NCBI RefSeq assembly: GCF_003334405.1 | Contig: NZ_QOWM01000010.1 | Strand: one strand, 5' to 3' | Length of the DNA stretch: 64,000 nucleotides | Source of the DNA: Escherichia coli | GTDB taxonomy: Bacteria > Pseudomonadota > Gammaproteobacteria > Enterobacterales > Enterobacteriaceae | Shown here: positions 1 to 64,000 of the stretch, in pieces | How positions within the stretch are numbered: the first letter of the stretch is position 1 | Layout of the letters: every line of letters begins with the position of its first letter | The notes under the pieces: generated by a model | The model's input: only the letters and a program-made list of their open reading frames with translations | Databases searched by the model: none | What the model was told of the DNA's origin: nothing | Made by a program: the position numbers and the translations under genes

Positions 1-77
1 ACACCTGCCGAACCCTGGACAATGGGACCGCCATACTGAGTCATATCTCCCTGACGCGCCGCTGGTTTTCCGCTCAT
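1..77 (-). CDS. rhsD: Rhs-family polymorphic toxin, N-terminal 26 codons only (partial; continues beyond left edge of window)
   Basis: Reverse complement of 1..77 starts with ATG at 75..77 and translates MSGKPAARQGDMTQYGGPIVQGSAGV, which I recognise as the conserved Rhs N-terminus. Position immediately downstream of ybbP on the same strand matches rhsD synteny. Too short to appear in the ORF track. Confidence 0.8.
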   Translation of the reverse strand, partial: MSGKPAARQGDMTQYGGPIVQGSAG

Positions 78-507
78 ATAAAGTGCCCTTTTAGTTATTG
101 TTCATATCCCTGTGTTAGCAACAAAAAAAAATAAAATGACACACAAGACCAGCTAATGTATTTATATATTTTTCACATAAACTTATTTGTTCTCAATCAA
201 CAACAACTGTTATTACAGGTCACTTTCAATATTTTATTAAACTAACATTTTTAGCACAGATGAATTCATCATCAACAAATTCACTATATGGATAATATCC
301 ATTCAACGCATATGATTTATGATTTTATTAGTCTGAGTTATTTTTGTAGGGCTATATTTAAAATCAATAAACTCCACCGATTCAGATTAATATCAGCAAT
401 AGAAAGATAGGAAATCACCAATTCAATAACATCATCAATGAAACATATTGTAGAATTAATTTAAACAAGGCGTTCCATTCAACCAGAACGCCCCTTATTT
501 ACTCTCA

Positions 508-2922
508 TCACCCCGCAAACTGCCTGAACAGCGCCTTACCCTTAACCAGTCGCGCACCCAGCCAGCCGCCGAAAAGCGACAGCAGCAGCGCTCCGCTGCA
601 CGGCAGAACAATCCACAATCGCCAGTCTGGCTCCCACGGAAAATCAAACACTTTCGCCTGCAACACTGCCAGCGCCGTTTCCGCACCAATTGCGGCCACC
701 AGGCCGGAAACAAACCCAAGCATGGCGAACTCACACCACAACGTGGTACGCAGCAGTTTTTTCCCCGCACCGAGTGTGCGCCACACCACCAGCTCCTGAT
801 GACGCTGACGCATTCCCACCTGCACCTGTGCCAGCAACAGCAACATACCGCAGGCGGTGACCAGTACCACCATCACTTCCAGCGCCCGACTTACCTGCTC
901 CAGCACCTGACCGACCTGTTTTAAAATCGCGCCAATATCTAACAGGCTAATGGTCGGGAACTGGCGGTTGAGTTGTGTCAACATGCCGTTGCCATTCTCC
1001 CAGCGGAAACTGGTAAGCCAGCTCTGCGGTTGCCCGTCTAATGCCCCTTCAGGGAAAATAAAATAGAAATTAGGCCGCAGACTTTCCCAGTCCACTTTGC
1101 GCAGGCTGGTCACTTTAGCGCGGAACTCCTGGGTATCGCCCATAAAAGTCACGGTATCACCGAGGGCAACGTTTAAGCGTTTCGCCAGCCCCTCTTCCAT
1201 CGACACTTCATCGGCTTTTGGCGGCCAGTTACCGGCGACAATCGGATTATGATCGGGCCGCGTATTTTGCCAGGTAAGATTGAGTTCGCGGTTAAGCGCC
1301 TCATCTTCATTACCTTCTGTCGGCTTATCGTTAATCGCCGTCAGCCGCGCCCGCACCACCGGATAAAACGATTCCGGGACTATCTGATGTTCCGCGAGGA
1401 ACGCTTTTAGCGGTGCTACCTGTTCTGTGGCGATGTTAATTAAAAAGTAGTTCGGGCTTTCTGGAGGTAGCTGCTGCTGCCAGCGGTCGAGCAGATCGCC
1501 ACGCAACACCAGCAGCAGTGCCAGCAGCATAAAGGAGAGCGAAAATGCCGAAAGCTGACTTAACGTTGACCACGGCTGACGTAACAGGCGGCTAACCGCC
1601 AGGCGCAGAGGCAGCGATTTCAGCGTCATGCGGCGAAGTACATTCAGCAGCATCCAGCCCAGCACACCGCACAGCAAAGCCAGTACTACCGCGCCCGCCA
1701 GCACCGCCCAAAGCAGCATGCTGCCACCCATTAATCCGGCGAGCAGCAGCACAACCACCACACTGACAATCGGCAGATAAAACTTCAGCGGCCAGACGTT
1801 CGCTACCACATCATTACGTAATACGCGTAAAGGCTGCGTTGCCAGCAACAAGCGATATGGTCGTAGCCCCACCAGCAGCGAGATGACCGTCATGGTGCCA
1901 AGCGCCCACAGCCACGGCCAGAGGCTGGCTGGCGGTAGTGCAGCAGGCAGAACGGGCTTGAGCAGCACCATCAACACGTTTTCGAACAACAGGCCTATGG
2001 CCCCACCGGTAACGGCTGAAAGCGTCAGCACCATCAACCACTGACCGACGATTAGCTTACGCAGTTGCGCTCGCCCTGCCCCCAGCGTTTTGAGGATCGC
2101 CACCAGATCGTAGCGACTGCGACAGTAATGATTCATCGCTACCGCCACCGCTGCCACTGCCAGCAGCAAGGTCAGAAGCGCCGAAAGCAGCAGGAACTGT
2201 TGCGAGCGTTCCATCGATCGCCCCAGCGCGCCTTCGTCCTGTTCCAGACCGTACCAGCGTTGTTCGGGTTTAAGCTGAGGTAACAACCATTTCTCATAGC
2301 CGTCGAGCTGGTTCTCGTTGCCGCCGAATTTATAACGCCAGGTGACCCGACTCCCCGGCTGCACGGCTCCGGTTTTATCGACATCCGCCAGATTCATCAT
2401 CAGACGCGGAGCCATCTGGAAGGGGTTAAAACCGGAATCCGGTTCCTGAATCACTTCTCCGGCAATCCGCAAGGTGGCATCGCCCACGTCAATGGTGTCG
2501 CCCGTTTTCAGGTTAAGCAGTGCCATCAGGCGTGGGGCCAGCAATACGCTGCCCGCCTGCGGTTTCAGGCCAGGGGGATTAGTTTGCAGATCGCCATACA
2601 TCGGGTAGATATCATCCACCGCTTTGACGTTCGCCAGCTGCGGTGTGTCGCCTGCAAAGGTCATTGTGGCGAAAGTCAGCTGCTTGCCGACTTTCAGGCC
2701 GCGCTTTTGCGCTTCCTCCAGCCACGCTTGCGGCACTTCGCGTGAACTGCGCAACGCCCGATCGCCCGCCATAAACTCACGGCTTTGCTGGCTTAAGCCC
2801 TTCTCCATGCGATCGCTGATATTGCCCAGCGCCAGCACGCAGGCCACCGCCAGGCTTAGCGCCAGCCAGACAATTAATAGCGACGGCGAACGCCATTCGC
2901 GCCAGAACCAACGTGCAATCAT
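508..2922 (-). CDS. ybbP: ABC transporter permease, FtsX/MacB-like, 804 aa
   Basis: ORF track 508..2922 (-), 804 aa with multiple hydrophobic TM stretches and large extracytoplasmic segments typical of MacB/LolE-type permeases. Start overlaps the ybbA stop by 4 nt (operon). Confidence 0.93.
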   Translation of the reverse strand: MIARWFWREWRSPSLLIVWLALSLAVACVLALGNISDRMEKGLSQQSREFMAGDRALRSSREVPQAWLEEAQKRGLKVGKQLTFATMTFAGDTPQLANVKAVDDIYPMYGDLQTNPPGLKPQAGSVLLAPRLMALLNLKTGDTIDVGDATLRIAGEVIQEPDSGFNPFQMAPRLMMNLADVDKTGAVQPGSRVTWRYKFGGNENQLDGYEKWLLPQLKPEQRWYGLEQDEGALGRSMERSQQFLLLSALLTLLLAVAAVAVAMNHYCRSRYDLVAILKTLGAGRAQLRKLIVGQWLMVLTLSAVTGGAIGLLFENVLMVLLKPVLPAALPPASLWPWLWALGTMTVISLLVGLRPYRLLLATQPLRVLRNDVVANVWPLKFYLPIVSVVVVLLLAGLMGGSMLLWAVLAGAVVLALLCGVLGWMLLNVLRRMTLKSLPLRLAVSRLLRQPWSTLSQLSAFSLSFMLLALLLVLRGDLLDRWQQQLPPESPNYFLINIATEQVAPLKAFLAEHQIVPESFYPVVRARLTAINDKPTEGNEDEALNRELNLTWQNTRPDHNPIVAGNWPPKADEVSMEEGLAKRLNVALGDTVTFMGDTQEFRAKVTSLRKVDWESLRPNFYFIFPEGALDGQPQSWLTSFRWENGNGMLTQLNRQFPTISLLDIGAILKQVGQVLEQVSRALEVMVVLVTACGMLLLLAQVQVGMRQRHQELVVWRTLGAGKKLLRTTLWCEFAMLGFVSGLVAAIGAETALAVLQAKVFDFPWEPDWRLWIVLPCSGALLLSLFGGWLGARLVKGKALFRQFAG

Positions 2923-3605
2923 GCTTCCTCCTGCAACTGCCCGTTCACCAGCCGTAAGCAGCGGTCGCAGCGTGCCGCCAGTTGCAGGTCGTGGGTCACC
3001 ATAATCAACGTGGTGCCATGTTCACGGTTGAGGGAAAACAGCAGGTCGGCAATTTTATCGCCCGTCTGGCGGTCAAGGTTGCCGGTGGGTTCGTCGGCAA
3101 ACAGCACATCAGGTCGACCATTAAAGGCTCGTGCCAGCGCCACTCGTTGCTGTTCACCGCCGGAAAGCTGTGCCGGAAGATGATCCAGACGTTTACCCAG
3201 CCCTAACTGTTCGAGCAACGCTTTCGCCCCGTTACGACTTTCCGCGCTACTCTCACCGCGCAGCAGAGCCGGAAGCTCGACGTTTTCCAGCGCGTTAAGG
3301 GTAGGAATTAACATAAATGACTGAAAAACAAAGCCGACGTGCTTCGCGCGCAACTTTGCCCGCGCTTCTTCGTCCATATTATGTAGCGGTTGTCCCACCA
3401 GACTCACTTCGCCACTGCTGCCGTCATCAAGCCCGGCGAGGATCGCCAGCAAGGTTGACTTACCCGATCCCGACTCGCCCACCAGTGCGATGGTCTCGCC
3501 ACGTTTGACAACCAGCTCAACTCCGGTGAGGATGGAGAGTTCATGCTCCCCCTGACCGACGGACTTCTTAAGATGATGAACTTCAACAATGTTTTCCGCT
3601 GGCAT
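2919..3605 (-). CDS. ybbA: ABC transporter ATP-binding protein, 228 aa
   Basis: ORF track 228 aa with Walker A GESGSGKST, ABC signature LSGGEQQR and Walker B DVLFADEP. Confidence 0.95.
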   Translation of the reverse strand: MPAENIVEVHHLKKSVGQGEHELSILTGVELVVKRGETIALVGESGSGKSTLLAILAGLDDGSSGEVSLVGQPLHNMDEEARAKLRAKHVGFVFQSFMLIPTLNALENVELPALLRGESSAESRNGAKALLEQLGLGKRLDHLPAQLSGGEQQRVALARAFNGRPDVLFADEPTGNLDRQTGDKIADLLFSLNREHGTTLIMVTHDLQLAARCDRCLRLVNGQLQEEA

Positions 3606-4199
3606 TTGCCCTTCCTGTTCCTGGTCCTGTTAACCTTCCGTGCCGCCGCAGCGGACACGTTATTGATTCTGGGTGATAGCCTGAGCGCCGGGTATCGAAT
3701 GTCTGCCAGCGCGGCCTGGCCTGCCTTGTTGAATGATAAGTGGCAGAGTAAAACGTCGGTAGTTAATGCCAGCATCAGCGGCGACACCTCGCAACAAGGA
3801 CTGGCGCGCCTTCCGGCTCTGCTGAAACAGCATCAGCCGCGTTGGGTGCTGGTTGAACTGGGCGGCAATGACGGTTTGCGTGGTTTTCAGCCACAGCAAA
3901 CCGAGCAAACGCTGCGCCAGATTTTGCAGGATGTCAAAGCCGCCAACGCTGAACCATTGTTAATGCAAATACGTCTGCCTGCAAACTATGGTCGCCGTTA
4001 TAATGAAGCCTTTAGCGCCATTTACCCCAAACTCGCCAAAGAGTTTGATGTTCCGCTGCTGCCCTTTTTTATGGAAGAGGTCTACCTCAAGCCACAATGG
4101 ATGCAGGATGACGGTATTCATCCCAACCGCGACGCCCAGCCGTTTATTGCCGACTGGATGGCGAAGCAGTTGCAGCCTTTAGTAAATCATGACTCATAA
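3573..4199 (+). CDS. tesA: Multifunctional acyl-CoA thioesterase I / protease I / lysophospholipase L1 (SGNH hydrolase), 208 aa
   Basis: ORF track 3543..4199; trimmed to the internal ATG at 3573 giving MMNFNNVFRW, a signal peptide, and the GDSLSAGY catalytic motif. 5' end overlaps the ybbA start on the opposite strand. Confidence 0.93.
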   Translation: MMNFNNVFRWHLPFLFLVLLTFRAAAADTLLILGDSLSAGYRMSASAAWPALLNDKWQSKTSVVNASISGDTSQQGLARLPALLKQHQPRWVLVELGGNDGLRGFQPQQTEQTLRQILQDVKAANAEPLLMQIRLPANYGRRYNEAFSAIYPKLAKEFDVPLLPFFMEEVYLKPQWMQDDGIHPNRDAQPFIADWMAKQLQPLVNHDS

Positions 4200-4998
4200 A
4201 GCAACGGAGATCCTGACAGGTAAAGTTATGCAAAAATCGGTCTTAATTACCGGATGTTCCAGTGGAATTGGCCTGGAAAGCGCGCTCGAATTAAAACGCC
4301 AGGGTTTTCATGTGCTGGCAGGTTGCCGGAAACCGGATGATGTTGAGCGCATGAACAGCATGGGATTTACCGGCGTGTTGATCGATCTGGATTCACCAGA
4401 AAGTGTTGATCGCGCAGCCGACGAGGTGATCGCCCTGACCGATAATTGTCTGTATGGGATCTTTAACAATGCCGGATTCGGCATGTATGGCCCCCTTTCC
4501 ACCATCAGCCGTGCGCAGATGGAACAGCAGTTTTCCGCCAACTTTTTCGGCGCACACCAGCTCACCATGCGCCTGTTACCCGCGATGTTACCGCACGGTG
4601 AAGGGCGTATTGTGATGACATCATCGGTGATGGGATTAATCTCCACGCCGGGTCGTGGCGCTTACGCGGCCAGTAAATATGCGCTGGAGGCGTGGTCAGA
4701 CGCACTGCGCATGGAGCTGCGCCACAGCGGAATTAAAGTCAGCCTGATCGAACCCGGTCCCATTCGTACTCGCTTCACCGACAACGTCAACCAGACGCAA
4801 AGTGATAAACCAGTCGAAAATCCCGGCATCGCCGCCCGCTTTACGTTGGGACCGGAAGCGGTGGTGGACAAAGTACGCCATGCTTTTATTAGCGAGAAGC
4901 CGAAGATGCGCTATCCGGTGACGCTGGTGACCTGGGCGGTAATGGTGCTTAAGCGCCTGCTGCCGGGGCGCGTGATGGACAAAATATTGCAGGGGTGA
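4189..4998 (+). CDS. ybbO: Short-chain dehydrogenase/reductase (NAD(P)-binding), 269 aa
   Basis: ORF track 269 aa; Rossmann motif TGCSSGIG and SDR catalytic YAASK. Start overlaps the tesA 3' end by 11 nt. Confidence 0.93.
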   Translation: MTHKATEILTGKVMQKSVLITGCSSGIGLESALELKRQGFHVLAGCRKPDDVERMNSMGFTGVLIDLDSPESVDRAADEVIALTDNCLYGIFNNAGFGMYGPLSTISRAQMEQQFSANFFGAHQLTMRLLPAMLPHGEGRIVMTSSVMGLISTPGRGAYAASKYALEAWSDALRMELRHSGIKVSLIEPGPIRTRFTDNVNQTQSDKPVENPGIAARFTLGPEAVVDKVRHAFISEKPKMRYPVTLVTWAVMVLKRLLPGRVMDKILQG

Positions 4999-5016
4999 GT
5001 TGAAGCGCGCGCTTAA

Positions 5017-5913
<897 letters not shown>

Positions 5914-5942
5914 TATTCCGTTGATCGGCACATGAACCACAA

Positions 5943-5968
5943 CGCCGGATGCGATGCTGCGCATCCGG
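5943..5968. terminator. REP-like GC-rich hairpin between convergent cnoX and fetB (probable bidirectional terminator)
   Basis: Inverted repeat gccggatgcg ... cgcatccggc read directly in the sequence between two convergent stop codons. Confidence 0.6.
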
Positions 5969-5975
5969 CATCGCA

Positions 5976-6755
5976 TCATTTCTTCTTCAATTGCGTCACC
6001 ACCAACTGGTGGCGCGAATTATAAAACTTACGATAGGTTAAATAGCAGGCAATAATGGTCGACAAGCTGGCGGTTGAGAGCAGCATAAAGGTCACCATAA
6101 TCTGATATTTAATCGCCTTCACCGGATCAATCCCGGCAAATATCAGCCCGGACATCATTCCTGGTAAACTCACTAAGCCAACCGTTTTTGCTGAATCGAC
6201 CGTCGGAATTAAAGCCGCGCGAATACTGTCGCGAATCAATATCGCTGAAGCCTGCTTCGGCGTCGCACCAAGACTCAGTTTCTCCTGAATCTGTTGCTGT
6301 TCGCTAATGACCCGTTGCCCTAAATTGTTGTAACACAACCCCACCGCTACCATGGCGTTACCGGCAATCATCCCGGCGATAGGGATCACCTGCATCGGGA
6401 TAAATTCAATCGACCCTGAGAGAATCAGCACCGCCAGGGTAATTCCCGCCCCGACCGTAATGGCAATAAACGATGAGATAAAAGCTTTAGCAATATATTT
6501 ACTGCGTTTTTGCGCGTTCCACGCCGCATTAAAGCAGATAAATAACACCATCAATAATGTCAGGCTGGCATCATCCACGCTGAAAATATACTTCAGCACA
6601 TAGCCGACAATAATCAGCTGAATTATCGCTCGCCCGACGCTCCAGAGAATATCTTTCTCCAGCGCCAGTTTTTCTTTATGGCTAATTAAGATTGCCACCA
6701 CCACCAGCATTAATGCCAGTGCTAATGATTCGTTAGTAATATTATGCGAGTTCAT
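5976..6755 (-). CDS. fetB: Iron-export ABC transporter permease, 259 aa
   Basis: ORF track 5976..6782; trimmed to the ATG at 6755 (MNSHNITNESLALA...). Polytopic membrane protein; its start overlaps the fetA stop. Confidence 0.9.
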   Translation of the reverse strand: MNSHNITNESLALALMLVVVAILISHKEKLALEKDILWSVGRAIIQLIIVGYVLKYIFSVDDASLTLLMVLFICFNAAWNAQKRSKYIAKAFISSFIAITVGAGITLAVLILSGSIEFIPMQVIPIAGMIAGNAMVAVGLCYNNLGQRVISEQQQIQEKLSLGATPKQASAILIRDSIRAALIPTVDSAKTVGLVSLPGMMSGLIFAGIDPVKAIKYQIMVTFMLLSTASLSTIIACYLTYRKFYNSRHQLVVTQLKKK

Positions 6756-7419
6756 AGCGTGCTTCCTGCATTTCTCCGGCATGCGGTTGCAGTGTAATCA
6801 CTTTATCCGCATGATTAATTTCGTCTTTATCGTGTGTCACCCACAGCACGGCAATATTTTGCTCGCGCACATAACGATGGATCATCTCATTGACGTTATG
6901 TTTATTACTTTCATCCAGCGCACTGGTTATTTCATCCAGCAATAAAACCTTCGGCATAAATTGCAGGTTACGAATCAATGAGATGCGTTGTTTTTCACCA
7001 CCAGATAGCTCGGCGATATTCTTCGTCAAAATGCTGTCCGGCAAGGCGAAGCGTTCGAGAAAATCGAGAAAAATGGCTGGGTCAGGCTGCCGGTTACGGA
7101 TCTGCCAGGGAAAGATCAGATTATCGTATACCGTATCGCCAAACAGCGTCGGTGTCTGGGCGCAGTAAGAGACTTGTTGGCGGTAGATTTCTGGCTTTAG
7201 TGTGCTGACATCCTCACCTTCAAACAGTAACGTTCCGCTGGTTGGGCTGATCAATGAAGCAACTATTTTTAGCAGCGTACTTTTGCCACAACCAGAAGGA
7301 CCGGTAATTAACTTAAATTCGCCAGCACGCAGCGAAAAATTGATGTTATTAAGAATCTTCGCATCACCCGCCAGATATCCTACGTTTTGTAGCTGAAGCA
7401 AAGGACTATTTTCCTGCAT
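6742..7419 (-). CDS. fetA: Iron-export ABC transporter ATP-binding protein, 225 aa
   Basis: ORF track 225 aa; Walker A GPSGCGKST, signature LSGGEKQR, Walker B LLLDEITS. Confidence 0.93.
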   Translation of the reverse strand: MQENSPLLQLQNVGYLAGDAKILNNINFSLRAGEFKLITGPSGCGKSTLLKIVASLISPTSGTLLFEGEDVSTLKPEIYRQQVSYCAQTPTLFGDTVYDNLIFPWQIRNRQPDPAIFLDFLERFALPDSILTKNIAELSGGEKQRISLIRNLQFMPKVLLLDEITSALDESNKHNVNEMIHRYVREQNIAVLWVTHDKDEINHADKVITLQPHAGEMQEARYELA

Positions 7420-7564
7420 CGCTGTTCCCTTTTTCTGATTTTTACTAAAAACAGTTTATCCTTCGCAGGAATAAGGGGGAACTCTCTTTCAGTAATCAGG
7501 TATAATTTGTTTAATCAAGCAGCAATTTTGCTGATTATGGACGGTACAACAGGAGGTTTTTCCG

Positions 7565-8482
7565 ATGCTTATCTTTATCCCGATTCTCATTTTTGTCGCG
7601 CTGGTCATTGTCGGCGCGGGTGTCAAAATCGTACCGCAGGGCTATCAGTGGACAGTAGAACGCTTTGGTCGCTATACCAAAACGTTACAGCCGGGGCTCA
7701 GTCTGGTGGTGCCGTTTATGGATCGCATTGGTCGCAAGATCAATATGATGGAGCAAGTGCTCGATATCCCTTCCCAGGAAGTTATCTCGAAAGATAACGC
7801 CAACGTTACCATCGACGCCGTGTGCTTTATTCAGGTGATTGACGCGCCGCGCGCGGCTTATGAAGTCAGCAATCTGGAGCTGGCGATCATCAACCTGACC
7901 ATGACTAACATCCGTACCGTGCTGGGTTCAATGGAACTTGACGAAATGCTCTCTCAGCGCGACAGCATCAACTCACGCCTGCTGCGTATTGTCGATGAAG
8001 CCACCAACCCGTGGGGGATTAAAGTCACCCGTATTGAAATTCGCGACGTGCGCCCACCGGCAGAGCTTATCTCTTCAATGAACGCGCAGATGAAAGCGGA
8101 ACGTACCAAACGCGCTTACATTCTTGAAGCGGAAGGGATCCGTCAGGCGGAAATCCTCAAAGCCGAAGGTGAAAAACAGTCGCAAATCCTGAAAGCGGAA
8201 GGCGAACGTCAGTCGGCGTTTTTACAGGCTGAAGCGCGTGAACGTTCCGCCGAAGCAGAAGCCCGCGCCACCAAAATGGTGTCTGAAGCTATCGCCTCCG
8301 GTGATATTCAGGCGGTGAACTACTTCGTAGCGCAGAAATACACCGAAGCGTTACAGCAGATCGGTTCCTCCAGTAACAGCAAAGTAGTGATGATGCCATT
8401 AGAGGCCAGCAGCCTGATGGGGTCGATTGCCGGGATTGCCGAGCTGGTGAAAGACAGCGCCAACAAACGGACTCAGCCATGA
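7565..8482 (+). CDS. qmcA: SPFH/stomatin-prohibitin family membrane protein, 305 aa
   Basis: ORF track 305 aa; N-terminal TM helix, SPFH domain and C-terminal coiled coil with repeated [29 protein letters not shown]. Confidence 0.93.
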
Positions 8483-8937
8483 TGGAGTTAATGGTCGTTC
8501 ATCCACATATTTTCTGGCTCAGTCTCGGCGGTTTGCTGCTGGCAGCCGAGATGCTGGGCGGAAATGGTTATTTGTTGTGGAGCGGCGTGGCAGCGGTGAT
8601 TACCGGCCTGGTGGTCTGGCTGGTGCCGCTGGGTTGGGAGTGGCAAGGGGTAATGTTTGCCATCCTGACGCTGCTCGCCGCCTGGCTGTGGTGGAAATGG
8701 TTGTCGCGGCGGGTGCGCGAACAAAAGCACAGCGATAGTCATTTAAACCAGCGCGGGCAGCAGCTGATTGGCCGACGTTTTGTGCTGGAATCTCCGCTGG
8801 TCAACGGGCGCGGTCATATGCGCGTCGGTGACAGTTCATGGCCTGTCAGCGCCAGCGAGGATCTCGGTGCAGGTACGCATGTTGAAGTCATTGCGATAGA
8901 AGGGATAACCCTACATATCCGAGCCGTCTCGTCTTAA
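8479..8937 (+). CDS. ybbJ: NfeD-like inner membrane protein (partner of the SPFH protein), 152 aa
   Basis: ORF track 152 aa; hydrophobic N-terminal half plus a C-terminal OB-fold-like soluble segment. Start overlaps the qmcA stop by 4 nt. Confidence 0.9.
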
Positions 8938-9345
8938 TCACCCTGCCCGATGATGACAGCAGCCGGAGAGATTTTCGATAATCGGGCAGTCGGCGCTGTC
9001 ATCGCCAGGGCAGGCATTCGCCAGTGCCAGCAGCTGGTCGCGCATGGATTGCAGCTCCTCAATGTGTCGTTCGATCTCCGCCACCTTCTCCAGCGTGCGC
9101 CGTTTGACGTCGGCGCTGTGCCGCTGCGGGTCGTTAAACAGATTCACCAGCTCGCCGCTCTCTTCCAGGTTAAAGCCCACCTGCCGTGCCTGGCGCAGTA
9201 AGGTCAGTTCGTTGAGATGCTGCTGCGTGTAGGTGCGATAACCGTTTTCGCTGCGCATCGGCGGCGTCACCAGCCCCTTCTCTTCATAGAAGCGAATGGC
9301 TTTGCTGGTCAGGCCGGTAATTTTTGCTACATCGCTGATGTTCAT
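8938..9345 (-). CDS. cueR: MerR-family Cu(I)-responsive transcriptional activator, 135 aa
   Basis: ORF track 135 aa; [26 protein letters not shown] helix-turn-helix and C-terminal metal-binding cysteines ([10 protein letters not shown]). Confidence 0.95.
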
Positions 9346-9469
9346 CGTTCGCGCAACGCCTCCTGTGCTTTGTTAAAGGGTTTCAACAGATATTCAAGCA
9401 CGTTTTTTTGCCAGTGCGAATATCGACCGCCACCACAATAATACAGGAAGTACTGCGCACAGAGAGATG

Positions 9470-10762
9470 TTATACGGTTTTATTGCGCTTCATGACCATT
9501 GCCACAATAAGGCTGAGTAAGAGTGAGCCAATAATCCATATCAACGCACGGCTACCCTGGGACCACAGACTGTAGATAAAGCCAACGATCACCAACAACA
9601 TCACCAACGTACCAACGATAAGAATCGGCAACGAGGCGTGAATATCATGACGCAGGCGGATCGCCACCACAAACACCGCCAGGTAGCAAATCAAAAAGGT
9701 GGCGCTGGCAACGCTGGCGAGTGAGCCTAAATTCAGTGCCGCCGTCATCAGCATAATCAACACCACGACAATAATGTTGCCCCAGGTACTCTGCCGCCAC
9801 AGGGATTTATTCATTAGCTTCGGCAGTTCGCGTTCGCTGCCCATGTTGTCCATGATGTTAAACACGGCGAACAGGTTCGCGTTAATGGCTGAAGCCGTCG
9901 CCAGTAAAGCGCCGATGACGACGATCACATAACCCACATGCCCGAGCAGCGGAGAAGCAGCCTGCGCTACGGCGGTATCGGCATATTTTTCTAACTCTAA
10001 TGCCGATACATCGCTAAGCAAAACCAGTGCCAGCGAGATATAAAGCAACGTGGTAACGCCAATCGCCACCAGAAACGCCCGTGGCATAATGACCTGCGGA
10101 TCTTTCACTTTATCCGCCGCGTTCGCCATCATGCCAAAGCCCGCATAGGCAAGGAAAGTTATCCCAATACAGGAGAAGAACGCACCGGAGCTGGGGGGCG
10201 CAGAGACGGAAATATGCGCCGGTTGCAGCGACCAGACACCGGCAATAATCAGCAATAACAGGATCATCATTTTAATGCCGACGAGGATCACTTCCAGCCG
10301 CCCTACCGCATGGTTGCTTAAGGAGTTGAAAAGCGTCATCACCGCAATGATCCCCAACGCGTAGAGCAAAATAAGGTGCTCCTCCTGGCTGCCTTCATGC
10401 AAAAACTGCACGGCATAAGCGCCAAAAGCACGGGCGACCATGGCGATGCTCACCGCCAGCGTCAACAGGTACAGTAACGAGAGCGCCAGCGAAAAGACGC
10501 CGTTGCCTAATCCGCGACGAAAGAAGTCGATAATGCCGCCATTGCTGGGATAGCTCGCCCCCAGACGCGCATAGGCATAACCGGAAAACATCGCCACAAT
10601 ACCGCCAAAAGCAAAGGCGACCCAGGTCGAGGCTTCCATTAGCAATGCAGCCTGCCCCAGCAGCGCGAAGATCCCCGCCCCCACCATTGCCCCAATGCCG
10701 ATGGAAACGACGTTCCATAGACCGAGAGGTTTGTTACCGTTATTACCTTCCGTGTTCATCAT
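9470..10762 (-). CDS. ybaT: APC-family amino-acid transporter, 430 aa
   Basis: ORF track 430 aa, about 12 predicted TM helices; lies immediately downstream of glsA on the same strand. Confidence 0.92.
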   Translation of the reverse strand: MMNTEGNNGNKPLGLWNVVSIGIGAMVGAGIFALLGQAALLMEASTWVAFAFGGIVAMFSGYAYARLGASYPSNGGIIDFFRRGLGNGVFSLALSLLYLLTLAVSIAMVARAFGAYAVQFLHEGSQEEHLILLYALGIIAVMTLFNSLSNHAVGRLEVILVGIKMMILLLLIIAGVWSLQPAHISVSAPPSSGAFFSCIGITFLAYAGFGMMANAADKVKDPQVIMPRAFLVAIGVTTLLYISLALVLLSDVSALELEKYADTAVAQAASPLLGHVGYVIVVIGALLATASAINANLFAVFNIMDNMGSERELPKLMNKSLWRQSTWGNIIVVVLIMLMTAALNLGSLASVASATFLICYLAVFVVAIRLRHDIHASLPILIVGTLVMLLVIVGFIYSLWSQGSRALIWIIGSLLLSLIVAMVMKRNKTV

Positions 10763-10764
10763 GA

Positions 10765-11697
10765 TCAGCCCTTAAACACGTTATAGCCGAGTTGCTTAGC
10801 GACCGATGCCACCATTTTTTGACCGCGAACACTGTTGCCATCTTCGTCCAGCGGTGGTGAGAACGCGGCAATTCCCATCACTCCAGGGACGACCGCCAGA
10901 ATACCGCCACCTACACCGCTTTTGCCCGGTAAACCAACACGATACGCCCAGTCACCGGAGCGACCATACAGCCCTTCCATCATCATTTCGGCCAGAATGT
11001 ACGGCACGTTGTCGGCCTGAAGAACGCGTTTATGCGTCAACGGATTCACACCACCTGCCGCCAGCGTCGCGCCAAGCGTTGCCAGTTCAATAGTATTGAG
11101 GAGCGTGGAGCACTGACGGGTATACACGTCACAGGCTTCCATTGCATCACAATAGAGATATCCGGCGGAGTACAGCAGCCAGGCTATGGCCCGGTTATGG
11201 AAGTTGGTTGTTTGTTCCGACTGGTTGACTTCGTCAGAGAGCGCTACCTGCTCGCCAGCCAGTTGCTGTTGGATATGTAAAATTCGCTGCCAGCGTTGTT
11301 CAACATTTTCAGCGTTAATCAGGCTGGTGGTGGCAATAGCGCCAGCATTTACCAGTGGCGAAAGCGGTTTGCCGCCATGCAACTCTAAGGCGATAACTGA
11401 GTTAAAGGGCAATCCGGTCGGGTCAGCGCCAATTTTGTCCTGTACCGCCTGCGGGCCGACATCTTCTAACGCAAGGGCTAACGTACAGACTTTCGAGATG
11501 GATTCCAGTGCAAAGCGGTAATCACTGTCACCCGCACTATAGACGTTGCCATCGCAGGTCACGATAGCCACTGCCGCCAGTTGACCTGGTACATTCGCCA
11601 GAAAGGGAATGTAATCGGCATTTTGTCCGCCGTTAAGTGAGTGAAATTGGGTGTAAGCCTGATCCACTGCCTGCTGTAATTTGTTTGCATCTAACAT
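10765..11697 (-). CDS. glsA: Glutaminase 1, 310 aa
   Basis: ORF track 310 aa; serine-dependent beta-lactamase-like glutaminase fold; followed 2 nt later by ybaT (operon). Confidence 0.93.
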   Translation of the reverse strand: MLDANKLQQAVDQAYTQFHSLNGGQNADYIPFLANVPGQLAAVAIVTCDGNVYSAGDSDYRFALESISKVCTLALALEDVGPQAVQDKIGADPTGLPFNSVIALELHGGKPLSPLVNAGAIATTSLINAENVEQRWQRILHIQQQLAGEQVALSDEVNQSEQTTNFHNRAIAWLLYSAGYLYCDAMEACDVYTRQCSTLLNTIELATLGATLAAGGVNPLTHKRVLQADNVPYILAEMMMEGLYGRSGDWAYRVGLPGKSGVGGGILAVVPGVMGIAAFSPPLDEDGNSVRGQKMVASVAKQLGYNVFKG

Positions 11698-11887
11698 CTT
11701 TTGTTAACTCCTTTTTATAGATGCGGGAGGTAATTCCTCACCCCGGTGCCGATTTTCAGGCATCCTGATTTAACTTAGCACCCGCAACTTAACTACAGGA
11801 AAACAAAGAGATAAATGTCTAATCCTGATGCAAATCGAGCCGATTTTTTAATCTTTACGGACTTTTACCCGCCTGGTTTATTAATTT

Positions 11888-11918
11888 CTTGACCTTCCCC
11901 TTGCTGGAAGGTTTAACC
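11888..11918 (+). promoter_or_regulatory. MerR-type copA promoter: -35 TTGACC, CueR operator dyad in a long (about 19 bp) spacer, then the -10 region
   Basis: ttgACCTTCCcctt-GCTGGAAGGTttaacc read directly; perfect 7-bp inverted repeat ACCTTCC / GGAAGGT lying between -35- and -10-like hexamers about 45 bp upstream of the copA ATG. Confidence 0.8.
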
Positions 11919-11958
11919 TTTATCACAGCCAGTCAAAACTGTCTTAAAGGAGTGTTTT

Positions 11959-14463
11959 ATGTCACAAACTATCGACCTGACCCTGGACGGCCTGTCCTGC
12001 GGTCACTGCGTTAAACGCGTGAAAGAAAGTCTTGAACAGCGTCCGGATGTTGAGCAGGCGGATGTGTCTATCACTGAAGCGCACGTTACCGGGACTGCCA
12101 GTGCAGAACAGCTGATCGAAACCATCAAACAAGCGGGTTATGACGCATCTGTAAGCCACCCAAAGGCTAAACCGCTGGCGGAGTCATCAATCCCGTCGGA
12201 AGCACTGACAGCGGTTTCTGAGGCGCTTCCGGCAGCGACCGCCGATGACGATGACAGCCAGCAGTTGCTGCTGAGCGGCATGAGCTGCGCCAGCTGTGTC
12301 ACCCGCGTACAAAATGCGCTGCAAAGCGTACCGGGCGTCACTCAGGCACGGGTAAACCTGGCGGAGCGTACTGCGCTGGTGATGGGCAGTGCCTCCCCAC
12401 AAGATTTAGTGCAGGCGGTGGAAAAAGCGGGCTACGGCGCGGAAGCGATTGAAGATGACGCTAAACGCCGCGAGCGCCAGCAAGAAACCGCCGTCGCTAC
12501 GATGAAGCGCTTCCGCTGGCAGGCAATTGTCGCACTGGCGGTGGGTATCCCGGTGATGGTCTGGGGGATGATCGGCGATAACATGATGGTCACCGCTGAC
12601 AACCGCAGCCTGTGGTTGGTTATCGGCCTGATAACCCTGGCAGTGATGGTTTTCGCCGGCGGCCATTTTTACCGCAGTGCATGGAAAAGCCTGCTGAACG
12701 GTGCGGCGACGATGGATACGCTGGTGGCGCTGGGTACTGGCGTGGCGTGGCTCTATTCGATGAGCGTCAACCTGTGGCCGCAGTGGTTCCCGATGGAAGC
12801 GCGACATCTTTATTACGAAGCCAGCGCGATGATTATCGGTCTGATCAATCTCGGCCATATGCTGGAAGCGCGCGCACGCCAGCGTTCTTCTAAGGCGCTG
12901 GAAAAGTTACTCGATTTAACCCCGCCGACGGCACGCCTGGTTACTGACGAAGGTGAAAAAAGCGTGCCTCTGGCAGAAGTGCAGCCAGGTATGTTGCTGC
13001 GCCTGACGACCGGCGATCGCGTGCCGGTAGATGGCGAGATTACCCAGGGCGAAGCATGGCTGGATGAAGCGATGCTGACGGGCGAACCAATCCCGCAGCA
13101 AAAAGGCGAAGGCGATAGCGTCCATGCCGGGACAGTGGTACAGGACGGCAGTGTGCTGTTTCGTGCCAGTGCGGTTGGCAGCCATACTACGCTGTCACGA
13201 ATCATTCGCATGGTGCGCCAGGCCCAGAGCAGCAAGCCAGAAATCGGTCAGCTGGCGGATAAAATCTCAGCCGTATTTGTGCCGGTAGTGGTGGTTATTG
13301 CGCTTGTCAGTGCGGCAATCTGGTATTTCTTTGGTCCGGCACCGCAGATTGTCTATACCCTGGTGATTGCCACCACGGTACTGATTATTGCCTGTCCGTG
13401 TGCGCTGGGGCTGGCGACGCCGATGTCGATTATTTCCGGCGTCGGGCGGGCGGCTGAGTTTGGCGTGCTGGTGCGGGACGCTGACGCGCTGCAACGCGCC
13501 AGTACACTCGACACTGTAGTGTTCGATAAAACCGGGACGCTGACTGAAGGGAAGCCGCAGGTTGTCGCAGTGAAAACATTTGCTGATGTTGATGAAGCGC
13601 AGGCATTGCGTCTGGCGGCGGCACTGGAGCAAGGTTCCAGCCATCCGCTGGCACGAGCGATCCTCGATAAAGCAGGTGATATGCAGCTACCGCAGGTCAA
13701 CGGTTTCCGCACATTGCGCGGGCTGGGCGTGAGCGGTGAAGCTGAAGGTCATGCGTTATTGCTGGGCAATCAGGCGCTGTTAAATGAGCAACAGGTTGGT
13801 ACCAAAGCTATCGAAGCGGAGATTACTGCTCAGGCATCGCAAGGGGCAACGCCTGTGCTGCTGGCGGTTGACGGGAAAGCGGTAGCCCTGCTGGCAGTAC
13901 GCGATCCGTTGCGTAGTGATAGCGTGGCGGCGCTGCAACGCCTGCATAAAGCGGGATATCGTCTGGTGATGTTGACCGGGGATAACCCAACCACCGCCAA
14001 TGCGATCGCCAAAGAAGCAGGGATTGATGAGGTGATCGCCGGGGTGCTGCCGGACGGTAAAGCCGAAGCGATCAAACATCTGCAAAGTGAAGGACGTCAG
14101 GTGGCAATGGTGGGCGACGGCATTAACGACGCGCCAGCGCTGGCTCAGGCGGATGTCGGCATTGCGATGGGTGGCGGCAGTGATGTTGCCATTGAAACCG
14201 CGGCGATTACCCTGATGCGCCATAGCCTGATGGGCGTTGCGGATGCGCTCGCTATTTCCCGCGCAACGCTGCACAACATGAAGCAGAACCTGCTCGGTGC
14301 GTTTATCTACAACAGTATCGGTATTCCGGTCGCCGCCGGTATTTTGTGGCCGTTCACTGGAACACTGCTTAACCCGGTAGTTGCCGGAGCGGCAATGGCG
14401 CTCTCGTCGATTACCGTAGTGAGTAACGCCAACCGGTTGCTGCGGTTTAAACCGAAGGAATAA
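11959..14463 (+). CDS. copA: Cu(I)-exporting P1B-type ATPase, 834 aa
   Basis: ORF track 834 aa; two N-terminal metal-binding domains (CGHC, CASC), the CPC motif in [12 protein letters not shown], phosphorylation site DKTGTLT and the hinge [12 protein letters not shown]. Confidence 0.97.
12159..12170 (+). other. Programmed -1 ribosomal frameshift site in copA (slippery heptamer C CCA AAG, then a stop in the -1 frame)
   Basis: Heptamer cccaaag at 12159..12165 lies in-frame at codons 68-69; the -1 frame reads CCC AAA GGC TAA, predicting a 70-aa product that contains only the first metal-binding domain. Confidence 0.75.
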
Positions 14464-14469
14464 GTACAT

Positions 14470-14760
<291 letters not shown>

Positions 14761-14778
14761 TGAAGCGATGTTTTGGCC

Positions 14779-15120
14779 TTACGCGACCTTTTTTGCACGC
14801 TCTTCACGGCGTGCCAAATATTCAGCCACTGTTTCAATCCGTCCCAATTCTTCCTGGGTGCGCATGTTGTTTTCAACTTCCCAAAGATCAACCGCCGCCT
14901 GGAGGTTTAGCCAAAAATCGACTGTGGTATCAAAAACTTTCGCCAGACGAAATGCCATCTCAGTAGTGAGTTTACGATTGTTATTGATCAGTGCACTGAC
15001 GCTATTACGATGAACATGCAGCAACTCTGCTAACTCATTGATTTTCAAATCGAGCGGTTCCAGATATTCATAGAGAAGAATAGCTCCGGGTGTCGTCGGT
15101 TTTCTTGTTGCCTGTTTCAT
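14779..15120 (-). CDS. ybaQ: XRE-family helix-turn-helix protein, HigA-like antitoxin homolog, 113 aa
   Basis: ORF track 14779..15174; trimmed to the ATG at 15120 (MKQATRKPTTPGAILLYEYLEP...). HTH segment INELAELLHVHRNSVSALINN. No toxin-like ORF adjacent. Confidence 0.85.
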   Translation of the reverse strand: MKQATRKPTTPGAILLYEYLEPLDLKINELAELLHVHRNSVSALINNNRKLTTEMAFRLAKVFDTTVDFWLNLQAAVDLWEVENNMRTQEELGRIETVAEYLARREERAKKVA

Positions 15121-15257
15121 GGTTTTTAACTGTTGCTTCCTTGTGAATAGCGATGCAAGAACATACTGAATCATACAAACACATTAAACAAGTCTCCAAC
15201 TCCATTTGCGCCATCCCTCACCGCGCGCTAGCATGATATTTCACAAAGGGAGGTCGT

Positions 15258-16052
15258 ATGGATCTGTTGTACCGGGTAAAAACGCTTTGGGCCGCGCTGC
15301 GCGGTAATCATTACACCTGGCCTGCCATCGATATCACCCTCCCCGGCAATCGCCATTTTCATCTGATTGGCAGTATTCATATGGGTAGCCACGATATGGC
15401 TCCCCTGCCCACCCGTTTGCTCAAAAAGCTCAAAAACGCCGATGCGCTGATCGTCGAGGCGGATGTTTCCACCAGCGATACGCCTTTTGCTAATTTGCCT
15501 GCCTGCGAGGCGCTGGAAGAGCGCATTAGCGAGGAGCAACTCCAAAACCTGCAGCACATTAGCCAGGAGATGGGCATTTCTCCCTCACTCTTTTCTACCC
15601 AACCGCTGTGGCAAATCGCGATGGTTCTTCAGGCGACGCAGGCACAAAAACTGGGGCTGCGGGCAGAATACGGTATCGATTACCAGCTATTGCAGGCGGC
15701 GAAGCAACAACATAAACCCGTGATTGAACTGGAAGGGGCTGAAAACCAGATTGCCATGTTGCTCCAGCTCCCTGACAAAGGACTGGCGCTGCTGGACGAT
15801 ACGCTGACCCACTGGCATACCAACGCACGGTTGCTGCAACAAATGATGAGCTGGTGGCTGAATGCACCGCCGCAAAATAATGATATAACGCTGCCCAATA
15901 CGTTCAGTCAGTCGCTGTACGATGTGCTGATGCATCAGCGAAATCTCGCCTGGCGGGATAAATTACGCGCCATGCCGCCGGGGCGATATGTGGTCGCGGT
16001 CGGTGCACTACACCTGTATGGAGAAGGGAATTTGCCGCAAATGTTGCGCTAA
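15258..16052 (+). CDS. ybaP: TraB/GumN-family protein, 264 aa
   Basis: ORF track 264 aa; family assignment from memory of the K-12 annotation, not from an identifiable motif in the sequence. Confidence 0.88.
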   Translation: MDLLYRVKTLWAALRGNHYTWPAIDITLPGNRHFHLIGSIHMGSHDMAPLPTRLLKKLKNADALIVEADVSTSDTPFANLPACEALEERISEEQLQNLQHISQEMGISPSLFSTQPLWQIAMVLQATQAQKLGLRAEYGIDYQLLQAAKQQHKPVIELEGAENQIAMLLQLPDKGLALLDDTLTHWHTNARLLQQMMSWWLNAPPQNNDITLPNTFSQSLYDVLMHQRNLAWRDKLRAMPPGRYVVAVGALHLYGEGNLPQMLR

Positions 16053-16134
16053 AAAAATGGCCAATATCGCTATTGGCCCGTCAAAGAGGAATTTCATTTT
16101 TTTATTATTATGCCGTCACTTTAAGCGACGGTGT
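16051..16134 (-). ncRNA. chiX: Hfq-dependent small RNA ChiX (also called MicM/SroB)
   Basis: Reverse complement of 16051..16134 reads ACACCGTCGCTTAAAGTGACGGCATAATAATAAAAAAATGAAATTCCTCTTTGACGGGCCAATAGCGATATTGGCCATTTTTTT, matching my memory of ChiX, with an intrinsic terminator hairpin (GGCCAATAGCGATATTGGCC) and U-tract. Confidence 0.85.
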
Positions 16135-16240
16135 AACTCGATTGTCGCTCAATCTCACCATCCTGCCAATACTCTTAGGCAAGATGACTCTTTTTTTTGG
16201 ACCGCCATCAGGCGTATGCTTGCTTCGTTTTTTTGTTTAA

Positions 16241-16735
<495 letters not shown>

Positions 16736-16740
16736 GCATT

Positions 16741-16764
16741 GTGCCGGATGCAAACATCCGGCAC
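16741..16764. terminator. GC-rich hairpin between convergent ybaK and ushA (probable bidirectional terminator)
   Basis: gtgccggatg-caaa-catccggcac perfect inverted repeat directly after the ybaK stop and before the ushA stop. Confidence 0.65.
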
Positions 16765-16771
16765 TTTCGGA

Positions 16772-18424
16772 TTACTGCCAGCTCACCTCACCTTTCGGTT
16801 CATAAACACTCACATCCAGCGGCGAGCTTTTCTGGATATACGCTTTCAGCACTTCGGCATCAATAAAGCCGGTATTCACATAGCCCGGTTTGTTATCAAG
16901 GCGCGGATATCCATCACCGCCGGTGGCATTGAAGTTTAATGTCGCCATACGGTAAGTTTTCGCCGGATCGACCGGTTCGCCTTTGATTTTAAGGTCGTTC
17001 AGTTTGCCGTCTTTCGCCACAAAGCTAACGTTGGCAAATTGCGGGTAGGCACCTGAATCTGGCTTCATCTGCGCGACGGCGGTCAGGTAATCAATCACCT
17101 CTTTACCGGTCATGTCGGCATACACCACCACATTGCCGAATGGCTGCACTTTCAGCACGTTTTTATAGCTGATATCGCCTGCTTCGATAGAATCACGAAT
17201 TCCGCCTCCGCTCATCACCGCAAAGTCGGCACCAGTGCGATCCATTTGGGCTGCCAGAATCAACCGCCCCATATTGGTCTGTACAAAACGCACTTTGTCA
17301 CGATCGCCTTCCAGACGACCATTGGTTTCGCCTATTTTCACTTCCAGCTGCGCTTTGCCTTTGTTCTGGAACGGTGATAACAGCGAGATCATTTGCTGGT
17401 TTTCAGCGATTTCAGGAGTGTAAAGCACGCGCTCGCTTTTCCCGTCTTCCCAGGTCACTTTCTTCTTCAGGTTCACCGGAATCAGCTGGTAGTTAACCAT
17501 TTTCATTTCGCCATTACGAAACTCAAAATCAGCCCGTCCCACGTATTTGCCCCACTCATGCGCCTGCACAATCCAGATGCCGTTTTGTTGATCTGGTTTG
17601 CATGGCGTACCCGGCACGTAATCGACCTGTTTTTTGTTTTCTGCCGCCATGCAGACCGGATCTTGCGAGTGACCACCGACGATCATCGCCAGCGATCCGG
17701 CAGGCAGCGCGCGTGCCATCTCCACATCGCCCGGTGCGTTAGAGCCGTGCTCACCATTATCGTAATGCCCCATATGGGTCGCCGCGATAATAATGTCTGG
17801 CTTTTCTGTCTGTTGCAGCTCCTGAATCACCAGCTTCGCTTCATCGGCGGGCTTACGAAATTCGATATCAGTGAAGTATTCCGGGTTACCAATTTTTGCT
17901 GTGTCATCGGTTGTCAGCCCAATAACGGCAATTTTCAGATCCTGACGCTTAAACAGCGCCCACGGTTTAAACAGGCGCTCGCCAGTACTTTTCTGGTAGA
18001 TATTCGCGGAAAGCAACGGGAACTTGGCCCACTTTTCCTGCTGGCGTAATACGGTGAGCGGATTATCAAATTCATGATTACCGATCGCCATCGCGTCATA
18101 GCCCACCAGATTCATACCGCGAAAATCAGGTTCGGCATCCTGTAAGTCAGACTCGGGCACGCCAGTGTTAATGTCGCCACCGGAAAGTAGCAGCACGCTA
18201 CCGCCTTCAGCCGCAACCTCTTTGCGGATACCATCCACCAGCGTTTTTTGCGCCGCCAGACCATATTCGCCACATTCATTGCGCCAAAAATGCCCATGAT
18301 GATCATTGGTATGCAGAACTGTAATTTTGTAGGTTTTATCCTGCTCATACGCCAGAGCAGTTTCACTCGCCAGTGTAAATGTGGTTAACAGCGCTAACGC
18401 CACGCCCCGCTGCAATAATTTCAT
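16772..18424 (-). CDS. ushA: Periplasmic UDP-sugar hydrolase / 5'-nucleotidase, 550 aa
   Basis: ORF track 550 aa; signal peptide and calcineurin-like metallophosphoesterase motifs (DHHGH, GNHEFD). Confidence 0.95.
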   Translation of the reverse strand: MKLLQRGVALALLTTFTLASETALAYEQDKTYKITVLHTNDHHGHFWRNECGEYGLAAQKTLVDGIRKEVAAEGGSVLLLSGGDINTGVPESDLQDAEPDFRGMNLVGYDAMAIGNHEFDNPLTVLRQQEKWAKFPLLSANIYQKSTGERLFKPWALFKRQDLKIAVIGLTTDDTAKIGNPEYFTDIEFRKPADEAKLVIQELQQTEKPDIIIAATHMGHYDNGEHGSNAPGDVEMARALPAGSLAMIVGGHSQDPVCMAAENKKQVDYVPGTPCKPDQQNGIWIVQAHEWGKYVGRADFEFRNGEMKMVNYQLIPVNLKKKVTWEDGKSERVLYTPEIAENQQMISLLSPFQNKGKAQLEVKIGETNGRLEGDRDKVRFVQTNMGRLILAAQMDRTGADFAVMSGGGIRDSIEAGDISYKNVLKVQPFGNVVVYADMTGKEVIDYLTAVAQMKPDSGAYPQFANVSFVAKDGKLNDLKIKGEPVDPAKTYRMATLNFNATGGDGYPRLDNKPGYVNTGFIDAEVLKAYIQKSSPLDVSVYEPKGEVSWQ

Positions 18425-18641
18425 ACTTCTCTCCCTGACCTGATTTCAACGTGTTGAAAAATAGTATGACGCGACATCATAGACAAGTCTGCGTCCGGTG
18501 AAGATAAATCTGCATCCAGATTAGAAATTCTGTATTCGGCGTTGAGACTTCCTTCAGACGACGCATACAGGTATGTTAGTCTGGTAATAATCACAAATAA
18601 GATCATTCTTTACATCGCAACCCTGAAAAAGTGACTTTCCT

Positions 18642-19862
18642 ATGGCAATGAGTGAACAACCCCAGCCTGTGGCGGGCGCGGCTGCGTCAACGACCAAGGC
18701 CCGAACATCGTTTGGTATTTTAGGTGCTATCAGCCTCTCACATCTGCTGAACGACATGATCCAATCGCTGATTCTGGCGATTTATCCGCTGCTTCAGTCA
18801 GAATTTTCTCTGACATTTATGCAGATTGGCATGATAACCCTCACCTTCCAGCTCGCCTCTTCGCTACTGCAACCAGTGGTCGGCTACTGGACCGATAAAT
18901 ATCCGATGCCATGGTCGTTGCCAATTGGCATGTGCTTTACCTTAAGCGGTCTGGTGCTGCTTGCGCTGGCGGGCAGTTTTGGCGCAGTTCTGCTGGCGGC
19001 GGCGCTGGTCGGTACCGGTTCATCGGTCTTTCATCCGGAATCTTCTCGCGTGGCCCGTATGGCTTCCGGCGGGCGGCATGGCCTGGCGCAATCTATCTTT
19101 CAGGTCGGCGGCAACTTTGGCAGTTCCCTGGGACCCTTGCTGGCGGCGGTGATTATCGCGCCTTATGGCAAAGGCAACGTTGCCTGGTTTGTGCTTGCGG
19201 CACTGCTGGCGATCGTGGTGTTGGCGCAAATCAGCCGTTGGTACTCGGCACAGCACCGAATGAATAAAGGAAAACCCAAAGCGACGATTATCAATCCACT
19301 GCCGCGCAATAAAGTTGTACTGGCGGTCAGCATTCTGTTAATCCTCATTTTCTCGAAATATTTCTATATGGCGAGCATCAGCAGCTATTACACCTTTTAT
19401 CTGATGCAAAAATTCGGATTATCTATCCAGAATGCTCAGCTTCATCTGTTTGCCTTCCTGTTTGCCGTTGCGGCAGGTACGGTGATCGGCGGGCCTGTAG
19501 GGGATAAAATTGGGCGGAAATATGTGATTTGGGGCTCTATCCTCGGCGTTGCGCCGTTTACGCTGATTTTACCCTACGCCAGCCTGCACTGGACGGGGGT
19601 TTTAACGGTGATTATTGGATTTATCCTCGCTTCGGCATTCTCTGCCATTCTGGTCTACGCTCAGGAGCTGCTTCCAGGACGTATCGGTATGGTTTCTGGA
19701 CTCTTTTTCGGTTTTGCTTTTGGCATGGGAGGTCTGGGAGCGGCAGTTCTGGGGCTTATCGCCGATCACACCAGCATCGAGTTAGTCTATAAAATCTGTG
19801 CTTTCCTGCCACTATTGGGGATGTTGACCATATTCCTGCCTGATAACCGGCATAAAGACTGA
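18642..19862 (+). CDS. fsr: MFS transporter, fosmidomycin resistance protein, 406 aa
   Basis: ORF track 406 aa, 12-TM MFS topology. Confidence 0.92.
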   Translation: MAMSEQPQPVAGAAASTTKARTSFGILGAISLSHLLNDMIQSLILAIYPLLQSEFSLTFMQIGMITLTFQLASSLLQPVVGYWTDKYPMPWSLPIGMCFTLSGLVLLALAGSFGAVLLAAALVGTGSSVFHPESSRVARMASGGRHGLAQSIFQVGGNFGSSLGPLLAAVIIAPYGKGNVAWFVLAALLAIVVLAQISRWYSAQHRMNKGKPKATIINPLPRNKVVLAVSILLILIFSKYFYMASISSYYTFYLMQKFGLSIQNAQLHLFAFLFAVAAGTVIGGPVGDKIGRKYVIWGSILGVAPFTLILPYASLHWTGVLTVIIGFILASAFSAILVYAQELLPGRIGMVSGLFFGFAFGMGGLGAAVLGLIADHTSIELVYKICAFLPLLGMLTIFLPDNRHKD

Positions 19863-19869
19863 TTTCATT

Positions 19870-19902
19870 GCAGCCAAAGGCAAACTTTGGCTGCATCGTT
19901 TT
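19870..19902 (+). terminator. Putative intrinsic terminator of fsr
   Basis: Hairpin gcagccaaag-gcaaa-ctttggctgc followed by a weak T-rich tract (atcgtttta). Confidence 0.55.
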
Positions 19903-20099
19903 ACAGTCGCCATAAGCCTTTCCTCTGTTAAACCGCCTTCTGTTTTCCGATCCGTGCTTTTTTTGCAGCTAATTCCATTTTTCTGCAAAATTCAATAATT
20001 ATTCATGAACATCATCAATGAAATTGTCATAAACTATTACCTGTAATTTTGGTTTTCCCGGCCAAAAATGGACAATAACCACCAGGAAAAGGAGACGGA

Positions 20100-21776
20100 A
20101 TGCATCACGCCACCCCGCTTATCACCACCATTGTTGGCGGCCTTGTGCTCGCCTTTATCCTCGGCATGCTGGCCAATAAACTACGTATTTCTCCTCTGGT
20201 GGGATATCTGTTAGCGGGTGTGCTGGCAGGACCATTCACTCCGGGCTTTGTTGCCGATACCAAGCTTGCCCCGGAACTGGCTGAACTGGGCGTCATTCTG
20301 TTGATGTTTGGCGTCGGTTTGCACTTTTCGCTGAAGGATTTGATGGCGGTAAAGGCCATCGCCATTCCCGGTGCGATCGCCCAGATAGCCGTGGCGACGC
20401 TGCTGGGTATGGCGCTCTCTGCCGTGCTGGGCTGGTCGTTAATGACCGGTATCGTGTTCGGTTTATGTCTTTCCACCGCCAGTACCGTGGTGTTACTGCG
20501 CGCACTTGAAGAACGGCAATTAATTGACAGTCAGCGTGGGCAAATCGCCATCGGTTGGTTGATTGTGGAAGACCTGGTAATGGTTCTGACGCTGGTGTTG
20601 CTGCCCGCAGTGGCAGGAATGATGGAACAGGGCGATGTGGGCTTTGCCACTCTTGCAGTCGATATGGGGATCACCATCGGCAAAGTGATCGCATTTATCG
20701 CCATTATGATGCTGGTAGGTCGCCGTCTGGTGCCGTGGATTATGGCACGCAGCGCGGCAACCGGTTCTCGCGAGCTGTTTACCCTGTCGGTGCTGGCGCT
20801 GGCGTTAGGGGTTGCCTTTGGTGCGGTAGAGCTGTTTGATGTCTCCTTTGCACTCGGTGCGTTCTTTGCCGGGATGGTACTGAACGAGTCTGAACTGAGT
20901 CACCGTGCCGCCCACGATACGCTGCCATTGCGCGACGCGTTTGCGGTGCTGTTTTTTGTCTCCGTCGGGATGTTGTTTGATCCGTTAATTCTGATTCAGC
21001 AACCGCTGGCAGTGCTGGCGACGCTGGCGATTATTCTGTTTGGTAAGTCGTTAGCCGCATTTTTCCTGGTGCGACTGTTTGGTCACTCCCAACGTACGGC
21101 ATTAACCATCGCCGCCAGCCTGGCGCAGATTGGTGAGTTCGCGTTTATCCTGGCGGGACTGGGAATGGCATTGAATTTACTGCCGCAGGCCGGACAAAAC
21201 CTGGTACTGGCAGGGGCGATCCTGTCGATTATGCTCAACCCGGTACTGTTCGCACTACTGGAGAAATATCTGGCGAAGACCGAAACGCTGGAAGAGCAGA
21301 CGCTGGAAGAGGCAATCGAAGAAGAGAAGCAGATCCCAGTGGATATTTGCAACCATGCGCTACTGGTGGGTTACGGTCGTGTAGGCAGCCTGCTGGGGGA
21401 GAAATTGCTCGCCTCTGATATTCCGCTGGTGGTGATTGAGACGTCACGAACCCGTGTTGATGAGCTGCGAGAGCGCGGGGTCCGCGCAGTATTGGGCAAT
21501 GCGGCGAACGAAGAAATTATGCAACTGGCGCATCTGGAATGTGCAAAATGGCTGATCCTGACGATTCCCAACGGTTATGAAGCGGGTGAGATTGTGGCAT
21601 CTGCCCGCGCGAAAAATCCGGATATTGAGATTATTGCCCGCGCCCATTATGACGATGAAGTGGCGTATATCACCGAACGTGGTGCGAATCAGGTAGTGAT
21701 GGGCGAGCGTGAAATCGCCCGTACCATGCTGGAACTGCTGGAAACGCCACCGGCGGGTGAGGTGGTGACGGGGTAA
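20100..21776 (+). CDS. ybaL: CPA2-family cation/proton antiporter with C-terminal RCK/TrkA-N domain, 558 aa
   Basis: ORF track 558 aa; Na+/H+ exchanger membrane domain plus NAD-binding Rossmann motif GYGRVG. Confidence 0.92.
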   Translation: MHHATPLITTIVGGLVLAFILGMLANKLRISPLVGYLLAGVLAGPFTPGFVADTKLAPELAELGVILLMFGVGLHFSLKDLMAVKAIAIPGAIAQIAVATLLGMALSAVLGWSLMTGIVFGLCLSTASTVVLLRALEERQLIDSQRGQIAIGWLIVEDLVMVLTLVLLPAVAGMMEQGDVGFATLAVDMGITIGKVIAFIAIMMLVGRRLVPWIMARSAATGSRELFTLSVLALALGVAFGAVELFDVSFALGAFFAGMVLNESELSHRAAHDTLPLRDAFAVLFFVSVGMLFDPLILIQQPLAVLATLAIILFGKSLAAFFLVRLFGHSQRTALTIAASLAQIGEFAFILAGLGMALNLLPQAGQNLVLAGAILSIMLNPVLFALLEKYLAKTETLEEQTLEEAIEEEKQIPVDICNHALLVGYGRVGSLLGEKLLASDIPLVVIETSRTRVDELRERGVRAVLGNAANEEIMQLAHLECAKWLILTIPNGYEAGEIVASARAKNPDIEIIARAHYDDEVAYITERGANQVVMGEREIARTMLELLETPPAGEVVTG

Positions 21777-21807
21777 ACGGTGGTTGCCGGATGTAAAATA
21801 TGAAAAA

Positions 21808-21896
21808 TATGTAGGCATGATAAGACGCGCCAGCGTCGCATCAGGCATCGAGAGCCAAATGCCAGATGCGGCGTGAATGCCTTATCTGGCCTACGA
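21808..21896. repeat. BIME/REP element (two inverted REP palindromes) between ybaL and gsk
   Basis: gtaggcatgataagacgcgccagcgtcgcatcaggcat ... gccagatgcggcgtgaatgccttatctggcctac read directly. Confidence 0.85.
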
Positions 21897-21908
21897 ACCG
21901 ACGATAAC

Positions 21909-23213
21909 TTAACGATCCCAGTAAGACTCTTCCAGGCTGTCTTCACGCTCCGGCAAGCCGCGCGTTAAACGAGGTGAATGCTGGTTCAGTACCTGATAGC
22001 TCACACGGTTAGCATATTTACACACCTGCGCTAACGATGAATAAGTTAACCAGGTGAATTTATGTTTGCTGGAGTTTGGTACGTTGCTACGATGGTAGCT
22101 GTTGGCGGTAATGTCATGCAGCAACGCTGCCAATGCGCCATCCCCCGCTCCATTAGTGTTCATGATTTTTTCCGGCCCGCCCATGTACGGCGCAATGTGC
22201 GAATATACACGCAGCGGATTCTGGCAATCCTTGTGGCGCATGGCGCGGCTAAACTCATACTGGTTGAATTCCGCTATAGCGCCCGGCAGCAGCGGATGCT
22301 GGGTTTTACGTTTCGCTTCGTCTTCGGTAAAGCCCGCCATATACAAGCCGATTGGCCCGGCGGTGCACAGCACCAGATCTACCCAGTCCAGCGCCTTGTC
22401 AGATGCCAACAACGGATCGCTTTCTCCGGTCAACGCTTCGGCTTCATCTTCGTTCATCGCAAGGATAGAGACGTGATCTTTGAGGAATTGCTGCCACCAC
22501 TGCGGATTCTCGGCAATGACAAACTTGGTGCCCAGCGTCAGCACCACCGGTACGTTATATTTCTTCGCGTACTCAATGGCTTTCATGGTTGCTTCCGGCA
22601 TGGGTTCACCCGGCTTGCAACGCACCAGATATGAGGTGAGAACCAGTGCCGAGGCTCCGGCAATCACATCTTCCGGAATGCTTTCAGCCCGCAGCTGGTT
22701 CATGTGGCCTGGACTGATAGCAAAGGTACGTTCCCCGGACTCGCCAATCAGCGTAAAGCAACGACCAATCGGGCCATCCACGCCTTGTAGATAGTTAAGA
22801 TCGGTACGGCTGGAAGTGTTACACAGGTAACGATAGGCATAACTGCCAATTTCAATATTGCTGCACATGACGCCCAGCAGCACCGAACGGTCGTCCGCGA
22901 GCACCGAGTAGTTGTGCATGGTGTTACCAATGGTGCCACCCGCAAACTGATGGGTAATCAGGTTTTTCTGTTTTAGTTCCTGATAAAGCACTTCGGCTAC
23001 ATCATCCTCAATCACCAGTGAATGCCCGGCGCTTAATCCATAACGCTCAATAAATTCATCATCCACTTTCGCTTCAATATCGACCAGCGTTTGATCGATA
23101 CCCACTACCCAGGCAGCGCTGGTTTCGTTTTCTGGCTGGAATTGCTGAAGCAGCGGATCGCGTGCGTTTACGGGGAAGTAATGTTTGGATTTACGTTTAC
23201 CGGGAAATTTCAT
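21909..23213 (-). CDS. gsk: Inosine-guanosine kinase, 434 aa
   Basis: ORF track 434 aa; PfkB/ribokinase-like carbohydrate kinase fold. Confidence 0.93.
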   Translation of the reverse strand: MKFPGKRKSKHYFPVNARDPLLQQFQPENETSAAWVVGIDQTLVDIEAKVDDEFIERYGLSAGHSLVIEDDVAEVLYQELKQKNLITHQFAGGTIGNTMHNYSVLADDRSVLLGVMCSNIEIGSYAYRYLCNTSSRTDLNYLQGVDGPIGRCFTLIGESGERTFAISPGHMNQLRAESIPEDVIAGASALVLTSYLVRCKPGEPMPEATMKAIEYAKKYNVPVVLTLGTKFVIAENPQWWQQFLKDHVSILAMNEDEAEALTGESDPLLASDKALDWVDLVLCTAGPIGLYMAGFTEDEAKRKTQHPLLPGAIAEFNQYEFSRAMRHKDCQNPLRVYSHIAPYMGGPEKIMNTNGAGDGALAALLHDITANSYHRSNVPNSSKHKFTWLTYSSLAQVCKYANRVSYQVLNQHSPRLTRGLPEREDSLEESYWDR

Positions 23214-23364
23214 GGTTGTTTTTACGGGTGGTTAACTGAGCGGCGAATGTTAACACAATCTGACGGGAGCGCGCGAGACGCAGCCAGTTTCAATATCAGC
23301 AGGCGGGATCGCATTTTCATGGCAGTGGTTCCTTACAATGACGTAATTTGAAAGGAGTTTTTGT

Positions 23365-24324
23365 ATGAAGCCGGAAAACAAACTACCTGTTCTGGACCTT
23401 ATTTCTGCTGAAATGAAGACCGTTGTGAATACTCTTCAGCCGGATTTACCGCCCTGGCCCGCAACGGGAACGATTGCTGAGCAACGACAGTATTACACGC
23501 TTGAGCGCCGATTCTGGAATGCGGGCGCTCCAGAAATGGCAACCAGAGCTTACATGGTTCCAACAAAATATGGGCAGGTGGAAACACGTCTCTTTTGTCC
23601 GCAGCCAGATAGCCCAGCGACGCTATTTTATTTGCATGGAGGCGGTTTTATTCTCGGCAATCTCGATACCCACGATCGCATCATGCGCCTGCTGGCAAGC
23701 TACAGCCAATGTACGGTGATTGGTATTGATTACACCCTTTCACCTGAAGCGCGTTTTCCGCAAGCGATAGAGGAAATTGTGGCTGCTTGTTGTTATTTCC
23801 ACCAGCAGGCGGAGGATTATCAAATCAATATGTCCCGCATTGGCTTTGCCGGTGATTCCGCAGGTGCCATGCTGGCGCTCGCCAGTGCGTTGTGGTTGCG
23901 TGATAAACAGATCGATTGCGGTAAAGTTGCGGGCGTTTTGCTGTGGTATGGGCTTTACGGATTACGGGATTCCGTGACTCGTCGTCTGTTGGGCGGTGTC
24001 TGGGATGGCTTAACGCAACAGGATTTGCAGATGTACGAAGAGGCATATTTAAGCAACGACGCGGACCGCGAGTCGCCGTATTACTGTCTGTTTAATAATG
24101 ATCTCACTCGCGAAGTTCCGCCCTGTTTTATTGCCGGGGCGGAGTTCGATCCGCTGCTGGATGACAGCCGTCTGCTTTACCAGACGTTAGCGGCGCATCA
24201 GCAGCCCTGTGAGTTCAAACTCTACCCAGGCACGCTGCACGCCTTTTTGCATTATTCACGGATGATGAAAACCGCCGACGAGGCTCTTCGCGACGGCGCT
24301 CAGTTCTTTACCGCTCAGCTTTAG
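23365..24324 (+). CDS. aes: Acetyl esterase (hormone-sensitive-lipase family), 319 aa
   Basis: ORF track 319 aa; oxyanion-hole motif HGGGF and nucleophile motif GDSAGA. Confidence 0.95.
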
Positions 24325-25283
24325 CGATACGCGGCAACAAGATTAGCCATCATTTCGATATGTTCCGGCGTGGCATTAAGCGCCGGAATATATTCATATT
24401 TTTTCCCGCCGGCACCGAGGAAGACCTCACGGTTTTGCTCGGCAATCTCTTCCAGCGTCTCCAGACAATCCGCAGCAAAGCCCGGGCACATCACCTGAAT
24501 ATGACCTACGCCTTTTTCTCCGAGCATTTTCAGCGTTTCGTCGGTATAAGGCATCAGCCAGGGTTCCCGACCAAAGCGCGACTGAAAGGTCATCATCACT
24601 TTTTCCGGTGCCATCCCCAATGCGGAAGCCAGTTCACGAGTCGTTGTGCGGCAACGTTGCGGGTAATCATCGCCTTCATCTGCATAACGCTGGGGAATGC
24701 CATGATAAGAGAGCAGTAGCAGATCCGGTTCGCCATGTTTGGCAAAAGAAGCGCGTACGCTGTTCGCCAGTGCATTAATGTAATCGTGGTTATCGGCGTA
24801 ATCACGTATAAACGATATCCCTGGAATGCTACGTTTGCGCGCCAGAATGCGTGCCAGTTCATCCCATACCGCACCGACCGTAGAACAGGAGAATTGCGGA
24901 TAAAGCGGCAGCACCACAATATGATCTACATGCTCTGCCAGGAGTTCATCTACGGCGCTTTCCAGTGATGGCGAGCCGTAGCTCATTCCCAGCGCTACGG
25001 GCATCTCCGGTAAACGTTGTGCCAGCGCCTGCTGTTGCTGGCGGCTGTAAACCATCAGCGGCGAGCCACCTTCCATCCAGACAGAGGCATACAGCTTCGC
25101 CACACGCGGCGAGCGCAGCGGCAAAATCACGCCGCGCAGCAATGGCCACCATAACAACCGTGAGGTATCAACCACGCGTCTGTCGCTTAAAAATTGTTTC
25201 AGATAGCGTTTTACCGCTTCAGGTGTGGGGGCATCGGGCGTACCCAGGTTTGCCAGCAGGATACCGGTTTTAGTCTGACGCAT
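24321..25283 (-). CDS. hemH: Ferrochelatase, 320 aa
   Basis: ORF track 320 aa; 3' end overlaps the aes 3' end by 4 nt (convergent). Confidence 0.95.
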
Positions 25284-25439
25284 TACCGCCTCTTATCGAT
25301 TCAACTTGTTGATAATTGTAGCGGAAAAGTGAGGAAGAAGAACTAATTGCTGTGAGAGGTCAAATCAGAAAAAGGAATAGCGCAGATTGAGGTTTTTGTA
25401 AAAGGCCGAATGAATATCCGGCCTGAGATTGCTGATAAG

Positions 25440-25505
25440 TTTGCTTGTGCGGGCCTGTTCCCCTCACCCTAACCCTCTCCCCGAGGGGGCGAGGGGACTG
25501 TCCGT
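25440..25505. repeat. GC-rich imperfect palindromic intergenic element (not REP-type) between hemH and adk
   Basis: cccctcaccctaaccctctccccgagggggcgaggggac: a CCCTCnCCC / GGGnGAGGG-type dyad. I cannot name the repeat family with confidence. Confidence 0.5.
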
Positions 25506-25518
25506 GCGCGCTTTCGAA

Positions 25519-26235
<717 letters not shown>

Positions 26236-26300
26236 TCAAGAAAGGCACCTGGGGCTGAAACGGTTAATGGCGAGATAATTTGCGGAAAGTGCAGATGATG

Positions 26301-26339
26301 AAAAGAAAAATGCCGGATGACACGAAGGTCATCCGGCAT
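26301..26339 (-). terminator. Intrinsic terminator downstream of htpG
   Basis: On the minus strand: hairpin aatgccggatgac-cttcgtg-tcatccggcatt followed by a U-rich tract (tttttctttt). Confidence 0.7.
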
Positions 26340-26343
26340 TACA

Positions 26344-28218
26344 TCAGGAAACCAGCAGCTGGTTCATACGACGAATAAACAGGTTCGGATCTTCCAGCGT
26401 GCCGCGTTCTGCCAGCAGCGCCTGATCCAGCAGCAGTTCTACCCACTCGCTGAACTTCGCTTCATCTTCAGTATCTGCCGCACGTTTCACCAGTACGTGA
26501 TCCGGGTTCAGTTCGAAGATGTATTTCACTTCTGGCACTTTCTGGCCCGCCGCAGCGAACAGTTTCGCCATCTGAGTGCTCATTTCGTCCGCGTCGGTCG
26601 AAACGATCGCTGGCGTATCGGTCAGACGGTGAGTCAGACGGACATCTTTCACGCGCTCGCCGAGCAGGGCTTTCACACGGTCGATGAACGGAGTCAGTGC
26701 TTTCTCCGCTTCTTTCGCGCTCTCATCAACTTCGTCAGCCAGTTTTTCAAGCGACTCGTCAACTTTAGACACCGACTGGAACGGTTTACCGTCGAACTCA
26801 GTCAGATAGTTCATCATCCACTCATCGATGCGGTCGGAAAGCAGCAGAACTTCGATGCCTTTCTTACGCAGCAGTTCCAGGTGCGGGCTGCTCTTCGCTG
26901 CCGCATAGCTGTCTGCGGTGATGTAGTAGATTTTCTCCTGCCCTTCTTTCATGCGGGAAACGTAGTCTTCCAGAGATACGGTCTGCGCAGAAGAATCGGT
27001 ATGGGTAGAAGCAAAACGCAGCAGTTTGGCGATCGCTTCCTGGTTAGCGAAATCTTCCGCCGGACCTTCTTTCAGTACCAGGCCAAACTGTTGCCAGAAG
27101 GTCTGGTATTTTTCCGCGTCGTCTTTCGCCAGTTTTTCCAGCATTTGCAGCACACGCTTGGTCAGCGCATTGCGCAGGTTACGCGTTACCGTGCTGTCCT
27201 GGAGGATTTCACGGGAAACGTTCAGCGGCAGATCGCTGGAGTCAATCAGACCACGCACGAAGCGCAGATAGTTCGGCATGAACTGTTCTGCGTCGTCCAT
27301 GATGAACACACGCTGAACATACAGTTTCAGGCCGTGTTTATGATCGCGGTTCCACATATCCCACGGAGCCTGGGACGGGATGTACAGCAGGCTGGTGTAC
27401 TCCTGCTTACCTTCAACACGGTTGTGGCTCCAGGTCAGCGGATCATTAAAGTCGTGGGCGATGTGTTTGTAGAACTCTTTGTACTCTTCATCGGTGATTT
27501 CCGACTTGTTACGAGTCCACAGCGCCTGCGCTTTGTTGATTTTCTCCCAGGAGATAACGGTTTCGCCGTCTTTCTCTTCGCGTTTTTCGATCTCTACCGG
27601 CAGCGCGATATGGTCGGAGTATTTGCTGATGATGGAACGCACGCGCCAGTCATCGAGGAACTCGTCTTCGCCTTCACGCAGATGCAGGGTGATTTCAGTA
27701 CCACGATCTTCTTTGGTGATGTCGGCAACGGTGTATTCACCTTCGCCAGCCGATTCCCAGAAGACGCCATTTTCTGGTTTTTCGCCTGCCGCGCGAGTAC
27801 GCACGGTCACTTTGTCGGCCACGATAAACGCAGAGTAGAAACCAACACCAAACTGACCGATCAGCTGGCTGTCTTTCGCCTGGTCAGAACCCAGGGATTC
27901 GAGGAATGATTTGGTACCGGATTTAGCGATAGTCCCCAGATGGTCAATCACTTCGTCGCGGGTCATCCCCACGCCGTTATCGGAGATGGTCAGCGTACGC
28001 TTGTCTTTATCGAAAGAGACACGAACGCGTAGTTCGCCATCACCTTCGTACAGGTCCGGGTTAGAGAGCGCACGGAAACGCAGCTTGTCCGCCGCATCGG
28101 AGGCGTTAGAGATAAGCTCACGCAGGAAGATTTCTTTATTGGAATAGAGAGAATGGATCATCAGGTGCAGAAGCTGTTTCACTTCTGACTGAAAACCACG
28201 AGTTTCTTGTCCTTTCAT
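26344..28218 (-). CDS. htpG: Hsp90-family molecular chaperone HtpG, 624 aa
   Basis: ORF track 624 aa; GHKL ATPase N-terminus ([21 protein letters not shown]). Confidence 0.97.
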
Positions 28219-28269
28219 GTAGGTCTACCTCAATAATGCCATTTTAAGGTTAAAAACAGGATGTGGGAG

Positions 28270-28298
28270 AGATGGGGACAAGGGAGAATAATTTCAAG
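28270..28298 (-). promoter_or_regulatory. sigma32 (heat-shock) promoter of htpG
   Basis: Minus strand reads CTTGAAA-ttattctcccttgt-CCCCATCT, matching the sigma32 -35 / -10 consensus with a 14-nt spacer, about 50 bp upstream of the htpG start. Confidence 0.75.
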
Positions 28299-28327
28299 CG
28301 AGAGCAGGTGATCCTGCTCTCGTTTGC

Positions 28328-28932
28328 TTAAAAACGAATCTTATGACGCCCGGCAAGGGAGTGTGACAACGTGGTGCCGTCGACCATTTCCAGCTCGCCG
28401 CCAACCGGAACGCCATGAGCGATTCGGCTGGCTTCCACGTCATATTGCGCGCAAAGCTCGGCAATGTAGTTAGCGGTAGCTTCACCTTCAACCGTGGGGT
28501 TGGTGGCGAGGATCACTTCAGTGATTTTTTCCTCTGCCAGACGCTGTTCCAGACGATCAAGCCCGATATCATCCGGACCGATGCCGTCCAGCGGTGACAG
28601 ATGCCCCATCAACACAAAATAACGACCTGAAAACTGCCCCGTCTGCTCAATGGCGTAGATGTCCGCCGGACTCTCCACCACGCAGATTTGACCGTTTTCC
28701 TGACGACGCGGATTCGAACAGATGTTACAGACTTCCTGTTCGGTGAAAGTGCGGCAATCGGCGCAGTGGCCGATTTCCGACATCGCCCGGGTGAGCGCCT
28801 GCGCCAGACGCATCCCGCCGCTACGATCGCGCTGAAGCAGCGTGAACGCCATACGCTGCGCCGACTTCGGGCCAACGCCCGGCAGACAGCGCAGTGCTTC
28901 CATAAGCTGTGTTAACAGCGGGCTGGTTTGCA

Positions 28933-28933
<1 letters not shown>
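28328..28933 (-). CDS. recR: Recombination protein RecR, 201 aa
   Basis: ORF track 201 aa; C4 zinc finger ([16 protein letters not shown]) and Toprim domain. Confidence 0.96.
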
Positions 28934-29277
<344 letters not shown>

Positions 29278-29314
29278 TCACGTTAAGGATGACGAACGTA
29301 AGCTGTGCTTACGA

Positions 29315-31246
29315 TCAAATGGGGCGGATACTTTCTTCATCCAGCTCCGCATCGAAGAACCGACGCAGGGTCTGAATATTATTATCCGCAATAATGGACT
29401 CGCGCGCCTGCGCAAGTTTTTCTTCGTATATCGCCTGACGCCACTCCAGCGGCGTACGCACCGCGGGATTATCATCTTCAACGATAGTCAGTTCAACCGT
29501 TGAACCTTTTAACATGCTCAACGCTTCAGCCAGTTTTTGCTGTGCACCGCGGTTGTTCAAATGCCGCTGAGAGGAGCGCAAATGCAGACATACTGCGTTG
29601 TCGCTCTCCTCTTTCCAGGCATTTAACGCCACCTGTTCGACCAGTTTTGGTAGCGAAAGTTGGCTCACCTGTGCCGCCCACGGGTCGCGCTCAATGGCTT
29701 CTGCCGCTAGCTTCGCCGCCAGTTCCGGCGTTTTTTCATGTTCCAGCGCTTTTTTCAGCGCCTTCGGCGTGGCGACCACTTCTTTTTGCTGCATCACCGG
29801 AGTGGTCGCCTTCCAGCGATACGCTTCTTTTTTGGCTGGCGCTTTTTCCAGCGCCGATGGCACCGGACGCGCCTGAACGCGATCGGTGACCGAAGCCAGT
29901 CTTTCCAGCGCAGCGTTATTCACCGGCCGCGCGCGGGTAGCGGCTGCCGGTTCACTCTTTTTTGCTTTGGTTGCTCCCTGCACGCGCTGCAACTGCTGGC
30001 GCGCCGCCAGCACCTGGCTGGTGGTTTCCGGGAGCGGTACAGTCGGTGCCTGCTGCGGCGCTGATTGCGGTTGCGGCGGCACCTGGGTTGGCGTCATTAC
30101 TGCCGTTGGCGCGACGGGTGCAAAGGACTGTCGTGGCACTTCTGGCTCAGGCAGCGGCATACGCGGATGGAATGCCAGCGCGCGCAGCAGCGTCATCTCA
30201 ACGCCCATGCGACGGTCCGGCGCATACGGTAATTCTTTGCGACCAATCAACAGCGTCTGATAGTAAAGCTGAATATCCGTCGGCGGTATGGTGCGCGCCA
30301 GTTCACGCATCCGCAGCTCGATGGCGGCCATGTCGTTGCCAAGTGCAGCAGGCGAAAGTTGTACCATCGCAATACGATGCAACAGGCCGAGCATTTCCAC
30401 CAGCAACGCTTCCCACTCGATACCACGGGCAGCGGCTTCATTAATCAGCGCCATTACGCGCTCGCCGTTGGCCTCGACCATCGCTTCAACCAGCGACAGC
30501 GCCTGATCGTCGTCAAGCGTACCCAGCATCGCACTGACCGCCTGGGTTGAAACCTGGCCGTCACCGCTGGCAATCGCCTGGTCGGTCAGACTTAAGGCAT
30601 CTCGCAGGCTGCCTTCAGCGGCGCGTGCCAGCAATTGCAGCGCCCGCGGCTCGTGAGCGATATGTTCTTCGTTGAGGATGTGCTCAAGCTGATGGCGAAT
30701 TTGCTCGACATCCAGCGCCTTGAGATGAAATTGCAGACAGCGTGACAAAATCGTCACCGGCAATTTCTGTGGATCGGTCGTCGCCAGCAGAAACTTAACG
30801 TGCTCCGGCGGCTCTTCAAGGGTTTTTAACAGTGCGTTAAAGCTGTGGCGCGACAGCATATGCACTTCGTCGATCAGATAAACTTTGAAACGACCACGCG
30901 CCGGAGCGTACTGGACGTTATCCAGCAGGTCGCGGGTATCTTCAACTTTGGTGCGCGAGGCGGCGTCGATTTCAATCAGATCGACAAAGCGCCCCTGCTC
31001 GATTTCACGACAGTTATCGCACACGCCGCACGGCGTCGCGGTAATGCCGGTTTCGCAGTTTAGCCCCTTCGCCAGCAGTCGGGCGATAGAGGTTTTTCCG
31101 ACGCCACGGGTGCCGGAAAAAAGATAAGCATGATGAATACGCCCTAACGACAAGCCGTTCGCCAGTGCGGTCAGCACATGTTCCTGGCCGACGACGTCAG
31201 CAAAGGTTTGTGGGCGCCATTTTCGGGCTAAGACCTGATAACTCAT
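29315..31246 (-). CDS. dnaX: DNA polymerase III subunits tau/gamma, 643 aa (tau)
   Basis: ORF track 643 aa; AAA+ clamp-loader motifs (GTRGVGKTS Walker A, zinc module CGVCDNC). Confidence 0.97.
   Translation of the reverse strand: MSYQVLARKWRPQTFADVVGQEHVLTALANGLSLGRIHHAYLFSGTRGVGKTSIARLLAKGLNCETGITATPCGVCDNCREIEQGRFVDLIEIDAASRTKVEDTRDLLDNVQYAPARGRFKVYLIDEVHMLSRHSFNALLKTLEEPPEHVKFLLATTDPQKLPVTILSRCLQFHLKALDVEQIRHQLEHILNEEHIAHEPRALQLLARAAEGSLRDALSLTDQAIASGDGQVSTQAVSAMLGTLDDDQALSLVEAMVEANGERVMALINEAAARGIEWEALLVEMLGLLHRIAMVQLSPAALGNDMAAIELRMRELARTIPPTDIQLYYQTLLIGRKELPYAPDRRMGVEMTLLRALAFHPRMPLPEPEVPRQSFAPVAPTAVMTPTQVPPQPQSAPQQAPTVPLPETTSQVLAARQQLQRVQGATKAKKSEPAAATRARPVNNAALERLASVTDRVQARPVPSALEKAPAKKEAYRWKATTPVMQQKEVVATPKALKKALEHEKTPELAAKLAAEAIERDPWAAQVSQLSLPKLVEQVALNAWKEESDNAVCLHLRSSQRHLNNRGAQQKLAEALSMLKGSTVELTIVEDDNPAVRTPLEWRQAIYEEKLAQARESIIADNNIQTLRRFFDAELDEESIRPI
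29957..29963 (-). other. Programmed -1 ribosomal frameshift site of dnaX (A AAA AAG), which yields the gamma subunit
   Basis: Minus strand reads GCAACCAAAGCAAAAAAGAGTGAA; the heptamer is in-frame at Lys429-Lys430 and the -1 frame reads AAA AAA GAG TGA (stop). Confidence 0.85.
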
Positions 31247-31374
31247 TGGCAGGCTCTGAAACGCTGGAAGGTGGATTCACGAAGGGGTAATGCTAACACA
31301 GCCCCGTCAGAACGGCGAGGCTGAATGCACATCTTGTGCTGTCCGTAGCGTGGGCAGCACAAGACTGGCGATAA

Positions 31375-31926
31375 TTAATGGCCCGGGAACGGGACAAGGC
31401 TGTAGCTGGTAATGCCCTGTTTTTCGAGACGCTGTTCGCCGCCGAGATCGAACAGGTTGATAATGAACGCAGCGTCAGCCACTTCACCACCCAGACGACG
31501 GATCAGTTTAACGGTCGCTTCGATAGTGCCGCCGGTTGCCAGCAGGTCGTCCACCACCAGAACTTTGTCGCCCGGTTTGATGGCATCAACGTGGATCTCC
31601 AGCTGATCGGTGCCGTATTCCAGGTCGTAAGTTTCACTGATGGTTTCACGCGGCAGTTTGCCCGGTTTACGGACCGGTACAAAGCCAACGCCCAGACCCA
31701 GAGCTACCGGAGCGCCAAACAAGAAGCCACGCGCTTCGGTGCCGACAACTTTGGTAATGCCCGCATTTTTGTAACGCTCAACCAGCAAGTCGATGCTGAG
31801 AGCGTAAGCTTTCGGGTCTTCCAGTAAGCTGGTGACATCGCGGAAAAGAATGCCGGGTTTTGGGTAGTCCTGAATGCTTTTGATGCTATTTTTGAGATAC
31901 TCAAGCTGCTGTGCAGTCGCGGTCAT
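31375..31926 (-). CDS. apt: Adenine phosphoribosyltransferase, 183 aa
   Basis: ORF track 31375..31980; trimmed to the ATG at 31926 ([13 protein letters not shown]...). PRPP-binding motif [13 protein letters not shown]. Confidence 0.95.
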
Positions 31927-32078
31927 AAGTGTATGCCTGCTTGTTACGGTGGTACTCACGGCGCGTTTTAAACGTATCAAAAGTAACAGTTGTTTAACCT
32001 TTGACCGCCTGCGCCTGTGCTCGAAAACGCCAGAATGTACTGGCTGTACGCAATAATTGCAACTGCGATTGTTGTGCT

Positions 32079-32456
32079 TCAGTGCTTTTCTTGCTTTTCA
32101 TCAATCACCGGAATTCGCCACATATAGAAAAGCAAACAGGCGAGAATTACCAGCAACATGATGCGCACCCATGGCATCTGGACGAACCACAGAGAAATGG
32201 CAAACGTGAGCAAAATAAGCAAAATCGCCCGCGGTTTGACGCCGCGCGGCATCGCATGATGTTTCTGCCAGAAACGTAGATAGCTGCCAAACCATGAGCG
32301 GTACAGCAACCAGGCGTGAAAGCGCGGGGAAGAACGGGCAAAGCACCAGGCCGCCAGCAGGATAAACGGCGTCGTCGGTAATACCGGTAATACCACGCCC
32401 AGCGTACCCAGCACTACCGCCAGCCAGCCAATGATGATTAAAATGATTCGTTGCAT
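32079..32456 (-). CDS. ybaN: DUF454-family inner membrane protein, 125 aa
   Basis: ORF track 125 aa; hydrophobic small membrane protein. Confidence 0.88.
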
Positions 32457-32525
32457 ATTGAGTGTTGTCAGCTTACAGAGTGGCTACTTTAGCATAACAA
32501 TTATCATTTTCATTGAGGTCTTATC

Positions 32526-33053
32526 GTGAAAACCGCCCTGCTGCTGGAAAAACTGGAAGGACAGCTCGCTACGCTGCGTCAGCGTTGTGCCCCGGTGTCA
32601 CAGTTCGCCACGCTAAGTGCTCGTTTCGACAGGCATCTTTTTCAGACTCGTGCGACAACACTACAGGCTTGTCTCGACGAGGCGGGCGATAATCTGGCTG
32701 CGCTTCGTCATGCAGTTGAGCAGCAACAGCTGCCGCAAGTGGCCTGGCTGGCGGAACATCTGGCGGCACAACTGGAAGCCATCGCGCGTGAAGCCTCCGC
32801 CTGGTCATTGCGCGAGTGGGACAGTGCACCACCGAAAATTGCCCGCTGGCAGCGTAAACGTATTCAGCATCAGGATTTTGAGCGGCGGCTACGTGAGATG
32901 GTTGCCGAACGCAGAGCCCGTCTGGCGCGGGTGACCGATCTCGTGGAACAGCAAACGCTGCATCGTGAAGTGGAAGCCTATGAAGCGCGCCTGGCACGCT
33001 GCCGCCATGCGCTGGAAAAAATCGAAAACAGGTTAGCGCGTTTAACCCGCTAG
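32526..33053 (+). CDS. priC: Primosomal replication protein N'' (PriC), 175 aa
   Basis: ORF track 175 aa; basic helical protein. Confidence 0.9.
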
Positions 33054-33066
33054 CAATGGAGAGAAT

Positions 33067-33228
33067 ATGTCACTGGAAAATGCCCCTGACGATGTCAAAC
33101 TGGCTGTCGATTTGATTGTGCTGCTGGAGGAAAATCAGATCCCTGCCAGTACCGTGCTGCGCGCGCTGGATATTGTAAAGCGTGATTATGAAAAGAAATT
33201 AACGCGCGATGATGAGGCGGAAAAGTGA
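33067..33228 (+). CDS. ybaM: Small protein YbaM (DUF2496), 53 aa
   Basis: Hand-translated: ATG at 33067 gives [53 protein letters not shown], stop at 33226..33228. Below the ORF-track size cutoff. Confidence 0.85.
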
Positions 33229-33280
33229 GAAATAAATGGGGTCGCTAAATGTCCCCTAAGGTTGCGGGCAAACGCAAAAC

Positions 33281-33380
33281 TGCCTGATGCGCTACGCTTA
33301 TCAGGCCTACACCGCTCCTGCAATATATTGAATTCTTGCGGTTTCGTAGGCCGGATAAGGCGGTCACGCCGCATCCGGCA
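33281..33380. repeat. BIME/REP element between ybaM and mscK
   Basis: tgcctgatgcgctacgcttatcaggcctac ... gtaggccggataaggcggtcacgccgcatccggca read directly. Confidence 0.85.
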
Positions 33381-33439
33381 TGAACAACGCGCACTTTGTT
33401 AGCAATCTCGGGGCAACTAAATGTTGCCCCCTTTCGTTT

Positions 33440-36400
33440 TTACCCTACCGCTGGCGTCGGGTCATCGCCTTTGTAGTCGCGTTTTACTTCCGTCACCTCA
33501 TCGCCCTTCTCGTTGTGCAGATGCACTTCAAGCTGGTTAAAGGCAATGTTGATGTCGTTTTCACGGCACAGCTGATCGATAGTACGGTTCAGCTCATCGA
33601 CAGTACGACTACGGTCACGCAGTTCACGCACATACAGACGCAGCTCATGATCCAACGTGCTGGCACCAAATGCCGTAAAGAAGACTTCCGGCATTGGTTC
33701 GTGCATCACCCTTGGGTGCTCAGTCGCCGCCTTCAGTAACACTTTACGCACTTTTTCCAGATCGGAGCCATAGGCCACGCCGAGACGGATCACCAGACGC
33801 GTAGTAGTGTCAGTCAACGACCAGTTGATCAGACGCTCGGTAACAAACGCTTTGTTCGGGATGATCACTTCTTTGCGATCGAAATCGGTAATCGTTGTCG
33901 CACGAATACGGATCTTACTTACCGTCCCCGAGAAGCTACCAATGGTTACCGTATCGCCAATACGCACCGGACGTTCGAATAGAATGATCAAACCGGAGAC
34001 GAAGTTACCGAAAATTTCTTGTAAACCAAAACCAAGACCTACGGATAATGCTGCGGCCAGCCACTGGAGTTTATCCCAAGAGACGCCCAGCGATCCGAAC
34101 ACCGTCATCGCACCAACAGCAATAATGATGTAGTTAAGGATGGTAGTAATGGCATACGACGCGCCCTGGCGCATATTCAGTCGCGAGAGCACCAGCACTT
34201 CCAGTAAACCAGGCAGGTTGCGAATCAACGCCCAGGCCACCATTGAGGCGATAATCGCAAACAACAGACTGCCCATGGTGACGTTTTTCACCACCGCAGC
34301 GCCAGCTTCAGTGCCGTTGTAATGCCAGAGCGTGATGCTGTCGAGATAGCTGAACACGGTGATCAAATCGGACCAAATTGCCCAGAACATGACACCGAAC
34401 AGCGCAAACATCAGCAACATGGTAATACGCAGCGTCTGCTGGTTAACTTGCTCCAGTGCAATGGTGGGTTCTTCCGGCGGTTCAGCACCTTCTGCGCCCT
34501 CTTTCACCAGATTCTGCCGACGCGCCAGCGCACGACGCCAGGCGATACGCCGCGCCGCTACGCTTAAGCCACGCAGTACCGTCTGGTACAGCAGGTTCCA
34601 GATGATCACCAGATAAACGGTTTCAATCCAGCGTCCTGCCAGACGCAGCGTAGTGTAGAAGTAGCCTGTAGCAGTCAGCACCATCAGCGCAATCGGGATT
34701 ATCGACAGCACGGTAATGGTGACCAGTCGCATGGTGTGCGACTCTTTATCACGCCAGCTTTCGCGGCACATCGGCCATACCAGGAAGGCAATCAGCAGCA
34801 GGTTGAAGAAAATCATCGCTTGCCCCAGCACATCATCCATCAGATGCAGCGGGGAAAGTTCTGCCACCACAGACCAGAAATGGATAGGCAGCAATGCGAG
34901 ACTGATGCGGACAATTTGCCGACGCCAGTGGCTGGTCTGCTGTTCCGGCATGCCGAAGTGACGTACGGCAACGCCGTTTTTCTCCAGTACCTTCCAGCAC
35001 AGGCCAAACACCAGCCAGAATATCGCCAGTTTTTTGCTGAACGACCATAGCAGTTCGCTGATGTTGAGCTGCATGGTCAACAGAATCAGGCCAACCGCGA
35101 GAATAATCAGGCACACCGGCAGCGCACGGATCAGGTCGATAAGGATCGCTTTTGGTGTGTTGAGCTGGCTGTCGTTACGCAGGGAACCCACAGCGGAAGC
35201 CAGTTTTTGTTGATACGCTTTCAGCCAGCCCAGACGCCAGTGGATCAGCCCGGCAATCAACAGCAGCGGCAAACCAGCGAGGAAAGCGATAAAAACGGCG
35301 GGCCAGGCTTTTTGCCAGTTCACCGTGATTTTCATCGACTTAAATTCATCTTTCAGGCTTTGCGGGAACGCTTTGATCCAGTCCCAGTCCATTGGACGGT
35401 TACTGTTCACCCAAAAGATTTGCTGAGTCAGGATGGATTTCAGGTTTTTCGACACACTCATTAACTGCTGCTGGTTGATTTGCAGGTTAATGGCCATCAT
35501 CAGCTGGTTACCCAACTGTTTGTTGAGTTGATCCAGCAATTCGCGACGCATATCAACCACTTGCAATAACGCATCGTGAACTTCGCTGTTGACTTCGTTG
35601 GTGTGACCTTCTTCCAGTTTGTTGACGAACGCATCGCTCTGGAAGAGTGCATCACGCTGCTGGTTAACTTCAAACTGTTCGAGACGCAAATCCGCGATGC
35701 GGTTGGTCATGTTTTCCAGTTCATCCGCCGAGGGCAGCGTTTGTTGTTGCTGGTAAAGGATACGAGACAACAGCAGGCTGCCCTTCAGGACGGCAATCTG
35801 CTCTTTAATATTGCGTTCCGATTGCAGCGCCCGCTCCAGCCAGTTTTTGACTTTAATGTTTTGCTGCATCAACTGATTACCGTTTTCAGTCGCGGTAATC
35901 AGACGCTGACTTAACTGCTGGTTAATTTCCAGTTCCTGCTTCACCAGCGGATTAGCCTGAATACGCGCGGCTTCATCCGGGGAGACGGCTTCCTGCGCCG
36001 TTTTTTCGGTTAAAGTCAGGCGCTTGCTGTTTACCGCTTCTTGCAACAGTTGTAACTGGTGCTCCAGACGAGCGCTGTTCGCCGTCACGTAATCACGTTG
36101 CTTTTGCAAGGTATCCTGCAAGACGGTGTTCCCTTCCAGGCTTTTACGCTGCTGGTCAATCTCCGCATTCAGCAACGCCTGCTGGGCCTGCATTAACACT
36201 TTCTGGCTGGGACGTAAGGCTGTCTCGCCGACATCAGTCCCATCCAGACGACTGCGAATTTGTTGCAGCTGCTGCGAAGCGTTATACATCGCATTTTGCA
36301 CGCGTTCGGGCTGCGTCTGTAACGAAACCAGCTGGCTGTTATAAGACGCCAGATCGTTTTGTGCGTTTTGCAAATCGTCCAGCGCCTGGGCAACGCGAGT

Positions 36401-36802
36401 TTCCAGCTGGCGCAACGACAGCGTGCTCAGAATTTTGCGCGTTTCTTCGTCGTTATCGACATCGCTAAGTGCTGTTAACGCCGCGGTCGCCTGGCGCATT
36501 TTTTCCGGCGCTTCAGCGACTTTTTGCCGTAGCTGAACTGTCTCTTCTTTTATGCGATCGATTTTATCGAGGGTGGCTAATGTATCTGTCAGATCCTGCT
36601 GCACCAGTTTGTCCTGAGCAGAAAGATCTTTTTGTTTATTTAGTGAGTCAAGTTGCGCCTGCAGGTCCGCTTTTGTCGGCAGATCACCATTCGATGACGC
36701 CCGCGCAAACGCCGTGTTCTGGCATAACAAGACAAAAACAAAAGCAATAAATGCTGAAAAAACAAAATGCCGTGATCGTTTGTAATACTGGAACATAGTC
36801 AT
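33440..36802 (-). CDS. mscK: Potassium-dependent mechanosensitive channel MscK, 1120 aa
   Basis: ORF track 1120 aa; signal peptide, long periplasmic coiled-coil region, multiple TM helices and a C-terminal MscS-like domain. Confidence 0.96.
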   Translation of the reverse strand: MTMFQYYKRSRHFVFSAFIAFVFVLLCQNTAFARASSNGDLPTKADLQAQLDSLNKQKDLSAQDKLVQQDLTDTLATLDKIDRIKEETVQLRQKVAEAPEKMRQATAALTALSDVDNDEETRKILSTLSLRQLETRVAQALDDLQNAQNDLASYNSQLVSLQTQPERVQNAMYNASQQLQQIRSRLDGTDVGETALRPSQKVLMQAQQALLNAEIDQQRKSLEGNTVLQDTLQKQRDYVTANSARLEHQLQLLQEAVNSKRLTLTEKTAQEAVSPDEAARIQANPLVKQELEINQQLSQRLITATENGNQLMQQNIKVKNWLERALQSERNIKEQIAVLKGSLLLSRILYQQQQTLPSADELENMTNRIADLRLEQFEVNQQRDALFQSDAFVNKLEEGHTNEVNSEVHDALLQVVDMRRELLDQLNKQLGNQLMMAINLQINQQQLMSVSKNLKSILTQQIFWVNSNRPMDWDWIKAFPQSLKDEFKSMKITVNWQKAWPAVFIAFLAGLPLLLIAGLIHWRLGWLKAYQQKLASAVGSLRNDSQLNTPKAILIDLIRALPVCLIILAVGLILLTMQLNISELLWSFSKKLAIFWLVFGLCWKVLEKNGVAVRHFGMPEQQTSHWRRQIVRISLALLPIHFWSVVAELSPLHLMDDVLGQAMIFFNLLLIAFLVWPMCRESWRDKESHTMRLVTITVLSIIPIALMVLTATGYFYTTLRLAGRWIETVYLVIIWNLLYQTVLRGLSVAARRIAWRRALARRQNLVKEGAEGAEPPEEPTIALEQVNQQTLRITMLLMFALFGVMFWAIWSDLITVFSYLDSITLWHYNGTEAGAAVVKNVTMGSLLFAIIASMVAWALIRNLPGLLEVLVLSRLNMRQGASYAITTILNYIIIAVGAMTVFGSLGVSWDKLQWLAAALSVGLGFGLQEIFGNFVSGLIILFERPVRIGDTVTIGSFSGTVSKIRIRATTITDFDRKEVIIPNKAFVTERLINWSLTDTTTRLVIRLGVAYGSDLEKVRKVLLKAATEHPRVMHEPMPEVFFTAFGASTLDHELRLYVRELRDRSRTVDELNRTIDQLCRENDINIAFNQLEVHLHNEKGDEVTEVKRDYKGDDPTPAVG

Positions 36803-36929
36803 GATGAATGAAGGTTTCTGAACCTGAAGAACGACCTGAAAAAGTCAAACCGCAAGAATATCACGACGCAGTGAACCAGAATAGCAACGACGAAAATGTC
36901 CAGGAAAAATCCTGGAGTCAGATTCAGGG

Positions 36930-37577
36930 TTATTCGTTAGTGGCAGGATTACGAAGCGTGGGGCACAGGAGATACATCTCCAGTAAGATGGCAACGTAAT
37001 CGCGGGCTTCTTTTTTAAGATCAAAAGATTGCGGGGCAAAGAGCCAGTTTTCCATCAGGCCGGAAATATAGCCGCGCATAATAATTGCTGCGCGACGCGT
37101 CATTAAATCCGCAGGCAACATTTTCGCTTCAATACAATGTTTTAACGTTTGTTCTATACGGTCATAACTTTCCAGACAGAGATTACGTTGTGCCTGTTGC
37201 ACAACAGCCATTTCTCCGACAAATTCGCATTTGTGGAATATAATCTCCATCAATAATCGACGCCGTTCTTCTGTCACCGTGGATTCAAGAACATGAATTA
37301 ATATCTCTCTTAATACTGAGAGTGGATCGCCAGGGAATTTTGCCTGATACTCAAGCTCTAGTTCACCAATATTGGATTCTGACAGTTCCCAGATCTCACT
37401 GAACAAATCCGACTTGTCTTTAAAATGCCAGTAGATTGCACCGCGCGTAACGCCAGCTGCTTTTGCAATCTCGCCCAGCGAGGTGGATGATACCCCCTGC
37501 TGTGAGAAAAGACGTAGAGCCACATCGAGGATGTGTTGGCGCGTTTCTTGCGCTTCTTGTTTGGTTTTTCGTGCCAT
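36930..37577 (-). CDS. acrR: TetR-family repressor of acrAB, 215 aa
   Basis: ORF track 215 aa; N-terminal TetR helix-turn-helix ([25 protein letters not shown]). Confidence 0.96.
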
Positions 37578-37605
37578 ATGTTCGTGAATTTACAGGCGTT
37601 AGATT

Positions 37606-37629
37606 TACATACATTTGTGAATGTATGTA
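37606..37629. promoter_or_regulatory. AcrR operator: 24-bp palindrome in the acrR-acrA divergent promoter region
   Basis: tacatacatttgtgaatgtatgta (inverted repeat TACATACATT / AATGTATGTA) read directly between the divergent acrR and acrA starts. Confidence 0.85.
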
Positions 37630-37718
37630 CCATAGCACGACGATAATATAAACGCAGCAATGGGTTTATTAACTTTTGACCATTGACCAATTTGAAATCG
37701 GACACTCGAGGTTTACAT

Positions 37719-38912
37719 ATGAACAAAAACAGAGGGTTTACGCCTCTGGCGGTCGTTCTGATGCTCTCAGGCAGCTTAGCCCTAACAGGATGTGACGACA
37801 AACAGGCCCAACAAGGTGGCCAGCAGATGCCCGCCGTTGGCGTAGTAACAGTCAAAACTGAACCTCTGCAGATCACAACCGAGCTTCCGGGTCGCACCAG
37901 TGCCTACCGGATCGCAGAAGTTCGTCCTCAAGTTAGCGGGATTATCCTGAAGCGTAATTTCAAAGAAGGTAGCGACATCGAAGCAGGTGTCTCTCTCTAT
38001 CAGATTGATCCTGCGACCTATCAGGCGACATACGACAGTGCGAAAGGTGATCTGGCGAAAGCCCAGGCTGCAGCCAATATCGCGCAATTGACGGTGAATC
38101 GTTATCAGAAACTGCTCGGTACTCAGTACATCAGTAAGCAAGAGTACGATCAGGCTCTGGCTGATGCGCAACAGGCGAATGCTGCGGTAACTGCGGCGAA
38201 AGCTGCCGTTGAAACTGCGCGGATCAATCTGGCTTACACCAAAGTCACCTCTCCGATTAGCGGTCGCATTGGTAAGTCGAACGTGACGGAAGGCGCATTG
38301 GTACAGAACGGTCAGGCGACTGCGCTGGCAACCGTGCAGCAACTTGATCCGATCTACGTTGATGTGACCCAGTCCAGCAACGACTTCCTGCGCCTGAAAC
38401 AGGAACTGGCGAATGGCACGCTGAAACAAGAGAACGGCAAAGCCAAAGTGTCACTGATCACCAGTGACGGCATTAAGTTCCCGCAGGACGGTACGCTGGA
38501 ATTCTCTGACGTTACCGTTGATCAGACCACTGGGTCTATCACCCTACGCGCTATCTTCCCGAACCCGGATCACACTCTGCTGCCGGGTATGTTCGTGCGC
38601 GCACGTCTGGAAGAAGGGCTTAATCCAAACGCTATTTTAGTCCCGCAACAGGGCGTAACCCGTACGCCGCGTGGCGATGCCACCGTACTGGTAGTTGGCG
38701 CGGATGACAAAGTGGAAACCCGTCCGATCGTTGCAAGCCAGGCTATTGGCGATAAGTGGCTGGTGACAGAAGGTCTGAAAGCAGGCGATCGCGTAGTAAT
38801 AAGTGGGCTGCAGAAAGTGCGTCCTGGTGTCCAGGTAAAAGCACAAGAAGTTACCGCTGATAATAACCAGCAAGCCGCAAGCGGTGCTCAGCCTGAACAG
38901 TCCAAGTCTTAA
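37719..38912 (+). CDS. acrA: RND efflux periplasmic adaptor lipoprotein AcrA, 397 aa
   Basis: ORF track 37683..38912; trimmed to the ATG at 37719 (MNKNRGFTPLAVVLMLSGSLALTGC, lipobox LTGC). Confidence 0.97.
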   Translation: MNKNRGFTPLAVVLMLSGSLALTGCDDKQAQQGGQQMPAVGVVTVKTEPLQITTELPGRTSAYRIAEVRPQVSGIILKRNFKEGSDIEAGVSLYQIDPATYQATYDSAKGDLAKAQAAANIAQLTVNRYQKLLGTQYISKQEYDQALADAQQANAAVTAAKAAVETARINLAYTKVTSPISGRIGKSNVTEGALVQNGQATALATVQQLDPIYVDVTQSSNDFLRLKQELANGTLKQENGKAKVSLITSDGIKFPQDGTLEFSDVTVDQTTGSITLRAIFPNPDHTLLPGMFVRARLEEGLNPNAILVPQQGVTRTPRGDATVLVVGADDKVETRPIVASQAIGDKWLVTEGLKAGDRVVISGLQKVRPGVQVKAQEVTADNNQQAASGAQPEQSKS

Positions 38913-38931
38913 CTTAAACAGGAGCCGTTAA

Positions 38932-42084
<3,153 letters not shown>

Positions 42085-42629
42085 TACAACGTGTAATCAC
42101 TAAGGCCGCGTAAGCGGCCTTTTTTATGCATAACCTACGAACATTAAGGAGTAATTGAACCACCAACTCAGGATCTCATACGAAAACCAGTATTAACCAC
42201 GGATAAAATTCATAAAAAATACTGATTGTTAGTTAATTTATATTAAGTAGCGCTAATAGATTTAATAATCCATAATCATTTAGAGGCTATTCTTAATTAT
42301 TTGCGGTAATTCTTTATTCATTCCTCGGTTATTACGTCATATTCAGAGCAATCCTGGTATTAGTGTCACCAATTTCATCTGGCGATAATCCTGAAATGTT
42401 ATGAATAGTTCGAGCAAACTGCTTTTACCTGCTGCGGGTTAGTGCTAGTATGAAAAAGTGAGTCCTGTCCCGCTTCCTTCCTAATTGTAATTTTTCGTAA
42501 TAATGCGATGAAAACCTGCAAAGAGTGGCTTATAGTTAAGCTAACAAACGAGAGGGCAAGTCCAGGTCAGTAAGTTTTTTCCATCCCGAAAGGTGTCCGT
42601 TAGTTCAACCGCTAAGAAGGGGACGCGTT

Positions 42630-43004
42630 ATGGATGAATACTCACCCAAAAGACATGATATCGCACAGCTTAAGTTTCTCTGTGAAACCCTGTATCATGA
42701 CTGCCTTGCAAACCTTGAAGAAAGCAATCATGGCTGGGTAAACGACCCAACCTCGGCGATCAACCTCCAGTTGAATGAACTGATTGAGCATATTGCGACC
42801 TTCGCACTTAATTACAAAATTAAGTATAATGAAGACAATAAGCTCATTGAGCAGATCGACGAATATCTGGATGACACCTTTATGTTGTTCAGTAGTTATG
42901 GTATTAATATGCAGGATCTTCAGAAATGGCGGAAGTCAGGTAATCGACTATTCCGTTGTTTTGTCAATGCGACGAAAGAGAATCCTGCGAGTTTATCTTG
43001 TTAG
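42630..43004 (+). CDS. tomB: Hha toxicity modulator TomB (YbaJ), 124 aa
   Basis: ORF track 124 aa; located immediately upstream of hha on the same strand. Confidence 0.92.
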
Positions 43005-43029
43005 AATTATTACAACCATAGGTAGAAGT

Positions 43030-43248
43030 ATGTCCGAAAAACCTTTAACGAAAACCGATTATTTAATGCGTTTACGTCGTTGCCAGACAATTGACACGCT
43101 GGAGCGTGTTATCGAGAAAAATAAATACGAATTATCAGATAATGAACTGGCGGTATTTTACTCAGCCGCAGATCACCGCCTCGCCGAATTGACCATGAAT
43201 AAACTGTACGACAAGATCCCTTCCTCAGTATGGAAATTTATTCGCTAA
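43030..43248 (+). CDS. hha: Hemolysin expression-modulating protein Hha (H-NS co-regulator), 72 aa
   Basis: ATG at 43030 gives [72 protein letters not shown]; embedded in the longer ORF-track entry 42784..43248. Confidence 0.95.
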
Positions 43249-43325
43249 TAAATAATTCGCTTTCGGAGCTATAACCGGCTGTTTATTAAGAATTTTATAC
43301 TTTTTCGCCATGAAGACATACCCTA

Positions 43326-43341
43326 TGTGATCTTTATCACA
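43326..43341. promoter_or_regulatory. Perfect CRP-consensus palindrome (TGTGA-N6-TCACA) upstream of maa
   Basis: tgtga-tcttta-tcaca read directly, about 80 bp upstream of the maa start codon. Confidence 0.55.
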
Positions 43342-43419
43342 CAGATGTAATGGGAACGTTCTCTTCACTGACTTTTCGTCTTACTGTGTTGCCGCATTTT
43401 CAGCAACCGGAGGTCAGTA

Positions 43420-43971
43420 ATGAGCACAGAAAAAGAAAAGATGATTGCTGGTGAGTTGTATCGCTCGGCAGATGAGACGTTATCTCGCGATCGCCTGCGC
43501 GCTCGTCAGCTTATTCACCGATACAATCATTCCCTGGCGGAAGAGCACACATTACGCCAGCAAATTCTCGCTGATCTATTCGGTCAGGTGACAGAGGCTT
43601 ATATTGAGCCAACGTTTCGCTGTGACTATGGCTATAACATTTTTCTCGGTAATAATTTTTTCGCCAACTTCGATTGCGTGATGCTTGATGTCTGCCCTAT
43701 TCGCATCGGTGATAACTGTATGTTGGCACCAGGCGTTCATATCTACACGGCAACACATCCCATCGACCCTGTAGCACGTAATAGCGGTGCTGAACTGGGG
43801 AAACCCGTCACCATCGGTAATAACGTCTGGATTGGCGGACGCGCGGTCATTAACCCTGGTGTGACCATTGGTGATAACGTCGTGGTAGCCTCAGGTGCAG
43901 TTGTCACAAAAGATGTCCCGGACAACGTTGTCGTGGGCGGTAATCCAGCCAGAATAATTAAAAAATTGTAA
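43420..43971 (+). CDS. maa: Maltose O-acetyltransferase (left-handed beta-helix hexapeptide acyltransferase), 183 aa
   Basis: ORF track 183 aa; hexapeptide repeats ([46 protein letters not shown]). Confidence 0.95.
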
Positions 43972-44086
43972 TCGGTTTTTCGCAACTGTTATGCAAAATT
44001 GTGGTAGATCTGTTACTTCCCCTCTACTATTCCCACGTTAAAATAGGGTGTTCCCTGGAAAGTTGCAGATACCACGAAGGCAAACG

Positions 44087-44557
44087 ATGACCGAAATACA
44101 ACGCCTGCTGACCGAAACGATTGAGTCTCTGAATACCCGCGAAAAACGCGACAACAAACCCCGCTTTAGTATCAGTTTTATCCGTAAACATCCGGGGCTG
44201 TTTATCGGTATGTACGTTGCTTTTTTTGCCACCCTGGCGGTGATGTTGCAGTCCGAAACGCTGTCAGGCTCTGTCTGGCTACTGGTTGTATTATTTATCC
44301 TGCTTAATGGTTTCTTCTTTTTCGATGTCTACCCACGCTACCGCTATGAAGATATCGACGTGCTGGATTTCCGCGTTTGCTATAACGGCGAATGGTACAA
44401 CACGCGCTTTGTACCTGCCGCGCTGGTTGAAGCCATCTTGAACTCTCCGCGTGTCGCGGATGTTCATAAGGAACAACTGCAAAAAATGATCGTCCGTAAA
44501 GGTGAACTGTCTTTTTACGATATTTTTACCCTCGCTCGCGCCGAATCAACATCTTAA
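44087..44557 (+). CDS. ylaC: Uncharacterised inner membrane protein, 156 aa
   Basis: ORF track 44048..44557; trimmed to the ATG at 44087 ([16 protein letters not shown]...). Two hydrophobic helices. Confidence 0.85.
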
Positions 44558-44714
44558 GTTAGGGTTACATACCAGGCGTAAAGCTCTGCGCCTGGTCAAA
44601 TGACAATGATCGTTTCCACCCATCACTTCATGAAATACCAGCTCTACCTCCTTATCTCCAGCCAGCCTTTTTCCACAATCAGATATACTTTCCCTACACT
44701 GTGTTAATAAGGAT

Positions 44715-46271
44715 ATGCTGGTGAGAACACGACATCTGGTCGGCCTTATTTCGGGAGTACTGATTCTTTCAGTATTGCTGCCTGTCGGCTTAAGCATCTG
44801 GCTGGCCCATCAGCAGGTAGAAACATCGTTTATTGAAGAGCTGGATACCTATTCCTCCCGCGTCGCTATTCGAGCCAATAAGGTGGCGACACAAGGGAAA
44901 GATGCGCTGCAGGAGCTGGAAAGATGGCAAGGCGCTGCCTGTAGCGAAGCCCATCTCATGGAAATGCGTCGGGTATCTTACAGTTATCGCTATATTCAGG
45001 AAGTGGCTTATATCGATAACAACGTTCCCCAGTGTTCGTCTCTGGAGCATGAAAGTCCGCCCGATACCTTCCCCGAGCCAGGTAAAATTTCGAAAGATGG
45101 TTATCGTGTCTGGTTAACATCGCATAACGATTTAGGCATTATCCGTTACATGGTCGCCATGGGAACGGCACATTATGTCGTCATGATCGACCCCGCTTCC
45201 TTTATTGATGTCATTCCCTATAGCTCATGGCAAATTGATGCCGCCATTATTGGCAATGCCCATAACGTTGTCATAACCAGCAGCGATGAAATTGCTCAGG
45301 GAATTATTACCAGGCTACAAAAAACACCCGGTGAGCATATCGAAAATAATGGAATCATTTACGATATCCTGCCCTTACCGGAGATGAATATTTCGATCAT
45401 CACATGGGCTTCAACGAAAATGTTGCAGAAAGGCTGGCATCGGCAAGTCTTTATTTGGTTACCGCTCGGGTTGGTGATTGGCCTGCTGGCAGCGATGTTT
45501 GTGCTGCGTATTTTGCGCCGTATTCAGTCACCGCATCATCGGCTGCAGGATGCTATCGAAAATCGTGATATTTGCGTGCACTATCAGCCGATTGTCTCCT
45601 TAGCCAATGGCAAAATTGTCGGTGCTGAGGCACTGGCGCGCTGGCCGCAGACAGACGGTAGTTGGTTGTCACCAGATAGTTTTATTCCGCTGGCACAGCA
45701 AACGGGCCTTTCTGAGCCATTGACGCTACTGATTATAAGAAGCGTCTTTGAAGATATGGGCGACTGGCTGCGTCAGCATCCACAGCAGCATATTTCGATC
45801 AATCTTGAATCCCCCGTGCTCACCTCGGAAAAAATCCCGCAATTGCTGCGTGACATGATCAATCACTATCAGGTTAATCCCAGACAGATCGCGCTTGAAC
45901 TCACTGAACGCGAGTTTGCCGATCCGAAAACCAGCGCCCCGATAATTTCTCGCTACCGGGAGGCGGGCCATGAAATTTATCTTGATGATTTTGGTACGGG
46001 GTATTCAAGTTTAAGTTATTTACAGGATCTGGATGTCGACATTCTGAAGATCGATAAATCTTTCGTTGATGCGCTGGAATATAAAAATGTCACGCCGCAT
46101 ATCATCGAAATGGCAAAAACACTGAAACTGAAAATGGTAGCGGAGGGAATCGAAACCAGTAAACAAGAAGAGTGGTTACGCCAGCATGGCGTGCACTACG
46201 GTCAGGGCTGGCTCTACAGCAAGGCATTACCGAAAGAAGATTTCTTACGCTGGGCCGAGCAACATTTGTGA
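44715..46271 (+). CDS. pdeB: CSS-motif sensor domain / EAL-domain c-di-GMP phosphodiesterase, about 516-518 aa
   Basis: ORF track 518 aa; N-terminal TM, periplasmic sensor segment with conserved cysteines, second TM and a C-terminal EAL domain (EALARWP ... DDFGTGYSSLSYL). The exact start codon is uncertain by a couple of codons. Confidence 0.88.
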   Translation: MLVRTRHLVGLISGVLILSVLLPVGLSIWLAHQQVETSFIEELDTYSSRVAIRANKVATQGKDALQELERWQGAACSEAHLMEMRRVSYSYRYIQEVAYIDNNVPQCSSLEHESPPDTFPEPGKISKDGYRVWLTSHNDLGIIRYMVAMGTAHYVVMIDPASFIDVIPYSSWQIDAAIIGNAHNVVITSSDEIAQGIITRLQKTPGEHIENNGIIYDILPLPEMNISIITWASTKMLQKGWHRQVFIWLPLGLVIGLLAAMFVLRILRRIQSPHHRLQDAIENRDICVHYQPIVSLANGKIVGAEALARWPQTDGSWLSPDSFIPLAQQTGLSEPLTLLIIRSVFEDMGDWLRQHPQQHISINLESPVLTSEKIPQLLRDMINHYQVNPRQIALELTEREFADPKTSAPIISRYREAGHEIYLDDFGTGYSSLSYLQDLDVDILKIDKSFVDALEYKNVTPHIIEMAKTLKLKMVAEGIETSKQEEWLRQHGVHYGQGWLYSKALPKEDFLRWAEQHL

Positions 46272-46312
46272 ATTTTTGGGCTGACGGCACGCCGCACAGC
46301 CCGTCACGCTAC

Positions 46313-46666
46313 CTATTCGTCGATGATTGACTCGAATCCGCCATAGATCATTCGCTTGCCGTCAAACGGCATGGACTCGCCGAACTCTTTCATCCGTGGG
46401 TCCGACATCATCTTTTGATTAGCAGCGTCGCGGACCTCTTTTGAAGGGTATTCAATCCAGCTAAAGACAACCTCTTCATTCTCTTCCGCTTTCACCGCCA
46501 TACGAAAATCGGTCACTTTGCCATCCGGTACATCGCTGGCCCAGCATTCGACAATACGAAGCGCGCCAAACTCTTTAAACAATGGCGCAGCCTTAGCGGC
46601 CATTTCCCGATAGGCATCCTTTTTATCGGCAGGAACGGCAACCACAAAACCATCAACATACTTCAT
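46313..46666 (-). CDS. ybaA: DUF1428-family protein, 117 aa
   Basis: ORF track 117 aa. Confidence 0.88.
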   Translation of the reverse strand: MKYVDGFVVAVPADKKDAYREMAAKAAPLFKEFGALRIVECWASDVPDGKVTDFRMAVKAEENEEVVFSWIEYPSKEVRDAANQKMMSDPRMKEFGESMPFDGKRMIYGGFESIIDE

Positions 46667-46776
46667 CAGACATACCTCCGAAGCGTACTGCGCAGCCAGA
46701 CAATTCTTGCGACGTCAGTTGTGGTTAAAGTTTAGCCATGTTGGGATTTTTTGACGAAACGGTGGGAGGCAGAAAT

Positions 46777-46890
46777 GGGTGGGGGCCCTGCCAGCTACAT
46801 CCCGGCACACGCGTCATCTGCCTTGGCTGCTTCCTTCCGGACCTGACCTGGTAAACAGAGTAGCGTTGCGGGAGAACCAACAGAGCCCCC
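46777..46890 (-). ncRNA. ffs: 4.5S RNA, the signal recognition particle RNA (114 nt)
   Basis: Reverse complement of 46777..46890 matches, base for base, the 4.5S RNA sequence as I recall it (GGGGGCTCTGTTGGTTCTCCCGCAACGC...GGCAGGGCCCCCACCC), including the conserved domain IV GGAA tetraloop region. ORF-track entries overlapping it are spurious. Confidence 0.95.
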
Positions 46891-46966
46891 ATTGAGAGCG
46901 TTGAGAACCAACGCGCAGGCGCATTATCACTGCTGCCCCGGCTAATTGCAACCCATCGCGTGCCAG

Positions 46967-47356
46967 ATGCTGGTTTCTTGCGCAATGCGACTTCACTCGG
47001 GCGTTTTTCCAGATTATGCTGAAAAATTACCTCAGGAAGAAAAGATGGAAAAAGAAGATTCATTTCCCCAACGCGTCTGGCAAATCGTCGCCGCTATTCC
47101 CGAAGGCTATGTCACCACTTACGGTGATGTGGCGAAACTGGCGGGATCGCCCCGCGCCGCGCGCCAGGTGGGCGGTGTGTTAAAGCGTCTCCCTGAAGGC
47201 AGCACCTTACCCTGGCACCGGGTGGTTAATCGCCACGGCACAATTTCGCTAACCGGACCGGATTTACAGCGTCAGCGACAGGCATTACTGGCAGAAGGTG
47301 TGATGGTATCGGGAAGCGGGCAAATCGACTTGCAGCGTTATCGCTGGAACTACTAA
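46967..47356 (+). CDS. atl: Alkyltransferase-like protein (ATL; O6-alkylguanine DNA-binding, non-catalytic), 129 aa
   Basis: ORF track 46946..47356; start set at the ATG at 46967 (MLVSCAMRL...). Methyltransferase-like DNA-binding fold lacking the catalytic cysteine context (PWHRVVN). Start is uncertain. Confidence 0.82.
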   Translation: MLVSCAMRLHSGVFPDYAEKLPQEEKMEKEDSFPQRVWQIVAAIPEGYVTTYGDVAKLAGSPRAARQVGGVLKRLPEGSTLPWHRVVNRHGTISLTGPDLQRQRQALLAEGVMVSGSGQIDLQRYRWNY

Positions 47357-47386
47357 CCCTCTCCGGGCGGAGAGGGTTAACGTCGC

Positions 47387-47959
47387 TTAATATTGCGTAG
47401 GAGCTGGAACTGCCGAAGACGGATTCACCTGAGTTGGTGAAGTCGAAGGTACGGTAGTCGTTGCGCCACCGCTGGCCTGAACCGGCACGGCGGTTTGCTG
47501 TACCGGCACCAATGTCAGGTCGGCTTTAGTTCCGCCCTGGTTGATCACCGGCTGAACGGTATCGGTGATAAATACCAGTTTGTCATTCACGGTAATCGCC
47601 GCACTCAACAGAATACGCGCGTTCGGCTGAACATCTGCCGGGTTAAATGGCAGAACAAAGCTGAATGGTGACTGTTTACCTTCAGTACGCACCGCTTTCT
47701 GCGCCAGCACTTTTGACGGTGCATCGGCTAACGACGCGTCAGAAAGTGTCACGGTCAGCACAGCATCAGGCGGCAGTGCGACTTTCTGACGGATCCAGAC
47801 GGTACCGGAGACATTCGGTTGCTGGATAGCTGGTTGTTGTGTTGCTGAAATAGACGTATTTGCAGCCGGTGCTGGCGTCTGAATATCCGCGCTTTTATCT
47901 GCGCAAGCCGCCAACGCAATCGCAACCGCTAAACCACTGGCCATGTGCACGAGTTTCAT
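47387..47959 (-). CDS. ybaY: Lipoprotein YbaY, 190 aa
   Basis: ORF track 190 aa; signal peptide with lipobox LAACA and a Pro/Thr/Ala-rich low-complexity C-terminus. Confidence 0.88.
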   Translation of the reverse strand: MKLVHMASGLAVAIALAACADKSADIQTPAPAANTSISATQQPAIQQPNVSGTVWIRQKVALPPDAVLTVTLSDASLADAPSKVLAQKAVRTEGKQSPFSFVLPFNPADVQPNARILLSAAITVNDKLVFITDTVQPVINQGGTKADLTLVPVQQTAVPVQASGGATTTVPSTSPTQVNPSSAVPAPTQY

Positions 47960-48176
47960 TCATTTCTCCTTATTATCAATGCACCAGCGGGCTAACTTTC
48001 CTCGCCGGAAGAGTGGTTAACAAAATAGTAACGTCAACAAGTGTGGCACACATCACGCATTTCTGCCTGTAATTAGCCCGTAATTCAGACCATTGCACCC
48101 ATCGGACCAGTAGCAAATTTGCGTTATACTCAACTCACTTTGGCTTGCTGCGGCAGCTTTGTTACTGGAGAGTTAT

Positions 48177-49037
48177 ATGAGTCAGGCGCTAAAAAATTTA
48201 CTGACATTGTTAAATCTGGAAAAAATTGAGGAAGGACTCTTTCGCGGCCAGAGTGAAGATTTAGGTTTACGCCAGGTGTTTGGCGGCCAGGTCGTGGGTC
48301 AGGCCTTGTATGCTGCAAAAGAGACCGTCCCTGAAGAGCGGCTGGTACATTCGTTTCACAGCTACTTTCTTCGCCCTGGCGATAGTAAGAAGCCGATTAT
48401 TTATGATGTCGAAACGCTGCGTGACGGTAACAGCTTCAGCGCCCGCCGGGTTGCTGCTATTCAAAACGGCAAACCGATTTTTTATATGACTGCCTCTTTC
48501 CAGGCACCAGAAGCGGGTTTCGAACATCAAAAAACAATGCCGTCCGCGCCAGCGCCTGATGGCCTACCTTCGGAAACGCAAATCGCCCAATCGCTGGCGC
48601 ACCTGCTGCCGCCAGTGCTGAAAGATAAATTCATCTGCGATCGTCCGCTGGAAGTCCGTCCGGTGGAGTTTCATAACCCACTGAAAGGTCACGTCGCAGA
48701 ACCACATCGTCAGGTGTGGATCCGCGCAAATGGTAGCGTGCCGGATGACCTGCGCGTTCATCAGTATCTGCTCGGTTACGCTTCTGATCTTAACTTCCTG
48801 CCGGTAGCTCTACAGCCGCACGGCATCGGTTTTCTCGAACCGGGGATTCAGATTGCCACCATTGACCATTCCATGTGGTTCCATCGCCCGTTTAATTTGA
48901 ATGAATGGCTGCTGTATAGCGTGGAGAGCACCTCGGCGTCCAGCGCACGTGGCTTTGTGCGCGGTGAGTTTTATACCCAAGACGGCGTACTGGTTGCCTC
49001 GACCGTTCAGGAAGGGGTGATGCGTAATCACAATTAA
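48177..49037 (+). CDS. tesB: Acyl-CoA thioesterase II, 286 aa
   Basis: ORF track 48159..49037; trimmed to the ATG at 48177 ([30 protein letters not shown]...). Confidence 0.95.
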
Positions 49038-49085
49038 AAAAATAGCCGGAGGTGAAAACCGTCCGGCTGTTTTTTGCAGTGCTTG

Positions 49086-50372
49086 TTACGCGTTATAGGC
49101 ATTCTCGCCGTGGCTGTTGACATCCAGCCCTTCTCGCTCCTGCTCTTCCGGTACACGCAGACCAACCGTCAGATCCGCCAATTTGTAGCCGATAAATGCC
49201 ACAACACCGGACCAGACGATCGTAATGGCGATGCTTTCCAGCTGTACCAGCAACTGATGGCCCATCGTCACACCTTCAGCGAAGCCCACGCCGCCCAGCG
49301 AGCTGGCGGCAAAAATCCCGGTCATGATACAGCCGACAATGCCACAAACGCCGTGCACACCGAAGACATCGCAGGGATCATCCACCCGCAGCAAGCGTTT
49401 GAGCATGGTAACGCCCCACAAGCCCGCCAGACCAGCTACCACGCCGATAATCAACGCGCCGCCAACCCCAATGTAGCCGCAGGCTGGCGTCACGCCGACC
49501 AGGCCGGCAATCGCGCCAGAACACGCCCCCAGCAGTGAAGGCTTACCACGCAGCGCCCATTCACCGAAGATCCAGCCAAGAATTGCCGCCGCCGTTGCGA
49601 CCACAGTATTCACAAATGCCAGTGCCGCGATTTCATTCGCCGTGCCCGCTGACCCGGCGTTAAAGCCAAACCAACCGATATAGAGAATGGCAGTCCCGGT
49701 GAAGACCATCGGCAGGTTGTGCGGTTTAAACGCCTCTTTACCGAAGCCCACGCGTTTTCCTATCAGATACGCGCCCACCAGACCGGCGATTGCGGCGTTA
49801 ATGTGCACCACGGTGCCACCCGCGAAATCCAGCGCACCGTGAGAAGCCAGCAAACCACCGCCCCACACCATATGCGCAATCGGAATGTAAGAGAGCGTCA
49901 GCCATACCACCACGAAAATCAACACAGCTGAGAAGCGGATTCGTTCCGCCAGCGCCCCAACTATCAAGCCGACGGTAATGCAGGCAAACGATCCCTGAAA
50001 CGCCACGTGGATATACTGATAAATGCTGCCCATCACCGCCGTCAGTTCGATGTTTTTCAGCATCAACCAGTTAATGTTGCCGAAGAAGTTGTTGCCCTCA
50101 CCAAACGCCAGCGAGTAACCGTAAACCACCCAGAGAATACAGACCAGTGCAAATGTCACCGTCACCTGCGTCAGCATCGACAGCACGTTTTTGCCGCGAA
50201 TCAACCCACCGTAAAACAGGGCAATCCCCGGAATAGTCATAAACAGCACCAGCGCAGTACAAATCATCATAAACGCATTGTCGGCTTTATCGGCCACCGC
50301 AGGTGCAGCCATTACCAGTCCCGGAAGCATCGCCAGTGAAGCAAGCCCAGTTTTTATCGTCGCTATCTTCAT
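49086..50372 (-). CDS. amtB: Ammonium channel AmtB, 428 aa
   Basis: ORF track 428 aa; signal peptide and 11-TM Amt/MEP fold; lies immediately downstream of glnK on the same strand. Confidence 0.97.
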   Translation of the reverse strand: MKIATIKTGLASLAMLPGLVMAAPAVADKADNAFMMICTALVLFMTIPGIALFYGGLIRGKNVLSMLTQVTVTFALVCILWVVYGYSLAFGEGNNFFGNINWLMLKNIELTAVMGSIYQYIHVAFQGSFACITVGLIVGALAERIRFSAVLIFVVVWLTLSYIPIAHMVWGGGLLASHGALDFAGGTVVHINAAIAGLVGAYLIGKRVGFGKEAFKPHNLPMVFTGTAILYIGWFGFNAGSAGTANEIAALAFVNTVVATAAAILGWIFGEWALRGKPSLLGACSGAIAGLVGVTPACGYIGVGGALIIGVVAGLAGLWGVTMLKRLLRVDDPCDVFGVHGVCGIVGCIMTGIFAASSLGGVGFAEGVTMGHQLLVQLESIAITIVWSGVVAFIGYKLADLTVGLRVPEEQEREGLDVNSHGENAYNA

Positions 50373-50401
50373 TTTTCGTTCCTGTTGCTGTGTGCCAGAG
50401 A

Positions 50402-50740
50402 TTACAGCGCCGCTTCGTCGGCTTCGCCGGTACGAATACGAATGACGCGTTGCAATTCAGCGACGAAGATTTTGCCGTCGCCAATTTTTCCGGTGTAAGC
50501 CGCCTTACTGACGATATCGATCACTTCATCGAGTTGGTCATCAGCAATCGCCACATCAATTTTTACTTTTGGCAGGAAATTGACGCTGTATTCCGCCCCC
50601 CGGTACAGCTCGGCATGCCCTTTCTGACGCCCGAAACCTTTCACTTCGGTGACGGTCAGGCCCTGAATACCAATGGAAGATAACGCTTCACGAACGTCTT
50701 CCAGCTTGAATGGTTTGATTATCACGGTCACCAGCTTCAT
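50402..50740 (-). CDS. glnK: PII nitrogen regulatory protein GlnK, 112 aa
   Basis: ORF track 50402..50878; trimmed to the ATG at 50740 (MKLVTVIIKPFKLEDVREAL...). T-loop uridylylation region RYRGAEY-like (LYRGAEYSV). Confidence 0.96.
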   Translation of the reverse strand: MKLVTVIIKPFKLEDVREALSSIGIQGLTVTEVKGFGRQKGHAELYRGAEYSVNFLPKVKIDVAIADDQLDEVIDIVSKAAYTGKIGDGKIFVAELQRVIRIRTGEADEAAL

Positions 50741-50792
50741 AGATCCCCTCCGGTCAGAATTCGGTAATGGTTCTGCTACACGAAGAAGGTAT

Positions 50793-50808
50793 TGCAAGCG
50801 GTGTGCCA
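50793..50808 (-). promoter_or_regulatory. sigma54 (-24/-12) promoter of glnK-amtB
   Basis: Minus strand reads TGGCAC-accgc-TTGCA (consensus TGGCAC-N5-TTGCA), about 55 bp upstream of the glnK ATG. TGCAC-containing dyads further upstream (about 50860..50905) are candidate NtrC sites. Confidence 0.8.
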
Positions 50809-50920
50809 GAAATGAAAAACGAGAAAGAGAGCAGGAAGTTAAGAAGTTTGAAAATGAAAACGCACTATGACAGTGCACAGTGCGTTACATTTTTGCACCA
50901 ACGATGAAATATTGCGCTAT

Positions 50921-54467
<3,547 letters not shown>

Positions 54468-54496
54468 GCGTTGTGTCCTGACCTGATTCTGGATAT

Positions 54497-54955
54497 TTAT
54501 TCGATGGGTAAAGAAGTGGTGTATTTAATCTGTTCCATCGCGAAGCTGGAAGTGACGTCCGACAGCCCCGGCACGCTGTTTACCAGACGCTTATAAAACT
54601 CGTCGTAGCGTTTCATGTCGGCAACCTGGACGCGCATCAGATAATCGTATTCACCAGCCATGCGCCAGAACCCCAGCACTTCTGGCATTTCGGTAACCAC
54701 CGTGACAAAGCGGCAATACCATTCGCTGCTGTGATGTTGCGTTTTTATCAGCACAAAAGCGGTCAGGCCGAGGCCTATTTTTTCCGGATCCAGCAGGGCG
54801 ACTTTGCCGATAAGGATACCGTCGTCCTCCAGCCGTTTCAGGCGCTTCCAGCAAGGGGTGGTTGTCAGATTAACGGCTTCAGCCAGTGCCTGCAAAGAGA
54901 GGGTGCAATCCTGCTGCAGTAAGGCCAGCAGCTTACGGTCAATTTTATCTAACAT
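54497..54955 (-). CDS. decR: Lrp/AsnC-family transcriptional regulator, 152 aa
   Basis: ORF track 54497..55183; trimmed to the ATG at 54953..54955 ([31 protein letters not shown]..., HTH plus RAM domain). Confidence 0.9.
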
Positions 54956-55107
54956 AGCCCTTCCACAGAGAATTTTTTTCTCTTTTAATTTTATTTTAAA
55001 GGTGAAATCACGACAATTTATTCTGTGCGGTTTAAACACCACGGCACAAAATGACAAATTCAACGCAAAAAAAACCGGGCAATTGCCCGGTGCTGGAAGG
55101 GATCTCG

Positions 55108-55926
55108 TTATTCGGGGGAATAAGGTAGATGTGGATAGTCCAGCCAGTGCGTCAAATAGTGAGAGACAGCCTGATTTCGGCAATGTCCAATCACCGGTAA
55201 ATGCGGGAGCTCCGCGCGCAGTTGCGGCATCGCATTGCCCATAATAAATCCGCTACCGACGCTGACTAACATTTCGCGATCGTTCATCGCATCACCAAAG
55301 GCCATGCAATCGCGCAACGATAAACCTAAATGTTGGGTCAGCACCGTCAATGCAGCGCCTTTATTGCAGCCCACCGGCAGCACTTCGAGGCAATCCGTGG
55401 CGGAAAAACACAAATGTGCACGCTCGCCTAATGCTTCGTATAGCTGGATCTGCAAGCGTGTAAGATCGTCGTGATCGCCACAGAAGCAGATCTTGGTGAC
55501 GCTGCCGAGTGGCATTTTTTTGACATCGATTATCTGATAACGAAAACCGCTATAGACAAATGCCTGCAACAACGCAGGGATCTCTTTCCCGGTAAACCAA
55601 CCGTCGTCATTGAAGATATGCATGCTGGCTCGGGTATCCCATTGCTGATACAGCACCAGCTCCGCGACATCCGCAGGTAAATCATCACGATGTAAAAGTT
55701 CACCTTCCAGAGAATGCACGCGCGTTCCGTTGCCGGTAATCAAATACGCATCCAGCGATAGCGCCCCGAGAATATGCTGCATCTCCAGCGCATGACGCCC
55801 CGTGGCAAAAGTGAGGGTAATGTCGCGTTCACGCAGTCGCGCCAAAGTAGAGAGGGTTTTCTCACCTAAATGATGGTCAGGCATCAATAAAGTGCCATCC
55901 ATATCAAATGCTGCCAGACGAGCCAT
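55108..55926 (-). CDS. cof: HAD-superfamily phosphatase (HMP-PP phosphatase Cof), 272 aa
   Basis: ORF track 55108..55938; trimmed to the ATG at 55926 ([17 protein letters not shown] motif I DxDGT). Confidence 0.92.
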
Positions 55927-56025
55927 TTCTTTCTCCACTCTGTGACACGGTTAATGGTGATTGAGTATCACCTGATATATACGGAAGTAATAGTGAATAG
56001 TTAAATAATATTGTTCCGGGTTTAT

Positions 56026-57726
56026 ATGCGATTGCTCAACCGTCTTAACCAGTATCAACGTCTGTGGCAACCTTCCGCCGGAAAGCCGCAAACCGTCACC
56101 GTCAGCGAACTGGCCGAACGCTGTTTTTGCAGCGAACGCCATGTTCGTACGCTGTTGCGTCAGGCACAGGAGGCGGGATGGCTGGAGTGGCAGGCGCAGT
56201 CAGGACGCGGAAAGCGCGGACAATTACGCTTTCTGGTCACGCCGGAATCGCTACGCAATGCGATGATGGAACAGGCACTGGAAACCGGAAAGCAGCAAGA
56301 TGTGCTGGAGCTGGCGCAACTGGCCCCAGGTGAGCTGCGCACTCTGTTACAGCCGTTTATGGGCGGACAATGGCAAAACGATACACCCACGTTGCGTATT
56401 CCCTACTATCGCCCGCTCGAACCGCTACAACCAGGCTTTTTGCCCGGCCGTGCCGAGCAGCATCTCGCCGGGCAGATATTTTCCGGCCTGACCCGCTTCG
56501 ATAATAATACTCAGCGCCCGATTGGCGATTTAGCGCATCACTGGGAAACCTCTACTGACGGGTTACGCTGGGACTTTTATCTTCGTTCAACCCTACACTG
56601 GCATAACGGCGATGCAGTAAAAGCCTCACACTTACACCAGCGATTATTGATGCTGTTACAACTGCCAGCACTGGATCAATTATTTATTAGCGTGAAGCGT
56701 ATTGAAGTCACCCATCCGCAGTGTCTGACCTTCTTTTTACATCGCCCTGATTACTGGCTTGCGCACCGGCTGGCGAGCTATTGCAGCCATCTGGCGCATC
56801 CGCAATTCCCACTGATCGGCACGGGTCCTTTTCGCTTAACACAATTCACAGCAGAGCTGGTGCGCCTGGAAAGCCATGATTATTACCATTTACGTCATCC
56901 GCTGCTTAAAGCGGTTGAGTACTGGATAACTCCGCCGCTTTTCGAAAAAGATTTGGGAACCAGTTGTCGGCATCCCGTGCAAATCACCATCGGCAAACCG
57001 GAGGAGCTGCAACGGGTCAGCCAGGTCAGTAGCGGCATCAGTTTAGGTTTTTGCTATTTGACGTTGCGCAAAAGTCCCCGACTCTCCCTCTGGCAGGCGC
57101 GAAAAGTGATCTCCATTATTCATCAATCCGGTTTATTACAAACGTTAGAAGTCGGAGAAAACCTGATCACCGCCAGTCATGCATTACTGCCAGGCTGGAC
57201 TATTCCGCATTGGCAGGTACCGGATGAAGTCAAACTACCGAAAACCTTGACGCTGGTTTATCACCTACCGATAGAACTTCATACCATGGCAGAACGCCTA
57301 CAGGCGACACTGGCAGCGGAAGGCTGTGAACTCACAATTATTTTTCATAACGCAAAAAACTGGGACGACACGACCCTACAGGCACACGCAGACCTCATGA
57401 TGGGCGACAGATTAATTGGCGAAGCACCGGAATATACTCTGGAGCAATGGCTGCGCTGCGATCCGCTGTGGCCACATGTTTTCGACGCTCCAGCATACGC
57501 ACATCTACAATCGACACTGGATGCCGTGCAAATAATGCCTGATGAAGAAAACCGATTTAATGCCCTGAAAGCGGTTTTTAGCCAGTTAATGACAGATGCG
57601 ACGCTGACGCCGCTGTTCAACTATCACTATCGCATTAGTGCCCCTCCCGGCGTGAACGGTGTGCGACTGACACCGCGCGGCTGGTTTGAATTTACCGAAG
57701 CCTGGCTTCCCGCGCCATCGCAATGA
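56026..57726 (+). CDS. ybaE: SgrR-like putative transcriptional regulator: N-terminal winged-helix domain fused to a solute-binding-protein (family 5) domain, 566 aa
   Basis: ORF track 56011..57726 begins at a TTG; start moved to the ATG at 56026 (MRLLNRLNQYQRLWQ...). N-terminal segment TVSELAERCFCSERHVRTLLRQAQEAGWLEWQAQSGRGKRGQLRF resembles a winged-helix DNA-binding module; there is no signal peptide. Confidence 0.85.
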   Translation: MRLLNRLNQYQRLWQPSAGKPQTVTVSELAERCFCSERHVRTLLRQAQEAGWLEWQAQSGRGKRGQLRFLVTPESLRNAMMEQALETGKQQDVLELAQLAPGELRTLLQPFMGGQWQNDTPTLRIPYYRPLEPLQPGFLPGRAEQHLAGQIFSGLTRFDNNTQRPIGDLAHHWETSTDGLRWDFYLRSTLHWHNGDAVKASHLHQRLLMLLQLPALDQLFISVKRIEVTHPQCLTFFLHRPDYWLAHRLASYCSHLAHPQFPLIGTGPFRLTQFTAELVRLESHDYYHLRHPLLKAVEYWITPPLFEKDLGTSCRHPVQITIGKPEELQRVSQVSSGISLGFCYLTLRKSPRLSLWQARKVISIIHQSGLLQTLEVGENLITASHALLPGWTIPHWQVPDEVKLPKTLTLVYHLPIELHTMAERLQATLAAEGCELTIIFHNAKNWDDTTLQAHADLMMGDRLIGEAPEYTLEQWLRCDPLWPHVFDAPAYAHLQSTLDAVQIMPDEENRFNALKAVFSQLMTDATLTPLFNYHYRISAPPGVNGVRLTPRGWFEFTEAWLPAPSQ

Positions 57727-57790
57727 ATAGCTGGTCCGGGTTAATCGCAGGCGTTACCATAACGCTTTTATTGTTCAAGCAGGATTATCT

Positions 57791-58486
57791 ATGAAACGTG
57801 CTGTCGTTGTGTTCAGTGGAGGTCAGGATTCCACCACCTGTCTGGTGCAGGCATTACAACAATATGATGAAGTCCATTGCGTGACGTTCGATTACGGTCA
57901 GCGGCATCGCGCAGAAATCGACGTGGCACGCGAACTGGCGCTGAAACTGGGGGCACGCGCGCATAAGGTGCTGGATGTCACCCTGCTCAACAAGCTGGCG
58001 GTCAGTAGCCTGACGCGTGACAGCATTCCGGTGCCTGATTATGAACCTGAAGCCGATGGTATCCCGAATACGTTTGTCCCAGGGCGTAATATTTTGTTCC
58101 TGACGCTGGCGGCAATATATGCGTATCAGGTAAAAGCAGAAGCCGTAATTACTGGCGTCTGCGAAACGGATTTCTCCGGCTACCCGGATTGCCGCGATGA
58201 GTTTGTGAAAGCACTAAACCATGCCGTCAGTTTGGGCATGGCGAAAGATATTCGTTTTGAAACGCCGCTGATGTGGATTGATAAAGCGGAAACCTGGGCG
58301 CTGGCAGATTATTACGGCAAACTGGATTTAGTCCGTAACGAAACGTTGACCTGCTATAACGGCTTTAAAGGCGACGGTTGCGGTCATTGTGCGGCATGTA
58401 ATTTACGCGCCAACGGTTTGAATCATTATCTGGCCGATAAACCGACGGTGATGGCAGCGATGAAGCAGAAAACCGGGTTGAGGTAA
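57791..58486 (+). CDS. queC: 7-cyano-7-deazaguanine synthase QueC, 231 aa
   Basis: ORF track 231 aa; PP-loop ATPase motif SGGQDSTT and a C-terminal zinc-binding cysteine cluster ([16 protein letters not shown]). Confidence 0.96.
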
Positions 58487-58500
58487 TTATTCCGGGTGTC

Positions 58501-58527
58501 GCCGGATGCGGCTTGAGCATCCGGCAC
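58501..58527. terminator. GC-rich hairpin between convergent queC and fadM (probable bidirectional terminator)
   Basis: gccggatgcggc-ttgag-catccggcac read directly between the two convergent stop codons. Confidence 0.6.
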
Positions 58528-58537
58528 CACAAAACGT

Positions 58538-58936
58538 TTACTTAACCATCTGCTCCAGCTTTTCGCGCAATTCCCCTTCCAGAGCTAATGCTTTCTGCGT
58601 TTTAAGATCAATACAAACAAACGTAATAAGCGCATCCGCTACCACCTGCCCTTCCGGCTCCAGTGTAATGACCTGGCTTAAGATGCCGCTTTTACCGTTT
58701 AATTGCTGCAACTGACTGGTAATAGTTAACAGGTCACTTAATACCGCTGGGCGACGATAGTTAATATTGATATTGACCACGACGAAGGCGATGTTATGGG
58801 CCGTCATCCACTGAAAACTGTCGCTATTTTCCAACCCATCCCAGCGGGCTTCTTCGAGAAATTCAAGGTAGCGGGCGTTGTTGACGTGCTGGTAAACGTC
58901 GAGATGATATCCACGAACTTTGATTTGTGTTTGCAT
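58538..58936 (-). CDS. fadM: Long-chain acyl-CoA thioesterase III (hotdog fold), 132 aa
   Basis: ORF track 132 aa; 4HBT hotdog thioesterase. Confidence 0.93.
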   Translation of the reverse strand: MQTQIKVRGYHLDVYQHVNNARYLEFLEEARWDGLENSDSFQWMTAHNIAFVVVNININYRRPAVLSDLLTITSQLQQLNGKSGILSQVITLEPEGQVVADALITFVCIDLKTQKALALEGELREKLEQMVK

Positions 58937-58977
58937 AGCGCAATAACCTTACGTTGTTGTTATAAGTACAGAGGTCA

Positions 58978-61423
<2,446 letters not shown>

Positions 61424-61546
61424 GGTGTAACAACACTCCGCTGTAGATGACTGTGTACCTCACGCAACGTATCGATGCGCGCAAAGGCCTATTGTGACAA
61501 GAAACGGGGGCAATTGTCAGCCCACAAGACGCAGAAAGTCACCGAA

Positions 61547-61580
61547 TACAAATAAAAAAGGCACATCAGTAGATGCGCCC
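61547..61580 (-). terminator. Putative intrinsic terminator of hupB
   Basis: Minus strand: ggcgcatc-tact-gatgtgcc stem (one mismatch) followed by ttttttatttg. Confidence 0.6.
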
Positions 61581-61614
61581 TTGAACTTCGTCACATCCCC
61601 ACTGGGGACAACGC

Positions 61615-61887
61615 TTAGTTTACCGCGTCTTTCAGTGCTTTACCTGCACGGAAGCTCGGTACTTTAGCAGCAGCGATGGTGATCTCTTTACCGGTCTGCG
61701 GGTTGCGGCCAGTACGGGCAGCACGCTCTTTAACGGCAAAAGTACCAAAACCTACCAGTGCTACATCATCCCCTTCTTTCAGAGATTCAGTTACGGAAGC
61801 AATAATAGCATCTAACGCACGGCCAGCCGCAGCTTTAGAGATATCAGCCCCTGCAGCAATCTTGTCGATCAATTGAGATTTATTCAC
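61615..61887 (-). CDS. hupB: DNA-binding protein HU-beta, 90 aa
   Basis: ORF track 90 aa; [27 protein letters not shown]... canonical HU/IHF fold. Confidence 0.98.
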
Positions 61888-62026
61888 TCTTCTCTTCCTC
61901 TTTATAATTTATATCGCACTTGAATCCTTCAAGGTACGAACGCGCAGCAGTTATATCAGGCCAGCCATCCCCTTACAACACCCCTTAATAAGGGCAAGCC
62001 CGATCCGCCATCTAACTTAGCGAGAC

Positions 62027-62064
62027 AAAAAAAGGCTGGCAAGCCCGAATTAGCCTGCCAGCCC
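62027..62064 (-). terminator. Intrinsic terminator downstream of lon (hairpin flanked by A/T runs on both sides; possibly bidirectional)
   Basis: aaaaaaa-ggctggcaagccc-gaat-tagcctgccagcc-ctgttttta; perfect 8-bp-plus stem with a U-tract on the minus strand immediately after the lon stop. Confidence 0.75.
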
Positions 62065-62095
62065 TGTTTTTATTAGTGCATTTTGCGCGAGGTCA

Positions 62096-64000
62096 CTATT
62101 TTGCAGTCACAACCTGCATACCAGACGGTTCATTTTGCAGCGCCAGAGTCAGAACTTCCTCAATGCGCTTCACAGGATGAATGTCCAGATCGGCAATTAC
62201 GTTGTCAGGAATCTCTTCCAGATCGCGTTTATTTTCGAACGGAATTAGCACTGTTTTAATCCCGCCGCGATGCGCTGCCAGGAGTTTTTCTTTCAAACCA
62301 CCGATCGGCAGTACCTGACCACGCAGAGTGATCTCACCGGTCATTGCCACATCGGCACGAACCGGGTTACCGGTCAGGCAAGAAACCAGCGCGGTGCACA
62401 TAGCAATACCGGCACTCGGACCATCTTTCGGCGTCGCACCTTCCGGTACGTGGACGTGGATGTCACGTTTTTCGTAAAAATCAGGGTTGATCCCCAGTTT
62501 TTCCGCACGCGCACGAACCACCGTTAACGCCGCCTGAATGGACTCCTGCATCACTTCGCCGAGCGAACCGGTATAGGTCAGTTTGCCTTTACCCGGAACA
62601 CATGCGGTTTCAATGGTCAGCAAGTCACCGCCCACTTCCGTCCACGCCAGACCGGTTACCTGACCGACACGGTTTTCGTTATCCGCGCGACCATAGTCGA
62701 AACGCTGAACACCGAGATAGTCATGCAGGTTATCGCCGTTAATTTCGATATGTTTTAATGACTTATCGAGCAGTAACTGCTTAACCGCTTTGCGACACAG
62801 TTTGGAGATTTCACGCTCCAGACCACGCACGCCCGCCTCACGGGTGTAGTAACGAATAATGCCGATAATGGCGCTATCGTCGACGGTCAGCTCACCTTTT
62901 TTCAGTGCATTACGTTCAATCTGCTTCGGCAGCAGGTGACGTTTGGCGATGTTCAGTTTTTCATCTTCGGTATAACCGGAGAGGCGAATCACTTCCATAC
63001 GATCCAGCAGCGGTGCCGGAATGTTCATGGAGTTCGACGTCGCGACAAACATCACGTCGCTGAGATCGTAATCCACTTCCAGGTAGTGGTCGCTGAACGC
63101 TACGTTCTGCTCTGGATCCAGCACTTCAAGCAGTGCAGAGGCCGGATCGCCACGCATGTCAGAAGACATTTTGTCGATCTCATCGAGCAGGAACAGCGGG
63201 TTTTTCACGCCCACTTTCGCCATTTTCTGGATCAGTTTACCCGGCATAGAACCGATGTAAGTACGGCGGTGACCACGGATTTCCGCTTCATCACGCACGC
63301 CGCCCAGCGCCATACGGACATATTTACGCCCGGTGGCTTTGGCAATGGACTGACCAAGAGAGGTTTTACCTACCCCCGGCGGCCCTACCAGGCAGAGGAT
63401 CGGTCCCTTGATTTTGTTGACACGGCTTTGAACCGCAAGATACTCAAGGATTCGATCTTTCACGCGCTCCAGACCATAATGGTCGGTATCAAGGATTTCC
63501 TGCGCCTGACGCAGGTCTTTTTTGACCTTGCTACGCGCATTCCACGGCACCTGTACCATCCAGTCGATATAACCACGCACTACGGTCGCTTCTGCCGACA
63601 TCGGAGACATCATTTTCAGCTTCTGCAACTCTGCTTCCGCTTTCTCTTTTGCCTCTTTCGGCATCTTCGCCGCGTCGATTTTGCGCTTCAGGGCTTCGTT
63701 TTCGTCCGGCGCGTCGTCCATTTCACCGAGTTCTTTCTGAATAGCTTTCATTTGCTCGTTCAGATAGTACTCACGCTGGGATTTCTCCATCTGCTTTTTA
63801 ACGCGGTTGCGAATGCGTTTCTCAACCTGCAGCAGATCGATTTCCGATTCCATCATTGCCATCAGATATTCCAGACGTTCGTTAACGTCGGACATCTCCA
63901 GAACAGACTGTTTGTCAGCCAGTTTCAGCGGCATATGTGCAGCAATGGTATCCGCCAGACGCGCCGGATCGTCGATGCTATTCAGCGACGTCAGCACTTC
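62096..64000 (-). CDS. lon: ATP-dependent Lon protease, C-terminal roughly 630 codons (partial; the 5' end lies beyond the right edge of the window)
   Basis: ORF track 62096..63997, 633 aa, containing the AAA+ Walker [10 protein letters not shown] and the Ser-Lys protease domain ([11 protein letters not shown]); the reading frame remains open to the window edge. Confidence 0.96.

Follow-up and report, generated by a model that had tools for sequence, protein, structure and literature searches.

The left edge of this DNA raises two connected questions: whether the short minus-strand reading found there is the beginning of a complete Rhs element, and what the conspicuously AT-rich DNA between it and ybbP represents. 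The window (the whole stretch of 64,000 nucleotides that was analysed) holds 25 codons of rhsD; the core, the toxin tip and the immunity gene were read from identical or near-identical reference genomes. We concluded that the left edge very probably shows the E. coli RhsD element at its upstream end, with the rhsD start and its AT-rich leader. The feature is already known, in the form of an annotated rhsD start and a spacer catalogued as an H-NS-bound promoter island. Coordinates of the individual features are collected in Table 1.

Table 1. Features at the left edge of the window, in window positions, with strand and evidence.
Feature	Position	Strand	Evidence
rhsD, 5' end	1..77	-	Translation; annotation of identical genomes; same 77 nt heading a vgrG-linked rhs paralogue
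AT-rich ybbP-rhsD spacer, rhsD promoter/leader region, published H-NS target	78..507	-	Composition; literature
Putative Shine-Dalgarno-like AAGGG, 8 nt upstream of the rhsD ATG	86..90	-	Sequence reading
Promoter island 522099_304, as mapped on the window	160..463		PMC3661553; presumed conversion x = 522562 - x
Second promoter-like site, TTGAGA-17-AAAAAT	168..196	-	Consensus scan; not significant alone
Predicted sigma-70 promoter, TTAATA-17-TGTAAT (-35 at 240..235, -10 at 217..212)	212..240	-	Motif prediction in PMC3946193
Intrinsic-terminator-like hairpin (GGGGCGTTC...GAACGCCTT) with T-rich tail, just downstream of ybbP	457..494	-	Terminator scan
Junction of core DNA (ybbP) and variable effector island	503..510		Partial-match starts; three-strain alignment
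ybbP, 804 aa, putative ABC transporter permease, core flank	508-2922	-	ORF list; annotation

Read on the minus strand, positions 77..1 encode rhsD codons 1-25 and two bases of codon 26, giving the translation MSGKPAARQGDMTQYGGPIVQGSAG. The ATG lies at 75-77 and the reading begins ATG AGC GGA AAA CCA GCG GCG CGT (reverse complement of window 1-77). The leftover bases GT fix residue 26 as Val, and the 26-residue string reported in the initial annotation was exact. The same annotation had taken these 77 nt for a conserved Rhs N-terminus on the minus strand; both the translation and the records of 100%-identical genomes, where the 77 nt are annotated as the start of rhsD, confirm this. The conservation is also real, since MSGKPAARQGDMTQYGGPIVQGSAG is identical in the RhsD proteins of K-12 and O157:H7 and the same 77 nt head paralogous rhs genes of other strains at 100% identity.

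The sequence around this start is that of K-12. Window positions 1-3000 are 100% identical to MG1655 and to many other strains, in which they are annotated as ybbA, ybbP and rhsD. When 12 kb were compared with the MG1655 record NZ_CP032667.1, a single difference was found at position 4701 inside ybbO, and a 25-kb query against K-12-like strains gave identity rounding to 100.0%. Over these 25 kb a few natural isolates are about one mismatch better than the K-12 records, and the source assembly may be other than the exact K-12 record NZ_CP032667.1. Compared with the K-12 RhsD element (rhsD-ybbC-ylbH..., between ybbP and mnmH/ybbB), the sequence, start codon and leader are identical and the order ybbA-ybbP-430 bp-rhsD is the same; no difference was detected, and the window ends 77 nt into rhsD. 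In both MG1655 (L001) and the best-matching natural isolate EH09-18-41 (L007) the rhsD frame is 4281 nt long. The reading frame therefore neither stops early nor lacks an Rhs core (RHS_core) in these two 100%-identical genomes.

GC content drops from 0.584 in 1-77 to 0.284 in 78-507 and is 0.576 in ybbP. Successive 100-bp windows from the window start give 0.52, 0.26, 0.27, 0.27, 0.32 and 0.63, which agrees with the earlier description of the segment as strikingly AT-rich compared with its flanks. The spacer between ybbP and rhsD is exactly 430 bp long and is the lowest-GC 430-bp stretch in the 64 kb (mean 0.523, sd 0.045), well above the average in AT content; equally AT-rich 430-bp windows make up 0.013% of the 64 kb and all of them overlap the leader site. 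TpA steps occur at 10.5 per 100 nt in the leader vs 4.2 in the whole window. Repeats in 1-700 are just short two-copy matches of 10-22 nt, as expected by chance in AT-rich DNA. Not all of the spacer belongs to rhsD: its ybbP-proximal ~40 bp (494..457) is the ybbP terminator and not rhsD leader. The terminator-like hairpin sits within the accessory segment, and in ST131 its place is taken by another hairpin.

The initial annotation had called the locus accessory, and its distribution within the species upholds this description. Among 5426 complete E. coli genomes, ybbP occurs in 5414 but the leader adjoins it in only 2884, so that leader and rhsD are found in ~53% of complete genomes with the break at the ybbP stop codon (508-510). 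In leader-less genomes the matches start at query positions 421-432 of window 78-1100, which correspond to window 498-509, and when K-12, ST131 and a strain carrying IS1 are aligned, the junction falls within ~5 bp of that stop codon. The far junction of the island lies in the last 3-4 codons of mnmH. At the ybbP-mnmH slot, ST131 strain 4433 (L002 7839-11841) carries a gene for a 667-aa "Hcp family type VI secretion system effector" and three DUF2931 genes. Since K-12 has the RhsD element there and ST131 has the Hcp-effector and DUF2931 genes, the site where the 3' ends of ybbP and mnmH face each other is, judging from the sequences compared, a variable island. The two contents seen, an Rhs element and a gene carrying the annotation of an Hcp-family T6SS effector, are both of toxin type. 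The leader itself is 98-100% identical among the listed genomes that carry it, the spread sample included.

Copies of IS1 were noticed within the matched regions of several strains (matches H1, H46 and H53). In strain PSS-10 (L003), an IS1 copy (11248-11945) abuts the end of ybbP and rhsD is gone; the ybbP ORF of this strain (11979-14414) is annotated 21 nt longer than K-12 ybbP.

An H-NS-silenced locus had been expected from the base composition, and the part of this expectation that concerns occupancy rests on published data. Panyukov and Ozoline (2013) list "ybbP(+)/rhsD(+) 522099_304" among 78 promoter islands (PMC3661553, Table 1). According to its flags, the entry overlaps with predicted foreign genes and with a predicted genomic island; its H-NS code "A" stands for binding in all the ChIP data sets compared, those of Grainger, Kahramanoglou and Oshima (PMC3661553). 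We mapped the island on the window from match H19 (record 522055-522561 = window 1-507), on the assumption that the numbering in the paper is the same. In the sites tabulated by Shimada et al. (PMC3946193), an RpoD holoenzyme site detected in vitro between ybbP and rhsD is likewise flagged "HNS", and the promoter TTAATA-17-TGTAAT is proposed for rhsD. This motif has a single exact match in the window, where 0.01 would be expected, and implies an rhsD 5' UTR of ~128 nt. The promoter used by rhsD would then be this predicted site at 240..212 (minus strand).

A sigma-70 consensus scan of 1-700 found no excess of promoter-like sites (2 sites vs 1.7 ± 1.3 in shuffles). The leader is listed among the promoter islands, regions of at least 300 bp with an exceptional density of promoter-like signals, in the table of PMC3661553, whereas the excess is absent from the simple consensus scan used here; the algorithms differ. 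The H-NS consensus TCGATAAATT has two matches at ≤2 mismatches, a density ~4-fold that of the remaining window; this is about what AT-richness alone would give and adds no information beyond it. In the parts of the literature on rhsD and H-NS that were covered, occupancy alone is documented and derepression of rhsD in an hns mutant was not found. Of the earlier claim, occupancy by H-NS (PMC3661553; PMC3946193) can be retained, and repression of rhsD by H-NS is what we would infer from it.

The Salmonella Typhimurium SPI-6 T6SS/rhs locus resembles rhsD in that an Rhs toxin lies in AT-rich acquired DNA, and it is reported to be H-NS-silenced, as shown experimentally (cited in PMC7043789). It is, however, a different locus in a different species and, unlike rhsD, has a complete T6SS alongside. 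As a separate observation, the second most AT-rich stretch of the window, at ~42030-42620 (minimum 430-bp GC 0.34), is the acrB / tomB-hha spacer of MG1655, which is also listed as an RpoD site with an HNS flag in the table of Shimada et al. (PMC3946193).

The rest of the protein was examined on the MG1655 reference gene, which lies outside the window for all but its first codons. RhsD of MG1655 (L001) has 1426 aa. It matches the NCBIfam equivalog RHS_core over residues 1-1258 with 2787.7 bits, above the cut-off of 2000, as well as Rhs_assc_core and, in six stretches, YD_repeat_2x. Pfam finds DUF6531 at residues 46-123, 15 matches of RHS_repeat (9 of them at E ≤ 0.001) and the RHS domain. The core is closed at residue 1258 by PLQQIDPMGL, which has the PxxxxDPxGL form of the boundary, and the C-terminal tip beyond it is DUF4329 (Pfam, 2e-37), carrying YHTHGADS...SSSD. 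DUF4329 corresponds to Tox-JAB-2, a domain whose signature is H[ST]H, S, D and for which a nuclease activity was suggested by Zhang et al. (PMC3482391).

The next gene, ybbC, lies 39 nt downstream of rhsD and matches Pfam Imm-NTF2-2 at 6.8e-26. Imm-NTF2-2 is an immunity family paired with Tox-JAB-2/DUF4329 (Zhang et al.; PMC3482391), and ybbC would be the putative immunity gene of the K-12 DUF4329/Tox-JAB-2 tip. A literature search for RhsD, ybbC and immunity gave no match and no protection assay was found in it. The initial annotation had placed a variable toxin tip and an immunity gene just beyond the window. Their existence was borne out in the reference genomes (PLQQIDPMGL, DUF4329, ybbC), but "just beyond" has to be corrected: the tip begins ~3.8 kb past the window edge and ybbC ends ~4.7 kb past it.

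That the tip is variable can be seen from a comparison with O157:H7 strain F8798, in which the site of rhsD is occupied by an Rhs gene behind a leader of 99.0% identity. The two proteins share 94% identity up to DPxGL and are unrelated beyond it, so both the PxxxxDPxGL boundary and the variable C-terminal tip are present in RhsD. The main tip of the O157:H7 Rhs protein is 99% identical to an orphan fragment located downstream of ybbC in K-12 (L006 4881-9077 vs L001 3679-4365). Because the O157:H7 main tip survives in K-12 as a mere orphan fragment, this arrangement indicates, at the level of sequence, that in K-12 the DUF4329/ybbC module took the place of an older tip. The switch between K-12 and O157:H7 is a textbook case of tip displacement in polymorphic toxins. 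Downstream of the orphan Rhs tip in K-12 (L001 3208-3698, minus strand) there are two small ORFs of 86 and 57 aa, each of which matches one half of the same 163-position NCBIfam model (PRK14710.1-3). The pattern points to a gene that was split and that may have encoded the immunity protein of the orphan tip.

We also asked how the N-terminal segment might link RhsD to type VI secretion. The letters P-A-A-R stand at residues 5-8, and there are two weak matches: one, not significant, to Pfam PAAR (PF05488; E=0.27, RhsD residues 3-20 on model positions 52-69 of 70) and one to the C-terminal end of SalCis10, a 99-residue chain (9rce_c; E=0.21). The closest solved relative of RhsD is Tse5 of P. aeruginosa (PA2684; PDB 8cp6, 9i9y), with E=1.2e-18 over RhsD 48-169. 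In both proteins, P-V-N-P and a DUF6531 plug come after a short N-terminal segment. Tse5 is cut between K47 and P48, its N-terminal fragment M1-K47 is called a PAAR-like domain, and it is reported to work via the VgrG spike (PMC10684867). The deposited Tse5 shell chain starts at the residue aligned to RhsD P48, and by alignment the K47/P48 cleavage site faces N47/P48 of RhsD. By analogy, the RhsD N-terminus would be a short PAAR-like segment of ~47 residues that docks on VgrG, and the window would carry roughly the first half of this spike-docking segment. The two proteins differ in their toxins, that of Tse5 being a pore former and the RhsD tip being DUF4329/Tox-JAB-2. They also differ in their surroundings, as Tse5 is reported to act through VgrG whereas rhsD is without an adjacent vgrG.

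Between mnmH and ybbP of MG1655 there is no vgrG, and no vgrG, chaperone or T6SS gene was found adjacent to rhsD, which has been called an orphan outside the vgrG islands (PMC7216683). Such linkage does exist for a paralogue. At the yncH-pptA locus of FDAARGOS_433, vgrG is followed after 68 bp by an rhs gene that shares its first 77 nt with the window at 100% identity. Like rhsD, it has an Rhs core, a small ORF at the expected position of the immunity gene and an orphan tip fragment; unlike rhsD, it has no AT-rich leader. Aligned directly, the two loci lose their similarity precisely at the ATG, and therefore the AT-rich leader is specific to the ybbP-side locus and lies outside the conserved Rhs unit. 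No leader homology was found upstream of other rhs copies, and the megablast matches outside the rhsD locus cover just 1-77. RhsD would be delivered by a T6SS. K-12 is not known to have a T6SS, and delivery of RhsD would for this reason be inoperable in K-12.

Taken together, we propose the following model. The reading at 77..1 on the minus strand would start a 1426-aa Rhs/YD-repeat polymorphic toxin, built in the order of a PAAR-like segment (~47 residues), a DUF6531 plug, a YD-repeat cage, an aspartyl-protease/PxxxxDPxGL region and, at the C-terminus, a toxin that can be exchanged. Judged by its Tse5 counterpart in P. aeruginosa, the PAAR-like segment would dock RhsD on the VgrG spike of a T6SS. 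The leader (78-507) would be horizontally acquired AT-rich DNA that travels with rhsD. Followed from the ybbP side, it would begin with the ybbP terminator and continue with ~350 bp rich in promoters, the part to which the literature assigns RNA polymerase binding in vitro and H-NS coverage in vivo. From this combination of polymerase binding and H-NS coverage, rhsD is expected to be largely silent in laboratory K-12.

Could the 25 codons be a dead remnant, with the Rhs frame of the source strain cut short or interrupted shortly past the window edge? Such events do occur at this site: the locus is rearranged in some strains with a near-identical leader, IS1 is inserted in the region in matches H1, H46 and H53, rhsD has been lost in PSS-10 (L003), and in a B-strain derivative (H27) the gene is annotated merely as "DUF6531 domain-containing protein". 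We nevertheless regard a remnant as highly improbable, given that both 100%-identical genomes inspected, MG1655 and EH09-18-41, have an intact 4281-nt rhsD and that the window itself is one base off the MG1655 record in 12 kb and K-12-like at ~100.0% over 25 kb. A hidden gene in the spacer, encoding a small RNA or protein, is equally improbable. Inside 156-421 of a spacer that is long by E. coli standards there are four ORFs of 26-40 aa; these ORFs, however, are of the size expected at 28% GC, two of them start with TTG, and none of the small ORFs is annotated in the RefSeq records inspected. On the RNA side, positions 1-3000 matched no Rfam family even with the threshold relaxed to E ≤ 1, and the putative 158-nt 5' UTR plus start folds no better than shuffled sequence (z = +1.17).

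A different explanation accepts the rhsD start and takes the spacer for inert filler or a recombination scar, bound by H-NS through its AT-richness alone, with rhsD expression governed elsewhere. One option under this explanation is that internal promoters before the tip drive the tip and immunity gene as a toxin-antitoxin-like pair, as reported in Salmonella, where internal promoters located 89 nt upstream of the PxxxxDPxGL-coding region of rhs yield ~100-fold more transcript than the full-length promoter (PMC7043789). The intact state of rhsD in a strain without adjacent vgrG and the lack of enrichment in the simple promoter scan are in line with it. Internal promoters, however, would add to an upstream promoter and need not exclude one; RNA polymerase holoenzyme binds the spacer in vitro at a site whose promoter is assigned to rhsD in the tabulated data (PMC3946193), a Shine-Dalgarno-like site and an ATG follow directly after the spacer, and the leader keeps its 98-100% identity in the listed carriers. 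We consider an inert spacer quite unlikely. A bolder reading has two parts. The leader would be a portable silencing and insulating cassette that moves with rhsD, terminates ybbP and nucleates H-NS, so that the toxin is expressed under anti-silencing conditions only; and rhsD would be kept for a T6SS-independent role, with the tip expressed in a toxin-antitoxin-like manner from internal promoters, as in Salmonella. Both parts would extend known principles, and that they hold jointly seems to us unlikely. The preferred reading is still an rhsD start preceded by an acquired leader that contains the rhsD promoter.

As to significance, the exact edge of a variable effector island is fixed at the ybbP stop codon, and an Rhs start with an H-NS-type AT-rich leader proves recognisable from raw sequence. 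Rhs toxins, the exchange of C-terminal tips and the coating of acquired DNA by H-NS are already in the literature, and the importance of the locus beyond its correct annotation is small.

Elsewhere in the window, Rfam matches at the gathering score include a DnaX frameshift element, the sroB small RNA, the 4.5S/SRP RNA and three naRNA4 copies, with match positions at 29918-29982 (minus strand), 16051-16134 (minus strand), 46786-46882 (minus strand), 14575-14753 and 21814-21891. All of them are expected for this region of K-12.

Follow-up and report, generated by a model that had tools for sequence, protein, structure and literature searches.

The divergent ybbA and tesA genes of the Escherichia coli YbbAP–TesA complex overlap at their starts

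The ABC transporter YbbAP and the hydrolase TesA form a YbbA2–YbbP–TesA complex that has been purified and its structure solved (McAndrew et al. 2025; bioRxiv May 2025, PLoS Biol Nov 2025, PMC12646458), with evidence from co-purification, cryoEM (PDB 9GE6-8), coevolution and esterase assays. [quoted passage not shown] Lysophospholipids or other acyl esters are its putative physiological substrates, which it would extract from the inner membrane and then hydrolyse (PMC12646458). That an orphan MacB-like ABC transporter might work with the TesA lipid hydrolase was a question of some importance, which the 2025 structural paper settled.

The locus and proteins of the DNA analysed here match those published at 100% sequence identity, and at the protein level nothing sets them apart from the published complex. 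The same paper already remarks on the partial overlap of the two operons, and it covers their co-location and a similar arrangement in P. aeruginosa. The present analysis goes beyond that paper in three respects: the geometry of the start codons, the promoter and Shine–Dalgarno (SD) sequence embedded in the partner gene, and the conservation of the zero-spacer layout. A preliminary description of this DNA had suspected that a physical YbbAP–TesA link might already be in the literature, as PMC12646458 bears out; the observation of the overlap and the functional link are correct and already known.

Layout and conservation of the locus

The window, by which we mean the whole 64,000-nucleotide stretch analysed, is identical (100%) to E. 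coli K-12 MG1655 in the region concerned, and the locus is E. coli ybbP–ybbA / tesA–ybbO. On the minus strand, ybbP (508–2922; open reading frame (ORF) and RefSeq annotation agree) encodes a fused type VII (MacB/LolCDE-like) ABC permease of 804 aa and the ybbA ORF (2919–3605) an ABC ATPase of 228 aa, the ATG of which reads as CAT at 3603–3605 on the plus strand. These two genes overlap by 4 nt at the ybbP start (2919–2922), the usual translational-coupling junction. On the plus strand, the tesA ORF (3573–4199, the stop ending at 4199) encodes the precursor of periplasmic SGNH thioesterase I/lysophospholipase L1. Its in-frame ATGs lie at 3543, 3573 and 3576, and the protein has 208 aa from 3573 and 207 aa from 3576. 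The gene 3′ of tesA, ybbO (4189–4998, plus strand), encodes an SDR aldehyde reductase; its conserved start is probably 4228, and its linkage to tesA is restricted to Enterobacterales. An Rfam search of positions 1–6500 (E ≤ 1) returned no RNA family.

The earlier assignment of these products to a MacB/LolCDE-like ATPase–permease pair and an SGNH hydrolase is upheld, as all three pass NCBIfam equivalog cut-offs: YbbP with 1458 bits against 999 (NF041854), YbbA with 478.8 against 336 over residues 1–228 (NF007879) and TesA with 413 against 270 (NF007819). YbbP has two Pfam FtsX domains (residues 247–363 and 683–793). The YbbA translation contains GESGSGKST and LSGGEQQR, with Walker A, signature and Walker B all present, and is identical from Pro2 on to the chains in PDB 9GE6/9GE7/9GE8 (including 9GE6 chain B). 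In TesA the catalytic GDS (Ser36), Gly70, Asn99 and Asp180-x-x-His183 are invariant columns of a 49-sequence alignment, and homologues carry the precomputed Pfam domain Lipase_GDSL_2. The first 26 codons (3573–3650, plus strand) encode the signal peptide, which by its sequence features has an n-region with Arg9, a hydrophobic core and AAA|A; PDB chains 1IVN and 9GE8_T both start at residue 27.

The coding sequences of tesA and ybbA overlap head to head at 3573–3605 on both strands, as the preliminary description had proposed in placing the ybbA ATG inside a tesA gene that begins at 3573. Counted from the tesA start used by GenBank/UniProt (208 aa; gene 518363-518989 in NC_000913.2), the overlap spans 33 nt; counted from that of RefSeq PGAP at 3576, it spans 30 nt. 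Within it the codons of the two genes are in exact antisense register, such that the ybbA His11–His10 codons face tesA Met1–Met2 and the tesA His11 codon faces the ybbA Met1 codon. Two runs in the overlap, 3576–3586 and 3589–3606, are invariant across 12 Enterobacteriaceae. The tesA portion concerned is the loosely constrained n-region of the signal peptide. Because the nine other divergent gene pairs over the initial 50 kb of the window are separated by gaps of 69–378 nt, and because the geometry is kept across Gammaproteobacteria, the overlap exceeds chance expectation.

Synteny extends well beyond the Enterobacteriaceae: ybbAP divergently adjoins tesA in 80/80 gammaproteobacterial species sampled, in line with the conservation expected in the preliminary description. 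At 59 of the 72 scorable loci the two start codons either overlap or have no more than 19 nt between them, with overlaps of 30/33 nt in Enterobacterales, a shared CATG palindrome in 15 species and a 10-nt spacer in Pseudomonas. Zero spacing is not obligatory, since 13/72 loci have spacers of 23–163 nt and Salinicola, in addition, one of about 600 nt. A second search, with Dokdonella TesA as the query protein, recovered solely close Xanthomonadales-type relatives, and the scope of the synteny test stays within Gammaproteobacteria. Two distant TesA-like proteins (38–40% identity) have no ybbAP neighbour, so ybbAP linkage is a trait of the sampled gammaproteobacterial orthologues and not of the whole family.

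Expression signals within the partner gene

The transcription start site (TSS) of tesA reported by Kim et al. 2012 (Table S1; NC_000913.2:519021(-), 45 reads, 32-nt UTR) maps to position 3541 of the window, 64 nt inside the ybbA coding sequence. The 5′ UTR (3541–3572, plus strand) is antisense to ybbA codons 12–22. Upstream of this TSS lies a −35 hexamer, TTGACA (3505–3510, plus strand), within ybbA codons 32–34, where GTTTGACAA is invariant, including one 4-fold degenerate site; an independent 454 read from a second dataset predicted the same −35 box. After a 17-nt spacer, GAGGAT (3528–3533, plus strand) lies within ybbA codons 25–26 at a position that fits the TSS. We infer that this is the −10 hexamer; AGGATGGA is invariant, and most relatives have AAGGAT as the −10. 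The −35 and −10 are kept in 12/12 Enterobacteriaceae. A strict consensus scan of 3200–4000 that demanded at least 4/6 matches per hexamer found nothing; the tesA promoter matches at 6/6 and 3/6.

The ybbA codons that carry these elements are constrained beyond their coding role: 8/16 synonymous sites in codons 12–35 are invariant, against 3/125 in the remaining gene (Fisher p=5.7e-7). Over ybbA and tesA together, 13 stretches of 8 nt or more are invariant, and eight of them lie within 3503–3619. Among E. coli genomes, 5358/5418 carry an identical 99-nt junction, compared with 3493/5419 and 3395/5418 for flanking control segments.

In the opposite direction, the ybbA SD sequence AACAGGAAGG (3610–3619, minus strand) is antisense to tesA codons 13–16 (P-F-L-F), which encode the hydrophobic core of the signal peptide, with AGGAAGG opposite codons 13–15. 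The energy of its duplex with the anti-SD is −7.0 kcal/mol in E. coli, values in relatives run from −4.9 to −7.0, and TTCCTGTT at this site is invariant. In the region of the SD (tesA codons 12–20) 3/3 synonymous sites are invariant, against 11/107 (p=0.0017). Vibrio and other genera have an equivalent TTCC(C/T)T motif 3′ of the tesA ATG.

Two weak ybbA TSSs, both on the minus strand inside the tesA coding sequence, are listed by Kim et al. 2012 (Table S1), one at 3760 (2 reads, 155-nt 5′ UTR) and one at 3992 (2 reads, 387-nt 5′ UTR); at two reads each, this evidence is at the detection limit. We found no conserved promoter upstream of 3760. The TSS at 3992, preceded by TATAAC (4002–3997), is not conserved. 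Upstream of ybbA, comparison with relatives revealed no conserved element of the sigma70, sigmaE or sigma54 type. A relaxed sigma70 scan for a ybbA promoter gave two candidates, found in E. coli only, and no sigmaE-like site for ybbA was found. A 9/10 sigma54-like match at 3919–3905 (minus strand) has lost its GG in most relatives and was judged to be due to chance. Of the mutual promoter and ribosome-binding-site embedding envisaged in the preliminary description, the tesA TSS and promoter in ybbA and the ybbA SD in tesA are thus borne out, and the search for a ybbA promoter found no conserved element.

The best explanation overall, and one we hold to be very probable, is that the locus encodes the known YbbAP–TesA machine in head-to-head interlocked units with no intergenic DNA. 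The sigma70 promoter of tesA (TTGACA-17-GAGGAT, TSS 3541) and its 5′ UTR are written in ybbA codons 12–34, the tesA translation start probably lies opposite the ybbA His10/His11 codons, the ybbA SD is written antisense in tesA signal-peptide codons, and ybbA transcription must originate further inside tesA. The overlap may be tolerated because it pairs the YbbA N-terminus with the signal-peptide n-region, which is likely to be the least constrained part of TesA. Interlocked signals of this kind would be hard to undo, which could keep the partners linked, and converging RNA polymerases together with antisense 5′ ends probably keep ybbAP expression low relative to tesA.

Alternative readings of the layout

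The strongest rival accepts the arrangement as real and treats it as having arisen neutrally through genome compaction and start-codon drift, without effect on expression, and as persisting only through co-selection and rare separation. We consider this a credible account that falls somewhat short of probable. It fits the variation in spacing among lineages (+51 to −163 nt) and the low to moderate abundance of both transcripts, at which polymerase collisions may be rare, and no regulatory phenotype is reported. It sits less well with the recurrence of near-zero spacing in distant orders, down to the exact CATG shared start in those 15 species, with strong purifying selection on the embedded signals at synonymous sites, or with the gaps of at least 69 nt kept by nearby divergent pairs.

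These synonymous-site, spacing and gap data show constraint on the signals and not, by themselves, cross-talk. We think it unlikely that the zero-spacer layout as a whole (CATG, 30/33-nt overlap, signals in the partner's codons) is of ancient origin and was selected to regulate the YbbAP–TesA module. If it were, convergent promoters and antisense 5′ ends would set the ratio of free to transporter-bound TesA, or alternatively tesA and ybbAP would respond reciprocally to envelope lipid stress.

The extent of the overlap depends on which start codons are used. For ybbA, the ATG at 3603–3605 is the sole credible start in the stretch that runs from the preceding in-frame stop to Walker A; the other start codon, one codon before Walker A, is impossible as a start. 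Because ybbA has no other usable start codon, initiation at a downstream Met, which the preliminary description had named as evidence against the overlap, is ruled out, nor was anything else found that it had listed as counting against its proposal. For tesA, the second ATG (3576) is the only one that is invariant across 14 Enterobacteriaceae, and Photorhabdus has only the first of the 3573/3576 pair.

Translation of tesA could instead begin at the upstream in-frame ATG (3543–3545, plus strand), 2 nt 3′ of the mapped 5′ end, on a near-leaderless mRNA, which would yield a 218-aa precursor and a 63-nt overlap. Some pipelines do call the 218-aa form, and its N-terminus still scores as a signal peptide. 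We regard this as improbable: the ATG is absent in 2/14 Enterobacteriaceae and also in Rahnella and Photorhabdus, it is just the ybbA His21 codon as read on the other strand, and the leaderless-mRNA table of Kim et al. has no tesA entry. The strong SD-like GGAGAG (3534–3539) that would serve it is outside the tesA mRNA, because its position precedes TSS 3541.

The sole overlap-free option, a tesA start at TTG 3606 directly after the ybbA ATG, such that the two coding sequences merely abut (exactly 0 nt) and the overlap is an annotation artefact, is very improbable: some Klebsiella and Salmonella annotations use it (197-aa forms), databases commonly list 197-aa and 194-aa TesA forms (the annotated length of KPN_00472 is 594 nt), most Enterobacteriaceae have a TTG there, and conservation of MNFNNVFRWH could merely reflect the YbbA N-terminus on the opposite strand, but this TTG has no SD (dG −1.5), is missing in Citrobacter werkmanii, Pantoea, Yersinia and others, and would leave a signal peptide without a charged n-region, whereas ATG 3573 receives an ordinary 32-nt leader from the mapped TSS. 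Embedding of the promoter and ribosome-binding site holds even with a TTG 3606 start. Databases call tesA with at least five different N-termini, and the locus can guide start-codon annotation.

The interlocked YbbAP–TesA locus is of value as a clean, deeply conserved case in which two genes for one complex run on opposite strands and interleave their start codons, ribosome-binding sites, promoter and 5′ UTR. It offers a test case for transcriptional interference and calls for caution when ybbA or tesA is recoded or given synonymous mutations.

Comparison with overlapping transcripts and type VII ABC systems

ExcludonFinder (NAR 2025) places tesA–ybbA among 16 divergent transcript overlaps (excludons) of E. 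coli MG1655, present in at least 50% of 58 RNA-seq samples. The 5′ ends of divergent transcripts overlap in the Listeria paradigm of the divergent excludon, and they do so here, with the tesA TSS (3541) inside the ybbA coding sequence and the ybbA start (3605) and SD inside the tesA transcript. Classical excludons pair opposing functions in mutually exclusive expression, whereas the tesA and ybbA products form one complex, for which a repressive relation of the excludon type would be odd. A further difference is that here the coding sequences themselves overlap. The read asymmetry in Kim et al. 2012 (45 for the tesA TSS against 2 for each ybbA TSS) and the failure of a ybbA-directed primer to yield a ybbA product in a 454-read dataset may hint at reciprocal expression.

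Divergent transcription from a very compact region is also a feature of bidirectional promoters. Those of Warman et al. (2021) are reportedly built on symmetric −10 elements, and their transcripts diverge without overlap. At tesA–ybbA, by contrast, each promoter would lie downstream of the other gene's start, so polymerases would converge and transcripts overlap.

The remaining type VII ABC systems of E. coli, LolCDE–LolA, MacAB–TolC and FtsEX–EnvC, share the ATPase family of YbbA; in NCBIfam and PDB, LolD, MacB and FtsE rank next among its matches. Like YbbAP, they combine FtsX-type permease domains with mechanotransmission to a periplasmic partner. YbbAP differs from them in that its partner is an enzyme, an SGNH hydrolase, in that YbbP is one fused 10-TM permease, and in that the partner gene is divergent rather than in the same operon.

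Overlapping starts of ybbA and tesA

ORF listing and direct reading place ybbP (508..2922) and ybbA (2919..3605) on the minus strand, and on the plus strand the tesA open reading frame, which runs to 4199 with ATGs in frame at 3543, 3573 and 3576. This region matches E. coli K-12 MG1655 at 100% identity, and among 5,426 complete E. coli genomes 5,419 carry it as a single copy. The locus is chromosomal, with plasmid-typed records holding 2 of roughly 5,420 matches in the complete E. coli genome collection.

The divergent ybbA/tesA overlap reported in the preliminary description is confirmed. Its size is set by the annotation chosen for the tesA start: the 33 nt originally claimed holds for the GenBank NC_000913.2/UniProt start at 3573 (gene 518363-518989), and the RefSeq/PGAP start at 3576 gives 30 nt. 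Direct reading places the two frames in exact antisense codon register, such that ybbA His11-His10 (CAT CAT) is the complement of tesA ATG-ATG and the tesA His11 codon is the complement of the ybbA ATG. This is the only overlap among the 10 divergent CDS pairs in the first 50 kb of the window, the other nine being separated by 69-378 nt.

An in-frame TAA lies nine codons upstream of the ybbA ATG, which is the first start codon after it. The downstream Met raised earlier as an alternative is ruled out, as the sole candidate is positioned one codon ahead of the Walker A motif. On sequence grounds, ybbA cannot start elsewhere than at the annotated ATG, and the cryoEM construct of YbbA has protein present from Pro2 (9GE6-8; PMC12646458). 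For tesA, the sole overlap-free reading is a start at TTG 3606, at which the genes would abut exactly. We rejected this codon, which has no Shine-Dalgarno (SD) sequence, yields a signal peptide lacking a charged n-region and is absent from several relatives. The in-frame tesA ATG at 3543 is preceded, 4 nt away, by a strong SD-like GGAGAG (window 3534-3545), and because of this sequence gene callers output 218-aa TesA forms. The mapped tesA transcription start site (TSS; 3541) is downstream of this motif, which is the antisense of conserved ybbA E-L-S-I-L codons.

At the other end of tesA, the annotated ybbO ATG (4189) creates an 11-nt overlap with tesA and is found in only 7 of 23 Enterobacterales. 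ATG 4228 (ybbO Met14), preceded by a conserved AGGTAAAGTT, is conserved in 22 of the 23, and the NCBIfam SDR profile on YbbO also starts at residue 14. The true ybbO start is probably 4228, 28 nt past the tesA stop.

Embedded expression signals and their conservation

A single tesA TSS has been mapped (NC_000913.2:519021(-), 45 reads, 32-nt leader; Kim et al. 2012 Table S1, PMC3415461), corresponding to window position 3541. Upstream of it on the plus strand are a -35 element TTGACA (3505-3510) and, after a 17-nt spacer, a -10 element GAGGAT (3528-3533). This promoter falls wholly within ybbA codons 25-34, and the same -35 box was assigned to an independent 454 read (Mendoza-Vargas et al. 2009). 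Antisense to tesA codons 13-16, within the hydrophobic core of the signal peptide, is the ybbA SD, AACAGGAAGG (dG -7.0). The proposal that each gene's signals are embedded in the other stands for the tesA promoter and the ybbA SD. No conserved sigma70, sigmaE or sigma54 element was found upstream of ybbA. Only two ybbA TSSs have been reported, at 3760 and 3992 (minus strand), both within tesA and each with 2 reads, which is the detection limit (Kim et al. 2012, PMC3415461), and a primer directed at ybbA yielded no ybbA product (Mendoza-Vargas et al. 2009). Wherever the ybbA promoter sits, the tesA 5' end must be antisense to the ybbA mRNA.

A perfect TATAAT is present on the plus strand at 3999-4004, in the tesA R-Y-N-E codons (3997-4004), and the complementary TATAAC (4002-3997, minus) is just upstream of the weak TSS at 3992; this site is not conserved in relatives. 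A sigma54-like match (TGGCGC-N5-TTGC, 9/10; 3905-3919, minus) has a chance expectation of about 0.03 in the scanned stretch, but its GG dinucleotide is gone in most Enterobacteriaceae and we judge it to be a chance occurrence. A further TSS within ybbA at 3072 (minus), 150 nt upstream of the ybbP start, has 3 reads, again at the detection limit (Kim et al. 2012, PMC3415461).

Selection on synonymous sites was assessed in 14 Enterobacteriaceae (TesA identity 76-100%), using only codons with a never-changing amino acid. The stretch of ybbA that holds the tesA promoter and leader but none of the tesA CDS (codons 12-35) has an invariant third base at 8/16 codons, versus 3/125 in codons 36-228 (Fisher p=5.7e-7). 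For tesA the corresponding values are 3/3 across the codons that contain the ybbA SD (12-20) and 11/107 later in the gene (p=0.0017). The 1.28-kb ybbA+tesA stack contains 13 invariant runs that are 8 nt or longer, and the eight located within 3503-3619 match the -35 and -10 elements, the leader, the conserved ATG 3576, and the ybbA ATG and SD. The tesA promoter architecture is kept in 12/12 species. Within E. coli, by counts that are approximate and phylogenetically non-independent, 5358/5418 genomes share an identical 99-nt junction (3522-3620), against 3493/5419 and 3395/5418 for the flanking control segments. Read as comparative evidence, these patterns show the embedded tesA and ybbA signals to be under purifying selection.

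The arrangement across Gammaproteobacteria

A profile-based scan, in which each species was represented by a single genome, yielded 80 loci, all of them gammaproteobacterial (TesA identity 41-100%). The expectation of synteny beyond Enterobacteriaceae was borne out: a ybbA homologue is directly upstream of and divergent from tesA in 80/80 loci, followed by ybbP in every locus whose flank allows. Linkage to ybbO in this survey is confined to the Enterobacterales. Two more distant TesA-like proteins (38-40% identity) have no ybbAP linkage.

Junction geometry was anchored, independently of annotation, on the Gly codons of the Walker A and GDS motifs, taking the most downstream signal-peptide-competent start as a conservative tesA start; 72 loci were scorable. 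Start overlaps of 30 nt (19 loci), 33 nt (2 loci), 39 nt and 51 nt (1 locus each) occur in Enterobacterales. A 2-nt overlap through a shared CATG palindrome is found in 15 loci (Vibrio, Salinivibrio, Psychromonas, Rheinheimera, Dokdonella, Marinobacterium, Nitrincola and MAGs), and values of 0, -1 or -2 nt in 8 (Pseudoalteromonas, Aliidiomarina, Pseudidiomarina, Bowmanella, Rheinheimera and Cycloclasticus). In 11 Pseudomonas loci the 10-11 nt spacer is the tesA SD itself (CAT-ggagaatccg-ATG). Spacers are 13 or 19 nt in 2 loci (Oceanisphaera and Methylococcaceae) and 23-163 nt in 13 (Aeromonas, Halomonas, Marinobacter, Methylophaga and others). Because of this geometry near-zero start spacing looks ancestral, and the Enterobacterales overlap arose when the n-region of the TesA signal peptide grew into ybbA by about 10 codons.

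The 15 CATG species span several orders (survey loci L024, L026, L028, L030, L032-L034, L038-L040, L044, L046, L062, L070 and L078), and CATATG, CATnATG and CATnnATG occur as near variants. Vibrio loci L028, L033 and L046, among others, have a -10-like TATAAT, TATAAC or TTTAAT 10-18 nt upstream of CATG, within the first ybbA codons and just some 10 nt ahead of the tesA ATG, which suggests that the tesA leader in Vibrio is very short or missing. Brenneria (L015) and Pectobacterium (L017) have a 45-48-nt insertion exactly at the overlap region. The result is a longer YbbA N-terminus, with 57 codons ahead of Walker A, as well as a longer TesA pre-sequence; the apparent overlap is at least 51 nt in Pectobacterium and uncertain in Brenneria, where a signal-peptide-competent tesA start was not found. 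In Candidatus Pantoea persica (L023) only short ybbA and ybbP fragments and a truncated tesA match (residues 2-165) are present; in this reduced genome the entire module seems to be in decay.

Working model and relation to known systems

YbbA, YbbP and TesA all score above curated NCBI equivalog cut-offs. YbbP has two FtsX modules, the SGNH catalytic blocks of TesA are present and invariant, and solved mature TesA begins at residue 27, past a 26-residue signal peptide. The suspicion that a physical YbbAP-TesA link might already have been proposed was correct: McAndrew et al. (bioRxiv May 2025, then PLoS Biol Nov 2025; PMC12646458) found coevolution of YbbP with TesA, co-purified a 2:1:1 complex and solved three cryoEM structures (9GE6-8), whose chains are identical to the window's proteins. 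The link is thereby substantiated, and the preliminary interpretation, though supported, had been published before.

Others have shown YbbA2-YbbP to be a machine driven by ATP, on whose periplasmic domains TesA docks (PMC12646458). At the DNA level, the tesA promoter, leader and start are interleaved with ybbA 5' codons, and the codons for the TesA signal peptide are interleaved in turn with the SD and start of ybbA. The overlap may be tolerated because the part of TesA that it occupies is the least constrained one, and the interlocked signals would make the junction hard to break and so hold the partner genes together. RNA polymerases starting at the tesA and ybbA promoters would converge, and the two RNAs could pair over at least 65-80 nt, or about 220 nt should the 3760 TSS prove real. 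A neutral origin of the layout, without such cross-talk, is a serious rival to which we give somewhat less than an even chance. Convergence and RNA pairing probably lower ybbAP relative to tesA, which fits the 45 versus 2 TSS reads.

ExcludonFinder (NAR 2025, PMC12288877) includes tesA-ybbA, without further discussion, in a list of only 16 divergent 'excludons', defined as divergent transcripts that overlap in 50% or more of 58 E. coli RNA-seq samples. The anatomy and conservation data added here are new details of modest interest, and not a new kind of system.

Follow-up and report, generated by a model that had tools for sequence, protein, structure and literature searches.

Abutting stop codons of ybbJ and cueR in Escherichia coli: an ordinary tail-to-tail junction, with Rho-dependent termination on the cueR strand

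When two convergent genes have no DNA left between them, where do their transcripts end, and does the arrangement do anything beyond saving space? The question is raised by ybbJ and cueR of Escherichia coli, which face each other tail to tail in the window (the whole 64,000-nt stretch of DNA analysed here, from contig NZ_QOWM01000010.1). A preliminary description had read their stop codons as directly abutting, and the sequence bears this out: positions 8930-8940 read cgtctTAATCA, which leaves 0 intergenic bases (Table 1). Each frame stays open as far as its own stop, so neither gene ends at an earlier in-frame stop. The segment 6338-11338 of the window is the exact reverse complement of MG1655 512000-517000, and the MG1655 reference annotation already carries the abutment, with cueR at 513993..514400 (+) and ybbJ at 514401..514859 (-). 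The arrangement is therefore real and was correctly read; it is also ordinary, already annotated and already catalogued.

Table 1. Features of the ybbJ-cueR region, in window coordinates.
Feature	Position	Strand	Description	Source
qmcA	7565..8482	+	SPFH/PHB-domain membrane protein; gene 1 of the qmcA-ybbJ operon	MG1655 b0489
Rho-dependent (bicyclomycin-sensitive) termination peak	8350..8350	-		PMC7815308
ybbJ	8479..8937	+	NfeD-family membrane protein, 152 aa; stop TAA at 8935-8937	ORF list, MG1655 annotation
C-rich, G-poor stretch, candidate rut region	8521..8650	-	+287 to +416 past the cueR stop	
Junction TAA/TCA	8935..8940		0 intergenic bases; in E. coli also the insertion site of alternative alleles	
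cueR	8938..9345	-	Cu(I)-responsive MerR-family regulator, 135 aa; stop TGA (+ strand TCA, 8938-8940)	
Imperfect hairpin	8942..9015	+	starts 5 nt past the ybbJ stop, within the cueR 3' coding region; U-tract absent	
Weak terminator-like site, candidate	9302..9330	+	8-pair stem with 3 G-C pairs, then TTTTTGCTAC	
3' remnant of an HlyD-family type I secretion adaptor gene, ~95 nt	9342..9440	-	overlaps the cueR start	RefSeq pseudogene

The CueR of the window is identical to PDB 1Q05 at 135 of 135 residues, C-terminus included, and matches the NCBIfam equivalog NF007590 over residues 1-135 of 135 with 308.6 bits (cut-off 244); a full-length equivalog match combined with identity to a characterised protein identifies it as CueR. 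Residues 94-148 of YbbJ match the Pfam NfeD domain PF01957 (E = 5e-12), and the last four residues, 149-152 (AVSS), lie past that match. The TGA of qmcA and the ATG of ybbJ overlap by 4 nt (ATGA, 8479-8482), and the qmcA product gives weak HflK/HflC-type SPFH matches in NCBIfam. With an NfeD domain of its own and an SPFH gene coupled to it, ybbJ belongs to the NfeD family found in SPFH-NfeD operons.

The base rate of such tight spacing was obtained from all convergent CDS pairs annotated in six 50-kb stretches of MG1655, 39 pairs in 300 kb altogether. Spacing was zero or negative in 8 of the 39 pairs: cueR/ybbJ (0 nt), hemH/aes and yrbL/mtgA (-4 nt each), yhbQ/yhbS (-14 nt), pmrR/basS (-25 nt), tfaP/tfaE (-29 nt), ymfI/ymfJ (-63 nt) and ymgM/cvrA (-129 nt). 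Two further pairs of the same sample lie no more than 7 nt apart. When prophage and small-protein genes are left out, 4 of 35 pairs have a spacing of zero or less. The geometry of cueR/ybbJ is thus within chance, and zero spacing is a common state of convergent genes rather than an outlier. Three of the pairs, hemH/aes, yrbL/mtgA and yhbQ/yhbS, resemble cueR/ybbJ in being arranged tail to tail and in appearing, all of them, on the published excludon list discussed below. They differ in detail: hemH/aes and yrbL/mtgA interlock at -4 nt, whereas K-12 cueR/ybbJ stands at exactly 0; in other genera, cueR/ybbJ too is most often found with its stops interlocked at -4. The hemH/aes pair happens to lie in the same window, where the stops of hemH (-) and aes (+) interlock (CTTTAGCG) in a 4-nt tail-to-tail overlap at 24321-24324; it is the second zero-spacer convergent pair of the window.

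Without a spacer, any RNA that includes the stop codon of one gene must run antisense into the other. The preliminary description had concluded from this that the 3' ends of the two transcripts overlap in antisense, and published RNA-seq supports that conclusion, with direct evidence on the cueR strand only. The pair cueR-ybbJ is one of 165 convergent overlaps that ExcludonFinder (NAR 2025) records in at least 50% of 58 RNA-seq samples of MG1655 (PMC12288877). As tail-to-tail neighbours on opposite strands, ybbJ and cueR have the orientation that the operational definition of a convergent excludon calls for. They are like the catalogued cases (PMC12288877, PMC4161252) in being convergent neighbours with a 3' overlap defined by RNA-seq, but the list itself is operational, drawn from coverage thresholds, and their distance of 0 contrasts with a mean intergenic distance of 95 nt among listed excludons (PMC12288877). 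Such overlap is widespread: in Conway et al. 2014, 276 of 370 convergent operons of E. coli K-12 (75%) have 3' ends that overlap, by 286 nt on average (PMC4161252). The claimed overlap is therefore right, and it is the general rule for convergent operons. Every tight pair of our 39-pair sample sits on the excludon list, so for a tight pair the call is almost automatic; overlap alone says nothing about regulation.

If each transcript invades the opposite gene, what ends it? One answer would be a terminator at the junction itself. Intrinsic bidirectional terminators require a G+C-rich hairpin, flanking A- and T-runs and an intergenic spacer. They serve the same need, that of ending two converging transcripts, but the spacer hairpin that they require is absent at cueR/ybbJ. 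We considered, and rejected, the idea that the coding tails conceal such a terminator, intrinsic or bidirectional: the consensus scan finds no terminator-like site at 8900-9000, and folds of both strands and of 48 orthologous junctions give no signal either. At the stops there is no G+C-rich hairpin followed by a U-run, and 60-nt segments centred on the stops in 48 taxa fold like their shuffles (mean z -0.18 and -0.45 on the two strands). No Rfam family matches 7400-9600 at a threshold as loose as E = 1; cueR, ybbJ and qmcA are absent from the TERMITe supplementary tables; and the curated Term-seq table of Adams et al. 2021 holds no mapped 3' end at MG1655 513,900-515,099 (PMC7815308). The absence of Term-seq ends fits diffuse ends, low abundance or both.

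The imperfect hairpin of Table 1 deserves separate mention. The 161-nt + strand segment that holds it folds with z = -2.0, and the - strand fold at the junction is unremarkable. Its inner 9-bp stem (8952-8960 / 8995-9003) is kept in 25 taxa, with compensatory change at 0 pairs; what variation there is consists of A-U pairs turned into G-U pairs by synonymous changes at the third base of NNY codons. In cueR, the codons for C-C-H, in the C-terminal motif, are the reverse complement of those for D-D-S, in the metal-binding loop, and the stem exists because the codons of these conserved motifs happen to match in this way. We therefore reject the stem as a selected RNA structure, given that covariation is nil and protein conservation explains it. 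The hairpin as a whole might still act as a stop for exonucleases. A candidate antisense promoter at 8953-8982 (+), just past the ybbJ stop and pointing into cueR (ATGACA-18-GATAAT, 10 of 12 matches), was likewise discarded as being at chance level; with 3.0 such sites expected from shuffled sequence, the scan of 3.6 kb returned 2.

On the cueR strand, the published data point to Rho. Adams et al. 2021 report a peak of Rho-dependent termination at MG1655 514988 (+) (PMC7815308, supplementary file 2), which corresponds to position 8350 (-) of the window. This places it 588 nt beyond the stop of cueR, in RNA antisense to the 3' part of qmcA. Reads upstream and downstream of the peak number 61 and 5 in untreated cells, and 68 and 86 with bicyclomycin; the Rho score is 15.4 (p = 2.7e-12) (PMC7815308). 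As this score is computed from 800-nt windows, the peak is located only coarsely (PMC7815308). In the same dataset, 51.5% of Rho termination regions are antisense to genes (PMC7815308). Upstream of the termination zone, the untranslated cueR-strand RNA contains a C-rich, G-poor stretch, our candidate rut region, in which C makes up 44-50%, G 15-18% and the C/G ratio reaches 2.4-2.9 (78-nt windows); C exceeds G all through +1 to +420. Opposite this stretch, on the other strand, lies the G-rich part of ybbJ that codes for its transmembrane region. The cueR readthrough thus resembles the Rho cases of Adams et al. 2021 (PMC7815308), a bicyclomycin-sensitive antisense RNA with a C-rich, G-poor stretch upstream, but differs from them in that its rut is a candidate and its promoter of origin an assumed one. 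An antisense promoter within ybbJ, and not that of cueR, could instead be the source of the Rho-terminated RNA.

The opposite strand gives fewer indications. For the ybbJ-strand readthrough, the tables of Adams et al. 2021 (PMC7815308) contain neither a mapped 3' end nor a Rho region. This RNA shows a modest C enrichment, with C/G up to 1.45, until about +600. A weak terminator-like candidate lies about 365-390 nt past the ybbJ stop, antisense to the N-terminal codons of cueR (Table 1). The scan that picked it out returned 9 sites against 3.7 +/- 2.0 expected, so the site is not compelling alone, and no Term-seq 3' end is reported at 9302..9330 (Adams et al. 2021, PMC7815308).

The age of the junction was assessed in a species scan with one genome per species, which covered 80 Enterobacteriaceae loci, ybbJ being within reach in 77. 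Compact spacing (-47 to +5 nt) occurs in 48 of the 77 species: -4 in 30 of them (interlocked stops), +3 in 11, 0 in 3, and +5, -9, -14 and -47 once each. In the other 29, as in 41% of E. coli genomes, cueR and ybbJ are 84-3051 nt apart. Past its conserved G-I-T-L, YbbJ carries a tail of 5-19 aa (49 compact loci), and past the conserved G-C-C-H, CueR of the compact loci carries one of 2-8 aa. The DNA between the two motifs measures 29-59 nt (median 32; 39 in K-12), which means that a real spacer of about 30-50 nt exists and has been absorbed by both reading frames. Whichever gene faces the cueR tail lies 0-3 nt away or overlaps it by 4 nt. Judged from this comparison of sequences, the compact junction looks ancestral for the family.

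Two observations from the scan concern individual loci. In 25 species (Citrobacter and some Kosakonia, Phytobacter and Siccibacter), ybbJ is followed on its own strand, before cueR is reached, by two further genes, encoding a PA5441-family protein (714 aa) and a protein of about 250 residues (251 aa), as at 4408-7238 of locus L011 and 4412-7278 of locus L073; in these loci the last extra gene has its stop at -4 or 0 relative to that of cueR. In Enterobacter mori (L040, 4365-4411), the ybbJ frame continues for 19 codons past G-I-T-L and overlaps cueR by 47 nt.

Taken together, we favour, with a probability of roughly 0.8, the reading of this locus as an ordinary, ancient and compact tail-to-tail junction without a terminator of its own, where Rho ends the antisense RNA and where compaction of the spacer has been neutral. 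Between the conserved ends of YbbJ and CueR there is only the short spacer measured above, devoid of a terminator hairpin, and both frames run through it as short, variable C-terminal tails to whatever stop comes first; that the two stops stand side by side in K-12 would be happenstance. Each RNA polymerase, meeting no spacer, would proceed antisense into the opposite gene. Ribosomes would leave the cueR RNA at its UGA, and the untranslated RNA beyond, being antisense to the G-rich codons of the ybbJ membrane segments, is C-rich and G-poor. Rho would load on this RNA and halt transcription about 450-600 nt downstream, in the 3' part of qmcA, so that the cueR RNA would overlap the whole of ybbJ. 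The qmcA-ybbJ RNA would in turn run antisense into cueR and probably end by Rho, by the weak hairpin and T-run near the 5' end of cueR, or by both. With Rho to end the untranslated antisense RNA, the spacer would never have needed a terminator. The Rho-terminated RNA is presumed here to come from the cueR promoter, and neutrality is the presumed mode of compaction; near-zero spacing across many genera could also reflect selection.

Selection is central to the alternative that fares best, a functional excludon in which polymerase interference, or the cutting of duplex RNA by RNase III, would set cueR and qmcA-ybbJ against each other and the overlap itself would be selected. We regard it as improbable, and equally improbable its corollary that copper sensing is thereby coupled to membrane-protein quality control. 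The presence of cueR-ybbJ on the excludon list, the retention of near-zero spacing in 48 of 77 species from many genera and a cueR-strand readthrough that spans all of ybbJ are what such a device would lead one to expect; the listing, however, is near-automatic, as every sampled tight convergent pair is on it, and the pairing is evidently dispensable, the genes being apart in 41% of E. coli genomes and, across species, in 29 of 77. The exact spacing, moreover, drifts. The papers found to name both genes describe no functional link between them, and we found none reported between copper or cueR and qmcA.

Variation within E. coli bears on a second alternative, namely that the abutment is a recent product of the K-12 lineage, left when an island like that of O157:H7 was lost from between ybbJ and cueR. 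Three alleles of the right-hand junction account for 5422 of 5426 complete E. coli genomes. The K-12-type abutment (0 nt at the cueR stop) is found in 3204 genomes (59%); an O157-type island of about 2.6 kb, with 3 nt between the end of its last ORF and the cueR stop, in 1252 (23%); and an insert of about 0.83 kb, whose last (frameshifted) ORF has a TAA that abuts the cueR stop, in 966 (18%). That some 41% of genomes hold an island or an insert at this point, that inserts are also present in E. albertii and in a cryptic Escherichia clade, and that the other flank of cueR has itself suffered a deletion would all suit a scar. On that promoter side, K-12 retains the remnant listed in Table 1, which shares 94.9% nucleotide identity with O157:H7, where an intact HlyD-family gene follows a T1SS permease/ATPase gene and overlaps the cueR start by 4 nt; from this comparison, the promoter-side flank of K-12 is clearly a deletion scar. 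At the junction, by contrast, a scar is very unlikely. Compact junctions are the majority outside Escherichia, and the K-12 YbbJ tail (LHIRAVSS before the stop) is like those of Salmonella (AVSST) and Kosakonia (AVSK), an ancestral tail that a deletion would have been unable to recreate. In the insert-bearing Escherichia alleles, ybbJ ends in LIIRAVIA, with 10 of its last 28 nt different, and REP elements follow.

Several details of these alleles may be recorded here. The island contains genes for a YadA-like adhesin, a lipoprotein and hypothetical proteins. The polymorphism maps to 8911-8940 of the window, to 6511-9172 of locus L001 and to 2011-2867 of locus L002, and in every E. coli allele some ORF ends 0-3 nt from the cueR stop. 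The junction is a recurrent insertion point in both Escherichia and Citrobacter. The end of K-12 ybbJ resembles the CGTCTTA(A)TCAC found beside REP elements in other alleles, and an origin of the tail as a REP remnant was entertained; it was rejected on the ground of a codon-for-codon alignment between the K-12 and Salmonella tails. In E. coli SCPM-O-B-8794 (L007, 4402-4557), the C-terminus of CueR is replaced and extended, ending in KAECLKTYPDEAQKT, and a 112-nt gap separates it from ybbJ.

Against the reading of the junction as ordinary and neutral one may also set a more specific proposal, in which the junction, lacking a terminator, serves as a conserved means of regulation. Transcripts running on from qmcA-ybbJ would interfere in antisense with cueR and so dampen it; in genera where copA is divergent to cueR, they would go on to cover copA in sense, so that a signal acting at the qmcA-ybbJ promoter, such as SdiA/AHL, could raise copA independently of CueR. 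The gene order in Enterobacter cloacae, copA(-) cueR(+) ybbJ(-) qmcA(-) (L064, 1393-5771), is such that qmcA-ybbJ readthrough across antisense cueR would enter copA in sense. In that species, copA and srgKJ (qmcA-ybbJ) have both been reported to be SdiA-regulated (PMC11619404), a shared regulation that the proposal, if true, could explain. We consider it a long shot.

Finally, termination near the junction by polymerase collision or by a hairpin-programmed bidirectional signal, guided by a stem-loop and leaving only a short true overlap, is barely credible: programmed head-on collisions have been proposed for convergent pairs of E. coli (bioRxiv 10.1101/2022.10.23.513370) and a hairpin does begin 5 nt past the ybbJ stop, but the model needs a stem-loop between the gene boundaries, where cueR/ybbJ has no space, and it is at odds with the absence of a conserved junction hairpin, the lack of covariation in the nearby stem, a bicyclomycin-sensitive signal about 590 nt downstream and the rarity of collisions if, as we assume, both genes are weakly expressed.

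As a discovery the junction carries little weight, given that the abutment is in the reference annotation, the overlap is catalogued and tight convergent pairs are common. On the reading that we prefer, cueR/ybbJ is a clean example of how Rho termination would let convergent genes lose their spacer entirely. There is also a practical side to the geometry. In K-12, deleting or tagging the C-terminus of either gene changes the stop context and the 3' RNA of the other, and a marker inserted at the junction would alter antisense transcription over both.

One locus of the species scan stands out by its label. Contig CACSKA010000001.1 (L051), deposited as Chryseobacterium sp. 18061, bears an Enterobacteriaceae cueR-ybbJ locus, with a CueR 86% identical to that of E. 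coli and a junction nearly that of Citrobacter sp. 18056 (L057) from the same project; its label is probably wrong or its assembly contaminated.

Follow-up and report, generated by a model that had tools for sequence, protein, structure and literature searches.

The ybaQ gene in the Escherichia coli window analysed here (the whole stretch of 64,000 nucleotides) is most probably the antitoxin/repressor half of a once-complete HigB-1/YbaQ type II module at the copA-ybaP locus, the toxin block of which has since been replaced; we put the probability of this reading at about 0.85. We propose that, in the K-12-like lineage, a 409-bp block of operator-promoter, toxin gene and spacer was probably swapped for an unrelated 76 bp, which would have left the antitoxin gene intact and under new expression signals. 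The orphan status of ybaQ and its origin are already published. YbaQ was called a solitary antitoxin in 2007 by RASTA-Bacteria (PMC2374986), and its partner higB-1 and its essentiality were reported in 2020-21, so the discovery value of the present analysis is small. Rousset et al. (2020) described the higB-1 toxin upstream of ybaQ and found by CRISPRi that ybaQ is essential in five of 18 strains, namely those of phylogroups B2 and F with an intact higB-1 (bioRxiv 10.1101/2020.05.25.114553). In the same work, knock-down of ybaQ de-repressed higB-1 in strain S88, the YbaQ ChIP-exo motif was present in the higB-1 promoter, and higB-1 was missing in most phylogroups, including K-12, with both genes lost in phylogroup D; the authors suggested from the conservation of orphan ybaQ that it has another function (bioRxiv 10.1101/2020.05.25.114553). 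Added here are allele counts in 5,426 complete genomes, dN/dS for the orphan ybaQ, and the finding that 409 bp, operator and ribosome-binding site included, gave way to 76 bp. Further additions are an operator consensus shared by several genera, repeated decay of the toxin gene to a pseudogene in other species, a D6-like phage-plasmid relative of the module, and a rare D13A change in the window copy. The features of the locus are listed in Table 1.

Table 1. Features of the ybaQ locus, in positions of the 64-kb window
Feature	Position	Strand	Basis or remark
copA, convergent neighbour	11959..14463	+	ORF list, annotation
REP/BIME array, 3' of ybaQ	14470..14760	.	Tandem Repeats Finder, Rfam naRNA4
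ybaQ CDS, HigA-family XRE antitoxin/repressor	14779..15120	-	113 aa (113 codons) + stop; ORF list and translation
C-terminal RAKKVA, ClpXP signal C-motif 2	14782..14799	-	Sequence and published list
Helix-turn-helix DNA-binding domain	14911..15075	-	Residues 16-70, PF01381
Codon 13, GCT (Ala), GAT (Asp) in K-12	15082..15084	-	SNP at 15083
76-nt segment in place of 409 nt	15121..15196	-	Allele alignment
Candidate ybaQ promoter, TGGAGA, 17 nt, TATGAT	15170..15198	-	Consensus scan, 9/12 matches
ybaP-proximal intergenic segment, common to all alleles	15197..15257	.	61 nt, single mismatch to toxin-bearing allele
ybaP (TraB/GumN family), divergent neighbour	15258..16052	+	ORF list, annotation

Profile searches demonstrated that YbaQ matches TIGR02607, "HigA family addiction module antitoxin", with 103.3 bits against a cut-off of 47.7, over positions 2-80 of the 81 in the model. 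Its helix-turn-helix is of the XRE/Cro-C1 type and aligns with Pfam HTH_3 over the full length of the model (positions 1-55, E = 1.6e-10). The first-pass annotation had recognised an XRE/HigA-type helix-turn-helix in the 113-aa product, which these matches bear out, placing YbaQ within the HigA clade. The K-12 counterpart, at the same coordinates, carries the RefSeq label "ybaQ: HigA family addiction module antitoxin", and the structure entry PDB 2EBY, "Putative HTH-type transcriptional regulator ybaQ", is the window protein apart from one residue difference. A longer ORF of 131 codons was rejected as the reading of ybaQ, because all homologues start with MKQATRKP and the sequence upstream of that start is without conservation. 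PADLOC defence-system models gave no match for YbaQ or HigB-1.

By sequence, YbaQ shares the helix-turn-helix fold family of the HigA structures PDB 3TRB, 3CEC, 2ICT, 4MCX and 6CHV (E values from 4e-13 to 1e-5), and an N-terminal PG(E/D) motif is common to YbaQ and the structurally characterised HigA antitoxins. However, the identity of these antitoxins to YbaQ is low, and their partner toxins, where known, are encoded adjacent to them. The window protein ends in RAKKVA and so carries C-motif 2; YbaQ is listed with this tail among the ClpXP C-motif-2 substrates in Table 2 of PMC9775585, and RAKKVA has been employed as a degradation tag (PMC2907309). Judged from the sequence, its retention in YbaQ would fit the lability expected of an antitoxin.

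Within the window, YbaQ is without a partner. A tblastn search with the cognate HigB-1 toxin found nothing in the 64 kb, and an HMM made from 11 intact toxin homologues gave no match over the same 64-kb window. Run in six frames over 14380-15300 with filters off, this HMM returned negative bit scores in the frames reported and no remnant, compared to 56-175 bits in positive controls on intact, and even disrupted, toxin genes elsewhere. The window thus holds no complete type II toxin-antitoxin operon, with neither a toxin nor a detectable remnant of one. These results agree with the earlier view that ybaQ has no toxin ORF on either side, its flanks being the BIME array and the divergent ybaP, and the six-frame HMM search that the first-pass annotation had proposed for HigB/RelE remnants uncovered neither partner nor remnant in the flanks. 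That annotation had further expected a toxin at the BIME position, which proved wrong, as other strains have the toxin upstream of ybaQ, on the ybaP side. Its description of ybaQ as an orphan HigA antitoxin gene with no adjacent toxin therefore stands, whereas the BIME side as the site of the toxin has to be given up on the synteny across E. coli.

On the 3' side of ybaQ, the BIME array shows a period of 101 nt at 14520-14757, with 2.4 copies and 97% matches (Tandem Repeats Finder). Its units match Rfam naRNA4 (RF02564) with 89 and 80 bits, on both strands, and its copy number differs between strains. Beyond the other flank, the small RNA sroB (ChiX) lies between ybaP and ybaK at 16051-16134 on the minus strand (82 bits against a gathering score of 44).

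A search with the region 14380-15400 against 5,426 complete E. coli genomes revealed three main locus states. In the first (e.g. NZ_CP070115, L001), the gene of a 100-aa "RelE/ParE family toxin" lies between ybaQ and ybaP, 35 nt upstream of the ybaQ start and in the usual higB-higA order, and the BIME array is absent, as it is from the ybaQ-less allele L002. The toxin matches the entire Pfam model PF05015 (HigB-like_toxin) with 109.8 bits, which settled its family, the NCBIfam models giving only sub-threshold RelE/YoeB matches. The second state is the window allele, in which ybaQ stands without the toxin, and the third has neither gene. The toxin gene was found as a single chromosomal copy in 1,266 of the 5,426 genomes, ybaQ in 4,834, and the 76-nt segment of the toxin-less allele, also single-copy, in 3,567. 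The allele counts agree with each other, since 4,834 minus 1,266 gives 3,568. In shares, about 23% of the genomes possess the complete pair, about 66% an orphan ybaQ and about 11% (~592 genomes) neither gene.

Compared to the HigB-1/YbaQ pair of B2 and F strains, the window gene occupies the same locus, with the same neighbours copA and ybaP, and encodes the same antitoxin save for the D13A change; YbaQ of L001 and of K-12 share one RefSeq protein accession. By contrast, the window has neither the toxin gene nor the operator-promoter nor the spacer, in which the ribosome-binding site lies; it has the 76 nt in their place and the BIME array downstream. A position immediately downstream of a PF05015 toxin gene, which ybaQ does not have in the window, is what it shows in 1,266 other E. 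coli genomes.

Two further sequences were noted at this locus. In E. coli UID2309220007 (L003:1585-1975), a fourth allele has ybaQ replaced by a G+C-rich insert of ~350 nt that contains long inverted repeats. Beside ybaP, this allele retains about 17 nt of the 76-nt segment, copA is annotated with a longer C-terminus, and Rfam at gathering thresholds found only sroB in L003 and nothing in the insert. Strain HS-02 (L024:1500-1820) was considered as an intermediate allele, with a partial toxin of 88% identity, and was rejected for its homopolymer-filled sequence; the toxin region consists of long homopolymer runs annotated as a hypothetical protein and resembles an artefact of assembly.

With one genome scanned per bacterial species, 17 loci of the ybaQ family were obtained. 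Three of them, from Escherichia genomes that are deeply diverged (ybaP dS 0.22-0.29), have the copA-ybaQ-ybaP arrangement and are toxin-less as well. At all 14 loci outside copA-ybaP, a HigB-1 homologue is encoded directly upstream of the antitoxin; they belong to Trabulsiella, Citrobacter, Enterobacter, Kluyvera, Sodalis, Erwinia, E. albertii, two Escherichia sp. and a Caldilineaceae MAG. This pairing bears on the possibility that YbaQ is an XRE regulator which merely resembles HigA and never belonged to a toxin-antitoxin module, for which the absence of a toxin in the window speaks, and nothing else. Against it, the same protein is encoded beside an intact HigB-like toxin in the 1,266 genomes above, its homologues at other loci are paired without exception, and ybaQ is essential where the toxin is present (bioRxiv 10.1101/2020.05.25.114553). 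We regard a never-paired YbaQ as refuted by the toxin-bearing E. coli alleles together with the pairing at other loci, and leave it a negligible chance.

The paired loci also show toxin decay beside an intact antitoxin. At four of the 14, a stop, frameshift or truncation disrupts the toxin gene, and the antitoxin gene is intact. In Citrobacter portucalensis (L007:3679-3981), the HigB-1 homologue has a stop at codon 24 next to an intact antitoxin; the other disrupted homologues with intact antitoxins are those of C. koseri (L011:3600-3925), Enterobacter sp. Bisph1 (L012:3653-3945) and Escherichia sp. ESNIH1 (L013:2382-2690). E. coli NC101 (L026:701-1002) likewise has a frameshifted toxin, annotated as a pseudogene, adjacent to an intact antitoxin. 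In the ybaQ-less L002, the last 21 nt of ybaQ are fused to 32 nt of the 76-nt segment; as it holds part of this segment, this allele was derived from the toxin-less one by a second deletion. Because three deeply diverged Escherichia also have the toxin-less allele, how many events took place, and in which direction, is judged by parsimony rather than from a reconstructed tree.

Allele alignment showed that the 409 nt of the toxin-bearing allele consist of the operator-promoter, the higB-1 toxin gene and the spacer, and that the replaced segment ends on the right where the ybaP-proximal segment common to all alleles begins. Aligned locally with the 409-nt block and with 13 other toxin loci, the 76 nt scored no higher than shuffled controls. 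Since the 76 nt have no similarity to the 409 nt, the change was a replacement and not a simple deletion. Two candidate relics within the 76 nt were rejected: a match to the 3' end of the toxin gene (GGAGACTTGTTT against GAAGAATTGTTT) was no better than with shuffled sequence, and a likeness to the higB-1 promoter, seen by eye, failed in local alignment against the shuffled controls.

To the replaced block belongs a conserved element of ~30 nt upstream of the toxin gene. Alignment of 14 Enterobacterales loci, namely the B2-type L001 of E. coli and the 13 loci outside copA-ybaP that do not come from the MAG, revealed 18 invariant columns in the pattern tGCACTTGnGCACnGTGCa-N4-GTGC-N2-TA within unconserved surroundings, and the sequence tGCACTTGnGCACnGTGC is conserved in all 14 of these paired loci. 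The element holds GCAC/GTGC half-sites and overlaps -35-like and -10-like hexamers, and from the sequence we infer it to be the operator for the antitoxin. In the 64-kb window, this operator has no match allowing up to three mismatches, and there is no inverted repeat upstream of ybaQ. The palindromic operator by which the antitoxin would repress its own operon is thus absent from the window. A lone exact GCACAGTGC operator core at 50875-50883, in the mdlB-glnK spacer, was dismissed, as one occurrence compares with about two expected by chance.

The signals for translation and transcription of ybaQ differ as well. The ybaQ ATG of the paired allele is preceded, at 7 nt, by an AAAGG ribosome-binding site, whereas no Shine-Dalgarno sequence stands at normal spacing before this ATG in the window allele. 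The -10 hexamer of the candidate promoter is retained in three of four toxin-less Escherichia alleles. As both the operator-promoter and the ribosome-binding site have been replaced, ybaQ now depends on other expression signals, and the ancestral site of autoregulation is gone. We propose that YbaQ is probably still produced from a promoter within the 76 bp, suggested by a consensus match, and may still adopt the XRE helix-turn-helix fold and bind DNA, with a preference for sites of the GCAC-N-GTGC type. It would also still be turned over by ClpXP via its RAKKVA tail. An orphan YbaQ of this kind would lack both a target toxin and, in cis, its ancestral operator, and the gene would persist under purifying selection for a residual function.

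The selection on ybaQ was assessed from substitutions. Among toxin-less ybaQ alleles, dN/dS is 0.09-0.11, compared to 0.05-0.07 for the neighbouring ybaP, on small counts of two to five non-synonymous changes. Between the K-12 gene and the B2-type allele there are four differences, all synonymous. These patterns point to a continued purifying selection on the orphan ybaQ. They also weigh on the proposal that ybaQ is a non-functional relic heading for loss, kept by chance or recent descent. A relic would account for the independent losses, as in L002 with its last 21 nt of ybaQ and L003 with a different insert, for the ybaQ frameshift in Escherichia sp. E1V33 and for the D13A change at an invariant residue in the window copy. 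Nevertheless, of the 4,834 ybaQ copies, 4,831 match over almost their whole length with at least 95% identity, the four synonymous changes between K-12 and B2 come with zero amino-acid differences, and dN/dS stays at about 0.1 across lineages whose neighbouring-gene dS exceeds 0.2, which makes a relic improbable. For the preferred reading, that of an antitoxin retained after replacement of its toxin block, the loss of ybaQ in 11% of genomes and the frameshift in E1V33 are points against, as are the lack of similarity between the 76 nt and the lost block, the toxin-less allele in the three diverged Escherichia, the missing Shine-Dalgarno sequence and a promoter known from a consensus match.

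In Escherichia sp. E1V33 (L009:4001-4360, L010:3627-4340), the orphan ybaQ at copA-ybaP is frameshifted near codon 93. This genome contains a second pair elsewhere, which is complete, 78% identical, and nearly the same as the pairs of E. albertii and of D6-like plasmids.

D13A is the sole difference between the window and K-12 across 1,542 nt of this locus. It occurs in none of the 5,426 complete E. coli genomes, where the best gene match is 99.7%, and the exact A13 protein is recorded from seven draft contigs, compared to at least 1,000 records for the D13 form. Residue 13 is Asp in 18 of 18 YbaQ-family sequences, and Glu, within a PGE motif, takes its place in distant HigA proteins. The whole window aligns collinearly and without indels with E. 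coli K-12 AG100; there are 16 single-base differences (13 transitions and three transversions), and the window therefore comes from a very close relative of K-12.

The residual function might be that of an ordinary regulator, in which YbaQ would have been domesticated as a stand-alone transcription factor with chromosomal targets of its own. YbaQ bound DNA in vivo in K-12 by ChIP-exo, from which a motif was derived (Gao et al. 2018, PMC6237786). K-12 and the toxin-bearing B2 strains share one and the same YbaQ sequence, and the dN/dS of about 0.1 would also be in keeping with such a role. The first-pass annotation had put forward both this role and the neutralisation of a toxin encoded elsewhere, and either might apply. 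On the other hand, the cited literature gives no YbaQ regulon or phenotype, K-12 can do without the gene, ~11% of genomes have lost it, and the 64-kb window has no operator-like site except the one chance-level 9-mer. We consider domestication a possibility to be held tentatively, with the odds clearly against it.

A relative of the module was found on phage-plasmids. The toxin of phage D6 (orf70/orf71 module) is 80% identical to HigB-1 and its antitoxin 74% identical to YbaQ, and the promoter of D6-like modules has the same operator core (ATGCACTTGCGCACAGTGCA). The identity between the plasmid antitoxin and YbaQ is higher over the N-terminal part, and the C-terminal 20 residues differ. Unlike the window locus, orf70/orf71 has both partners and is borne by a mobile element. 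The module recurs, with at least 90% DNA identity to the L025 pair, on about 76 E. coli plasmids of ~90 kb, and D6-like modules are present in 1.4% of complete E. coli genomes; L027, the plasmid examined in detail, has phage tail genes. In D6-like elements (phage D6, L029:1501-2628; L025; L027; L028), the pair adjoins tail and baseplate genes. Just downstream of the D6 pair lies a second HigA-family gene (orf72).

Solitary chromosomal antitoxins have been proposed as anti-addiction modules, an example being the chromosomal ccd of Erwinia chrysanthemi. Like YbaQ, these are chromosomal homologues of a module on mobile elements, although cross-protection by YbaQ is hypothetical. Under such a scheme, the orphan YbaQ would be kept for protection in trans, neutralising or repressing the HigB-1-like modules of mobile elements, notably of D6-like phage-plasmids. 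The likeness of toxin, antitoxin and operator just described and the purifying selection on orphan ybaQ would suit this role. In addition, at most two of 63 plasmid-borne copies share a genome with the chromosomal higB-1, compared to 14.7 expected, a deficit confounded by phylogeny, as phylogroup structure alone could explain it. However, the divergent C-terminal 20 residues and the rarity of such elements among complete genomes speak against protection in trans, as does the persistence of D6-like elements in A and B1 hosts, e.g. O111, O45 and ST167. These hosts presumably carry the orphan ybaQ allele, judging from known serotypes and sequence types, and the persistence of the elements there suggests that their module is not disabled. 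Altogether, protection in trans appears unlikely, though we would give it some weight, and it is quite unlikely that cross-reaction with the HigB-1-like addiction module of D6-type elements in particular is what retained the toxin-less ybaQ in two-thirds of E. coli.

The locus offers a natural series for the fate of an antitoxin after toxin loss, from the complete pair through a frameshifted toxin and the replacement of toxin and operator to the loss of both genes. The link to D6-like phage-plasmids provides a concrete, testable reason for the conservation of orphan ybaQ. If YbaQ protects in trans, post-segregational killing by D6-like elements would be blunted; if cross-reaction with the D6-type module has maintained ybaQ, the gene would confer a chromosomal immunity to post-segregational killing, or may influence which hosts D6-type elements can occupy.

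Follow-up and report, generated by a model that had tools for sequence, protein, structure and literature searches.

A two-nucleotide overlap between the terminator of the small RNA gene chiX and the stop codon of the convergent gene ybaP in Escherichia coli

The window analysed here is a stretch of 64,000 nucleotides of Escherichia coli DNA (contig NZ_QOWM01000010.1 of assembly GCF_003334405.1). The small RNA gene chiX lies in it between ybaK and ybaP, and the window ORFs and the K-12 annotation place it opposite in direction to both (Table 1). ChiX is a repressor of chiP, and the chbBC decoy titrates it (summarised in PMC6582626). In an Rfam cmscan the gene matched the sroB/ChiX model RF00368 at full length (positions 1-83 of 83); the score was 82.1 bits, where the gathering score is 44, and E was 3.4e-11. 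Over the 1.6 kb from 15200 to 16800 the window agrees with E. coli K-12 MG1655 at every position (100% identity), and 5423 of 5426 complete E. coli genomes carry this region. In the K-12 record NC_000913.3, chiX is annotated at 507204..507287 (+) and ybaP at 507286..508080 (-), which gives the same 2-nt overlap. The Rfam match, the ORF list, the identity to K-12 and the K-12 annotation confirmed the identities, coordinates and convergent orientation that the initial annotation had given for the two genes.

Table 1. Features of the ybaP-chiX-ybaK locus (window coordinates)
Feature	Position	Strand	Basis
ybaP CDS	15258-16052	+	264 aa, TraB/GumN family protein; ORF list and 100% identity to K-12 (annotated ybaP b0482)
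ybaP stop codon TAA	16050-16052	+	Sequence read; the A's at 16051-16052 template the final two U's of ChiX
ChiX terminator read-through region	15800-16050	-	Antisense to the 3' half of ybaP; Adams 2021 supplementary file 2
chiX (sroB/micM/rybC), 84 nt	16134-16051	-	Rfam RF00368, K-12 b4585, Term-seq 3' end
ChiX terminator U7 tail (A7 on + strand)	16057-16051	-	Sequence read and terminator scan
ChiX terminator hairpin GGCCAAUA-GCGA-UAUUGGCC	16078-16059	-	8 bp, loop of 4; terminator scan and folds of both strands
ChiX invariant single-stranded core/seed region AAAUUCCUCUUUGAC	16080-16094	-	Invariant columns, 14-sequence alignment
ChiX 5' stem-loop	16110-16134	-	Rfam structure line and RNA fold
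chiX promoter-like site TTGGCA, 17 nt spacer, GACAAT	16141-16169	-	Consensus match only
ybaK	16256-16735	+	ORF list and annotation; next gene on ybaP strand

The RNA has the parts by which ChiX/SroB is recognized: the single-stranded seed CCUCUUUGAC is conserved, and a terminator hairpin with a U-tail comes after it. The sequence of its 5' stem differs among genera in the 14-sequence alignment, and the stem still forms. A consensus scan put the end of the putative -10 hexamer 7 nt upstream of the ChiX 5' end. Both the TTGGCA block and the GAGCGACAAT block of this putative promoter are conserved in Enterobacteriaceae loci.

At the ybaP stop the + strand reads A7 (16051-16057), T (16058) and then the palindromic hairpin GGCCAATATCGCTATTGGCC (16059-16078). 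On the - strand, the terminator scan found the same hairpin followed by ATTTTTTTAG. In the ChiX direction this is an intrinsic terminator, with an 8-bp stem, AUUUUUUU and a Term-seq end on the last U. The published Term-seq data map the ChiX 3' end to K-12 507287, which is window 16051, in all three conditions (Adams et al. 2021, PMC7815308, supplementary file 1). Its scores are 445279 in LB at OD 0.4, 552306 in LB at OD 2.0 and 955394 in M63, and its class is 'primary chiX, antisense ybaP' (PMC7815308). These results showed that transcription of ChiX stops at 16051 on a canonical hairpin with a U7 tail, in agreement with the initial annotation, which had placed the 3' end near 16051. The overlap of the terminator with the ybaP stop codon, which that annotation also described, stands in a narrower form. 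It is 2 nt long and consists of the last two U's of the ChiX tail only, and the hairpin itself begins 7 nt past the stop codon. The gene, its terminator, the mapped 3' end and the 2-nt overlap are already known from the reference annotation and the published Term-seq tables; the overlap is not discussed in the main texts of the literature searched.

Close tail-to-tail arrangements are common in E. coli. In one Term-seq condition, 99 3' ends are classed as both 'primary' and 'antisense', that is, within 50 bp of a convergent gene. A neighbouring case is the ushA 3' end (window 16736), which abuts the ybaK stop codon (16733-16735). The geometry of the locus is therefore ordinary, and nothing shows that the overlap regulates chiX or ybaP.

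The same junction was compared across Enterobacterales. Matches to the 15-nt ChiX core in genome contigs numbered at least 120; of the matches listed, most were due to chance and 14 were true ChiX loci, and Salmonella and Klebsiella were absent from these ChiX loci. The genera compared were Escherichia, Citrobacter, Enterobacter, Pluralibacter, Superficieibacter, Serratia, Rahnella and Pantoea. In 15/15 Enterobacterales loci from these eight genera, the ybaP stop codon and the terminator A-run are fused, so the overlap is not a chance trait of one strain. The fusion is kept while the YbaP C-terminal tails differ among loci (MLR*, MLK*, LLKG*, MLKKG*, MLKARQT*, MLQPQG*, MLKKP*), and the gene order ybaP-chiX-ybaK is kept in all 14 other loci. 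The terminator helix is 100% paired in the 14 sequences, with one compensatory change from an A-U to a G-C pair, and the U-run is 6-8 long in 13 of them and 5 in Pantoea. The stop-codon/terminator fusion is thus conserved across Enterobacteriaceae, Yersiniaceae and Erwiniaceae, which the present comparison adds to what was known. Strict zero spacing in three families could reflect selection for function rather than descent and constraint.

Termination in the opposite direction was then considered. The palindrome also folds in the ybaP-sense transcript, as seen in folds of both strands. Directly after the hairpin, the + strand continues with CGTCAAAGAGGAATTTCA, opposite the ChiX seed region. 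The tail in the ybaP direction is CGTCAAAGAGG, with one T in its first 11 nt and no U-tract, and, being complementary to the ChiX seed, it is invariant in 14/14 aligned sequences. The terminator scan found no + strand terminator-like site at the hairpin; together with the folds, it found none from 16053 up to a weak one at 16209-16222. Since the ybaP strand lacks a U-tract, canonical intrinsic termination of ybaP at the hairpin is not expected, and a canonical bidirectional intrinsic terminator is ruled out by the sequence. This adds a further point to the known picture, namely that the ChiX seed adjoining the hairpin excludes a canonical ybaP terminator in every species examined. The argument that ybaP transcription enters the antisense of the ChiX terminator holds as a matter of logic, as ybaP transcripts must pass 16052 and the hairpin has no U-tract in their direction. 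Read-through across chiX would run into ybaK.

A mapped ybaP 3' end or a joint ybaP-ybaK transcript was sought in published tables. The Term-seq tables hold no ybaP-strand 3' end near the locus in three conditions (PMC7815308), the tables of Adams et al. 2021 call no Rho-dependent region on the ybaP strand at the locus, and the SMRT-Cappable-seq supplements searched mention neither gene. These observations bear on the possibility that the hairpin is a true collision-type bidirectional terminator of the SEnd-seq class, with sharp overlapping ChiX and ybaP 3' ends flanking the stem-loop. Wang et al. (bioRxiv 10.1101/2022.10.23.513370) have published a model in which collisions drive termination at hairpins that lie between convergent genes. 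It needs a stem-loop and polymerases that often arrive from opposite sides, and it is most effective where genes are highly expressed. The locus offers a convergent pair, and one stable palindromic hairpin marks the boundary between the two genes. However, only one partner is highly expressed, the tables contain the ChiX end and not a ybaP 3' end, and the symmetry of A-tract and U-tract seen in classical bidirectional intrinsic terminators is absent. We consider this reading rather unlikely.

The only published evidence of read-through is on the ChiX strand into ybaP, and this read-through is limited by Rho. A bicyclomycin-sensitive Rho-dependent region peaks at K-12 507468 (window ~15870), ~180 nt inside ybaP (Adams 2021). 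The coverage there is 1492 and then 22 without bicyclomycin, and 2100 and then 115 with it (Adams 2021). The Rho score is 3.7 (p = 4e-10; Adams 2021, supplementary file 2), calculated over a window of 800 nt that takes in ChiX itself. The RNA just past the ChiX terminator is C-rich and G-poor, with a C/G ratio of 1.5-1.7 in the first ~100 nt. The two strands also differ strongly in expression. Term-seq scores are 4.5-9.6 x 10^5 for the 3' end of ChiX and ~10^3-10^4 for the neighbouring + strand ends (PMC7815308), so interference, if there is any, would act mainly from ChiX on ybaP.

These data are relevant to a second possibility, in which the dense, constitutive transcription of chiX, read-through past its terminator and the ChiX RNA act in cis on ybaP, by collision, by antisense RNA over its 3' half and by pairing at its 3' end, and in which transcription of chiX also shields ybaK from ybaP read-through, with the fusion maintained by selection. 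The Rho-limited transcript inside ybaP and the extreme asymmetry of expression fit such control, as do the zero spacing and gene order conserved in three families and the tail-to-tail overlap of arcZ with arcB in the K-12 annotation. On the other side, little of the ChiX-strand transcription reads through (22 of 1492 reads in the absence of bicyclomycin) and its Rho score covers ChiX as well, descent with a double constraint can explain the conservation, and many unrelated gene pairs are arranged in the same way. We regard selected control of ybaP by ChiX as unlikely.

RNA from the ybaP strand over chiX has been recorded in one Hfq RIL-seq data set (McQuail et al.), in which fragments cover K-12 507215-507289. 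These rows, labelled ybaP.EST3UTR, were reinterpreted as ChiX in the literature, although they lie on the strand opposite ChiX. In one library they account for ~9.8 thousand chimeras against ~5.3 million for ChiX, roughly 0.2%. The apparent 5' ends of the fragments coincide with the ChiX 3' end, and the same data set contains chimeras between ChiX and an antisense ribosomal RNA spacer. On these two grounds the reads were rejected as proof of an anti-ChiX RNA. We infer that both patterns could arise when reverse transcriptase switches template to the cDNA of highly abundant RNAs, and the ybaP-strand reads fit a library artefact no worse than they fit a real anti-ChiX RNA. The strand of these rows is a third addition to what was known, and the 'ChiX-SdsR', 'ChiX-ArcZ' and 'ChiX-Spot 42' sRNA-sRNA interactions in those tables should be read with caution.

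Pairing sites of the partner RNAs were also inspected. At the stop codon, the ybaP-sense strand is matched perfectly over 10 nt by SdsR UUUUAGCGCA and over 12 nt, with three G-U pairs, by the ArcZ seed (complementarity search, sites within 16041-16054). When SdsR and ArcZ were folded with ChiX or with the antisense of ChiX, the duplexes were long, full of loops and no better than those of shuffled sequences (z scores of -0.3 to -2.4). The two sites were not accepted as support for a real ybaP 3'-end RNA: they lie mostly outside the fragment limits (5' limit K-12 507288/9), the odds ratios are low (1.5-2.6), Spot 42 is a partner as well, and the site is not conserved outside Escherichia.

If the ybaP-strand fragments were real, Hfq would carry an anti-ChiX RNA, and the case for an ordinary locus would be weaker. 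A real anti-ChiX transcript would give one of the most abundant sRNAs on Hfq a further layer of control in cis, but the evidence for such a transcript is weak. In the fullest form of this idea, the fragments are real and were mislabelled ChiX, ybaP read-through is an Hfq-bound perfect antisense, and the fusion was selected as a cis-regulatory unit in which ChiX controls ybaP and ybaK or the ybaP 3' UTR buffers ChiX. It appears improbable to us.

The initial annotation had also seen scope for transcriptional interference or for pairing of ybaP 3' UTR transcripts with ChiX. Taken as a consequence for ChiX itself, this would mean either a lower output through interference from ybaP transcription or a ybaP 3' UTR acting as a cis-encoded sponge that titrates or destroys ChiX. 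Several observations are compatible with it. The ybaP transcripts must cross the terminator region and would meet no + strand terminator-like site before the weak one at 16209-16222. The read-through RNA would be perfectly complementary to ChiX, and ybaP-strand fragments are present in Hfq RIL-seq data. Cis-encoded sRNA antagonists also exist, such as RyeA/SdsR in K-12 and CJnc180/190 in Campylobacter (PMC8687705). However, the ChiX end is among the strongest Term-seq 3' ends while no ybaP-strand end was detected, and chimeras at roughly 0.2% of those of ChiX make stoichiometric titration implausible. A consensus scan, which is a weak test, found no + strand promoter-like site for a dedicated antisense RNA in 15000-17000, and no paper linking ybaP to ChiX regulation was found in the literature searched. 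An influence of ybaP transcription on ChiX is therefore very improbable, and the proposed regulatory consequence is unsupported: ChiX is far more abundant, and Term-seq gives ybaP no 3' end here.

Taken together, the locus is probably best explained as a known, strongly expressed ChiX gene packed tail-to-tail against ybaP, where the overlap is ordinary compaction and the effect of ybaP on ChiX is negligible. The A-run that templates the U-tail of the Rho-independent ChiX terminator starts inside the ybaP TAA, probably as a result of genome compaction under two constraints. ChiX presumably needs an unbroken U-tail, for termination and for Hfq binding, and ybaP presumably needs a stop codon ahead of the hairpin. 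In the alternative ybaP frames, as read by eye only, the first stop is reached after another 19 or 21 codons, within the antisense of chiX. Because the complement of the ChiX seed takes the place of a U-tract, the hairpin would not act as a canonical intrinsic terminator for ybaP, and ybaP polymerases would enter the chiX transcription unit. There they would most likely be halted by head-on encounters with the denser ChiX traffic and with promoter complexes; alternatively, the ybaP RNA may be trimmed back to the hairpin. A small share of ChiX transcription would continue as ybaP antisense until curtailed by Rho ~180 nt downstream. As ChiX greatly exceeds ybaP mRNA in abundance, the effect of ybaP on ChiX would be negligible, and any cis effect would be expected to run from ChiX to ybaP.

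Compared with known systems, the gene is the same as ChiX/SroB/MicM/RybC of E. coli and Salmonella (RF00368, b4585), and its sequence, position, 3' end, terminator and seed are identical to those of K-12. The closest arrangement is arcZ/arcB of E. coli, where the terminator end of an Hfq-dependent sRNA overlaps the convergent gene by 9 nt in K-12, compared with 2 nt for chiX/ybaP. ArcZ reportedly lowers arcB mRNA, a finding ascribed to Mandin and Gottesman in 2010. Such an effect on the convergent mRNA is thus reported for arcB, whereas chiX/ybaP is likened to it by gene arrangement alone. Bidirectional terminators between convergent genes are said to have been described with SEnd-seq by Ju et al. 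in 2019. The locus resembles these terminators, and those of Wang et al., as a convergent pair with one boundary hairpin where opposing polymerases are expected to meet. In contrast to them, with their overlapping 3' ends of both transcripts, chiX/ybaP is known from the ChiX end alone, its expression is extremely unequal, and in the ChiX direction the hairpin is a plain intrinsic terminator. RyeA/SdsR of E. coli and CJnc180/CJnc190 of Campylobacter (PMC8687705) involve an opposite-strand transcript fully complementary to the sRNA, as ybaP read-through would be. RyeA and CJnc180 are transcribed from promoters of their own and have been detected as RNAs, whereas an anti-ChiX RNA would only be putative ybaP read-through. 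A locus in which the fusion served as a cis-regulatory unit would resemble ArcZ/arcB or RyeA/SdsR.

The small RNA gene chiX and the convergent gene ybaP overlap by two nucleotides at their 3' ends, where the last two U's of the ChiX tail face the two A's of the ybaP stop codon. In Rfam cmscan, chiX matched the full RF00368 model (1-83) with 82.1 bits, versus a gathering score of 44. The predicted ChiX fold consists of a 5' stem-loop, a single-stranded middle and the terminator (z = -3.6 versus shuffles). The minus-strand terminator consists of an 8-bp hairpin with a GCGA loop and, after it, AUUUUUUU; it was also called as a terminator-like site by the scan. The 1.6-kb region around the junction (15200-16800) matches E. 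coli K-12 MG1655 with 100% identity and occurs as a single copy in 5423 of the 5426 complete E. coli genomes (at least 95% identity). The K-12 record NC_000913.3 has the gene order ushA, ybaK, chiX, ybaP, ybaQ, copA, with chiX (b4585) at 507204..507287 (+) and ybaP (b0482) at 507286..508080 (-), so the 2-nt overlap is already present in the reference annotation. Relative to this record the window is reverse-complemented, and K-12 coordinates were converted as window = 16051 + (507287 - K-12 coordinate). The PGAP-annotated RefSeq E. coli records carry ybaP and ybaK and lack a chiX feature (16051-16134), which is found only in the curated NC_000913.3.

Features at the chiX/ybaP junction and neighbouring repeats (window coordinates)
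Feature	Position	Strand	Basis
ybaP ORF, 264 codons	15258-16052	+	ORF list; sequence inspected over 15700-16500
ybaP stop codon TAA	16050-16052	+	sequence
A7 run, followed by T at 16058	16051-16057	+	sequence
20-nt palindrome GGCCAATATCGCTATTGGCC	16059-16078	seen on +	sequence
chiX (sroB family RF00368 = ChiX/MicM/RybC)	16134-16051	-	Rfam cmscan
Weak terminator-like site, just before ybaK	16209-16222	+	terminator scan
REP-type repeat naRNA4 (RF02564), 64-89 bits for the three copies	14575-14652		Rfam
REP-type repeat naRNA4	14676-14753		Rfam
REP-type repeat naRNA4	21814-21891		Rfam

The 3' end of ChiX was located with the published Term-seq tables (Adams et al. 2021, PMC7815308, supplementary file 1). 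A 3' end at K-12 507287 (+), classed as "primary (chiX), antisense (ybaP)", is reported in all three conditions with scores of 445279, 552306 and 955394; in the rows around the locus, the other 3' ends of that strand have scores of about 10^3-10^4. In window coordinates the ChiX end falls on the central base of the ybaP stop codon, at 16051. The initial annotation had described the two genes, their convergence and their overlap, with a ChiX 3' end reaching 16051. The observation was confirmed in every detail, the mapped end lying exactly at 16051 in the three conditions, and the overlap is already known from the reference annotation and the published 3'-end maps.

The same study reports a bicyclomycin-sensitive (Rho-dependent) region that it classes as antisense to ybaP; the region is on the ChiX strand and peaks at K-12 507468 (+), window ~15870 (-) (Rho score 3.7, p = 4e-10; supplementary file 2). 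The region lies inside ybaP, about 180 nt beyond the ChiX 3' end, and the RNA directly past this end is C-rich and G-poor (C/G ratio 1.5-1.7). This antisense region points to slight leakage at the ChiX terminator: a small part of ChiX-strand transcription continues into ybaP, where it is curtailed by Rho. This direction is opposite to the one stressed initially. We found no other published transcript-level evidence of cross-talk at the junction.

The initial annotation also proposed that ybaP transcription enters the ChiX terminator and might thereby cause transcriptional interference or yield RNA pairing with ChiX. After the hairpin, the plus strand reads CGTCAAAGAGGAATTTCA, which has a single T in its first eleven bases. 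These bases are complementary to the ChiX seed and do not vary among the 14 aligned sequences. A U-tract serving ybaP could arise there only by destroying ChiX function. Between the ybaP stop codon and the weak site before ybaK, the scan found no terminator-like site on the plus strand, and folding predicted mirror-image hairpins for the ybaP-sense RNA. Judged from the sequence, canonical termination of ybaP at the shared hairpin is not expected. In the ybaP-sense RNA, the A7 run was also predicted to pair with a T7 run (16097-16103), the complement of an A-rich stretch internal to ChiX, giving a longer weak A-U helix that encloses the hairpin.

For all three conditions, the Term-seq rows around the locus lack a ybaP-strand 3' end close to chiX, and in the M63 sheet none is listed anywhere between 497939 and 553873 (PMC7815308). 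Polymerases leaving ybaP may meet the far more frequent ChiX polymerases, or the chiX promoter complex, head-on; a collision model for hairpins between convergent genes describes such an outcome (Wang et al., bioRxiv 10.1101/2022.10.23.513370). Alternatively, the ybaP RNA might be trimmed back to the hairpin by exonuclease, or transcription might carry on into ybaK. Rho could also act on the plus-strand RNA over ~16093-16230, because its C/G ratio is 1.6-1.9; no Rho-dependent region on the ybaP strand is called near the locus in the part of the PMC7815308 tables consulted. Thus, the point that ybaP transcription must enter the ChiX terminator region was upheld; the proposed effect on ChiX was unsupported. 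A functional cis effect of ybaP on ChiX is very improbable, and one of ChiX on ybaP is unlikely. The abundance asymmetry and the Rho-limited read-through on the ChiX strand point to ChiX as the dominant partner in any interaction.

Two of the three naRNA4 repeats lie between ybaQ and copA. The Term-seq rows consulted list 'orphan' 3' ends 8-11 nt past each of these two copies, at window 14665 and 14567 (-), equivalent to K-12 508673 and 508771 (PMC7815308). Their position suggests that they are REP-stabilised ends of the ybaQ transcript.

Hfq RIL-seq tables contain abundant chimeric reads on the ybaP strand. Their authors relabelled these, writing that "ybaP.EST3UTR was considered to be ChiX" (McQuail et al. 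2023, PMC10954441). In the rows examined, the ybaP.EST3UTR fragments are on the '-' strand at 507215-507289 and 507238-507288. They therefore correspond to window 16049-16123 (+), the ybaP strand, antisense to ChiX. The strand column was correct for ompA, ompT, ompF, rbsD and proQ in the orientations that we take these genes to have. In every row examined ybaP.EST3UTR is the first RNA of the chimera, with SdsR (up to 3391 chimeras), ArcZ (540 chimeras, odds ratio 2.6) and Spot 42 (304 chimeras, odds ratio 1.5) as partners; chiX on '+' is always the second RNA, with known partners such as the chbBC spacer (PMC10954441).

The ybaP.EST3UTR reads could be genuine ybaP 3'-UTR (anti-ChiX) RNA on Hfq. 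More likely, they are an artefact that a very abundant RNA produced in the library. The apparent 5' limit of the fragments (507288/9) coincides with the ChiX 3' end, and they do not extend into the ybaP coding sequence. Moreover, the partners are just sRNAs of high abundance and have low odds ratios, and the same data set also contains ChiX chimeras with antisense ribosomal RNA spacer sequence (PMC10954441). Such a pattern would be expected if reverse transcriptase had switched templates onto cDNA made from highly abundant RNAs. In the one library considered, the ybaP-strand signal was about 0.2% of the ChiX signal. Under either reading, the reported ChiX-SdsR, ChiX-ArcZ and ChiX-Spot 42 'sRNA:sRNA' interactions rest on wrong-strand reads.

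Complementarity to two of these partners was found at the ybaP stop codon. The ybaP-sense AUGUUGCGCUAAAA (16041-16054, +) is a perfect 10-nt complement of SdsR UUUUAGCGCA, and it also pairs over 12 nt, with three G-U pairs, with the ArcZ seed UUGGCGCAGUAU; the search found no match of 7 nt or more between ChiX and SdsR. This complementarity is probably due to chance, because the sites largely fall beyond the limits of the RIL-seq fragments and, among the loci compared, were not conserved beyond Escherichia.

To define the conservation of the junction, a genome collection was scanned with a 15-nt ChiX core, which gave mostly chance matches and at least 14 true ChiX loci. These came from Enterobacteriaceae (Escherichia coli, E. 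albertii, two Citrobacter, several Enterobacter, Pluralibacter, Superficieibacter and one further isolate), Yersiniaceae (Serratia and Rahnella) and Erwiniaceae (Pantoea). In tblastn with the window proteins, ybaP (58-97% identity) ended adjoining chiX in 14/14 loci, and ybaK lay about 200 nt further on the ybaP strand in all of them. The in-frame ybaP stop codon (TAA; TGA in Pantoea) was fused directly to the A-run templating the ChiX U-tail in 15/15 loci, the window included (the frame in Enterobacter sp. Ag1 was assigned by eye), so the overlap is ancestral to at least three Enterobacterales families. The YbaP C-terminal tails vary in sequence and length (MLR, IMR, MLK, LLT, LLKG, MLKKG, MLKARQT, MLQPQG and MLKKP before the stop). 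In the alignment of 14 ChiX sequences, the seed AAAUUCCUCUUUGAC was invariant and the terminator stem nearly so; all eight terminator pairs were 100% paired, with one compensatory change from A-U to G-C in Rahnella and Pantoea, and the U-run was 6-8 long (5 in Pantoea). Reading the sequence by eye, the first stop in the other two ybaP frames comes 19 or 21 codons further, inside the chiX antisense; clearly, only the frame with TAA at the T preceding the A-run avoids translation into it. In these 15 related sequences, the zero spacing may itself be under selection, or it may persist simply through constraint on both neighbours.

In the literature searched, ChiX action on chiP and its removal by the chb decoy are described in reviews (PMC6582626); no ybaP-ChiX link was found in main texts beyond the naming of flanking genes and the RIL-seq relabelling. 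Taken together, the locus is probably an ordinary, conserved and compact tail-to-tail junction.

Similar junctions are found elsewhere. In one condition, 99 of the Term-seq ends listed by Adams et al. fall into the primary and the antisense class at once; pairs of this kind in the rows consulted include ompA/matP, rmf/fabA, rybB/rcdA, cspE/crcB and crl/phoE (PMC7815308). The next convergent pair in the window, ybaK (+) and ushA (-), which meets at 16733-16774, has the same geometry as chiX/ybaP: its 36-nt spacer holds one shared hairpin, GCCGGATG-CAAA-CATCCGGC (16743-16762), and the ushA 3' end (K-12 506602, window 16736) directly follows the ybaK stop codon at 16733-16735 (PMC7815308). In K-12, the convergent genes arcZ and arcB share 9 nt at their 3' ends (NC_000913.3 3350577-3350697 and 3350689 onward); as with chiX, the sRNA terminator lies within the coding sequence of the facing gene. 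This tail-to-tail arrangement is common, and chiX/ybaP is an example of it.

Follow-up and report, generated by a model that had tools for sequence, protein, structure and literature searches.

Sequence and locus analysis of ybaP, an Escherichia coli core gene encoding a TraB/GumN-family protein downstream of the copper exporter gene copA

Introduction

The ybaP gene of Escherichia coli encodes a protein of the TraB/PrgY/GumN family, and our analysis suggests that this protein would be a soluble single-domain enzyme with the TIKI/TraB/PrgY/GumN fold, which most likely resides in the cytoplasm. It would descend from a gammaproteobacterial lineage that was seated in the cueR-copA(-copG) copper-efflux locus. 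For the explanation as a whole, which combines a cytoplasmic hydrolase, an ancestry in the copper locus and an accessory role in stress, we have moderate confidence.

ybaP is among the remaining core genes of E. coli without function, and the bacterial TraB/GumN family includes almost no characterized members besides the enterococcal pheromone-shutdown proteins. The finding that ybaP belongs to this family is correct but ordinary, and the family assignment was already known because the RefSeq product name carries the same annotation. The one notable trait of the gene is an ancient and so far little-noticed link with copA/cueR. Our additions are modest and comprise the ancestry in a copper locus, the loss of a signal peptide and the origin of the neighboring gene ybaQ from a toxin-antitoxin cassette. 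Of these three additions, only the copper-locus ancestry is touched in the literature we searched, in one sentence of a paper on Erwinia (PMC12542790). A testable start toward the function of the protein is provided by the persistent placement of the lineage next to cueR-copA(-copG), by the copper induction of the Erwinia gene and by what appears to be a change of compartment.

Results

The ybaP coding sequence and its conservation

The list of open reading frames contains a single reading frame exactly at positions 15258-16052 on the plus strand of the window, by which we mean the whole stretch of 64,000 nucleotides that was analyzed. It starts with ATG and encodes a TraB/PrgY/GumN (TIKI-fold) domain protein of 264 amino acids. 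A Shine-Dalgarno sequence (GGGAGG, 15248-15253, plus strand), read from the sequence, is located 4 nt 5' of the ATG, and its GGA is invariant in an upstream alignment of 18 loci. Since an in-frame TGA is present at 15234-15236, 24 nt 5' of the start codon, a longer N-terminus of YbaP is excluded.

When the 2.4-kb region around the gene was compared with E. coli K-12 MG1655, we found 100% identity. The MG1655 annotation of this coding sequence is ybaP, 'TraB/GumN family protein' (WP_000365173.1), the gene name used in an earlier note on this DNA. That note had also placed the gene in a core locus, which is in line with its presence in 5423 of 5426 complete E. coli genomes, and had stated that no role is assigned to it in E. 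coli. The wording of two publications agrees with the latter statement, one of which says that its 'function is unknown' (PMC10888264) while the other calls it a 'hypothetical protein' (PMC7933661). The Keio deletion mutant of ybaP is listed among blue-light-hypersensitive mutants and among curli/Congo-red mutants, with a weak phenotype in both cases.

Comparison with an Escherichia sp., Citrobacter, Salmonella, Klebsiella, Kluyvera, Enterobacter and Franconibacter yielded dN/dS ratios of 0.055-0.20, and these values indicate that ybaP truly codes for a protein and evolves under purifying selection. For the same genome pairs, dN of ybaP was 2-4 times that of copA, ybaK and ushA, with dS being saturated in the distant pairs.

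Family, fold and conserved residues

The earlier note had assigned YbaP to the TraB/GumN family and had named a failed profile search as the result that would disprove this; the profile search upheld the assignment. Residues 30-264 of the protein matched positions 9-255 of the 263 positions of the Pfam model PF01963 (TraB_PrgY_gumN) with an E-value of 1.1e-43 and 150.4 bits, and all YbaP homologues that we found carry this domain. YbaP possesses every testable defining feature of PF01963. The AlphaFold2 model of the protein (pLDDT 94.2, pTM 0.89) consists of a single globular domain with a TIKI/ChaN/Ere-type fold, in which helices flank a central parallel beta-sheet of an alpha/beta arrangement, and this fold agrees with that of the only solved PF01963 member. 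Both the TIKI-type fold and the conserved residues described below agree with the TraB/GumN placement, for which the earlier note had proposed structure prediction and active-site comparison as a check.

A search among 1.84 billion representative proteins returned 4448 relatives at E <= 0.001, from which 89 full-length representatives with 25-48% identity to YbaP made up the alignment set. Six residues (E67, E159, W200, R228, G249, H252) are invariant across these representatives, and three more (G38, H41, N229) are conserved in at least 90% of them. YbaP contains two GxxH motifs, G38-S-I-H41 and G249-A-L-H252, in addition to E67, E159 and the R228-N229 pair. According to the structure paper on RRSP, the TIKI superfamily is marked by two GxxH motifs, glutamate residues and a basic residue (PMC6254334). 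Judged from the sequences, the spacings H41-E67 (26 residues) and R228-H252 (24 residues) appear to resemble H3902-E3930 and R4001-H4030 of RRSP (PMC6254334). NCBIfam contains no model for YbaP, and a PDB sequence search with YbaP alone gave no significant match. The 89-sequence profile retrieved nothing from the PDB but de novo designed helical proteins, and we rejected these matches as spurious. We are highly confident of the statements made here on family, fold and residues.

N-terminus and cellular location

Application of hydrophobicity rules indicated neither a signal peptide nor a hydrophobic N-terminal segment in YbaP, and the N-terminal hydrophobicity amounted to 0.6-1.0 compared with about 2 or more in most relatives. 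A signal-peptide-like (Sec) N-terminus is present in 65 of the 89 representatives, and many of the others are borderline. Within the clade of proteins that share at least 36% identity with YbaP, no member has a signal-peptide-like N-terminus except for a borderline protein of Plesiomonas. This protein (P0130, MKKLLTRLALWLGLLSPLAQA/YP...) retains a signal-peptide-like sequence that aligns with residues 1-20 of YbaP, a region in which the structural model predicts a helix at residues 2-14. On this basis YbaP is most likely cytoplasmic. It is probably an offshoot of a mainly exported family, its own N-terminus would represent a degenerate signal peptide, and the signal peptide appears to have been lost in the sampled Enterobacterales other than Plesiomonas. 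In Vibrionaceae and Plesiomonas, the lineage would still be exported.

The copper locus

The gene for the Cu(I)-exporting P-type ATPase CopA (ORF and annotation; 11959-14463, plus strand) appears to be the ancestral upstream neighbor of ybaP. We scanned the locus with a 12-sequence alignment query in one genome per species and obtained 80 loci, all of which were from Enterobacteriaceae. Synteny with copA was conserved in 79 of these loci, and in 76 of the 80 ybaP immediately follows copA in the same orientation, without ybaQ. The median distance from the copA stop codon to the ybaP start codon is about 100 nt; 39 of 78 loci have a gap of 50-99 nt, and larger insertions are found in 13. In Enterobacter cloacae the gap is 51 nt.

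Outside the Enterobacteriaceae, the homologue was found in a copper locus in five of seven long-contig contexts. The gene order is cueR<>copA-ybaP in Edwardsiella tarda (L083), cueR<>copA-DUF411(copG)-traB in Plesiomonas (L086) and cueR<>copA-x-DUF411-traB in Enterovibrio coralii (L089), where copA was detected by tblastn. Vibrio maritimus (L091) carries copA-DUF411 followed by three genes, traB, a small gene and a MerR-family gene. In locus L096, qmcA is followed by a gene for 160 amino acids (at the position that ybbJ/nfeD occupies in L083), cueR<>copA, a kinase-like gene and traB. No copper locus surrounds the homologues of L088 and L095; a gene for 924 amino acids that adjoins the L088 homologue was considered and found not to encode a CopA. 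In an uncultured relative (L084/L085), cueR lies divergently right next to ybaP, and the ybaP and ybaK reading frames share 4 nt. All four MerR-family neighbors that we tested (L083, L084, L086, L089) exceeded the CueR equivalog cutoff.

A pattern scan for CueR boxes between positions 11000 and 17000 of the window detected only the box of the copA promoter (CCTTCC-N7-GGAAGG, 11893-11911, plus strand) and none 5' of ybaP. Likewise, no such box was found in the intergenic region between cueR and ybaP of L084. In the window, ybaP has no CueR box and is separated from copA by REP elements and the antisense gene ybaQ, and we assigned it neither to the CueR regulon nor to a copA operon.

The literature that we searched for ybaP or the TraB family in connection with copper yielded only the Erwinia paper (PMC12542790), and it contained no report that E. 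coli ybaP is induced by copper or has a copper phenotype. In the RNA-seq data of Erwinia amylovora, a TraB/GumN gene downstream of copA was induced by copper with a log2FC of 2.5-3.6 (PMC12542790). Only four genes were copper-regulated in both Erwinia strains and in all treatments, and among these copA, cueO and the TraB/GumN gene were induced (PMC12542790).

The region between copA and ybaP

Insertions have repeatedly entered the gap between copA and ybaP, which is a hot spot for them. That of Salmonella Typhimurium has acquired scwA, the transcription of which is independent of both flanking genes (PMC7933661), and in some E. coli the gap carries a TRIP1e repeat (PMC10888264). In the window, two REP-type palindromic elements (naRNA4; 14575-14753; Rfam RF02564, 89.3 and 79.9 bits) lie between copA and ybaQ. 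The latter gene (14779-15120, minus strand) is annotated in RefSeq and encodes a HigA-family antitoxin with a helix-turn-helix (HTH), for which the match to TIGR02607 scored 102.8 bits compared with a cutoff of 47.7. The description of this neighbor as an orphan HigA-like regulator agrees with the profile match, but ybaQ stands alone only in strains of this type, and 1266 E. coli genomes keep a toxin gene beside it.

Three states of the site were observed in E. coli. The K-12 state has REP elements and an orphan ybaQ, a gene which was found in 4834 E. coli genomes; the 1266 genomes mentioned above (for example L093) carry a gene for a RelE/ParE-family toxin between ybaQ and ybaP; and in about 589 genomes (for example L094) both genes are lacking and the site is empty. 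Strain 06-00048 is of this empty type. The window contains ybaQ but no toxin gene next to it. In the 80-locus scan, ybaQ was present only in loci of Escherichia and was absent from the site in all 76 non-Escherichia loci. The last 80 nt or so 5' of ybaP, which include the promoter-like element described below, are common to all three states. These three states and the shared sequence indicate that ybaQ is the remnant of a higBA-type cassette that entered Escherichia upstream of the ybaP promoter. This toxin-antitoxin cassette, found in Escherichia only, would have been inserted between copA and ybaP. As a decayed cassette ybaQ is unfit for guilt-by-association reasoning on ybaP and, since other genera have no ybaQ at this site, the adjacency of the two genes is uninformative about the function of YbaP.

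A promoter-like element, TTGCGC-17 nt-TAGCAT, was located at 15206-15234 on the plus strand, with the -35 hexamer at 15206-15211 and the -10 hexamer at 15229-15234, and it contains the invariant block GCGCTAGCATG. A consensus promoter scan had missed this element because its -35 hexamer is weak. In an alignment of E. coli with 16 other Enterobacteriaceae loci, the pattern TTGCRC-17-TAGCAT is conserved together with GCGCTAGCATG, and this sequence conservation suggests that ybaP has its own promoter at the element, from which a transcription start near 15241-15243 is predicted. A strong GC-rich hairpin follows copA in many genera. In Enterobacter and Lelliottia, the stop codon of copA falls within the -35 hexamer and a terminator is lacking. 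Read-through from copA is likely in these two genera.

Genes downstream of ybaP

The earlier note had placed the ChiX sRNA next to ybaP, and a full-length Rfam match well above the gathering score confirmed this (RF00368, model 1-83 of 83, 82.1 bits compared with a gathering score of 44). The chiX (sroB) gene occupies 16051-16134 on the minus strand and is convergent with ybaP. Its terminator hairpin is located at 16078-16059 (minus strand), and the U-tail of the terminator overlaps the ybaP stop codon (16050-16052). An antisense chiX just 3' of ybaP was observed in 78 of the 80 loci. The conserved downstream neighbor ybaK, which encodes the Cys-tRNA(Pro) deacylase (16256-16735, plus strand; NF007951, 329.9 bits), was syntenic in all 80 loci.

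Discussion

Catalytic or structural role of the conserved residues

By analogy with the active members of the superfamily, YbaP is probably an active cytoplasmic hydrolase. His41 and Glu67 would form a pair that activates water, possibly with the help of a metal, as suggested by erythromycin esterases, RRSP and Tiki, and His252, Arg228 and Glu159 would position and polarize a carbonyl substrate. The bond hydrolyzed by YbaP could be an amide or an ester in a cytoplasmic peptide, a protein or a small molecule. The TIKI fold is not always enzymatic, as ChaN binds haem and PMT C1/C2 is devoid of a catalytic motif, and YbaP might have kept the fold as a non-catalytic binder of a metal, haem or a peptide in the manner of ChaN. 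The non-synonymous evolution of ybaP, 2-4 times faster than that of the flanking genes, would fit such a binder. However, the His/Glu/Arg set of the active members is invariant or nearly so down to 25% sequence identity, which is unexpected for a purely structural or binding role, and we consider this alternative unlikely.

Physiological setting and alternative explanations

For the putative hydrolase, an accessory role in copper or envelope stress appears to be the most likely physiological setting, and this is the weakest step of our explanation. Taken by itself, a copper-related role for YbaP is a tentative suggestion to which we assign a probability well below one half. Even more guardedly, we put forward the specific and rather doubtful proposal that the YbaP lineage takes part, as a so far unrecognized accessory, in the CueR/CopA response of Gammaproteobacteria to copper stress. 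According to this proposal, the protein of Vibrionaceae and Plesiomonas would reside in the periplasm with CopG (DUF411) as its partner, that of other Enterobacterales would have moved to the cytoplasm when its signal peptide was lost, and insertions would secondarily have uncoupled the gene from copA in Escherichia and Salmonella. The copper link may also be inherited synteny only, because ybaK and ushA are part of the conserved block as well. If so, YbaP would still be an active cytoplasmic TIKI-fold hydrolase, but with a housekeeping function unrelated to copper, and its adjacency to copA would reflect inherited gene order. We regard this as a serious possibility, although its probability remains somewhat below even. 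It is favored by the lack of any known copper role of ybaK and ushA, by the hairpin after copA in many genera in combination with a separate conserved ybaP promoter, by the independent insertions between copA and ybaP that are tolerated in E. coli and Salmonella, by the absence of a CueR box at ybaP, and by the location of the L088 and L095 homologues outside copper loci. On the other hand, the linkage has outlasted rearrangements over a long evolutionary distance, as is evident from the arrangements cueR<>copA-copG-traB, copA-copG...traB...merR and cueR<>ybaP-ybaK. The copper induction of the Erwinia gene and the situation in Enterobacter, where the copA stop codon lies within the -35 element of ybaP and no terminator intervenes, also speak against mere inheritance of gene order.

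Two further explanations start from the neighboring genes. YbaP might work together with YbaK as an esterase, the substrate of which would be an ester of the aminoacyl- or peptidyl-tRNA type or some other product of quality control in translation. ybaK lies 3' of ybaP on the same strand in all 80 Enterobacteriaceae loci, and an overlap of 4 nt between them in Rosenbergiella (L087) and the uncultured relative (L085) points to translational coupling. True esterases are found in the superfamily, namely the erythromycin esterases (PMC6254334), and in Erwinia ybaK was induced together with the ybaP homologue (PMC12542790). In most Enterobacteriaceae, however, about 200 nt with the convergent chiX and its terminator separate ybaP from ybaK, in Edwardsiella a permease gene lies between them, and exported homologues of the Vibrio type cannot act on tRNA, so that we judge a partnership with YbaK to be very unlikely. 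For YbaP as a functional partner of the HigA-like YbaQ, be it the toxin or a regulatory target, one may cite that ybaQ and ybaP are divergent neighbors with a shared intergenic region of 137 bp in the window. Yet ybaQ is missing from the 76 non-Escherichia loci and from about 589 E. coli genomes, and its true partner is the RelE/ParE-family toxin gene of 1266 genomes. A PADLOC search gave no defense-system match for YbaP and only sub-threshold HTH matches for YbaQ, and a search of the ybaQ-ybaP intergenic region detected no inverted repeat and hence no obvious operator. A functional partnership with YbaQ is hardly credible in the light of these data, and the distribution of the genes effectively refutes YbaP as the toxin of YbaQ. 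Regulatory cross-talk of YbaQ onto the nearby ybaP promoter may occur.

Comparison with known systems

The closest parallel with respect to the copper locus is the copper-induced gene EAMY_RS22290 of Erwinia amylovora, which has the RefSeq product name of ybaP and is located downstream of copA, as in the arrangement that we take to be ancestral; we likened the two genes by name and position. Unlike the junction in Erwinia, the copA-ybaP junction of E. coli K-12 is broken by REP elements and ybaQ.

The wider TIKI/Ere/ChaN superfamily comprises erythromycin esterase/Bcr135-136, ChaN, HopBA1 and RRSP, and in our PDB searches no sequence similarity of YbaP to any of these proteins was detectable. 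These proteins have other accessory domains, and they act on other substrates, such as a macrolide ester, haem and Ras. Tiki needs a metal, whereas RRSP and the Ere enzymes do not.

PrgY (pCF10) and TraB (pAD1) of Enterococcus faecalis have the same Pfam domain as YbaP and are presumed peptidases, with a small peptide as the target of degradation or inactivation (PMC7117660). PrgY is a membrane-localized peptidase thought to act outside the cell (PMC7117660), and an analogy with pheromone shutdown is therefore disfavored for YbaP, which has no signal peptide or hydrophobic N-terminus and consists of one globular domain of 264 amino acids. Moreover, PrgY is plasmid-encoded and acts on cCF10, whereas YbaP is a chromosomal core protein without a peptide-pheromone context. 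The bacterial PF01963 proteins in general share the same full-length domain with YbaP and have a typical size of about 260-290 amino acids. Most of these relatives carry an N-terminal signal peptide, in contrast to YbaP and most of its Enterobacterales clade.

The metazoan proteins TIKI1/2 (TRABD2A/B), which are Wnt-specific metalloproteases, belong to the superfamily of YbaP and have the His/Glu catalytic constellation. Unlike YbaP, they are anchored at the cell surface, and their substrate is secreted Wnt. The best-characterized activity of the PF01963 type is that of a metal-dependent amino-terminal protease (PMC12329661, PMC6254334).

Sequence upstream of ybaP

Directly 5' of ybaP, within window 15206-15236, we found an 11-nt block, GCGCTAGCATG, that was invariant in all 17 aligned Enterobacteriaceae loci. 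Judged from this alignment, such conservation exceeds what the -10 hexamer alone would need. The block includes the palindrome GCTAGC, and it could also serve as a regulator-binding site.

Between copA and ybaP the gap is polymorphic in E. coli and three states were observed. The window (positions 14779-15257) carries the K-12 type with an orphan ybaQ. The complete cassette, in which ybaQ is accompanied by a RelE/ParE-family toxin gene, was present in 1266 genomes (example: E. coli locus L093, 1500-2311), and the empty site in some 589 (example: E. coli locus L094, 2817-3061). The K-12 state looks as though the toxin ORF had been cleanly deleted. In the window, two REP-type palindromic units (14575-14652 and 14676-14753) separate copA from ybaQ, and both strands of each gave an Rfam naRNA4 match. 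Annotation of the ybaQ start differed: the mechanical ORF from an upstream ATG encodes 131 amino acids (additional stretch: window 15121-15174), whereas the RefSeq protein starting at 15120 comprises 113. In the longer version, similarity to the HigA profile starts at residue 24.

In two Enterobacter/Lelliottia loci (L061, L076) and similar loci of this group, the entire copA-ybaP spacer comprises just 50-51 nt (about 5945-6001). Here, the copA stop codon lies within a -35-like hexamer (TTGAAC), and a potential hairpin of the spacer (ACGCGCU...AGCGCGU) takes in the Shine-Dalgarno sequence of ybaP.

The ybaP-chiX-ybaK region

At its 3' end, the ybaP stop codon is overlapped by the U-tail of the chiX terminator, which is encoded on the minus strand (window 16050-16080). 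When read on the plus strand, the terminator hairpin lacks a T-run behind it, and therefore ybaP transcripts may continue towards ybaK. Such read-through would run antisense to chiX. No chiX was detected at either Franconibacter locus (L072, L080). In Rosenbergiella (L087, 882-885) and an uncultured relative (L085, 1218-1221), the end of ybaP shares a 4-nt overlap with ybaK, and there is no chiX between the two genes; these data suggest a translationally coupled ybaP-ybaK operon in both lineages.

Divergence of YbaP and gene content of the copper locus

Across Enterobacteriaceae genera, YbaP shares 61-83% identity, compared with 82-95% for CopA, YbaK, and UshA encoded at the same loci, and the dN of ybaP is 2-4 times that of the flanking copA, ybaK, and ushA. 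In a relative with 37% identity to YbaP (P0145), ANLP replaces the first GxxH motif and His41 is lost. From its sequence, this protein may be an inactive derivative.

Enterobacteriaceae lack a DUF411 (CopG-type) gene at the copA-ybaP site. Such a gene follows copA in Plesiomonas (L086, 4426-4869), Enterovibrio (L089, 4510-4944), and Vibrio (L091, 2754-3203). In Plesiomonas and Enterovibrio, it is located between copA and an exported TraB/GumN gene; in Vibrio, three opposite-strand genes lie between the DUF411 gene and the exported TraB/GumN gene.

Follow-up and report, generated by a model that had tools for sequence, protein, structure and literature searches.

What is the GC-rich palindrome that lies between adk and hemH in Escherichia coli, and does it serve either of the two genes? 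The window analysed here, a stretch of 64,000 nucleotides, carries the E. coli gene order gsk–aes–hemH–adk–htpG, in agreement with the annotation of strain MG1655. On its minus strand, the list of open reading frames places htpG at 26344–28218 and hemH at 24321–25283, while adk, encoding adenylate kinase, occupies 25519–26163 both in that list and according to the MG1655 annotation. The palindrome is found in the spacer that follows the adk stop codon. An initial annotation described it as an unusual element and suggested three alternatives: it might be a member of a minor intergenic repeat family, an adk terminator, or an element acting on RNA stability.

A catalogued copy of the BoxC repeat

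The string by which the palindrome was recognized, cccctcaccctaaccctctccccgagggggcgaggggac, is located on the plus strand at 25460–25498, within positions 25440–25505 and in the adk–hemH spacer. On the minus strand, positions 25460–25495 form a core of 36 nucleotides, CCCTCGCCCCCTCGGGGAGAGGGTTAGGGTGAGGGG. This core matches exactly, in 36 of 36 positions, the element TMECO no. 6 of Holder et al. (NAR 2015, PMC4666352), listed in Table 1 of that work as type A mm at 497,843–497,878 on the plus strand of MG1655. The listed coordinates are consistent with the end of adk at 497,819 in NC_000913.3 (MG1655 annotation). TMECO elements, the 'triplex motifs' of E. coli, had been described earlier as BoxC and as PIT (potential intrastrand triplex) elements, and 23 copies, every one intergenic, are known in MG1655 (PMC4666352). 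BoxC is also counted among the known repeat families of E. coli, with a quoted length of 56 bp (PMC2267715). The palindrome downstream of adk is copy no. 6 of the BoxC repeat and as such already known, so the label 'unusual' is unwarranted and the annotation should carry the name BoxC/TMECO instead. The BoxC repeat was described in the 1990s.

The TMECO consensus is CCCTCNCCC-N3-6-GGGNGAGGG-N3-GGGNGAGGG (PMC4666352). The core downstream of adk, which reads CCCTCGCCC-cctcg-GGGAGAGGG-tta-GGGTGAGGG-G on the minus strand, agrees with this pattern in the form CCCTCNCCC-N3-6-GGGNGAGGG-N3-GGGNGAGGG[G/T/C/-]; the second loop TTA defines it as type A, and it has one mismatch ('mm'). It had been read as a pyrimidine-rich arm followed by its purine-rich complement. 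A hairpin-forming palindrome is indeed present, but the simple layout of two arms does not hold, since the core contains three blocks (CCCTCGCCC, GGGAGAGGG, and GGGTGAGGG), one of them C-rich and two G-rich. The view that the element is not of the REP type is borne out by the absence of the REP core GCCGGATG from 25440–25510.

An alignment of 11 K-12 copies, comprising the one downstream of adk and 10 others, shows an invariant core with essentially invariant stems, and flanks that are common to the copies (5' CG.GC.CG.ACGGTC, 3' AA.A). Together with these semi-conserved flanks (5' GCGCGCACGGACAGTC, 3' AACA), the unit downstream of adk extends over about 55 bp on the minus strand, at 25456–25510 with approximate boundaries, and has ACAGTC in its 5' flank where the family pattern has ACGGTC. 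The length of the aligned unit, about 55 bp, agrees with the published 56 bp (PMC2267715).

To place the element in the species, a 76-nt query was compared with 5426 complete E. coli genomes. It found 72,793 matching places in 5408 of them; the median genome has 15 such places and the richest 26. The motif is therefore not unique to this locus, and the proposed membership in a minor intergenic repeat family is confirmed, the family being BoxC/PIT/TMECO. Within the window itself, the element exceeds what chance would produce: the motif as first written and the 36-nt core occur once each, and neither occurs in any of 100 dinucleotide-preserving shuffles; no further BoxC copy is found in the 64 kb even with three mismatches tolerated. 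A scan of 25200–25600 against Rfam at a permissive E-value returned sub-threshold chance matches alone, the best being an unrelated eukaryotic element (19 bits against a gathering score of 40, E = 0.16). A literature search for later functional studies of TMECO, PIT, or BoxC retrieved nothing beyond Holder et al. 2015. BoxC is a GC-rich interspersed intergenic repeat of the Enterobacteriaceae, about 55 bp long and built from one C-rich and two G-rich blocks.

BoxC-like matches are also present on plasmids of Klebsiella, Rhizobium, Sinorhizobium, Azospirillum, and Aeromonas, and in three phage records only. Their spread over plasmids is consistent with the broad distribution of TMECO described by Holder et al. 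(PMC4666352). The matches are frequent on the Rhizobium, Sinorhizobium, Azospirillum, and Aeromonas plasmids. The Campylobacter phages A18a and A11a (H89 and H90, records of 174 kb) have three places each, with about 88% identity to BoxC over 52 nt. The plasmid and phage matches alike may be either true relatives or convergent GC-rich motifs. A link between BoxC and mobile elements was considered and is unsupported: the phage collection yielded three records, and several of the top E. coli 'plasmid' entries are Mb-sized.

Two further observations concern the arrangement of BoxC-related sequence. In Enterobacteriaceae bacterium RIT714 (L037:2296-2730), three BoxC cores follow each other at a regular spacing of 124 bp (2446, 2570, and 2694), and the htpG–adk spacer of the same genome (L037:9700-9870) contains a tandem unit of about 50 bp (..CTCTTCCTCGTCAGGTTAGGGGACCGCCCGGTGCGGTTTTCAC..) adjoining a BoxC. 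According to these arrays, BoxC-related sequence can evidently be amplified in tandem. In K-12, the partial BoxC-like fragments CCCCAAAGGGGAGAGGGGAC and TCACCCCAATGGGGAGAGGGAG are located about 40–60 nt upstream of two catalogued copies, between yagA and yagE (L006:91-150) and between yjdP and phnP (L014:91-150). Possibly, each of the two copies once belonged to an inverted pair, the fragment being the degenerate partner, which a strict consensus misses.

Hairpin, transcript, and terminator downstream of adk

The core starts 24 nt past the adk stop codon, in agreement with its description as directly downstream of that codon. Folding of the 40-nt core as minus-strand RNA, which covered Watson–Crick and wobble pairs only, predicts a stable hairpin with a dG of −28.4 kcal/mol (z = −3.65), a more stable fold than that of any of 200 shuffles. 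In this hairpin, block 1 is paired with block 3, one of the pairs being G-U; the alternative partner is block 2, with one G.A mismatch. The stable hairpin expected of the minus-strand transcript is thus predicted.

A GC-rich hairpin just past a stop codon resembles an intrinsic terminator. However, the sequence that comes after the BoxC hairpin (GGGGAACAGGCCCGCAC; GGGGAACAGGCCCGC) offers no U-tract, and the mapped 3' end of the transcript belongs to the following hairpin. This hairpin, AGGCCGGAU-AUUC-AUUCGGCCU followed by UUUU, is located at 25400–25424 on the minus strand and is defined by its inverted repeat, its fold, and Term-seq. The stem-loop itself spans 25404–25424 and has a predicted RNA dG of −13.2 kcal/mol (z = −5.1). 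Term-seq of MG1655 detected 3' ends at 497,939/497,940 on the plus strand, with the flanking sequence ...CAGGCCGGATATTCATTCGGCCTTTTAC... (Adams et al. 2021, PMC7815308, supplementary files 1 and 3). They correspond to positions 25399/25398 of the window, directly past the U-tract of the 25404–25424 hairpin, while no 3' end is listed at BoxC (4978xx) in the supplementary files of that study. A consensus scan of 25200–25600 for promoters and terminators called nothing, and it missed the real adk terminator because only four U are present there. Furthermore, Hoyne and Maher, as summarised in PMC4666352, found PIT elements to have neither promoter nor terminator activity and to be without effect on RNA polymerase. 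Contrary to the second of the initial suggestions, BoxC is not the adk terminator, a role that belongs to the hairpin following it.

The mapped 3' end lies 61 nt downstream of BoxC, which places the repeat inside the adk 3'UTR, and from this position we infer that it is transcribed together with adk. Its location in a transcribed 3'UTR (3' end 497,939) and the strength of its RNA hairpin (−28.4 kcal/mol) raise the possibility that BoxC is a functional RNA element, in line with the initially suggested role in RNA stability, blocking 3'-to-5' exonucleases or serving as a back-up or partial terminator, and so doing the job that REP or other hairpins do in other lineages. The hairpin that occupies the same position in the second allele of the spacer (dG −22 kcal/mol; see below) would fit such a role. 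Opposed to it are the lack of a listed Term-seq end at BoxC and the published tests of PIT elements in the summary cited above, and the good terminator hairpin downstream leaves little for BoxC to protect. BoxC is also missing from 46% of E. coli genomes, in which the adk coding sequence is unaltered. We consider a dedicated function in the RNA unlikely, and return below to its best argument, which comes from the htpG–adk spacer.

The repeat could alternatively concern the gene on its other side, by binding a protein or by forming a structure that influences the hemH promoter downstream. It shares an intergenic region with hemH, whose start codon follows about 175 bp further on. Upstream of hemH, a block at 25284–25361 on the minus strand (ACCTCTCACAGCAATTAGTTCTTCTT...CGCTACAATTATCAAC...) is common to both E. 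coli alleles and to many genera; it is presumably the hemH promoter and 5'UTR. BoxC lies outside this block and upstream of the adk terminator, and at adk–hemH half of E. coli genomes and all other genera examined lack it. The TMECO family as a whole has no association with gene function, no fixed distance to open reading frames, and no positional trend (PMC4666352). A regulatory site for hemH is therefore highly improbable. In the same region, a Rho termination region is reported at 498,060 on the plus strand (Adams et al. 2021, supplementary file 2, PMC7815308), corresponding to about 25278 of the window, 5 nt into the hemH coding sequence, a hint that Rho may terminate transcription prematurely where hemH begins.

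Two alleles of the adk–hemH spacer

Comparison of the spacer by genome search and alignment reveals two alleles. The 'long' allele, represented in the window by 157 bp at 25362–25518 on the minus strand, contains BoxC, single-copy sequence, and the terminator hairpin. It is found in 2915 of 5426 complete E. coli genomes (about 54%), scored as full coverage of a 435-bp query that spans the spacer; the remaining genomes align in two pieces and have a shorter spacer. In four aligned genomes with the short allele (L002–L005), the adk stop codon is separated from the conserved hemH-upstream block not by these 157 bp but by an unrelated segment of 53 bp that has its own hairpin and no BoxC. BoxC is thus missing at adk–hemH in about 46% of E. 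coli genomes, with the adk coding sequence unchanged, and is dispensable at this locus.

The short allele is also present in E. albertii (L016) and in the GTDB representative of E. coli (L017). Among the genomes aligned, it is seen with either flanking haplotype, and the long allele only with that of the window. The flanking haplotypes and E. albertii as the one outgroup species suggest that the short allele is probably ancestral in Escherichia and the long allele derived. As an observation on the short allele itself, a 12-bp hairpin with a dG of −22 kcal/mol and no U-tract is located directly past the adk stop codon (L002:478-534; also in L003–L005, L016, and L017).

The part of the long allele outside BoxC, about 95 bp, is single-copy sequence. 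It is found in 2914 genomes, once in each and always with BoxC; no extra copy is found in the E. coli genomes and no counterpart in 80 Enterobacterales adk loci. The long-allele segment is nearly invariant, with at least 99% identity in 2873 of the 2914 genomes. The long allele is a block that includes this single-copy sequence, and not a clean insertion of BoxC. An insertion of BoxC into the hairpin loop of the short allele, where MAFFT aligns the flanks, was rejected: the similarity is weak and the flanks belong to the family consensus. The dimorphism is relevant to typing schemes or primers sited in this spacer.

The dimorphic locus invites an explanation at the level of DNA, in which BoxC, when single-stranded, folds into an intrastrand triplex (H-DNA) and stalls polymerase, so that the resulting local instability gives rise to the two alleles. 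Type A mm oligonucleotides do form an intrastrand purine-motif triplex in vitro, as observed by CD and NMR, with a Tm of about 74 °C, and among 56 E. coli strains the variability of TMECO loci exceeds that of control loci; in vivo DMS footprinting, on the other hand, detected no triplex (PMC4666352). The identity of at least 99% within the long allele also speaks against an unstable element. Moreover, genera that lack BoxC downstream of adk have completely different spacers at this place, and the htpG–adk spacer behaves likewise. Because the slot varies regardless of BoxC, cause and effect may be reversed, with repeats settling in permissive slots of fast turnover. We regard instability driven by BoxC as quite unlikely to explain the dimorphism.

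BoxC, REP, and the slot past the stop codon

The comparison across genera and K-12 loci bears on what kind of place BoxC occupies. BoxC is absent downstream of adk in all 80 Enterobacterales adk loci, and what lies between the adk stop codon and the conserved block near hemH is completely different between genera. Enterobacter, Klebsiella, Phytobacter, and Kosakonia have TCTCACCCGG..CCGGGTGAGA hairpins in this slot, Citrobacter and Kluyvera have REP/BIME-like elements, and Salmonella has another hairpin. The slot past the htpG stop codon is filled by one BoxC or an inverted pair in Enterobacter, Klebsiella, Kluyvera, Phytobacter, Pseudocitrobacter, and others, and by GCCGGATG-type hairpins in Escherichia, Salmonella, and Citrobacter. 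In the window, the htpG terminator at 26311–26336 contains GCCGGATGAC..GTCATCCGGC.

The BoxC past htpG is located about 140–250 nt upstream of adk in L018, L020, L022–L025, L030, L032, L033, L037, L041, L044, L049, and L063. Its offset is often the same across genera (about 170 nt before the adk ATG), and in several genera no evident U-tract terminator is seen near it.

At the K-12 loci examined, BoxC is intergenic in 18 of 18 cases: nine between co-oriented genes, seven between convergent genes, and two between divergent genes. A gene 3' end adjoins the element at 16 of the 18 loci (raw tally), and at seven of the nine co-oriented loci the element starts 11–54 nt past the upstream stop codon. 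The orientation of BoxC relative to the upstream gene is variable among these loci. A distribution adjoining gene 3' ends is that known for REP elements.

The likeness to REP/BIME (PU) elements extends further. The two kinds of intergenic repeat share a short, GC-rich, palindromic form and a location mostly just past stop codons; both are transcribed in 3'UTRs and vary between strains, and in the htpG–adk and adk–hemH slots some genera have a REP-type element where others have BoxC. In contrast to REP, BoxC lacks the GCCGGATG / CATCCGGC core of an imperfect palindrome; it is composed of three blocks with a strong strand asymmetry, one C-rich and two G-rich, and is present in about 15–26 copies, whereas REP elements number in the hundreds. 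To our knowledge, no transposase is associated with BoxC, unlike REP with its RAYT/TnpA-REP enzymes.

These comparisons also contain what most favours a functional RNA element: besides the 16 of 18 K-12 loci that adjoin a gene 3' end, the best argument for it is the BoxC past htpG, which many genera have where Escherichia has a REP-like terminator hairpin. The presence of copies in both orientations relative to the upstream gene argues against it. Given the similar offset in several genera and the lack of an obvious U-tract terminator, the BoxC past htpG could have a hairpin role at the 3' end in some contexts.

Taken together, the copy between adk and hemH is very probably BoxC no. 6 as a repeat that is tolerated where a transcription unit ends, REP-like in its behaviour and not a terminator. 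As a tolerated repeat, it would be co-transcribed with adk from its place in the 3'UTR between the stop codon and the intrinsic terminator. In the RNA, block 1 could pair with either of the other two blocks, preferably block 3, to give a stable hairpin, and as single-stranded DNA the three blocks could adopt the intrastrand purine-motif triplex published for the in vitro situation. BoxC would not be required for the expression of adk or hemH, and its influence on the 3'-end structure of the adk mRNA would be modest and non-essential at most. The spot just past the stop codon would be a permissive slot, filled elsewhere with REP-type or other hairpins, and BoxC would mark a spacer segment of fast turnover. 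That this copy has no specific function is suggested by its dispensability together with the negative results on other copies.

The identification is that of a known repeat, catalogued at the exact coordinate in 2015, and matters little in itself. What is added here is that TMECO no. 6 belongs to a spacer allele of 157 bp found in about 54% of 5426 genomes, that its place is in the adk 3'UTR before the mapped terminator, and that the family shows an apparent bias to gene 3' ends. Because slots vary even without BoxC, the link between BoxC and variability may partly correspond to the fast turnover of the slots. What has been published as an association of BoxC with instability may thus in part reflect where repeats are tolerated rather than an effect of the repeats.

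A broader and rather speculative possibility, to which we give little weight, is that BoxC, REP, and simple hairpins are interchangeable modules of the post-stop slot, swapped between lineages by recombination, with BoxC having a real if modest function at RNA 3' ends. If true, this would explain both the 3'-end bias of BoxC and its presence past htpG across several genera, and slot turnover would be the cause, not the result, of the association between BoxC and 'genome instability'. The sharing of post-stop slots by BoxC and REP between genera may bear on the question of BoxC function.
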